From positions 1-31,584 of the IMG/VR virus record IMGVR_UViG_3300025392_000140: a stretch of DNA of 31,584 nucleotides; one strand, written 5' to 3'. The DNA is from a virus. Lineage: Duplodnaviria > Caudoviricetes. The notes below the pieces were generated by a model, which was given only the letters and a program-made list of their open reading frames with translations, had not been told where the DNA came from and did not search any database. The position numbers were made by a program, and so were the translations under genes. Of the stretch, positions 1 to 31,584 are shown piece after piece; within the stretch, counting starts at the first letter, position 1, and every line of letters starts with the position of its first letter.

Positions 1-235
1 ATACGCCACCACCGCCACCACCACCAACTTGCGCACCGTTAGTAGCTCCTGCTCCACCACCAGCTATAAGCAATGTTTGTGCAGGCACTCCCCCAGCACT
101 AGCATAACTTACTAGCAATGCTTGTGAAGCTATTGCTAATGGCAATGATTCTTTAATTATAGCCGAAGCAGTATCGGGTAATAATAAATAAAACGATACA
201 CAAACGGCTATTACAATGTCCGTGAACCTTTTCAT
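1..235 (-). CDS. Partial glycine-rich tail-fibre tip/receptor-binding-type protein with putative N-terminal signal peptide (runs off left edge; not in ORF track)
   Basis: Manual translation from ATG at 235 (TGATG overlap with the upstream stop): MKRFTDIVIAVCVSFYLLLPDTASA-IIKESLPLAIASQALLVSYASAGGVPAQTLLIAGGGAGATNGAQVGGGGGGGV... The LLIAGGG..GGGGGGG pattern is typical of Gly-rich phage tail proteins. Confidence 0.7.
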   Translation of the reverse strand, partial: MKRFTDIVIAVCVSFYLLLPDTASAIIKESLPLAIASQALLVSYASAGGVPAQTLLIAGGGAGATNGAQVGGGGGGGV

Positions 236-3200
236 CAATTTACGTTAATTAACCAGCGATTAGTTGTTACTTTTGCAGCACCAGCACTATGACCAGCAGA
301 AAGACTGACGTTTCCTGTAGCAGCACTTGAACCTGCCGTTACAAGAGTATCAGTATTTGTGGTAATAGTTACTGTACCTGCACCAATATCGTTAAAGAAA
401 TTGATAACTGTACCTAAAGCAAATCCATTCGGAATTGTAAAGGTTCTAGCATTAGTATCTGTAGCAGGGTGATAAATTAAACTATTTTGATCGTTAGGAG
501 TAATTAAAGTATAATTTCCTGTTGATTGAGAATTAACATTAATTGTCTGATAAAGAATAGCTGAAGTTACAAATTGGGTAGTAGCAATTTGACTATTATT
601 AGTTGAAGCAACTGCGGTTGGAGCAGTTGGAATACCTGCTAAAGCTGGCGATGTATTTAAAGTAACTGATCCAGTTCCAGTTGTTGTCACTACACTAATT
701 ACGCCAGATGTAGCCTGTAGTACACCTGTTAATCCAGTATTTAAAGTAGTAGTTCCTGTTGCCGTTAAAGCTCCAGTAGAAACGCTTGTAGGAGTAATTG
801 CTCCAAGATTAAGGCTGATTGATGGAGTGGTTGATGCATTAGTTATTGATGTACCAATGCCATTTGAGCCAGATACCGATACTAATGTTACAGTACCATT
901 ATAATTAGCCGATATGCTAATTGAACCTGTAGATGCGTTTAATGTAATGCCAGAACCTTGCACAAGGCTTATCACGCCGGCATTGGTTAATGTTGTTGAT
1001 CCACCTAAAGCAACTGTACCGCCACCAGATAAACCAGTACCAGCAGTTATTGTAATGCTATTATTAGTTAATTGGCTATTAGTGATACCACTTAATGTAC
1101 CACCAAGTGTAATTGTACCAGTTGATGTAATAGGCCCACCAGTTAAAGTAATACCATTTACTGAACCAGATGTACCAACGCTTGTTACTGTACCACCTGT
1201 ACCTGTGGCTGATAATGTACCACCAGAAAAACTAACACCTGTGCCAATAGTAACATTTGAAAAGCCACCTGCTCCGTTACCATACAGTAATGATGAACCA
1301 CTTGTAGCTGGTGCGTAATCTGTACCGCTAACCGCAGCAGTTAAACCGCCAGAACCATTAGCTTTTTGTATAGCACTACCAGTTGTGGCAGGAAGATAAT
1401 CTGTATTAGCCGTAGCGATAGCCAATGTATTAGCTGCGGTACGTTTTACTAAACCAGTTGTAGCTAATCCTGTGATTTGATCCTGCGTTACAGAACCACC
1501 TAATGATGTATTGTTACCAGCTATTGTAATTGAGCTATTAGCTAATTGAGCATTGCTAATTGTACCACTTAAAGCTGATGTAGGAATTGTTGTGCTAGCA
1601 GTCATTGCGCTAGTACCATTGCCATAAACATAACCAGTAAGACCAGTCGTTCCTGTACCACCATATAAAGCACCTATTGCGTTTCCATTCCATGTGCCAT
1701 TGGTATAACTACCAGCCCAATTTAATGTGTTTGTTGACCAGCTTGCGTTAGATGGAGCTACGTTGTGATAATCCCAAGTACCTGTTGATGTTGCATTTGA
1801 AAGAAGAACCACATCAATAAACGCACCAGATTGTAAGGTGGCTATGGTAGTACCAGAGTTATTCTGTACAGTAATTGTACCACTAGACTGATTGTTGTTA
1901 AACGTGAATATGTTTCCGTTAGGTAGTGTTGTAGCATCAGGTAGTTTAATTACCTGCCCACCAGAACCCGTAATCACCATATCAGGGCTTGATGAGGCTG
2001 TTAGAGTGATAGTTGTTCCACTAGCTGCTTGGCTAAGAAAGTTCTTAAAAAAGTTGTTACCAAATACATTACTATTACTATCACGAAGCACCACGCTATT
2101 AGCTCCAGATGAACTTGTTACTCCTGTACCTCCACTAGCTACATTTAATGTATTTGTAACCTGAGTTGATAAATTAATAGGTGATAAAGATCCACCTAAA
2201 GTTAATGATCCTGCTGAAGTAACTGTTCCAGATAAAGTAATTCCTTGTACAGTACCTGTGCCTGCAACTGATGTAACAGTACCACCTGTGCCTGTTGCAC
2301 TAATTTGTACTGAACCGCTAGATGCATTAAGTGTAACACCTGTGCCTGCGGTTAAATTAGTAACACCTGCATTGCTTAATGTTGTGCTACCGCCAAGTGC
2401 TACAGTTCCACCGCCAGACAATCCTGTTCCTGCCGTTACAGTAATTGAATTGTTTGCTAACGCAGTATTAGGAATGTTGGCTAATGAAATTGAAATATTA
2501 GGAGTAGTTGTTGGATTGCTTACGTTTGTTATTACGCCAACCCCATTGTTTGTGCTTATTGATGTTACAGTACCGCCAGAATTGCTTGCACTAATTTGCA
2601 CACTTCCCGTAGATGCATTAACAGTAACATTACTACCAGCTACGATATTGGTTACACCTGTGTTTGTGATAGTTTGATTAGGAAATGAACCGCTAACCGA
2701 TATACCATTACCAGCCACAGTTGCTGGCGTTGCAGTACCTGTACCACCATTGGCTACAGGAAGTATTCCCGTAACCCCAGAACTTAGGGGTAATCTAGTT
2801 GCGTTAGTTAGGTCAGCGTATGTTGGTTGTCCTAAATTCGGGGTTACAAGAACGGGGGAATTAGAAAGTACAACAGATCCACTACCTGTTGATGTTGTTA
2901 CGCCAGTACCACCATTTGCTATTGGTAATGTGCCAGATACTTGAGATGTTAAACTTACAGTACCAGATAAAGCTGATGTAGGTATAGTTGTAGAAGCAGT
3001 AATGCCATTAGCACCATTGCCTGATAAATAACCATTAAGCGTAGTTGAAAAAGTTAAAGTACCAGAACCAGTTACTGGTGATCCGCTAACTGTAAATCCA
3101 GATGGAGCAGCTAAACCTACGCTAGTTACAGAACCACCACCAGCAGTTGATGAAAGAGTTCCTCCGCTAAATGCTAATCCACTACCAACTGTTACATTGC

Positions 3201-4497
3201 TAAAACCACCAGCTCCATTGCCATAAAGAATAGACGATCCAGAAGTAGCAGGAGCATAATCAGTACCACTTACTGCGGTTGCCAATGTATTAGCAGCAGT
3301 ACGTTTAACAATACCAGTAGAACTTAAACCTGTAATAGTATCTTGGCTAATGCTTCCACCTAATGCGGTGCTTGTACCAGCAATAGTAATAGAATTGTTA
3401 GTCAACTGTGCATTAGTAATAGTACCAGATAATGATGTAGTTGGAATTGTGGTAGATGCCGTTACATTATTTGTGCTATTGCCATATAAATAACCAGTAA
3501 GTGCAGTAGTTTTTAAACTGTTAAATGCACCTGCATTTGCAGTTGTTTGACCTATAGATCCATTAAATACAGACGTTACGCTTGTAGGTGTAATATTGCC
3601 TAAAGAAATACTAATGTTTGGTGTTGTTGTAGGATTGCTAACAGACGTAACAACTCCAGATTGATTATTTGTAGATACAGATGTTACTGTACCGCCAGCA
3701 GCAGTTGAAGAAATTGTAACCGTACCACCTAATGCAACTGTACCACCACCGCTTAATCCAGAGCCAGCAGTAATTGTTATAGAATTGTTAGTAAGTTGGC
3801 TATTTGAAATGCCAGATAAAGTTCCGCCTAAAGTAAGATTACCTGATGTAGTAACATTACCTGTTAGTGTAATACCATTAACTGTACCTGTACCGCCTAC
3901 GTTAGTAACTGTACCAGCGTTAAGTGTTGGTCTATTAGTAAGGTCGTAATAGTTGCCCGTAGTTGCTACAGTTGCTAAACCAGTAATGGTTGATGCAGGT
4001 TGAGTACCTGTTTGGTTTGCACGTTGAATAGCATAAGCTTGTGCAGTAGCAGCAGCCCCAGCAGCATCATAAGCATTAGTAGATGTAAATGCTGCACTAC
4101 CTAAATTGCCAGTAAGACTAATATTAAGTACTGGAGTTGTAGTAGGATTTGTAACCGAAGCTACTACACCATTGTTAGTTGTAACGCTAAATGAAGTTAC
4201 GGTACCACCAGAAGTAGAACTTAATGTATTATTGGTGAAAGATAAACCTGACCCAATAGTAACATTTTGAAAACCACCATTGTTATTACCAGCAAGTACT
4301 TGGTTTCCAACTGTATTACCAGCCACATTGGTAGCAATAATCTGACCATTGCCTGTAGCAGTAATAGATACGCCACTAGGAACTACGATACTTCCATTAG
4401 TAAGAGCATTTGTGCCCTGTTGCTTTTGAACATTTACTTGAGCTATTGCAGCAACTGCACCCAAGCAAAATAAACTGATGGCTTTAATAAATTTCAT
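235..4497 (-). CDS. Long repetitive tail-fibre-like protein (1420 aa) with putative signal peptide
   Basis: Likely start is ATG 4497 (MKFIKAISLFCLGAVAAIA-QVNVQ), just after the upstream stop at 4502. The protein is T/S/G/N-rich with internal repeats, LPIANGGTG/LPVANGGTG motifs, the tail-fibre repeat SPALAGIPTAPTAVASTNNSQIATTQFV and a fibre-type C-terminal domain. Confidence 0.8.
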   Translation of the reverse strand: MKFIKAISLFCLGAVAAIAQVNVQKQQGTNALTNGSIVVPSGVSITATGNGQIIATNVAGNTVGNQVLAGNNNGGFQNVTIGSGLSFTNNTLSSTSGGTVTSFSVTTNNGVVASVTNPTTTPVLNISLTGNLGSAAFTSTNAYDAAGAAATAQAYAIQRANQTGTQPASTITGLATVATTGNYYDLTNRPTLNAGTVTNVGGTGTVNGITLTGNVTTSGNLTLGGTLSGISNSQLTNNSITITAGSGLSGGGTVALGGTVTISSTAAGGTVTSVSTNNQSGVVTSVSNPTTTPNISISLGNITPTSVTSVFNGSIGQTTANAGAFNSLKTTALTGYLYGNSTNNVTASTTIPTTSLSGTITNAQLTNNSITIAGTSTALGGSISQDTITGLSSTGIVKRTAANTLATAVSGTDYAPATSGSSILYGNGAGGFSNVTVGSGLAFSGGTLSSTAGGGSVTSVGLAAPSGFTVSGSPVTGSGTLTFSTTLNGYLSGNGANGITASTTIPTSALSGTVSLTSQVSGTLPIANGGTGVTTSTGSGSVVLSNSPVLVTPNLGQPTYADLTNATRLPLSSGVTGILPVANGGTGTATPATVAGNGISVSGSFPNQTITNTGVTNIVAGSNVTVNASTGSVQISASNSGGTVTSISTNNGVGVITNVSNPTTTPNISISLANIPNTALANNSITVTAGTGLSGGGTVALGGSTTLSNAGVTNLTAGTGVTLNASSGSVQISATGTGGTVTSVAGTGTVQGITLSGTVTSAGSLTLGGSLSPINLSTQVTNTLNVASGGTGVTSSSGANSVVLRDSNSNVFGNNFFKNFLSQAASGTTITLTASSSPDMVITGSGGQVIKLPDATTLPNGNIFTFNNNQSSGTITVQNNSGTTIATLQSGAFIDVVLLSNATSTGTWDYHNVAPSNASWSTNTLNWAGSYTNGTWNGNAIGALYGGTGTTGLTGYVYGNGTSAMTASTTIPTSALSGTISNAQLANSSITIAGNNTSLGGSVTQDQITGLATTGLVKRTAANTLAIATANTDYLPATTGSAIQKANGSGGLTAAVSGTDYAPATSGSSLLYGNGAGGFSNVTIGTGVSFSGGTLSATGTGGTVTSVGTSGSVNGITLTGGPITSTGTITLGGTLSGITNSQLTNNSITITAGTGLSGGGTVALGGSTTLTNAGVISLVQGSGITLNASTGSISISANYNGTVTLVSVSGSNGIGTSITNASTTPSISLNLGAITPTSVSTGALTATGTTTLNTGLTGVLQATSGVISVVTTTGTGSVTLNTSPALAGIPTAPTAVASTNNSQIATTQFVTSAILYQTINVNSQSTGNYTLITPNDQNSLIYHPATDTNARTFTIPNGFALGTVINFFNDIGAGTVTITTNTDTLVTAGSSAATGNVSLSAGHSAGAAKVTTNRWLINVN
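1000..4209 (-). repeat. Interspersed coding repeats within the long fibre gene
   Basis: LTGYxYGN...TASTTIPT...VKRTAANTLA...YGNGAGGFSNVT...GGTLS at ~3150-3501 and ~1205-1641. GTVT..NGITLTG..NSQLTNNSITITAG.GLSGGGTVALGG at ~3725-3915 and ~1000-1195. GGTVTS...NPTTTP..ISL at ~4113-4209, ~3600-3696 and ~2482-2577. Confidence 0.85.
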
Positions 4498-4501
4498 GGA
4501 A

Positions 4502-5326
4502 TTAAGATAAGGTTCCGGCAGCAGGTACAATCGTATCAAGGACTTGATAGTTTGTGCCATTCCAGACTAAGTGAAGTTCGCCAGCAGGAGTATACTGGTC
4601 ACTAGTGTATGTGCAAAGGATTGGATTGTTTATCGAGGTATCATAAACATTAATTGTGATACCATAAGCCGATGCAGTGCTAAATCTTAAGTATACATGA
4701 CCACCAGGTGACATAGCAGTAGCACTAACTACGCAACTTCTATTACCACCAGCACCAGCTAAAGTAATCCATTCAGTATGTAAGTTACTTGAAGGGCTTA
4801 CAGTAAATGTAGAGCTAGTTGCAGTAGTTTGAGCGTGATATGATACGTAAAATCCTGATGGAGCAGGAACATTATAACCAGGATTGTAAAAAGTAACATA
4901 GCCTGCACCATAGGTAATCATGTTACCAGAATTGGTGAGACCTTGAAAACTCATCCAGTATTGAGCAGAGTTTTCACCATATAGACTAATGTCTGTTTGA
5001 GCATTAGATAGGTCAAATTCTGCTTGGAATTGATTACCAGCAATCCATTCCTGATAGCTAATGTTGGATGTAATATACGGAGGGTAAACCGTAGATGTAA
5101 TTACAGGAGTAAGTGAGCTTGGATTAGATGATACTACAAGCTGAAGATACTGTAGATTGGAAAGATCTACTGGAGCATTGTATTGATTGAATAGAGCAAT
5201 TTGTACTGCTGCAGCACGTCGTACCCACAACTGTGGAGGAAGACCTGTCTTTATATCAATAGGTGTTACAGGTGGGTTAGAGACCAGCGTAAGCTGGACT
5301 TGAATTGGTAATTGCTCGTATCCCAT
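4502..5326 (-). CDS. Putative fibre adaptor / baseplate-upper (BppU-like) structural protein
   Basis: 274 aa, beta-rich. AAVQIALFNQYNAPVDLSNL resembles BppU-type N-terminal Ig-like domains. Lies between fibre genes. Confidence 0.45.
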   Translation of the reverse strand: MGYEQLPIQVQLTLVSNPPVTPIDIKTGLPPQLWVRRAAAVQIALFNQYNAPVDLSNLQYLQLVVSSNPSSLTPVITSTVYPPYITSNISYQEWIAGNQFQAEFDLSNAQTDISLYGENSAQYWMSFQGLTNSGNMITYGAGYVTFYNPGYNVPAPSGFYVSYHAQTTATSSTFTVSPSSNLHTEWITLAGAGGNRSCVVSATAMSPGGHVYLRFSTASAYGITINVYDTSINNPILCTYTSDQYTPAGELHLVWNGTNYQVLDTIVPAAGTLS

Positions 5327-5330
5327 AAAA

Positions 5331-6131
5331 TTAGTTTCCGAAAGCTATTACAGAAATACTGCTAGAGTTTTCTAATGATGGATGGCTACCACCATAAGAT
5401 TCCCAGCAGAATACTTGTAATGAAGTTGTTGTTTTAACACCCGTATAACCATTAGTTCCACCAGTAATAACATTGTTATCACCTAATGAATAACCTAATC
5501 CATTTTGTGAACCAGCACTACCAGACCAAGCATAATTGTTATTAAGAAATGTACCAGATACAAAGTTGATTTGATATACACCTTGAGCAATATATTGTAC
5601 GCTACTAATAGAAGATGAACTGCCTAAAATAGTACAATTACCACCGCTATTCGTAGTGCCATCAAAATTAACCCATGCTTTACATAAGTTAGGACCAGAT
5701 AAAGTTTGTACTAATGGTAACCAATAAGCGGTGTTAATACCTCCACCTGTAGCAACTAAAGGATAAATATTATTATCTACTTGGCTAACATAAATTCCAT
5801 AAGGAATTGATGTCGTTTGCATATTGTTAACCAAAGCATTTCTATAGTATGTTGTACCAGAATCATATTCAGGAACACCTACCTGCATGGTATAATTAAT
5901 GTAATATGATAGCCAATAAAATAGGCCATTCATATCTTCTAAAGCTGGTTGATTGGTACCAACTACTGCTGCAGGCCATCCACCAGACCAAGCTGGTAAA
6001 CTTTGAATTGTATTAGGATTAGTCGATGTTGCAGGAGCAGATGCAGCTAAACTACCAAATACACCAACAGACGCTGCTGCGGTTGAAGAATTAGAAAATA
6101 AAGCAGGAGAGTATCTTGTTAGTTGTGTCAT
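5331..6131 (-). CDS. Short tail fibre protein (baseplate-anchored)
   Basis: N-terminal FGSLAA...IQSL..WSGGW...PALEDMNGLFY...YTMQVGVPEYDSGTTYY resembles the baseplate-attachment domain of myovirus fibres. C-terminal KAWVNFDGT...GVYQINF fibre domain. Confidence 0.75.
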   Translation of the reverse strand: MTQLTRYSPALFSNSSTAAASVGVFGSLAASAPATSTNPNTIQSLPAWSGGWPAAVVGTNQPALEDMNGLFYWLSYYINYTMQVGVPEYDSGTTYYRNALVNNMQTTSIPYGIYVSQVDNNIYPLVATGGGINTAYWLPLVQTLSGPNLCKAWVNFDGTTNSGGNCTILGSSSSISSVQYIAQGVYQINFVSGTFLNNNYAWSGSAGSQNGLGYSLGDNNVITGGTNGYTGVKTTTSLQVFCWESYGGSHPSLENSSSISVIAFGN

Positions 6132-6140
6132 TGTAGTAAA

Positions 6141-8303
6141 TTATTCGAGAATCCAGTTGTAACCATCGCAAAATACTTTGCGTAAATAACCACCACCACC
6201 CACTACAGTTGTACCATAACCTGTGCCGTTAGGTGCGTTTGAGTCGCTAACAAAACATTCAGCAGCAGCGTTACCACTTGCTGATGGCAATGTAGATACT
6301 GTATATACTGATAGTTTAATTAAAGTTGTATTAGCAGGTACTGATAAAGCAGTACCGCCTACTCTGTTAAGCAATACTATATCACTTGTAGTTCCATTTC
6401 CTATAAGTTCTAATCCAAATGTAGGATATGCACCTAATTGACCTTGACCAGAGGTGCTTGGCGCACCTGTGGGTGATGTTAAATTAACATAACCGCCAGA
6501 TGCATTAATATTACCATTAGATGACAAACTACTAAATACACCAGTACTTGGAGTTGTTGCGCCAATAGGTGTACTATCAAGATGAGAATTAGCAATATAT
6601 GTAGTACCAATACTGGATTGAGAAATAGTTTTATTACTTAAATTTTCGGTACCAGTTGGTGATGTGTAATCAGTCCCAGCCGTTGCTGTAGTTAATCCAG
6701 AACCTGTACCTTTAATCATACCACTTAATGAAGTAGTAACAGTTAATGTACCAGAAGTTGTAACTGGACTATTGGTTACAGTAAAACCAGATGGCATTGA
6801 TAATCCAACTGAACTTACTCCTCCACCGCCACCACCAGAACCATTAGAAGCTGCGGTTATACGACCATAAGCATCAATTGTTATATTAGCATTAGTATAA
6901 GAGCCATAAACTCCAGATATTGGAGATAACGATAAAGTGGTTGTACCATTCCAAGTTAAGCCGGTTAATGTTACTGGAGATACTTTTCCGGTTGCTCCAT
7001 TTACTCCTAAAATACCACCGCTTGTTGATGTAAACAAACTTGGATTATAATATTGATTATTATTAAAATAAGTAGATCCAGAAAAATTTGCTACATATCC
7101 AGAACTAGCATTAAATTGTGCTATTTTATTAAAAGTAAATCCTGAACTTGTTAATGTGGAAGTATCCGCAAAAGTAATAGCAGGACTTGAGCCAGAACCA
7201 ACAAAGGTAGCTAAAGGCAAATAAGATGTGCCATTTAAATATGTAGTGCTATTAAACACAGCTACACTACTACTAAAATAAGAAGTATCTGGCATTGTAA
7301 CTGTACCAGTAAATGTAGGATTATTTACTGGAGCACCAGTAGATCCATTAGATGCAGAAGTAACTCTTCCATAAGAATCAACTGTTACTGTAGAATTAGT
7401 ATAAGTGCCTGAACTTACTCCTGTAGTAGCTAGTGAAACAGTAGCTTGATTAGAAGTGGTAACTGCATTGATTTGTCCACTAGTTCCAAAAACTGCTGTT
7501 ATACCGCCACCGCCTCCACCACCACCGCCAGCAGTAGTTTGAATAGTACCATCTGCAAAAGTTATACCTCCACCACCACCTGGTGTTAATTTTAAATTAT
7601 TAAGCACGTTCGTATCTGTACCAGATTGATATATGCCATAATGATTTGTGGCAGTAGGTGCCGAACCAATGTAAAGTTGATAAGCATTAGTAATATTACT
7701 AGATCCACCAGAAACAGTACCCAAATCTAATCCGTAATAGGTTAAACCTGTGTAACTGCCGATACTTAGATTAGGCTGAATAAATACACCAGTCATTACT
7801 TCGCTATTAGCGTTCATAACTAATGTTGGTTGATCATATATACCAACCGCAGGATTTGAAAATAAACCTGTGCTTGCAGCATAAGTACCAGTAACTGATG
7901 CACCTGATCCCAAAACTGTAGCACCACCAATACCAATTTGATTAAATTGTACAGTATTACCTGTACCTATGGGTTGAGGTAATGTTAAAATTACATTACC
8001 AGTTATATAAGTACCTGTAGTTCCATTTACATAAATTTCGTTTGGAAACCCTTGTACACCTGTTGATGTAACACCACTATTACTAGTATTTACAGTTAAA
8101 GTACCACCACTTAATGCTAAATTTGTACCTAATGCTAATGGTTGTAAACGATTAGATGAATCTACATAAGTTATGCAACCTGTTACTGCTGGTGAAGAAT
8201 TAATAGTTACAATACCAGATAATGTAGGATTATTTATTGGAGTAGTTTGTGCTAAAACAAAACTTACCACCAATGGTAAAAATAATAATTTTAAGTATTT
8301 CAT
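6141..8303 (-). CDS. Tail-fibre-like protein (720 aa) with putative signal peptide
   Basis: Likely start is ATG 8303 (MKYLKLLFLPLVVSFVLA-QTTP), immediately after the upstream TAA. Two G(T/S)YTN..(V/I)T(V/I)D.YGR(V/I)T.ASNG fibre repeats (~7343-7410, ~6840-6905), poly-Gly linkers and a C-terminal YTVSTLPSA...FVSD...GGG...VFCDGYNW domain. Confidence 0.78.
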   Translation of the reverse strand: MKYLKLLFLPLVVSFVLAQTTPINNPTLSGIVTINSSPAVTGCITYVDSSNRLQPLALGTNLALSGGTLTVNTSNSGVTSTGVQGFPNEIYVNGTTGTYITGNVILTLPQPIGTGNTVQFNQIGIGGATVLGSGASVTGTYAASTGLFSNPAVGIYDQPTLVMNANSEVMTGVFIQPNLSIGSYTGLTYYGLDLGTVSGGSSNITNAYQLYIGSAPTATNHYGIYQSGTDTNVLNNLKLTPGGGGGITFADGTIQTTAGGGGGGGGGITAVFGTSGQINAVTTSNQATVSLATTGVSSGTYTNSTVTVDSYGRVTSASNGSTGAPVNNPTFTGTVTMPDTSYFSSSVAVFNSTTYLNGTSYLPLATFVGSGSSPAITFADTSTLTSSGFTFNKIAQFNASSGYVANFSGSTYFNNNQYYNPSLFTSTSGGILGVNGATGKVSPVTLTGLTWNGTTTLSLSPISGVYGSYTNANITIDAYGRITAASNGSGGGGGGVSSVGLSMPSGFTVTNSPVTTSGTLTVTTSLSGMIKGTGSGLTTATAGTDYTSPTGTENLSNKTISQSSIGTTYIANSHLDSTPIGATTPSTGVFSSLSSNGNINASGGYVNLTSPTGAPSTSGQGQLGAYPTFGLELIGNGTTSDIVLLNRVGGTALSVPANTTLIKLSVYTVSTLPSASGNAAAECFVSDSNAPNGTGYGTTVVGGGGYLRKVFCDGYNWILE

Positions 8304-8304
8304 A

Positions 8305-8730
8305 TTATACGTATGCTCTCCAAGTAATTTTGTGGGTTCCGTCTGGTACTGGTGCTGAAAGGGCAACATAAAAATATTGAGTATCAGTTAAATTATAAAC
8401 AATATTACCAAAGATTGTAGTCAAATTAGATAAAACTAAAGAATTACACATTAAAGTAATATCTATTTTTGTAGGTGCAGTAGCTAAAGTTGAATTGAAT
8501 GGTATTTTATAAACGCTTGCAAAACCACTAGCTAACATTGCAGTAGTAATAGTAACTGGACTAGATGAATAATCCATAAGTACACCACCAGTAATATTGG
8601 ATACTGAAATTTGTGCAGATGCCGTAGAATTAGGAAGACCAGAATTGTCTAATTCCATTACATCATTTGTATTACGCAAACGTAGTATTGGCGTAGAACT
8701 GTTGATTTCTATAATTCTTTCGTTTGACAT
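8305..8730 (-). CDS. Small tail-fibre adaptor/structural protein
   Basis: 141 aa. N-terminus SNERIIEI...NDVMELD...AQISVSNI resembles the KISEL...D...TxKITxxNL fibre-docking motif. Follows the baseplate wedge gene. Confidence 0.45.
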   Translation of the reverse strand: MSNERIIEINSSTPILRLRNTNDVMELDNSGLPNSTASAQISVSNITGGVLMDYSSSPVTITTAMLASGFASVYKIPFNSTLATAPTKIDITLMCNSLVLSNLTTIFGNIVYNLTDTQYFYVALSAPVPDGTHKITWRAYV

Positions 8731-8734
8731 GATA

Positions 8735-9553
8735 TTAAGTTCCTAATGAGGTGTATCGTGTATTTGATAAACTTGTAGTTCTTGTGTTTCCGTCACTTAA
8801 TACACGTTTGCTACCATAAGATAAAATGGTTACATTAATACCAACTCCCATTGGTTTAGGTAAAAATTCTTTTAATAAATCTATACTTAAAGAAGTATAT
8901 AGATTAGAAACTGCATACGTAAGCGTCATGTCTTGATTGTCCGTAAGGACAACAAAACTAGGAAGCAATAAATTTAGTAAGTCTTGTATTGAAGCCAATG
9001 TTCCATTGTTGGAGTTCAATATGATCTGTAATTGTATTACTAATCTATATTGGTCATCATTTAATGCACTATTTGGCAATCCAGCACTATGATACGTTTC
9101 CCATACACCTGTAGTATTACTATTTTGTGCGTAATTGCGTAAACCTATTGTATTGCCTGAATTGCTATAGTTTTCAAATCCCCAATATGGTGGATTACCA
9201 TTTGGATTAATATTTCTATTAACTCCAACATATTGACCAATTACGTCTAATTGTACACCTACCGCCGTATCTACGTTAAAAGCATATAGGATTTGAGTTA
9301 AAATATCATCACCTAATGCCTGTTTAGACATTAATGCTATTAGACGCTGGGCATTTGGACCCTGTGAATATTGCGATATAATTCTAGCTACATAGTAATT
9401 AACTAATGCTATAAGATGCTTTGTAGGTATTTGTCCTGTAGTTGGGGCACCTGCTGTAGGCCAGCTAGGAGTGACACTAGAATAAGCATCATATACCCCA
9501 TTGGCAAAAATGGGAAATATGTTATTCTTTGGTCTTACAGGAAATATAGGCAT
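8735..9553 (-). CDS. Baseplate wedge protein (DUF2612 / gpI-like)
   Basis: IISQY...AFNVDTAVGVQLDVIGQYVGVNR, LNDDQYRLVIQLQI..N..NGT, DNQDMT and LPKPMGV motifs. Directly downstream of baseplate J. Confidence 0.85.
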   Translation of the reverse strand: MPIFPVRPKNNIFPIFANGVYDAYSSVTPSWPTAGAPTTGQIPTKHLIALVNYYVARIISQYSQGPNAQRLIALMSKQALGDDILTQILYAFNVDTAVGVQLDVIGQYVGVNRNINPNGNPPYWGFENYSNSGNTIGLRNYAQNSNTTGVWETYHSAGLPNSALNDDQYRLVIQLQIILNSNNGTLASIQDLLNLLLPSFVVLTDNQDMTLTYAVSNLYTSLSIDLLKEFLPKPMGVGINVTILSYGSKRVLSDGNTRTTSLSNTRYTSLGT

Positions 9554-11010
9554 TACGGAGCGCCAGTTAACGTAATGTTAGCAGCAGGTATATTAAATAA
9601 ATAGTTAACACCAGTTGGTGATACTATATCTAGCCATGTACTGCCATCGATTGATACCTTTGCATTATAAATATAACAATTTGGTGCATAGGTATTGAGT
9701 ATCGCAATTATCTGACTTGCATCTGCTGGTTGTCCAATAGCGTAAGTCAAATTGGTTATAATATCATTTTTTAATGCTGATGCATTAGGAACGATACCAC
9801 CAGTAACTGTAGGAGCTATATTACATTTAAAATAGAAAGCTTCTGGTACAGCCACATCAAAATAAATAGGAAAATAAGTATTATCTACTTGTTTAACATT
9901 AACTGTTATAGTGTTAGGATTAACATTAACAGTTGGAACTGAGGTATAACCAGTTCCTGGCGTATCAACTACAAATGAAGTAATAGAACCTCCACTAACA
10001 ACTGCATGAGCAGTAGCTCCTGCACCACCACCGCCAGTAATTGTGACAGTAGGGGGATATATATAACCAGTACCCCCAGATCCTAAAGTAATAGATCCTA
10101 CTGTTGTACCAGAAAGATTTGCCGTACCTGTACCACCTGTACCTGAATTTGTCTGACCACAACCAGCGTTACGTTTAACGTAAATAATTTGAGCTATTTG
10201 TTGCTTTAAACTGTCAGTTAAAGTCGTATTCGTATCTATAATAACCCAAATGCTATGTGGAGGTATACCATTTGTGGTTACATTAGAATCGTTTTCGTAT
10301 ACAACAGCATAGGCAACACCAGGTACTGTTAATAAACCAGCATACAAACCTTGCAAATAGCCTTTACTAGGCAACGAAACTGAAGATGCACGACGTATTC
10401 TAAGTGCTGAATCTGATTCTTCAAGTTGTCCTAAAGAAGTATAAATACTAGGATTATTTACAGAACCTACACTGGTAGATACGGATACTATTGTAGTAAT
10501 AGTATTTATAGCCGATTGTACTGGTCCTTGATTAGCAGCTTGAAACAATAAAGATTGAGGCGTGGAACTAGTAAAAGTATAAGTTCCTGCTAATTGATAT
10601 ATGTTACCAGCACCATCTGATACCGAAAAAGGTGTTAAAGGTTGCTGATCTATTCCATAAATAGTAAAAGGAAACGTAGCCGTACTTGAAGGCGTAACAG
10701 TTATTGGTTGTTGAGTATAAGTACCACCTTGTCTTACCACACCATTAATAGCACATCTAGCATCTAAAACTGTACCTACTGCTAAATCAGGATTAAACGA
10801 ATTATAAATTTGCTGGGCATATTGAAGTACATCTTCTTTAGCCTGTGCAAAAATATTGATTAAATTACTATCTGGGGAATTAGCATTAAGATTGGCACCA
10901 GGAAATATGGTAGCGTATCCTGGGAAACTAATAGTTCCACCCACGATTTCGTTCTGGATTTCAGAAATCGACTGTATTGTTAGGCCGTTGGAATCTAAAG
11001 TATTAGGAAT
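9553..11010 (-). CDS. Baseplate J-like wedge protein (probable ATT start at 11010; 485 aa)
   Basis: DSNLINIFAQ, YNSFNPDLAVGTVLD, GQLEESDSALRIRR, VYENDS...GIPPHSIW motifs. The frame stays open upstream of the GTG at 10944 through (M)PNTLDSNGLTIQSISEIQNEI, which resembles the usual J N-terminus. Confidence 0.88.
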   Translation of the reverse strand: MPNTLDSNGLTIQSISEIQNEIVGGTISFPGYATIFPGANLNANSPDSNLINIFAQAKEDVLQYAQQIYNSFNPDLAVGTVLDARCAINGVVRQGGTYTQQPITVTPSSTATFPFTIYGIDQQPLTPFSVSDGAGNIYQLAGTYTFTSSTPQSLLFQAANQGPVQSAINTITTIVSVSTSVGSVNNPSIYTSLGQLEESDSALRIRRASSVSLPSKGYLQGLYAGLLTVPGVAYAVVYENDSNVTTNGIPPHSIWVIIDTNTTLTDSLKQQIAQIIYVKRNAGCGQTNSGTGGTGTANLSGTTVGSITLGSGGTGYIYPPTVTITGGGGAGATAHAVVSGGSITSFVVDTPGTGYTSVPTVNVNPNTITVNVKQVDNTYFPIYFDVAVPEAFYFKCNIAPTVTGGIVPNASALKNDIITNLTYAIGQPADASQIIAILNTYAPNCYIYNAKVSIDGSTWLDIVSPTGVNYLFNIPAANITLTGAP

Positions 11011-11037
11011 AGTAATCTAAGAGTAGGAACAACGTCG

Positions 11038-11430
11038 TTAAACGGAAATCGTTGTCGAACTAGTTAGGTTTGTTGAATAAATCGTGGATATGTTATAAGT
11101 TAGGGTCAACTGTCTGGTGTAATTATTGACTGACGTAGCTACAGAATTGATTTGAGTTACTCCATAACAGCTTACTAAAACTGACCTTGTTTTGGTCAAA
11201 ATGGCGTTTTCAGTATTTAAATTACCTAAAAGATTAATCCAATCTATACCAAAACTAGTATTCCAAAAAGCTTCACCTAATAACGTCTGTAAAGCCGTTT
11301 GTATATTTAGGGCTATAGCTTCGTCACCAGTAAGATAATTGCTTAATCCCTGACCAAATTGCCAATCTAGCCCTTGTGGGCTTGTATTGGTGAGAGAAAC
11401 CTCTCTAAAGATCATTAATGGTGCGCTCAT
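11038..11430 (-). CDS. Baseplate wedge / sheath initiator (gp25/W-like)
   Basis: DWQFGQG...EAIALNIQTALQTLLGEAFWNTSFGIDW...GVTQI...RQLTLTYNISTIY. Position between spike and J. Confidence 0.8.
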   Translation of the reverse strand: MSAPLMIFREVSLTNTSPQGLDWQFGQGLSNYLTGDEAIALNIQTALQTLLGEAFWNTSFGIDWINLLGNLNTENAILTKTRSVLVSCYGVTQINSVATSVNNYTRQLTLTYNISTIYSTNLTSSTTISV

Positions 11431-12224
11431 TTAAGTAAGGCTAATACATCTGCAGCTAATGCTGGAATTGTAGTAGATTGTATTGTTGTTAAAGCTGTTA
11501 TTTCTGGGGTCAATGCTCCACCTACATTTAATGTATTTAAAGCCAAAATTAAGTTATTATTTATACCTGTTAACGTATCTATTAATACATTAAAAGTTGT
11601 TAATAAACTAGTTACGTCATTTTTGATTCCTACACGACCACTACCTAAAGAAATCATAGGTTTTCCTGTACCACCGCCATAAAGTTGTACATCTGTAGTT
11701 GAATAACTATCTAAAGGATTAACTTGGGATCTTAAACCTACAATAGCTACTGCATCGCTAATATCGTGCATACGTACAGTATTAGGCGGTAAATTGGTTT
11801 GTCCTGAAACTACCCAATTATCTATATCTCTATCTATAAATACTAATAAGCAAGTATCACCAGGACTTATAGGAAAAGTAACTGCTCCACCCCCACCGCC
11901 TAAACACAATACTGGTACTTCATAAAGATGCGTATAAGGCACAGATGTTGGATTTGCACCAGATACTGTTTGAGATGCTACAGTTTCACCACCTGTGGTA
12001 GTGAGTCCAGTTGAGGCAGATTGAGTATAGCCTATAACCATCTGCATATTAATTGATACAGTAGCTATTTGTTTTGCAGCGTTAAAACTTACTATTGTAG
12101 CGGTTTGGGCACAAAACAAACCAGACAGTATTTCACTTCTTAACTGATTAAACAAAATCCTAAGATCTGGTTTAGTAGGAGTTAATGGTGTAAGAATATT
12201 TGTTTCTGATGTAGGTATAGCCAT
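11427..12224 (-). CDS. Baseplate central spike (Gp138/gpV-like)
   Basis: VPVLCLGGGGGAVTFPISPGDTCLLVFIDRDIDNW...RMHDISDAVAIVG is the Gp138-type N-terminal OB-fold signature. Confidence 0.88.
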   Translation of the reverse strand: MAIPTSETNILTPLTPTKPDLRILFNQLRSEILSGLFCAQTATIVSFNAAKQIATVSINMQMVIGYTQSASTGLTTTGGETVASQTVSGANPTSVPYTHLYEVPVLCLGGGGGAVTFPISPGDTCLLVFIDRDIDNWVVSGQTNLPPNTVRMHDISDAVAIVGLRSQVNPLDSYSTTDVQLYGGGTGKPMISLGSGRVGIKNDVTSLLTTFNVLIDTLTGINNNLILALNTLNVGGALTPEITALTTIQSTTIPALAADVLALLK

Positions 12225-12227
12225 AAC

Positions 12228-13250
12228 TCAACTTGGTAAACTTAAATTGCCTGTTATAGTTACAGGTGTTGTGCCTGCATAAGGCTTATAAAGATCTAAT
12301 ATTGTAATAAACTGTCCATTAACACTAGGTGATACTACACCTTCATGCTTAATGCCATAAATAGGGTATATTCCATTGTACGCAGGATTTTCTGTACTAT
12401 TTAATTTTACTAATTGTCCAATGTAAAAAGATGGTTCAAATAACATCTTACATACCACAGATGAATTATCTGTAGGCATTGGCACATCTAATAATCCCGT
12501 TGCTGAACTAATTTCATAAGGTTTTTCAGTAGTTAAAAAACCCTCGTTTTTACCCATTACTCTTAACTGAGATAAATCAATCGTAGCGTTTAACTGATAC
12601 TTATCTAATATGTTTTGTATTTGAGTAAATGTAGGACCTACAAAACTTTTTGGTCTTATAAATTGTATATCTGGAATAGTACCAAAAAGAGGCGTTGGAA
12701 ATGCAGTAAGTAAATCGCTATTTAAATCAATTAAAGCCTGTTTTAAAGTAGTTTGTGGATTAGTAGTAAAATTGGAAAAACTATTAGAATACATAAAAGA
12801 ATTATCCTTACAGGTTAATTCAGTAACTATGTTATTTCTACCTACACGATAACTTCTACCAATCATTACTTGACCATTAAAAATTAATCCTTGATTTCCT
12901 AATTCATAACCAGCCCTTAATTGTATGGGTACATAAAGACTTTGCGTATAATAAGGTTTTAATAATTGGTTTCTTTGTTCTTCAGATAGATTATAAAGCT
13001 TAAATGTGCCAGTATTAACACTAGACATAAAAGCCCTATCTATACTAAATTCTAAAGAAATTGGTAGTGTTATAGATTGTGAAGCTGTTGTTGTAACAGT
13101 AAAAACGCCTTTGTCTGTCGCACGTTGTTGATTACTTGCGATAGTTTGATTAAAACCATAATTAGGACCAGGCGTTGATTTAGTTACTTGAGTAACTGGA
13201 CCAATAGGTGGTACTCCTACAGTTAAGGTATATGTACGATTAAATTTCAA
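12228..13250 (-). CDS. Baseplate hub protein
   Basis: MKFNRTYTLTV, NTGTFKLYNLS, IQLRAGY..LIFNG, ISSATGLLDVP, YNGIYPIYGIKHEG. Located upstream of the spike. Confidence 0.8.
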   Translation of the reverse strand: MKFNRTYTLTVGVPPIGPVTQVTKSTPGPNYGFNQTIASNQQRATDKGVFTVTTTASQSITLPISLEFSIDRAFMSSVNTGTFKLYNLSEEQRNQLLKPYYTQSLYVPIQLRAGYELGNQGLIFNGQVMIGRSYRVGRNNIVTELTCKDNSFMYSNSFSNFTTNPQTTLKQALIDLNSDLLTAFPTPLFGTIPDIQFIRPKSFVGPTFTQIQNILDKYQLNATIDLSQLRVMGKNEGFLTTEKPYEISSATGLLDVPMPTDNSSVVCKMLFEPSFYIGQLVKLNSTENPAYNGIYPIYGIKHEGVVSPSVNGQFITILDLYKPYAGTTPVTITGNLSLPS

Positions 13251-13603
13251 TTACCTACAAAAATTGATGTTTCCAGTGCTTTAACTTGAGTTTGTGTTAA
13301 TATAAACAGTTGCGCATATCCATCTGAAAAATCACTTATATTTAATGGGTCATAACCATCAGATGTTGTACAACCTAAACCAAAAGGTAGTATATACTGA
13401 TATTGTCTTAATAAATTAGGAAATACAGTTATTCTATTACCATTTACTTTATATGCAGGATTTGAACCATTCCATGTAACATTAAAAAACCAACCTTTTT
13501 GATTGGTTTCGTAGTACATATTAATAGTAGCTATAGTTCCATTTACTGTAGAAATGGAAAAAGTCTGATTTAAATTATTTGTTATGCCAGTGATGTATTG
13601 CAT
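13247..13603 (-). CDS. Small baseplate protein
   Basis: 118 aa, NQTFSI...WFFNV...NLLRQY..LPFG. Conserved position before the hub gene. Confidence 0.65.
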   Translation of the reverse strand: MQYITGITNNLNQTFSISTVNGTIATINMYYETNQKGWFFNVTWNGSNPAYKVNGNRITVFPNLLRQYQYILPFGLGCTTSDGYDPLNISDFSDGYAQLFILTQTQVKALETSIFVGN

Positions 13604-13605
13604 AA

Positions 13606-14592
13606 TTATAAGTTATAGATTGCATCCCATCCTACTGACGATAACGAAATATCATCGCCACCATTAAGTATACCAATTAAACTAGCTACTTCAGTTTGTG
13701 ATTCTTTTTGTATAGTAACCGCAATTTGATTATCGCTGTTTGTTAATTCAGCTAATGCAGTATTTAATACATCGTTAATAGATGAAGATAACCAACCTTG
13801 TGCTAGGCTTTCTACTTGCTGAATAGTATATGGTACTGTACCAGCAGATCCTGAATTTACAGGCATTGTAGCCTGTATTTGTGCAGCAGAATTTCCTGCT
13901 AATGTATTTTGATCAATTAAACTTTGACCTAGTATTCTTACTTTTTTAAACGTAACAGTAAAATCAGTTATATTAGTAGTAGTTTCATTTTGAACTGGTT
14001 CTACTGATTCAATAGCCATGCTACTAAATATACCCCAAGGCGTTTCTACAGTAAAAAGCACACGACCTTGCCACAACTGATAAAGATAACCAAATATTAA
14101 CGCTTGTTTATTACCAGGATTATTAGCTACGGAACTGTGTCCTAAATAATATGAATAAACACTATTACTTTTTGCAGAGCTATATGACACTACGCTACTT
14201 TGTGAACCAGATTGTGCTTGATATGTACCTTGTGTAAATACTGGTTGTAATGGTCCATTTAAAGGCAATGGATTAACAATTTGTGTAGGTGCATTAGTAA
14301 TTATAGGTAAATTATAAACTAAATCACCTGCAGAACCTTTAAGAGTTACTTTTTCTGGCGATAATGAAATCTGATCATGTATCGCAGTATTATCTTCTAA
14401 ATAATGATCAGTTATTTCTGATTTTAATTCTGCTCGCTCTTGACCACGTATATCAAAAGTTAAACCACCAATACCACTAGGCAATGGAGATGGATATACA
14501 TAAACAGTATTAAAATTAGTTAATGCTGCTGCAGTTTTTGTTTCTTGTGCAAAAACGCTAGATGAATCTGTAGGTACTACGTTTGTTGCCAT
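13606..14592 (-). CDS. Tail tube initiator / baseplate organisation protein
   Basis: SEITDHYLEDNTAIHDQISLSPEKVTLKG and FTVETPWGIFSSMAIES...FTVTFKKVR motifs. Directly after the tape measure gene. Confidence 0.75.
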   Translation of the reverse strand: MATNVVPTDSSSVFAQETKTAAALTNFNTVYVYPSPLPSGIGGLTFDIRGQERAELKSEITDHYLEDNTAIHDQISLSPEKVTLKGSAGDLVYNLPIITNAPTQIVNPLPLNGPLQPVFTQGTYQAQSGSQSSVVSYSSAKSNSVYSYYLGHSSVANNPGNKQALIFGYLYQLWQGRVLFTVETPWGIFSSMAIESVEPVQNETTTNITDFTVTFKKVRILGQSLIDQNTLAGNSAAQIQATMPVNSGSAGTVPYTIQQVESLAQGWLSSSINDVLNTALAELTNSDNQIAVTIQKESQTEVASLIGILNGGDDISLSSVGWDAIYNL

Positions 14593-14593
14593 A

Positions 14594-15949
14594 TTAATAT
14601 TGTGATGAAGCTAAACTAGATTGTGCAGCTAAACCAGCTAACTCTGTATTCCAGAATGTTTTTACTACATCAATAAACTTTTCACCAGCAACCTTACCAT
14701 CGCCACCATGATTTGTTTGATTTACAGTTAAATTAATTAGCTGTTGTTGTGCTTGTGCTAATTTAGGATAGCTATCAGGTATAGTAAATAAAGTATCTGG
14801 ATTTTGTAATTTATTTAATTCAGAAAAATCTAGTCCCATGCCAATTTTAAAAGACGATTTAAATATAGGATATAATTCGTTTATACCTTTTAATATTTTA
14901 TCTACAACATTTGCGAAGTTAGTAAGTGGCACTACCAAATCTTTTCCAATAGTTGTGCTTAATAATTTTGCTTGTAAATTAATATCACCCCAAATGGTAT
15001 TTATTTCTTTTAATTTGTTTATTTCTTCGTCTGTATAACGAGCAGCACTTTCTTGTTCTGAAGGATCAAATTTGCCTGCTCGTATCGCAGCATAAAGATT
15101 TGGATCTTGAATACCTAAACCTTGTGCTGCTTGAAATGCTATTGGTGCATTTATACCAGAAGATTCTTTAAGTGCTTTGTTTATTTTGCTAAATGCAGTA
15201 TAAACATCTTGTGTGGGGTCTATACCTAATTGAGAAATCCAAGGATTAGTACTACGTTTTAAAGCTACATCAGTCATTATCTGTTGTAACCTCATTATCG
15301 TAGAAGTCATTTCATCTGCACTACTACCAACTTTAATTGCTTCTAATTGCCAGTTTTGTAATACATTTGTAGATAGACCTGTGCTTAAACTAAAATTCTT
15401 GAGATTGTTTCCAGTACTAATTGTGGAACTTGAAATCTTATCTAATGCTATAACTGCACCTGCTATTACTGCTCCAGCAGTTAAAGCTTCAATTCCTAAT
15501 TCACTAAATGCTATAGCTAAATCATTAACATCAGCTTTACCCTGATTTATCTTATTAAATGATTTTACATTTTGTTCGTAAGCTTTTTTCTTAGCAGCCT
15601 CTTCTTTATCGTATGCTTTTTGCATACGTTTACGAAAATCTTCTTCTGCTTTAGCTTGCTTTTCTTTTTCTCTAAAATCTTTATCTCTTAATTCTTTTTC
15701 GTACTTATATCTTTGTACGTGACTATCTTTTTGCTTACCAGCTTCTACTTCTTTATTTTCTAATACTTCTGGTTTCTTTATCTCAATATTAGCTAATGAG
15801 GTAAGTTTCTTTTGTACATCACCTAAAGATGAACCTAAATCTTTAGCTGCTTTTGCAGCCTCTTGTAATTGCTTAGTTACAGCATTAAGCGCTTCAGGAT
15901 TATCTACTTTGAATCCTAATTTTACAAAGAAGTCTGCAATCTGGCTCAT
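14594..15949 (-). CDS. Tape measure protein (short, 451 aa)
   Basis: N-terminal IADFFVKLGFKVD, helical/coiled-coil composition, position after the tail chaperones. Confidence 0.8.
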   Translation of the reverse strand: MSQIADFFVKLGFKVDNPEALNAVTKQLQEAAKAAKDLGSSLGDVQKKLTSLANIEIKKPEVLENKEVEAGKQKDSHVQRYKYEKELRDKDFREKEKQAKAEEDFRKRMQKAYDKEEAAKKKAYEQNVKSFNKINQGKADVNDLAIAFSELGIEALTAGAVIAGAVIALDKISSSTISTGNNLKNFSLSTGLSTNVLQNWQLEAIKVGSSADEMTSTIMRLQQIMTDVALKRSTNPWISQLGIDPTQDVYTAFSKINKALKESSGINAPIAFQAAQGLGIQDPNLYAAIRAGKFDPSEQESAARYTDEEINKLKEINTIWGDINLQAKLLSTTIGKDLVVPLTNFANVVDKILKGINELYPIFKSSFKIGMGLDFSELNKLQNPDTLFTIPDSYPKLAQAQQQLINLTVNQTNHGGDGKVAGEKFIDVVKTFWNTELAGLAAQSSLASSQY

Positions 15950-16190
15950 TTCTTATTTTCCTTATTAAGTTCGTATTCGGTTTCAGTGCTTTCGGCCTGA
16001 CAGATATGAAAGTACCATGCGTCTAAGACCAAATCAGTAGGCATCTGCAAGATTTCTTGCAAAGTACCTACTCCCTTTAAGTTTAACTGTAAAGCTATCC
16101 GAACCTCTGGACTTAGCTCATCTCGGACTTTTGCCCGTTGCCACTTGGAATCCCTTTTTGGATTGATGACAGCGATGCGAGGTTTTTGAA
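15946..16190 (-). CDS. -1 frameshift extension of tail assembly chaperone (gpGT-like)
   Basis: Open -1 frame (QKPRIAV...GTLQEILQMPTDLVLDAW...KK) with no convincing start of its own. It ends in an ATGA overlap with the TMP start and is entered from the slippery run CCCCTTTTTTC. Confidence 0.7.
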
Positions 16191-16562
16191 AAAAGGGGCT
16201 AAGTTCAATGTAGCCACCTCCCAAGCTACGAGAAGGAAATCTGGACGATTGTCTTCAGAATCAAAGGTATTTGCTGCTATTCTTGTAGCAGTAAAATCTT
16301 TAATTCCTTTGAAAGTGCATGACATCATACACTTCCATATAGCTTCTTGTACGTGTTCGGATGTCCCAACTTTAATTACTATATCTTTAAGCTGGGATGC
16401 TTCTAGTTGAAACAGTGTGCTTAAATCAAAAGCAGAACCAGGTTGGCCTATAGGAACTCCAACGAGTTCTTTAAAGACTGCATTAAACAATTTCATACTG
16501 TCGGAGAATCCAGCTAACTGGAATCCTAGAACAGCACCGCTAGATAGGGGAATATCTTTCAT
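16113..16562 (-). CDS. Tail assembly chaperone (gpG-like)
   Basis: 149 aa between tube and TMP, with NLAPFF near its C-terminus. Confidence 0.75.
   Translation of the reverse strand: MKDIPLSSGAVLGFQLAGFSDSMKLFNAVFKELVGVPIGQPGSAFDLSTLFQLEASQLKDIVIKVGTSEHVQEAIWKCMMSCTFKGIKDFTATRIAANTFDSEDNRPDFLLVAWEVATLNLAPFFKNLASLSSIQKGIPSGNGQKSEMS
16188..16197 (-). promoter_or_regulatory. Programmed -1 ribosomal frameshift site
   Basis: Minus strand GCC CCT TTT TTC AAA contains overlapping X XXY YYZ heptamers C CCT TTT and T TTT TTC in the correct phase. Confidence 0.7.
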
Positions 16563-16572
16563 TGTAATTTAA

Positions 16573-17028
16573 TTAACCGATTTGACGTGTGCCAGCAGCA
16601 AACTTGAACTTCCAGATTGTTACACCTTGTTCAGTTTCGCCTTCTACGTTGCTCTTAACTTCTGGTATACTTGTTGGTACACCACCTGTTAAAAGATAAG
16701 TATCGTTTTTTACATTGCCTTGACCATCACCAACACGCTTTACTAACTGTAAAGTTAATAGAGGGAATGATGGTGGATCTTGGAAGAACAAACGCTGGAA
16801 TGAATTAATATAAGAATCGTTATTGCTACCACGTATTAGGCGTAGCGTACATTCCGTCAACTGACCAAGGGCACTAAAAGCAATAAGAGTATTGCCATTC
16901 TTACCTGGTTTAAATTGAGCCGTTTCGTTAGGAAATGTAAGTGAACCTACATCGCCATCTGCGAAATCTGTGAGTAATGTACCGTTTAACAGAATTGTGT
17001 CGTTACCGTTGAGTGATATGTCAGCCAT
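16573..17028 (-). CDS. Tail tube protein
   Basis: 151 aa directly after the sheath. LTDFADGD...GKNGN...TLRLIRGS..D motifs. Confidence 0.8.
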   Translation of the reverse strand: MADISLNGNDTILLNGTLLTDFADGDVGSLTFPNETAQFKPGKNGNTLIAFSALGQLTECTLRLIRGSNNDSYINSFQRLFFQDPPSFPLLTLQLVKRVGDGQGNVKNDTYLLTGGVPTSIPEVKSNVEGETEQGVTIWKFKFAAGTRQIG

Positions 17029-17041
17029 GACTAATTAAGAA

Positions 17042-18478
17042 TTAAGGGTTGATAAAGATGATTCCGTTAACGCTCTGAATAGCTCCAGCAAACTTAACAC
17101 CAATTTGAACTAATGGAGCGACTCGGTTTTGACGTTGTGCTTGTAATTGTTGAGATACAGGTTGCGAATAGATGTAATAACCGAAATCAGCAATATTGCG
17201 GATTAAATCCACAGGATTACCAAAGGTTGTTGCAGTCCATTGACCAGGAGCAAGGAATCCATTAGCTACTGCCTGATTAAGAACATTTGTCATAGCTCCT
17301 TTTAATGCAGTCATACCAGATTCTGTTTGTGGAATTTTAGTAGGTGTTTGAGCTAAGAAGTTAAATGTAGTTGTTTGTAATGTATTGAGCAACCAAGTCA
17401 TGTTGAATACATTATCAGCATAACCATTTGCACCAGTTGAAATAGTTTCTGGAATACCTTGAATTGAGGTATAGAAATCAGTTCCAACCACTTGGCATTG
17501 TGCATAAGTTGTAGAATCAATACCGCTATCAGCTACTAAGCTACTACCAGGTTGAATACCTGTTAATTGCTTAAAGTTCATTGTAATTGTCGTGTTACTT
17601 CCATTGAAGTTTGTGGACAATAAACGTGAAGCATAAGCAGCAGCAAATAAACGAGCAGCTTGGGCACTTACTGTATAAAGAAGTGTACGTGTTTGCTGAT
17701 TGCCTGCAGCAAATACTTGATAGCACATACCCTGTGGTGAACCACTAGAATAAAGATCTGATTTATTATTTGTTGGAGCAAATAATAGTGTCTTTGGCGT
17801 TAATGCTTGTACTTCATTAGAAGCAGCTACGATTTCAGAAACGTTAGGATTATATGCACACCAGCAAATACCACCTGTGTAAATTAATTGAGTGATTGCA
17901 AAGATAGCTGTTGAAAGCGTATCAGCACTTGTCATTGGATAAATTACCAACTGACCACCACCAGAAAGAATGTTTGGTGATTGGCTAAATACTTCTTGAG
18001 CCATTGCATAAGTTTCTGAACCTGTACCGAAATCAAGACCTACTTGAATTGGATCAGTATAAACTCTGTAGGTACTACCAATAATAATTGTTGGAACAGT
18101 AGCATAATTAGCACCACCATTAATAACATTAATTCCAGTTACTACACCACTAGAATTTACAACTGCTGTACCAGATGCAGGAGTGATTGTATTTCCTGTG
18201 GTTGGTGTACCACCTACGAAAAATACTGTTGGTATATTTGTATAACCAGAACCACCACTGCTTATTGTAATTGCACTTAATCCTAATGGAATAGCACCAC
18301 CAGAAAGTGAACCAGTTACCGATGCTACTGCACCATGACCAAAACTTGAATATGAAGGACCGGAAGAAGATGGTGATTCTGCCGTAATAATAGCCAACGA
18401 ATTTACGTTGTACGCTGGAACACCTGAGCCAGGTTGTTCAACGGTGAAGTTAACGAAGTTATTAATTGATAGTGACAT
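17042..18478 (-). CDS. Contractile tail sheath protein (DUF3383-like) with inserted domain
   Basis: LSINNFVN start, VGLDFGTGSETY.MA..FSQSP, TITMNFKQLTGI, KIPQTESGM, AVANGFLAPG.W, GYYIYS, RQNRVAP, AGAIQSV. Confidence 0.92.
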   Translation of the reverse strand: MSLSINNFVNFTVEQPGSGVPAYNVNSLAIITAESPSSSGPSYSSFGHGAVASVTGSLSGGAIPLGLSAITISSGGSGYTNIPTVFFVGGTPTTGNTITPASGTAVVNSSGVVTGINVINGGANYATVPTIIIGSTYRVYTDPIQVGLDFGTGSETYAMAQEVFSQSPNILSGGGQLVIYPMTSADTLSTAIFAITQLIYTGGICWCAYNPNVSEIVAASNEVQALTPKTLLFAPTNNKSDLYSSGSPQGMCYQVFAAGNQQTRTLLYTVSAQAARLFAAAYASRLLSTNFNGSNTTITMNFKQLTGIQPGSSLVADSGIDSTTYAQCQVVGTDFYTSIQGIPETISTGANGYADNVFNMTWLLNTLQTTTFNFLAQTPTKIPQTESGMTALKGAMTNVLNQAVANGFLAPGQWTATTFGNPVDLIRNIADFGYYIYSQPVSQQLQAQRQNRVAPLVQIGVKFAGAIQSVNGIIFINP

Positions 18479-18489
18479 GATTTATACGA

Positions 18490-19032
18490 TTAAGGATTTG
18501 TGATTACTTCCGGCCCCAAATATTGATCGTAATAATCAACTGGTACCGTCCGAATGAAGGCTGTTAAAACATTAAAAGTTATAGAATAACGTGTAAGTCT
18601 TGATGCTCCCTCGACATAGGAAGTATCGTTAAAAGAGGTTGGTAAATTGCCGATTGTGAACCCATATTTTTCTTGTAGTTGTTCAGCCCTCGTTGAATTT
18701 AAAGCAAACAATATTTCTTGTCTTCTTGCTCTAGCATCATTGTTCCTAGACATAATTTCTATCGAATATATCTGCTGAACATTTTGAGTTTGAACCTCAT
18801 TTAAAACTACAGTTTCTGGTTCACCTACGACAGTAGAAGGTATATAACCGTTTTGATAAGATATACTATGACCGTAGATTTTATCTCCCAATAATCCTAC
18901 AGCTACAAATATAGTATCATCTGGAGGTATAGGTATACGTTGATTATATGTAACTACATGATTGTTATCAAGTTGCAGTTGATCACGTATCAGTTTTACC
19001 AATAAATTAATTATTTCAGGTTTCGGTTGCAC
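18490..19032 (-). CDS. Tail terminator / neck protein
   Basis: Position just before the sheath. Likely start GTG 19032, preceded by GGAGG. ALNS..AEQLQEKYGF.I pattern. Confidence 0.65.
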   Translation of the reverse strand: MQPKPEIINLLVKLIRDQLQLDNNHVVTYNQRIPIPPDDTIFVAVGLLGDKIYGHSISYQNGYIPSTVVGEPETVVLNEVQTQNVQQIYSIEIMSRNNDARARRQEILFALNSTRAEQLQEKYGFTIGNLPTSFNDTSYVEGASRLTRYSITFNVLTAFIRTVPVDYYDQYLGPEVITNP

Positions 19033-19444
19033 TATTGTAGTCCTCCACCAGTCGATATTTAAAATAACCAAATCGTGACCAATTCCATTTATGTACTACA
19101 CGATAAATGACATTATCAATGACTACTTGGTCATTAGGTGTCATTTGCGGATCTGTTACACAATAAAGGTTTGAATGTCTCCACGCACGTTCACCTTCAA
19201 ATTTGAAATTAAGTTTTTGACCTACTGAAGCAGTAAGAAAACCCTGTGTTTTAAATTGATAAGATACTGTTACTGCATCGCCATCTTGTACTCTTACACG
19301 ATTGATAAGCATTGTTAATGGTTGTGACCATCCGCTTACTGTATAACGACCTTGAGGCGCAGTATTAGTATGAGTTAAATTGATTTTTCCTGCTCCTACA
19401 ATAGGGCCAGGATTTGTTGGAAATGTTTGTGTAGGTGTAATCAT
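19016..19444 (-). CDS. Head closure / head-tail joining protein
   Basis: 142 aa, beta-rich, EGERAW...DQVVIDNVIYRV...WSRFGYFKY pattern. Neck-module position. Confidence 0.65.
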   Translation of the reverse strand: MITPTQTFPTNPGPIVGAGKINLTHTNTAPQGRYTVSGWSQPLTMLINRVRVQDGDAVTVSYQFKTQGFLTASVGQKLNFKFEGERAWRHSNLYCVTDPQMTPNDQVVIDNVIYRVVHKWNWSRFGYFKYRLVEDYNSATET

Positions 19445-19935
19445 TTAACCACCTCATAACCAAATGAAGACTCTAATTGTTTAGAATCTATTAATATTAA
19501 TCTAGAAGGACGATTATATCTTTTTCTATTAGCTATAGTAGCTTCTGATAATTCTACCCAGCCTGTTGGTATACCTTGAGATTTAAAATTATCATCTACT
19601 AATTTTACTGCCGTTTGACCTACTACTTCCAACATTCCATAAATGCCAGATGTGACAAAACTATCTTTCCACGTCGTTTCAGATACATTGTTTAATCTTG
19701 ATCCCATGAGTGTCATCATAGGTTTTCTTAAGATTGAACGCATTGGTACACCTATTCCAAATTCATGCTTATAAGCTATCTGTGAATTAGTTAATTTCCT
19801 GTCTTTAGGATATACAGGTGTACGATTATTGCTTTCAGCCATTACTCCAACTTTAACGGCTAATTTACTTTTAGCTTTTAAAGCCTTGGTAAGACCTTTA
19901 AGCTCTTCGGTGTTTAATGTAACCGTAGTTTGCAT
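19441..19935 (-). CDS. Virion morphogenesis / tail completion protein (Mu gpG / P2 gpS-like)
   Basis: VKVGV...IAYKHEFG..VPMRSILR and WVELSEATI...LIDSKQLESSFGYEV motifs. Confidence 0.75.
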   Translation of the reverse strand: MQTTVTLNTEELKGLTKALKAKSKLAVKVGVMAESNNRTPVYPKDRKLTNSQIAYKHEFGIGVPMRSILRKPMMTLMGSRLNNVSETTWKDSFVTSGIYGMLEVVGQTAVKLVDDNFKSQGIPTGWVELSEATIANRKRYNRPSRLILIDSKQLESSFGYEVVK

Positions 19936-19943
19936 GATAATTA

Positions 19944-20636
19944 CTACGGTAGCGTTTCTCTAAAAGCTACAAATACGTTGGCAATTAATTGAGGACTGAT
20001 TATCTGTAGATACATTGCACCATATCTAGTTTTACTAAAATGTGAGAGCATTGGGTCCTGAGCTATCCGTTCTGGGATTTGAAATCCTTCAGTTACGGAG
20101 TCGATGCTTTTGGATACAGTCAGCCAACTATATTGACTGCCCATGCCCTCCTGAGCAGCCAAGAGCTTTTCCACTAGCTGGTGCGCTGCTAGATATAGGA
20201 AAGCCCGACTAAAGAACTGCTGTGTCGGAAATAGAGCTTGGTTAATATTAAACTGAGCATCAAAAATTGCTCCGCTAATATCATTGTCTGTTACTTTGCT
20301 TAAATCAGATGGATCTCCAGCACCACCAGTAATAGTGATAATTGGAGGTTGTCCATAATTAGATCCACCATTTGTAACGGTAAATCCAGTTACCTGACCG
20401 CCTGCAATACTTGCAGTAGCAGTTGCGCCTGTGCCAAGATCTCCTGGAGCAGCTCCCACAATGACTGTAGGTACGGTGGCGTAACCGAACCCACCTGCTC
20501 CAAGAGAAATTGACGTTACGACTCCAGAGATGTTAATTGAAGCAATGCCAGAAGCTCCATACGCAGGAACTGCATAAGGAAAGTCGCGGGAGAATTGCGA
20601 TTTAAAATCACTAACAGTTGGAATCGTGAATGGCAC
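19944..20636 (-). CDS. Head-tail adaptor (DUF4054-like) with inserted domain
   Basis: TVSDFKSQFSRDFP start, AFLYLAAHQL, SKSIDSVT and KTRYGAMYL motifs. GTG start. Confidence 0.8.
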   Translation of the reverse strand: MPFTIPTVSDFKSQFSRDFPYAVPAYGASGIASINISGVVTSISLGAGGFGYATVPTVIVGAAPGDLGTGATATASIAGGQVTGFTVTNGGSNYGQPPIITITGGAGDPSDLSKVTDNDISGAIFDAQFNINQALFPTQQFFSRAFLYLAAHQLVEKLLAAQEGMGSQYSWLTVSKSIDSVTEGFQIPERIAQDPMLSHFSKTRYGAMYLQIISPQLIANVFVAFRETLP

Positions 20637-20638
20637 AA

Positions 20639-21007
20639 TTAAGCAGCCTTATTTTTTGAAATAGCTTTCGGCATATTCTTAAGCATTGCCTCTAGATTTT
20701 TGACTCTATCAGCAAGCTCTTGATTTTCCTTTGAAAGCTCTTCTACTTTTGCTTTTTGTTCCTCTGCCTTAGCATTATTAGCAGCAGCGTCTGAACCAAC
20801 GTCTGATGCTAAAGCAATGTGTTGAGGAAACATTTTAATCCACTTGTCCGCTAACCATTTAGGGACCGACGCAAAGTCGGTGCCCTTTATGGTATATGAA
20901 CCGTGGGTGTAAGAACCAAATGAAGATTTGTTCTTGTTGTAAATGCGCACGAGACCTTCGTCCGGCACGGAAGCGACGGTGGGAGTCGCATTGGCTTCAG
21001 TTATCAT
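20639..21007 (-). CDS. Hypothetical head-associated protein with C-terminal coiled coil
   Basis: 122-aa ORF directly after the major capsid gene. Confidence 0.6.
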   Translation of the reverse strand: MITEANATPTVASVPDEGLVRIYNKNKSSFGSYTHGSYTIKGTDFASVPKWLADKWIKMFPQHIALASDVGSDAAANNAKAEEQKAKVEELSKENQELADRVKNLEAMLKNMPKAISKNKAA

Positions 21008-21042
21008 AGTATTGTTTGTTTAGGTTTAATCCTAGCTTCCAA

Positions 21043-22188
21043 TTAGTATTGGAAGCGTAAGACTTCGAGATTACGATAAACGATCGTACCTGTGTACTGA
21101 CCATAACCTACGTCAGCAAACGAGAAGTTGTTCAGCGAGTTTGGTTGTGTGGTTGTATATGGTACTGGAATATCCATACGTACTGATTCTGCATCATCAC
21201 GATATAGCATATAGTAGTGGAGTCCTGCTGGATTATTAGCAGCATCGCAATAAGCGAGTGGCATAATCTTGAACTCTTTTTCCATAGGAGCTACTGCACG
21301 AGTAAATGCTTCCTCTAAGTACTGGATTATTGGAACTGGATATGTACCAACTGTACCAGGAGTTAAAGCAGGAAGACCTGTCCAATCAGCATAAGGAATG
21401 ACCAAACGATTTGGCATTGCTGTGCTGTTCGTGTTAGCGAAGTAAGTTTGGATTAATGTCGTTACAAACGTCTGTAAACCAGCAGCGTTTAAGCTACTAA
21501 TTGGAGCAGTAATTAAACTGGTGTTTGTATTGATGCTTGTGTTCGTGAGTAAACCAGGAATACGTGTATCTGTAGCATCACCTAAGAAAGCGATCTTTTG
21601 GATACCTAAGTCCCAGTTCTTTTTACGAGCGCGGTGTTTGCGTTCAATAATATCCCAGTTGTTAGCACGTAGTGCTTGTTCAACATCGAAGATGGAGTAT
21701 TGGATGCCCTTTGCCCAGTTTTGGACATAAGCACTTACGCCATCAACTGCAACGTCAGCAGAAGCTAAACGAGCATCAGAAGAACCTGTACGTAAGTTAC
21801 CAGATGAGAAATCATCAGCTAATTCGTATGTACGGTTTGTTAAGATGTCTGCGCTGAAAGCACCATCGCCAACGACGACTGGAATATAATCAGCAGGAGC
21901 AACTGTGTAGAACTTCTGTTCTGTTAGCTGCTTCTTGATGTATGTTAAAGTGTCGATTACGATCTGGTAACCAGTTGCGGTATCTGCCGTATCACCAACT
22001 GCGTTTAGACGTGCGTCTAATGCGCCAGAATTATGATCGCCATCAACAAAGATGGAAAGACCACTGGTTTTACGAGAACTGAGAAACTGTGGTTCACAGA
22101 CTTCGTTGTTACGGACGATCTCTCCAGCTTTTAGTTCTGAAGGATCCTGTAGAGTACGGCCTGTGCCGCGATAGAAAACACTGTTCAT
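21043..22188 (-). CDS. Major capsid protein (HK97 fold, DUF2184-like)
   Basis: 381 aa. WAKGIQYSIFDVEQA, IQKIAFLGD...GLLTN, PNRLVIP and terminal GTIVYR. Follows the decoration gene. Confidence 0.9.
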   Translation of the reverse strand: MNSVFYRGTGRTLQDPSELKAGEIVRNNEVCEPQFLSSRKTSGLSIFVDGDHNSGALDARLNAVGDTADTATGYQIVIDTLTYIKKQLTEQKFYTVAPADYIPVVVGDGAFSADILTNRTYELADDFSSGNLRTGSSDARLASADVAVDGVSAYVQNWAKGIQYSIFDVEQALRANNWDIIERKHRARKKNWDLGIQKIAFLGDATDTRIPGLLTNTSINTNTSLITAPISSLNAAGLQTFVTTLIQTYFANTNSTAMPNRLVIPYADWTGLPALTPGTVGTYPVPIIQYLEEAFTRAVAPMEKEFKIMPLAYCDAANNPAGLHYYMLYRDDAESVRMDIPVPYTTTQPNSLNNFSFADVGYGQYTGTIVYRNLEVLRFQY

Positions 22189-22217
22189 GGTAATTTTTCC
22201 TTAGTTAAGATTTAAGA

Positions 22218-22733
22218 TTAGGGAGCGATAGTTACTAGACCAGTTGTGCTGTTGGAACCCACATCGATCTTAACTTTGATTAACTGGTTAGCACCGCTTA
22301 CTTGAGTAAGAGCATAACCAATCGTGTAATCACCAGCAGTTGCATCTGAAGCAACTGTAGCATCGTTAGTTGATGTAGTTGGGTTAGTAACTGAAACACG
22401 ATTACCACGATTGATCGCAGCAGAAGATTTCAGATAAATGATGTTAGAAGTTGAAGCGACTTCGACACGATCAGAAGCTTTGTATGTGTTCTGACGTACG
22501 TTGTATGCGATGACTCCGTAAACTGGGCCATCGGAAGGACCAGAAGTAACGTCAACGACGATTTCTGGACCTGCATTAGCAATCAACTTTACTGCACAGC
22601 CTGCTTGGATGTATGAAGCAGTTGTGTTTGGGTTGATTTGACAAGTTTCGGTATCGACGTTCGGCTGGAAAGCAACCTGACCGATAACCGGAGCTTGTGT
22701 GAACTGGTTTTGATTGAGCGAGTATTGGCTCAT
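22218..22733 (-). CDS. Capsid decoration/cement protein
   Basis: 171-aa beta-rich protein between scaffold and MCP. AAINRGNRV...IGYAL..VSGANQLIKV pattern. Confidence 0.7.
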   Translation of the reverse strand: MSQYSLNQNQFTQAPVIGQVAFQPNVDTETCQINPNTTASYIQAGCAVKLIANAGPEIVVDVTSGPSDGPVYGVIAYNVRQNTYKASDRVEVASTSNIIYLKSSAAINRGNRVSVTNPTTSTNDATVASDATAGDYTIGYALTQVSGANQLIKVKIDVGSNSTTGLVTIAP

Positions 22734-22760
22734 GGTATTTTTATTATTTTATTGTTGTTA

Positions 22761-23984
22761 TCAGTTCTTGGCTGAGTTTGAACCGAATAGGTTCTTACCA
22801 CGCGCAAGCCGGTCGTTGATCGAGCCGGAACTATTCAAACGAGACACAGAGTCGAAGCTCTTCTTGAGTTGAGCTTCTGCAAGTGATTTGAAGGAAGCAT
22901 TGTTGCGTTCCTTAACTGCAGCAGCGTTTGCACGCTCTGCCTCTTCTTTAGCAGTTTTTTCTTTTAGTTCTGCTTCTATTACTGCGTTGTCACGCACATC
23001 AGCTTTATCTTCAGCTACTTTTTCAGCTTCTGAAGTTGCTGGTACTTTTGCCTCTTCTTTTGTAGGCATTTCTGAGTTAGCACGAGGATGGTGCATACCA
23101 GCAATAGGGTTATGACCTTTTGTACCTTCATCATATCCTGGGACATGACCCATGTGTGTTGCTGATGCTACTGGAGTAGCGTGAACTGTATGACCATGAT
23201 GTGTTTTATAAGCGTGGATCAAATGACCTACGTTATAACGGATACCTTCATGCTCGATATGGTCATCGTGATGAACGGAATGACACATATTATCACGGGC
23301 TACTTCTACCATTTCTTGTAGCGTTGCTGATTTCCCGTCACCGATGTCGATACGAGAAGAAGGAGCAAGTTCACTCACCTGCTCCGCTTTGCTACCTAAA
23401 GAGGCAGCTGATTTGAACCATTTAAACATAATATTGTTTTGTTTAGTGTTTAACCTTATTTCCGCATCTTCGAACCGAGGACGTTGATCCGGCGGAACAA
23501 TAGCGAGATGATGAAATTTAAAACGCTTGATTTCCCTACCATAGGGAATGTTGTGCCAAGTACCACCTGGCCCAAAGTCTTTGGTGTTTAGTTTTGTACC
23601 TACGCTAACGCCCTTGTGCTTTCTAATCATTTCACGGGCTTGCTCAGTATCAATAGAACCTTCGCACACAAACCAACCTTTATCGGCATCGTATTCTGCG
23701 TGGTCTACATAACCATGTGCTACATCACTAAATTCATTAATAGTGGTAGGAATATGGTTAATTGTGAGGGGGCAACCAATTAAGGTATCAAGTGCCTCAT
23801 CAATAGCTTCCTTCTTAATTAACTCTACATCGCCACCTTTTACGTCCCTGTAATTAACAAGGCCGGGTTCCATAAAGTAGCATTTGAAACGCTTACCAGA
23901 TGAAACCAAATTTACACGTTCACTCCAGATGAGAGCATCATCTTGTGACGTGGTGTTAGACTCGATAGATTCAGTTAGTTGCAA
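22761..23984 (-). CDS. Prohead protease (DUF2213-like) fused to scaffold
   Basis: PGLVNY, GCPLTINH, GVSVG, GGTWHNIPY..EI...FHHLAIV...PR in the N-terminal half and a charged helical C-terminal half. The TTG start is uncertain. Confidence 0.85.
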   Translation of the reverse strand: MQLTESIESNTTSQDDALIWSERVNLVSSGKRFKCYFMEPGLVNYRDVKGGDVELIKKEAIDEALDTLIGCPLTINHIPTTINEFSDVAHGYVDHAEYDADKGWFVCEGSIDTEQAREMIRKHKGVSVGTKLNTKDFGPGGTWHNIPYGREIKRFKFHHLAIVPPDQRPRFEDAEIRLNTKQNNIMFKWFKSAASLGSKAEQVSELAPSSRIDIGDGKSATLQEMVEVARDNMCHSVHHDDHIEHEGIRYNVGHLIHAYKTHHGHTVHATPVASATHMGHVPGYDEGTKGHNPIAGMHHPRANSEMPTKEEAKVPATSEAEKVAEDKADVRDNAVIEAELKEKTAKEEAERANAAAVKERNNASFKSLAEAQLKKSFDSVSRLNSSGSINDRLARGKNLFGSNSAKN

Positions 23985-24177
23985 CCATAGAAGGAAGGGC
24001 TGGATCGCAGTCGCTAATTAGGGCGAGTTGGGATTGTAGCCGATTCAATGTTTGTTTGCGTCCTTTTATGCTAGAGTCAAGCCTTGCACGCTTTCTTTCT
24101 GCACGTTGTATATCATCTAAAAGAGCTTTATAACGGGCTTTTAGCTGAGTTGGACTTAAAGTTTCTTCAGATTTCAT
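23971..24177 (-). CDS. Small coiled-coil hypothetical protein
   Basis: 68 aa, ATGA overlap with the upstream stop, heptad-like basic helix. Confidence 0.55.
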   Translation of the reverse strand: MKSEETLSPTQLKARYKALLDDIQRAERKRARLDSSIKGRKQTLNRLQSQLALISDCDPALPSMVATN

Positions 24178-25178
24178 GCTGCGTTTAGCGTCTTATTTAG
24201 AGCGACAAGTATCCTAGCAGCACATCTGCAATTATAGTCTTCACCTGGGTGTCCACGTCTGCCTGTTTCTCTATCAACTATGGGTGGATTATCCCAAGAA
24301 AATTGACGTTTTTCTAATAATCTATGGTCGTGACGTACCCTATTATCTAAAACGGTATGCCAAATATAGCCTGGGGAACCTAAAGCATCTGCTTGTTCCT
24401 GTACGTAATTAGCAATTAGTAGATTTGTTTCCTGTATAGCCATAGTGTTAGCCATACGATTAGCCTTACCATTATGGGCTTTAATTATACCCTCTAGCTT
24501 GTCCAGCCTGCCTTCATTCATGTTATTTTCTACTGCTTTATGTAGGCTTTCAACATGGTCTAAGGTGTAGTTTTTAAGTTTATCTTCTAAATTTTGATGA
24601 AGCTTATCTGTTACTTTAATACGTATATCTTGTCGTACGTGTTCGCTAAATTCAGTCTCTTCAGTTATTTCTAAATTTTTTAAATCTTTAACAATAGCTT
24701 GGTGTGTAATACCAACTATACTTTCAACTGGTTTATCAAACAAAAGTCCTAGTTCTTTGACTTCTTTGAGGTTGGTGAAGATAAACCCAAGTAACGCAAG
24801 AAGCTTTTTATGCGTTTCTTTACTTTTTTGTTTTGATTCAGATATTTTACCACGAAGTTCATATGGTATATCTCCTTGTTTGATAGCATATCCATTTAGA
24901 ACTTTATTATATTTAGCTCCAATGGATTGCATCTCTTTGCTTATCTTGGAATTAAATTTTCCGTAGAAAACTGTTCCATTGTAATGTATTACACCAGACT
25001 CTAAAGCTTCAGTAATAGCTGAATACGAAATACCAATATAATTTTGTCTAGAAACTTCTGATTCTAGCAAATCGTAAATAGGCTGATATACCACATCAAT
25101 GAACCAATGACGTAGTTCTCTTTCTATTGGAATAGCATCGCTATCCCGTGGTATTATCGGTTGTAGGGCTATCTGCAT
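24174..25178 (-). CDS. Minor head / head morphogenesis protein (Mu gpF / SPP1 gp7 family)
   Basis: YIWHTVLDNRVRHDHRLLE..QFSWDNPP...HPGEDYNCRC motif. ATG at 25178 overlaps the portal TGA. Confidence 0.92.
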   Translation of the reverse strand: MQIALQPIIPRDSDAIPIERELRHWFIDVVYQPIYDLLESEVSRQNYIGISYSAITEALESGVIHYNGTVFYGKFNSKISKEMQSIGAKYNKVLNGYAIKQGDIPYELRGKISESKQKSKETHKKLLALLGFIFTNLKEVKELGLLFDKPVESIVGITHQAIVKDLKNLEITEETEFSEHVRQDIRIKVTDKLHQNLEDKLKNYTLDHVESLHKAVENNMNEGRLDKLEGIIKAHNGKANRMANTMAIQETNLLIANYVQEQADALGSPGYIWHTVLDNRVRHDHRLLEKRQFSWDNPPIVDRETGRRGHPGEDYNCRCAARILVALNKTLNAA

Positions 25179-26827
25179 CAAGCTGAAGCAAGAAGTTTTT
25201 TCTTGGCTTTTTCTGATCCGGCCTTTTTAGCAAAATCTTTTTCAGCACTTGCTTTGGGATTTTTATCTTTTTTGGCTTCAGGCAATTCTTGGTTTACGAT
25301 TGGATCGACATCTCTTTCACCACGTAAAACTTCGGTGTCAACAGTAAGTAAACCTTCCTTTTTAAGCTCCACACTAGCTTCTTGTGCAGTCTCAAGACCA
25401 TTTTGGAAGCGTTCCATAATGCGTTGCTGTTTTTTAACTTTTACATCTTCAGCTTCGTTACCAGTTAGTACACGTAGTGGTTGCCATTCAATGTCTACAT
25501 CTTCTGGCATAAAACCAAATAACTGCTGACAACGTAATTCTACTACATCCAATATAGCAGGCTCTAATTCTTCACGTAATGCTTCTACTGTAGAATTGTA
25601 GTTTTCTAAAGCGTCTTCGCCTGAACTGAAACCACCAGCCGATTCGCCAAATAATTTGTTCTTAGGTATTTTGAGTGCTGCGCACAGATTCAAGCGAAGT
25701 TGTTCCCAGACACTTGCGAGTCCAGTAAATATAGCACCAAGGTTCTTTTGATCGTAATCATCTTCACGATCCATAACAATGGCGTTTTGGAAATTCTTCA
25801 TCTGATTGGACAGAGTGATAGCTTGCTGAACACGAGCGGTAGTATTGCTACTAGCCAATGCGGTGTTAAACCCTTTCATCTTCCAAACATCGATTTTAGC
25901 TTCATCGAGTAATTCAAATATAAGATTCTCAAACTTTAAAAATGAATTGATAGAACGAATACATTGTTCAATTTCACTCATACCCCAACCTTGTAAACGT
26001 AAACGTATATAAGATGGAGCTTCAGCCCACAAGAACTTAACTACACGAGAAGCATGAAGTGGATAACCATAGTAATTGTATGGTACACCATTCTTGTAAT
26101 CAAAAATGTTTAAATTAGATAATACTAGCTCCCAACGATCTGCTGGAATAAATACTAGCGGTGAATCTTCCTTAATAGCTTCTATATCTAATTCTTTTTG
26201 AAAGTCTTGATCTGTATTAATAACAAGGCCAGATCCACCATACAATCTACCCCAGTAAGCAAGATGCTTAAGTGCAGACATATCAGAACGAGCGAGATTA
26301 GCACACGCATTATAATTTACCCATCCACCAATCGTCTTAGCGATTTTCCGCATATCATTCTGACTGCGGTTGCGACTCATAACACGATTAAGCTTTAATA
26401 CTTCATCTTCGCTTAATTCTGGAGTTTTAATTGTAAATCCACCTCTAAATGCATCATCTACTGGTTGGCAAGTAACTGTACGAAACAGTCCCTGCGTCAT
26501 ATAAGAATATGATAAGAGAATACGATTTAGAGAAAGTGGTACGTAGGCATTAGCATTAGCTAATGTAGCTACTTGAGATAATTGATTGGTTCCATATGGA
26601 TAACCTGCAAACTCACCTTGAAATGTTAATCCATTGATTAACGAACTCATTCCCTGCCCACCAGCATTGTTTATACGCTCAATATTATCTTGTTCTTTTT
26701 TGATGGAATTGAGTTCATCTGTAAATTGCCTAACGATGTCTTGACCAATATCTGGTAAAGAATTGATACGGGATTCAGCAGTAGGATTACCAGAAGAATC
26801 TAAAACAGAAGTTAGGCGTTCGCGCAT
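25178..26827 (-). CDS. Portal protein (DUF1073-like)
   Basis: 549 aa. WGRLYGGSGLV, LHASRV, GWGMSE, AALKIPKNKLFGESAGGFSSGEDALENY, WQPL. Lies upstream of the gpF gene. Confidence 0.9.
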   Translation of the reverse strand: MRERLTSVLDSSGNPTAESRINSLPDIGQDIVRQFTDELNSIKKEQDNIERINNAGGQGMSSLINGLTFQGEFAGYPYGTNQLSQVATLANANAYVPLSLNRILLSYSYMTQGLFRTVTCQPVDDAFRGGFTIKTPELSEDEVLKLNRVMSRNRSQNDMRKIAKTIGGWVNYNACANLARSDMSALKHLAYWGRLYGGSGLVINTDQDFQKELDIEAIKEDSPLVFIPADRWELVLSNLNIFDYKNGVPYNYYGYPLHASRVVKFLWAEAPSYIRLRLQGWGMSEIEQCIRSINSFLKFENLIFELLDEAKIDVWKMKGFNTALASSNTTARVQQAITLSNQMKNFQNAIVMDREDDYDQKNLGAIFTGLASVWEQLRLNLCAALKIPKNKLFGESAGGFSSGEDALENYNSTVEALREELEPAILDVVELRCQQLFGFMPEDVDIEWQPLRVLTGNEAEDVKVKKQQRIMERFQNGLETAQEASVELKKEGLLTVDTEVLRGERDVDPIVNQELPEAKKDKNPKASAEKDFAKKAGSEKAKKKLLASA

Positions 26828-26884
26828 AAAGAGATCACGTTAATCTGTGATTGACCTTTGGTTAATTTGAAGCAAGAAAAAGAT

Positions 26885-27670
26885 ATGACTATCCCACATG
26901 ATAAAATACTAGGTAAACATACACCAGAAGCTGAAAGAGACCCAAAACTCGTATTTATAGGGGTTCCTATGAGTGGAGAATTAAGATGGGAAACTGCCCA
27001 GATTCTTTCATATCTCAGTCAAAATGAGGTAGCTGGATACAAGTTTGTGGTACGTAAATTAGGCGGTTTTGGCGTGGCTAAAGCTAGAAATGTACTCCTA
27101 TGGTTAGCTAGACAGACTAAGGCTAGTAAAGTTCTATGGATTGACTCCGATATTAACTGTGGACCAGCCCAAATTGAACGTATTTTATCACATGACGTAG
27201 ATTTAGTAGGCGGTGCATATCCTAAAAAACAAATACCACTAACTTGGGTGGGAGAGCAAATACCTGGTGATTATATGGGCGATTTAGCCCCTATGTTGCA
27301 TTTAGGTACTGGATTCTTGCTACATACTATGAAAATGATTGATGAAATCATTATCAACAATCCATCCATTTCCTACCATTCAGACGAAGATTATGGAGAC
27401 TTTGTCAAAAACGATATATTCCATGATGTATTCTCAATGGGTGTTGTAGATGACAAATGGTGGAATACGACCTACCCACGTTATATCACTGAAGACTATT
27501 ACTTGTCCTATCGCTGGAGAAAACTAGGTGGACAAGCATGGTTAGACACAAAGTGCCAATGCGGTCATATTGGATATGCCGATTACTTAAAGCTTAATGG
27601 TCAGTTAATGGATTTAACTGAACGATTAAACGATGCCAATTTAAAGCTCCAAATGGCCCTCCATAAGTAG
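26885..27670 (+). CDS. GT-A fold (GT2-like) glycosyltransferase
   Basis: VFIGVP, VAKARN, LWIDSDI (DxD), LVGGAYPKK, GTGFLL, TEDYY, GHIG. Likely start ATG 26885. Confidence 0.85.
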   Translation: MTIPHDKILGKHTPEAERDPKLVFIGVPMSGELRWETAQILSYLSQNEVAGYKFVVRKLGGFGVAKARNVLLWLARQTKASKVLWIDSDINCGPAQIERILSHDVDLVGGAYPKKQIPLTWVGEQIPGDYMGDLAPMLHLGTGFLLHTMKMIDEIIINNPSISYHSDEDYGDFVKNDIFHDVFSMGVVDDKWWNTTYPRYITEDYYLSYRWRKLGGQAWLDTKCQCGHIGYADYLKLNGQLMDLTERLNDANLKLQMALHK

Positions 27671-27684
27671 CGTATTGGCGATAA

Positions 27685-28464
27685 TTAAGCCTGTGCAGTT
27701 ACTGATATGTGACTTGCAGGTGGTGTAACCTGTGTCGCATACGGATTAGTTACTGTGGAATATTCAACTGGTGTAATTACAAACTCACCAGGTATATTTT
27801 TACGATTATCTCCAAAATGAATATTATATTGGAAATAAGCATAGGTAGCTGCTTCTGGGTGTATATTTGTACTTAAGCTTGTATTCTTAGACCAAATCGT
27901 GGTTGCGTCTGCATACCATCCACGAACGAAGATAGGCCCTCCATTAGGATTGGTGCAGTTATTAAAACTAATACCACGAGTCTTAGGACGTACAATTTGA
28001 TCGTAGATTGTATAGTCACCTAACAATACATCGTTAATCTGGCAGTAGTTAAACTCTACATTCCAAACACCAGCTTTAAAACCAGCATCGCACATCTGAC
28101 TTAAATCTGTAAAAGCATTGGTAACACGTTTACGAGCAACGCCAGTGTTAACCCACTTACAGTTGTTAAAGATTACATTACCACCTCTAACTTGGTCATA
28201 CGCTCGCTCAATACCGTCTTTAAAAGTGCAGTTATTGAATACTACGGTGTTGACCACAATGGGAGTACAGCCATCCGTTGCGAGACTGGCGGTTGCTTTA
28301 AATCCCCAATGTACTGTGCCACCATCAAACGTACAATTATCAAACTCAGCAGGACAATTATCGCCATTAAGTGTGAATACTGACTGACCATCTGTTTTAT
28401 GCGTTGATGAATCTGGATCATAGCTATGATTAACGTCGTATGTTTGATTTGAGTATGTGTTCAT
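27685..28464 (-). CDS. Right-handed parallel beta-helix (pectate-lyase-like fold) protein
   Basis: Repeated FDNCTF, FNNCTF, FNNCKW, FNYCQI and FNNCT Asn/Cys-ladder rungs. Confidence 0.6.
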   Translation of the reverse strand: MNTYSNQTYDVNHSYDPDSSTHKTDGQSVFTLNGDNCPAEFDNCTFDGGTVHWGFKATASLATDGCTPIVVNTVVFNNCTFKDGIERAYDQVRGGNVIFNNCKWVNTGVARKRVTNAFTDLSQMCDAGFKAGVWNVEFNYCQINDVLLGDYTIYDQIVRPKTRGISFNNCTNPNGGPIFVRGWYADATTIWSKNTSLSTNIHPEAATYAYFQYNIHFGDNRKNIPGEFVITPVEYSTVTNPYATQVTPPASHISVTAQA

Positions 28465-28475
28465 AATTTATTAAT

Positions 28476-28582
28476 TTAGCCATGAGAGGCTCGAACTCTC
28501 ATCTTCAGACATTGTGTAGAGCGACTACGCCAATGCAGTATTATTCATACTCCTGAGATACTATCCTTTGTACGAATGACTA
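28476..28582 (-). ncRNA. tRNA-like RNA with a 42-nt structured insertion in place of the anticodon loop
   Basis: TAGTCAT TC GTAC AAAGGATA GTAT C TCAGG [42 nt] TCTGA AGAT GAGAG TTCGAGC CTCTC ATGGCTA A. All four tRNA stems pair, with U8, A14, GG in the D-loop and TTCGA in the T-loop. No CCA is encoded. Confidence 0.8.
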
Positions 28583-28756
28583 GATCAAACCAACACTTTC
28601 TTTGCTACGTTTGTCTTGCAACACATAAGCAGAGAAAGACCTAATCCTAAAAGGATCGAATTTAGCCTTTTTAATATCTCTATACACCTTATTTCGAGTT
28701 ATGCCTTTGGCCTTAGCTATATCTAAAACCGTAAAAGATATATGTTTTGATCTCAT
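28580..28756 (-). CDS. Small helix-turn-helix DNA-binding protein (58 aa; not in ORF track)
   Basis: Manual translation MRSKHISFTVLDIAKAKGITRNKVYRDIKKAKFDPFRIRSFSAYVLQDKRSKESVGLI*. ATGA overlap with the terL stop. FTVLDIAKAKGITRNKVYRDIK fits an HTH. Confidence 0.7.
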   Translation of the reverse strand: MRSKHISFTVLDIAKAKGITRNKVYRDIKKAKFDPFRIRSFSAYVLQDKRSKESVGLI

Positions 28757-30180
28757 AAAACATCAAGAATTGATAATCCACTTCCTAGTAATTGACTAAT
28801 ACCATCACTAAATGCGTCTACTTGGTCGTCATGCTCATGGGTGTCATCCTGCGTAAATGCCGACAACTCCATAAGAAACTCTGGTATCCAAGGTGCGTCT
28901 TCTTCTTTTGGTATAAACACCATGCCAGAGTCTACAAATGGTAAAACATCGTTAATACGGCTACCTTTATCCTTAACACGAGTAATACCTTCAGTTGGTA
29001 TACCAAGTTCACCTAAAGCCTGCATAATACCTGGACCAGAGCCTGCCTCTTCTATGATAAATCGACTAACTGGAAACTCAGCCTGTTCTTGGCAATGTTT
29101 CTTATAGAATACAGCAGCAACACGTACAAACTCTGGAAGTGTCCATTTTCCCCTTACTTGGTCGAGCAAATAGGCTTTTTGGTTAAACTTAGCCCAGCAT
29201 TGTATCACATAGTAGTCATTGCCCTGACCTTTCTTAATAGCCGTATCGCACGTTAGTATTTTATCTTCCCAGTTATATAGCTTACCATCATGCTTACGAA
29301 GTGACTCAATTTGAATAAGGTTACCGCCAAGAGCTATAGGCTCCTGTTGGTACTGCGAAGCGAGTACATACCTACCTATACGTGTCTTTTTTAGCCCAAG
29401 TAGGGTTTCAGTAGATATGGTTTCTGGTATGATGGATTCATCATTGACCAAAGCAGGAAATTTTAACAAAAGACACTGGTCTGGGTAGTTCTTTAACAAA
29501 TAGCCACAAAGGTCATCTGGACTTAGCCTTTGAGCGTTTAAAATTATAGGACAATACTCGTCAGAATTGCGACGTGACTTAAGGGTGGTTTCTACCCATT
29601 GGCGTACCTTACCTGATTCTACTTTACTCAAAGCCTCATCTGGCTTCGCAGGATCATCTATACCTATAACACCCCCAGCAACTCGTTTTAAACCAGCCCC
29701 CTTACCCGTAAGAGAGCCACTAGCACCTTCAGCAAAGGCCATACCGTTAAATCTAGTAATAAGCCTATCTGCCCTTTGCCCATCCAACAAATCCCCGTAT
29801 AACGAACGAAACCATGGTTCCCGTAGGGTTCTAGCAACATATGCAAGCGACTGTTCAGCCAAATCTCCAGAATAACTTGTATGAATCATCATAGAGTCTG
29901 GAAAATACGCCAACCCCCAACAATAGAGAGCTTCAAGGATCTTAGTCTTACCAGTACGAGGTGGCATATTAACTACCACATACTGTATCCCTTTTGGTAA
30001 CTGCCCTAAATATGCCTGTTCCAATGTATCACATATCGTCCTATGGAACCCCTTAAGTGGTAACTCTATCCTATTCTCTGGTATAAACAACTCGCTGAAA
30101 AACTCATAAAAGCTTATACATTCGTTACTTGGGATATAAATCTCCTCACTTGTTTCTGTTATATCTGTATAGGTGGTCAT
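28753..30180 (-). CDS. terL: Terminase large subunit
   Basis: Walker A NMPPRTGKT, Walker B IGIDDP, QRL..DDL.G coupling motif, nuclease motifs CDTA..K..NDY and HDDQVDA. Confidence 0.96.
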   Translation of the reverse strand: MTTYTDITETSEEIYIPSNECISFYEFFSELFIPENRIELPLKGFHRTICDTLEQAYLGQLPKGIQYVVVNMPPRTGKTKILEALYCWGLAYFPDSMMIHTSYSGDLAEQSLAYVARTLREPWFRSLYGDLLDGQRADRLITRFNGMAFAEGASGSLTGKGAGLKRVAGGVIGIDDPAKPDEALSKVESGKVRQWVETTLKSRRNSDEYCPIILNAQRLSPDDLCGYLLKNYPDQCLLLKFPALVNDESIIPETISTETLLGLKKTRIGRYVLASQYQQEPIALGGNLIQIESLRKHDGKLYNWEDKILTCDTAIKKGQGNDYYVIQCWAKFNQKAYLLDQVRGKWTLPEFVRVAAVFYKKHCQEQAEFPVSRFIIEEAGSGPGIMQALGELGIPTEGITRVKDKGSRINDVLPFVDSGMVFIPKEEDAPWIPEFLMELSAFTQDDTHEHDDQVDAFSDGISQLLGSGLSILDVL

Positions 30181-30182
30181 TG

Positions 30183-30221
30183 TATGGTACCTTAATTTAT
30201 GGTACCTAAGTTTATGGTACC
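30183..30221. repeat. Three TATGGTACC direct repeats with 15-bp period
   Basis: Copies start at 30183, 30198 and 30213. Each contains the GGTACC palindrome. Confidence 0.9.
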
Positions 30222-30329
30222 AAAAAACTTATATTATAGTATCTTGAAGAAAAGGGGACCCAAATCTAGGACGCAGCAGAGACTTGATTGATTTCTGGGT
30301 AAGCTTGGACCCCCCTACAAACATGGTTT

Positions 30330-30391
30330 TAATAGGTGAGCGTGTTGATTAGTGCCAGGCCAGCTAATAGGTGAGCGTGTTTACCTATTAG
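30330..30391. repeat. 17-bp direct repeat plus hairpin
   Basis: TAATAGGTGAGCGTGTT at 30330-30346 and 30365-30381. CTAATAGGTGA-GCGTGT-TTACCTATTAG inverted repeat at 30364-30391. Confidence 0.9.
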
Positions 30392-30423
30392 GACCAGATT
30401 GCACAAGACATGGCGTGTCTTGG

Positions 30424-30609
30424 TTATTTGTTTATGTAAGTTAAAGCTATTTTTGCTTTGGAGTGGATTGATGGAGTGACTAGCCTAGCTATTCTTGATT
30501 CAGCTAGTGATTGTACTATGCTTCTTAAATAATCCCTCTCTTGAGCTAAGGCTAGGTGCATTAGTCGTAACTCATCTAATGCTTTGTTGCGTTTATTTTT
30601 GGTTGTCAT
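30424..30609 (-). CDS. Small hypothetical protein
   Basis: Likely start ATG 30609 (MTTKNKRNKALDEL...), overlapping the end of terS. 61 aa, helical. Confidence 0.45.
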   Translation of the reverse strand: MTTKNKRNKALDELRLMHLALAQERDYLRSIVQSLAESRIARLVTPSIHSKAKIALTYINK

Positions 30610-31258
30610 TGGTTTGCGTTGTTTTTTCATTGTCATAAACAAAAGCTTCTATTTCAATCAATGGTAACGATTCGTTCTTTCCTTCCCCCTTAAAGGTAGA
30701 GACGAGAGAGGCTTGTTCACTCCCTTTTGAGATAGTTTCAGCTTTTGGGGGTCTAACGTCTTCTACAGTTTCATTAGCTTTTCTTAACTCTCTTGCTTGT
30801 CTAAGAGCATTTATCTTATCTTTGATGCTCATCTTAGGGTTAGCTGAGAAAGTGGCATTTACTTCTATTTTTTGGTTATTTGTACCATCCATTTTATTGT
30901 AAACGTCAATGCATCTTATTCTAGTATCTGGCGAATTATTCTCGTCTGTAGCTATGTTTGCGAGGATTTGGAATCTTTCAGCTAGGGATAATCCAGCTTT
31001 CTTTTCGGCTTTTTTTGTTTGAGTTCTAAGGTAGCTCTGAATTTGGGGTGAGTTGAAGATTTTTTGTCCAGCACTTCGAGCTAGTACTATCTTGTAATCA
31101 CTAGGTTTCTTGTACGCTAATATATAGGCATTAGCTTGTGTTTTACCTTCTAAGATATGATTAGCAAAAGCTAACTGTTTAGGTGATAATCCTTTATCTT
31201 TAGGTGAAGGTTGTAAAGTTTCCATTGGTGTGGTGAAGACAAGCGACGTCTTAATCAT
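30593..31258 (-). CDS. terS: Terminase small subunit
   Basis: LSPKQLAFANHILEGKTQANAYILAY HTH, PQIQSYL, and LANIA...RIRCIDVYNKMDG oligomerisation region. Upstream of terL. Confidence 0.85.
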   Translation of the reverse strand: MIKTSLVFTTPMETLQPSPKDKGLSPKQLAFANHILEGKTQANAYILAYKKPSDYKIVLARSAGQKIFNSPQIQSYLRTQTKKAEKKAGLSLAERFQILANIATDENNSPDTRIRCIDVYNKMDGTNNQKIEVNATFSANPKMSIKDKINALRQARELRKANETVEDVRPPKAETISKGSEQASLVSTFKGEGKNESLPLIEIEAFVYDNEKTTQTNDNQK

Positions 31259-31399
31259 AACATTAACTTGGTTGCAAGGTTATAATATAAAATAATTATA
31301 TAATAAATGTACAATATACTTGTAATTTAATTATAGGTTAATAAATTTAGTACTATGAAACGCAAAACTAACAAAACAAAACTTATTAATATTAACAGT
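31259..31399. promoter_or_regulatory. Very AT-rich divergent promoter region
   Basis: Separates leftward terS from rightward small ORFs. Contains several TATAAT-like and TTG-initial hexamers. The exact promoter elements cannot be assigned. Confidence 0.45.
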
Positions 31400-31486
31400 A
31401 TGAACTTTGATTTAGAACTAGCATTAATGAAGGCTAATCTAGAATACACCAAGAAAGTTTTAAATTATTTTAAAAGTAAAAACTAA
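31400..31486 (+). CDS. Possible 28-aa peptide
   Basis: MNFDLELALMKANLEYTKKVLNYFKSKN*, followed 4 nt later by the next ATG. Confidence 0.3.
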   Translation: MNFDLELALMKANLEYTKKVLNYFKSKN

Positions 31487-31490
31487 TAAC

Positions 31491-31584
31491 ATGAATAAGA
31501 AAAACAAAACCAAGGTTTCAGACATTCTCTTAGGTATCGTGATGTATACGATTATCTTTGCTTTTGCTTACTACTTTTTTGATC
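31491..31584 (+). CDS. Partial small membrane protein (runs off right edge)
   Basis: MNKKNKTKVSDILLGIVMYTIIFAFAYYFFD...: basic N-terminus followed by a hydrophobic helix. Confidence 0.5.
   Translation, partial: MNKKNKTKVSDILLGIVMYTIIFAFAYYFFD

Follow-up and report, generated by a model that had tools for sequence, protein, structure and literature searches.

The outer fibre proteins of this tailed phage are probably exported by the Sec pathway of the host and docked late onto leaderless adaptors made in the cytoplasm. Three genes of its tail module, and only these three, begin with Sec-type leaders; two of them keep the form of the leader among relatives, and the predicted mature start of the longest one coincides with the natural start of ordinary leaderless fibres. 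A broader reading, to which we give somewhat better than even chances, is that tailed phages of a widespread group build a two-compartment particle. The core and the adaptors would assemble in the cytoplasm and the outer adsorption apparatus (fibres, tip adhesin and their partners) in the periplasm, the two would join at lysis as plug and socket, and one relative may use Tat.

The window, the whole 31.6-kb stretch of the virus record analysed here, belongs to a small phage with a contractile tail and carries its morphogenesis module on the minus strand, where all the features below lie. Pfam and PHROG profiles recognise terminase, portal, major capsid, neck, DUF3383 sheath and tape measure genes, and the module further includes an E217-gp41-like hub, a spike, wedge proteins and DUF2612. 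The window is a tail module of the phiPLPE/phi1422 type, with the same gene order and the same families of head, sheath and baseplate proteins. The only cultured match to its major capsid protein is that of Bdellovibrio phage phi1422 (39% identical), a dwarf myovirus of the phiPLPE group (PMC3391216). The fibre slot opens at the DUF2612 baseplate wedge protein (8735..9553; Pfam, PHROG). Six genes follow it, encoding a 141-aa protein (8305..8730), a 720-aa fibre rich in G, S, T and N (F1, 6141..8303), a 266-aa protein (5331..6131), a 274-aa protein (4502..5326), a repetitive 1420-aa fibre (F2, 235..4497) and a glycine-rich protein whose gene is cut by the window edge (5' part, 1..235). Contig L049 shares its last 9553 nt with the window at full identity and reads this last gene on to at least 499 aa.

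F1 opens with a leader of 18 aa (8250..8303; predicted cut between V-L-A and Q), F2 with one of 19 aa (4441..4497; between A-I-A and Q) and the glycine-rich protein with one of 25 aa (161..235; between A-S-A and I), in which the n-region residues K, R and D give a net charge of +1. The preliminary description had reported these leaders at 8303-8250, 4497-4441 and 235-161, and we confirm both their positions and their sequences, as well as the fibre motifs quoted from the bodies of the three genes. Leaders were called with our own n/h/c-region heuristic, not with SignalP, and in the F1 and F2 leaders the predicted cut was placed before the first Gln that comes after position 13. The heuristic flags exactly these three of the 32 minus-strand genes in the window, in agreement with the earlier statement that the interleaved genes (141, 266 and 274 aa) and the core genes are leaderless. 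Its background is 8/1668 among internal 45-mers of the window proteins and 0/667 among internal 45-mers of fibres. Run on control phages, it picked out the signal anchor of an i-spanin as well as an o-spanin, and overlooked a SAR endolysin and an esterase; cleaved leaders and signal anchors look alike to it. The ATGs of the leaders lie 1 nt (F1), 4 nt (F2) and -1 nt (glycine-rich gene) from the upstream stops. Reading frames taken from the first ATG (8369 and 4560) would run 65 and 59 nt into the upstream genes and mask two of the leaders. These extensions are not conserved, since an in-frame upstream stop lies 1-28 codons away in the relatives.

The preliminary description proposed surveying homologues for the leader. 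Loci were gathered with DUF2612, F1, adaptor and holin-like queries, and their genes were classed by BLAST against the window proteins. Five loci (phi1422 or duplicates fetched again) and all genes whose start fell within 60 nt of the beginning of a locus were excluded. Counted as distinct N-termini, leaders are present in 15/15 F1 and 13/14 F2 orthologues versus 1/406 across 22 other gene classes. The classes interleaved with the fibres are leaderless throughout (141 aa, 0/13; 266 aa, 0/49; 274 aa, 0/9). The leader call in P0053 was rejected as a false positive of the heuristic caused by a truncated start.

The 29 hand-listed F1 and F2 leaders are 16-21 residues long and all carry a net n-region charge of +1 or +2. 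They contain an uncharged stretch of 13-16 residues including the c-region, and no charged residue occurs in their last 12 positions (0/192 and 0/156, together 0/348). The residue at -1 is A, G or S in 29/29, and that at -3 is A, V or G in F1 leaders and mostly L in F2 leaders. Pairwise identity is just 0.48 among F1 leaders and 0.44 among F2 leaders. These comparisons indicate that the leaders are under selection for form, not sequence, as for signal peptides. Since the form is kept while the sequence varies, export of the fibres by Sec, as put forward in the preliminary description, is supported. The hydrophobic N-termini could alternatively be due to chance or to the choice of starts, which were picked by position although longer reading frames exist. 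We regard this as very improbable and close to refuted, in view of the leader counts in the fibre classes versus the other classes, the rarity of flagged internal 45-mers, the 24 distinct leaders of one form described below, and the identical sequence in the independent contig L049.

The leadered genes lie in the fibre slot, behind the baseplate wedge genes. Five other records with this baseplate type, four from cultured phages of Proteobacteria and one uncultured, have no leadered gene in their fibre slots (0/13). Of 49 distant DUF2612 loci, 42 have a downstream gene of at least 200 aa, and a leadered one was found in 3/42 (5/101 genes). Because leaders are absent or rare in these other loci, the trait is restricted to certain lineages. 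One relative, L131, is podovirus-like by gene content and has the same kind of leadered cassette together with the same lysis-type genes, and the leader trait therefore seems to follow the host group rather than the tail type.

The predicted mature N-terminus of F2 forms a 'VNVQK' module (hereafter the N-module, 4312..4440). A profile of the first 45 mature residues of F2 found this module in 37 proteins among 8000 candidates scored, of which 35 are leadered (34 by the heuristic and 1 by eye) and 2 are leaderless. The module sits at residues 17-24 in the leadered proteins and at residues 5-7 in the 2 that have no leader. The residue behind the predicted cut is Gln in 34/35 leadered proteins; A/G/S-Q stands at the cut in 34, and these comprise 24 distinct leaders. 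Leaderless fibres that share the N-terminal module of F2 occur in L076, P0190 and P0193. In L076, the gene order is DUF2612, base fibre, adaptor and fibre, and this leaderless fibre opens with the N-module; 30 nt ahead of its start lies an in-frame stop. In P0190, the N-module is joined to a pectate-lyase beta-helix, as in tailspikes. Since these two proteins begin there without a leader, the predicted mature N-terminus of exported F2 is, by this comparison, the natural N-terminus of ordinary cytoplasmic fibres. Export is optional for the function of the N-module, because leaderless versions exist, and this counts against the export reading. The leader may act as a switch that is gained or lost on the same N-module, an idea that belongs to the two-compartment reading and shares its slightly favourable odds. 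For F1, no N-terminal module shared with leaderless fibres was found. F1, F2 and the leadered gp68 of phi1422 have no Pfam or PHROG fibre match of their own. A leadered F2 orthologue in the same slot (L059) ends in a Peptidase_S74 chaperone, and the leadered fibre of L134 has PHROG tail fibre matches.

The coincidence of the two starts also bears on whether the leader is removed. If it were an uncleaved tether, particles would collect their fibres at the inner membrane, in the manner of filamentous coat proteins. The heuristic does flag a signal anchor as well, and the Leu at -3 (counted from Gln) of most F2-type leaders is less typical than Ala. However, the uncharged stretch is too short for a stable anchor, a small residue is invariant at -1, and the N-module begins exactly where the leaderless version does, so that we consider a tether unlikely. 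Less probable again is that each gene yields two products, so that virions in the cytoplasm are fed either by a product begun at an internal start, which has no leader, or by a fraction that escapes export, and the exported form serves a side role. A TTG, GTG or ATG codon lies near the leader end in 22/29 leaders, and the clade appears to use unusual start codons elsewhere (baseplate-J gene). Such codons, however, stand at varying positions (11-25), are missing in 7/29 leaders and do not occur at the mature start in the window. Export followed by cleavage thus remains our preferred reading of the leaders.

The gene directly upstream of F2 encodes the leaderless 274-aa adaptor, which is modelled as two beta-sandwich domains (AF2 pLDDT 90, pTM 0.58), residues 1-150 and residues 160-268 (hereafter X). 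In fold searches, residues 1-150 resemble the Sf14 neck (Z 11.0) and TP901-1 BppU (Z 10.2), and a BppU_N cluster in the ESM Atlas (0.82, 42% of members) provides a further lead. Since these matches are to phage neck and baseplate anchor domains, the adaptor may be located on the neck or the baseplate. The best fold match of X is residues 78-180 of CBA120 TSP4 (Z 8.9, a narrow lead over the tool background of 7-8; rmsd 2.9, 94 aligned residues). By its linker position, this segment is XD1, whose nearest structure is T4 gp9 and whose function is called 'not fully understood' in the publication (PMC8825819). Searches of PDB sequences gave no meaningful match for the adaptor, the base fibre, the F1 C-terminus or the glycine-rich protein. 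The adaptor and the glycine-rich protein also had no match in tblastn searches of cultured phages, and a scan of genome contigs with the adaptor and the holin-like gene gave none.

X is not confined to the adaptor; it ends other leaderless virion-type proteins, stands in tandem or alone, and ends leadered fibres, and P0108 consists of a leader, the N-module and X, with nothing more. P0086, with 11 weak matches, looked by eye like a protein of cadherin-like repeats and was discarded as a spurious X carrier. Across 3152 called genes, the gene ahead of an N-module gene, where there is one, always ends in X (16/16 distinct pairs), and each complete X-ending gene is in turn followed by an N-module gene (16/16). 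The pairs occur in three contexts: 14 are adaptor-to-fibre pairs, which are orthologous and hence not independent, and the other two are independent contexts, a fibre-to-fibre pair in L052 and a pair in the unrelated phage L134, in which a collagen-like leaderless fibre precedes the N-module gene. In L074, the adaptor has another C-terminus without X, and the next fibre has no N-module. Joining of F2 through the leaderless adaptor is supported by this strict adjacency, by the leaderless counterpart and by the predicted XD1/gp9-like fold, and X would be the site on which the N-module, its candidate ligand, docks. The proposal in the preliminary description that the exported fibres join the virion through leaderless adaptors is thereby strengthened for the 274-aa protein and F2; it does not extend to the 266-aa protein, which is a normal fibre.

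The same pairing weighs on the alternative, raised in part in the preliminary description, that the exported proteins never enter the virion and act as receptor masks, decoys or adhesins on the infected cell or in the medium while the 266-aa fibre adsorbs alone. A leaderless canonical fibre is indeed present, and phages are known to encode leadered exclusion proteins of the periplasm, such as T4 Spackle and T5 Llp. On the other hand, the leadered genes are packed tightly within the late tail module, the N-module also starts leaderless fibres in the same slot, and no C-terminal membrane or lipid anchor was seen by eye in the three sequences, the third of which is incomplete. The tracking of the N-module by X of a cytoplasmic adaptor in all 16 pairs would be hard to explain if the two never met. 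We thus judge the masking or adhesin role to be less likely than docking, at roughly one chance in seven, a little above that of the tether.

The remaining members of the cassette can be assigned roles with varying certainty. The leaderless 141-aa gene stands always directly ahead of F1 in the close clade, and its product is, from this position, a candidate proximal partner on which F1 could dock. No docking partner was found for F1, a point against the docking scheme. The body of F1 is a mosaic when relatives are compared. Look-alikes of F1 in the ESM Atlas are all viral and score below 0.9, which makes them a lead only. The 266-aa protein is a PHROG tail fibre and is 37% identical to phi1422 gp73 over residues 2-140; by this homology it is the canonical baseplate-anchored short tail fibre. 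A leaderless short fibre of this kind could serve the phage alone, which counts against late docking of the others.

The third leadered gene encodes a Gly_rich_2 protein (PF21722, E 7.8e-25). Because L052 fuses a fibre-tip domain to a glycine-rich domain, the sequence relationship suggests that this protein is a tip adhesin. T-even gp38, a polyglycine adhesin, is likewise a glycine-rich protein encoded behind a fibre; the glycine-rich relative in L060 had no match among PDB sequences, gp38 included. Each glycine-rich gene in L052, L055 and L131 has a leader, and so does its small partner gene; the partner family phrog_7759 has members with and without a leader. In the single case of L060, the glycine-rich gene carries by eye a twin-arginine-like leader and its partner is leaderless, a pair that would fit co-export by Tat, with the partner hitch-hiking. 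A search for Tat-like leaders gave no match in the 8000 candidates scored, close relatives included, and is thus uninformative.

Leadered genes are also found in cultured phages. In phi1422, 2/34 genes checked are leadered, gp75 and gp68 (614 aa, behind the leaderless fibre gp67). Neither has a PHROG match, and we infer their fibre role from position. In tblastn searches of cultured phages, gp68 matches itself alone. The 274-aa adaptor finds no match in phi1422, whose leadered proteins may be unrelated to F1 and F2. Tunturi 1 has five leadered genes among the 21 checked (gp12, 13, 14, 16 and 17), an annotated tail spike among them, and the term 'signal peptide' occurs 0 times in the main text of its paper. 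According to PMC5837995, SPase I substrates of Bacteroidetes follow a Q-rule, with high Q-values in some other groups too. The Gln at +1 of nearly all leadered N-module proteins resembles this rule. Since gp68 of phi1422, which has a Bdellovibrio host, also has Gln at +1, Q does not identify the host here.

The architecture itself has precedents. In the branched systems of CBA120 (TSP1-4) and G7C (gp66) (PMC8825819), a virion-anchored XD-like domain is followed by receptor-binding proteins with N-terminal docking modules, and chains branch or extend, as they do here in L052 and P0108. The present system differs in the Sec-type leaders of its outer pieces and in its N-module, which corresponds to none of the known TSP head domains. 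The best match of X is XD1, and the part that XD1 plays in binding within TSP4 is not settled. The cassette also shares features with the long tail fibre of T4 (gp34-37), which as a separate branch is put onto the finished particle in a late step by attaching to its receiving protein gp9. The parts of the T4 fibre, however, are leaderless and cytoplasmic. Filamentous phage pIII and pVIII use the host Sec pathway and signal peptidase, stay anchored in the membrane and assemble by extrusion, and phage-encoded periplasmic proteins released at lysis use Sec and signal peptidase and are not virion parts. Unlike both, the cargo here is predicted to be soluble and to serve as an appendage on the tailed particle of a lytic phage.

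In the preferred scheme of export and late docking, the host Sec pathway would export the outer pieces of a branched, multi-part fibre system. Signal peptidase I would trim the leaders, usually at Gln, and bare the N-module. The fibres would then trimerise in the periplasm together with the glycine-rich tip proteins and the small self-leadered partners. Once the inner membrane is breached, the N-module could bind X on finished particles.

Why the fibres should leave the cytoplasm is less clear from their composition. The preliminary description had suggested processing or modification outside the cytoplasm, for which we found no support. N-x-S/T sequons are not in excess in F1 (21 versus 15.6 expected, p 0.07) or F2 (45 versus 43). 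Nor is the D-S/T-(A,I,L,V,M,T) motif of O-glycosylated exported proteins of Bacteroidota, with 1 versus 1.7 expected in F1, 2 versus 2.7 in F2 and 1 versus 0.4 in the glycine-rich protein. Cysteines after the leaders number 3 in F1, 0 in F2 and 2 in the glycine-rich protein, unlike the leadered gp12, 13, 14 and 17 of Tunturi 1, which hold 10-32. Glycosylation and disulfides are thus unsupported as the benefit of export. The window fibres are almost uncharged. Our guess is that export allows chaperone-assisted, non-cytoplasmic folding of very long uncharged chains or keeps the fibres from the particles until release.

To our knowledge, textbook morphogenesis of tailed phages is wholly cytoplasmic. 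A full-text literature search, which covers few subscription papers, found no report of leadered fibres in tailed phages. The parts described here are of a known kind, that of branched fibre systems, and it is the export route that we have not found described for tailed phages. New here are a proposed plug-and-socket pair, the N-module and X, and a natural leaderless control in L076. Leadered 'hypothetical' genes of tail modules may have been overlooked or mis-started, as the first-ATG call hides two of the three leaders in the window. Since phi1422 and Tunturi 1 are cultured with laboratory hosts, the idea is directly testable. If the fibres do pass through Sec, particles inside intact cells would be without part of their adsorption apparatus and lysis would be an assembly step. 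This would change the interpretation of premature-lysis assays, of burst experiments and of the ways in which hosts defend themselves against such phages.

In one of the relatives' loci compared with the window (L060:9508-10987), the glycine-rich gene, a relative of the window's Gly_rich_2 (PF21722) candidate fibre-tip adhesin, carries a twin-arginine-like leader and is followed by a leaderless partner, the small neighbouring gene; the Sec-type versions of the glycine-rich gene have leadered partners. Judging from these sequences, Tat hitch-hiking of the leaderless partner is possible in L060. A leadered fibre, a leadered glycine-rich protein and its leadered partner occur together on a podovirus-like contig (L131:5046-11241), which has holin-like and lipoprotein genes in common with the myophage relatives. 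The cultured Bdellovibrio phage phi1422 encodes two leadered, unannotated proteins in its tail module, gp68 (L135:20430-22274) and gp75 (L135:24299-24811).

The baseplate-J-like gene of the window (9553-11016, minus strand) probably has an atypical start. No ATG, GTG or TTG is present at its likely start, and the first GTG comes 24 codons after the frame opens. The corresponding genes of L007-L009 likewise lack these three codons at the start; ATG is present in L126. A non-canonical start codon is likely used by this gene. Separately, a glycine-rich module of ~75 residues recurs as an insert in a neck protein (19944-20636), the sheath (17042-18478) and the baseplate-J protein (9553-10944), all on the minus strand, and is considered one module on the basis of their common matches to PHROG 460/701/708. 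At 15946-16562 (minus strand), ahead of the tape measure gene, the tail assembly chaperone gene is overlapped by a downstream ORF, an arrangement resembling that of frameshifted G/GT pairs. The terminase-portal interval (26858-28464) holds a 259-aa minus-strand gene, which had no family match, and a 270-aa plus-strand ORF; L128 and L129 carry a related insert at the equivalent place.

A second docking-type N-terminus, which by eye looks like the start of the window's leaderless 141-aa protein, is leadered in L072 (3464-3961) and L125 (7444-9225) and leaderless in L074 (4971-6041). The X domain, the predicted TSP4 XD1/T4 gp9-like C-terminal domain of the 274-aa adaptor, also stands alone in some proteins, is repeated two or three times in others, and forms the last part of one that is connector-like (P0085, P0100, P0128, P0014, P0017, P0019, P0161). 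These varied settings suggest that fibre sockets may be located at several virion sites.
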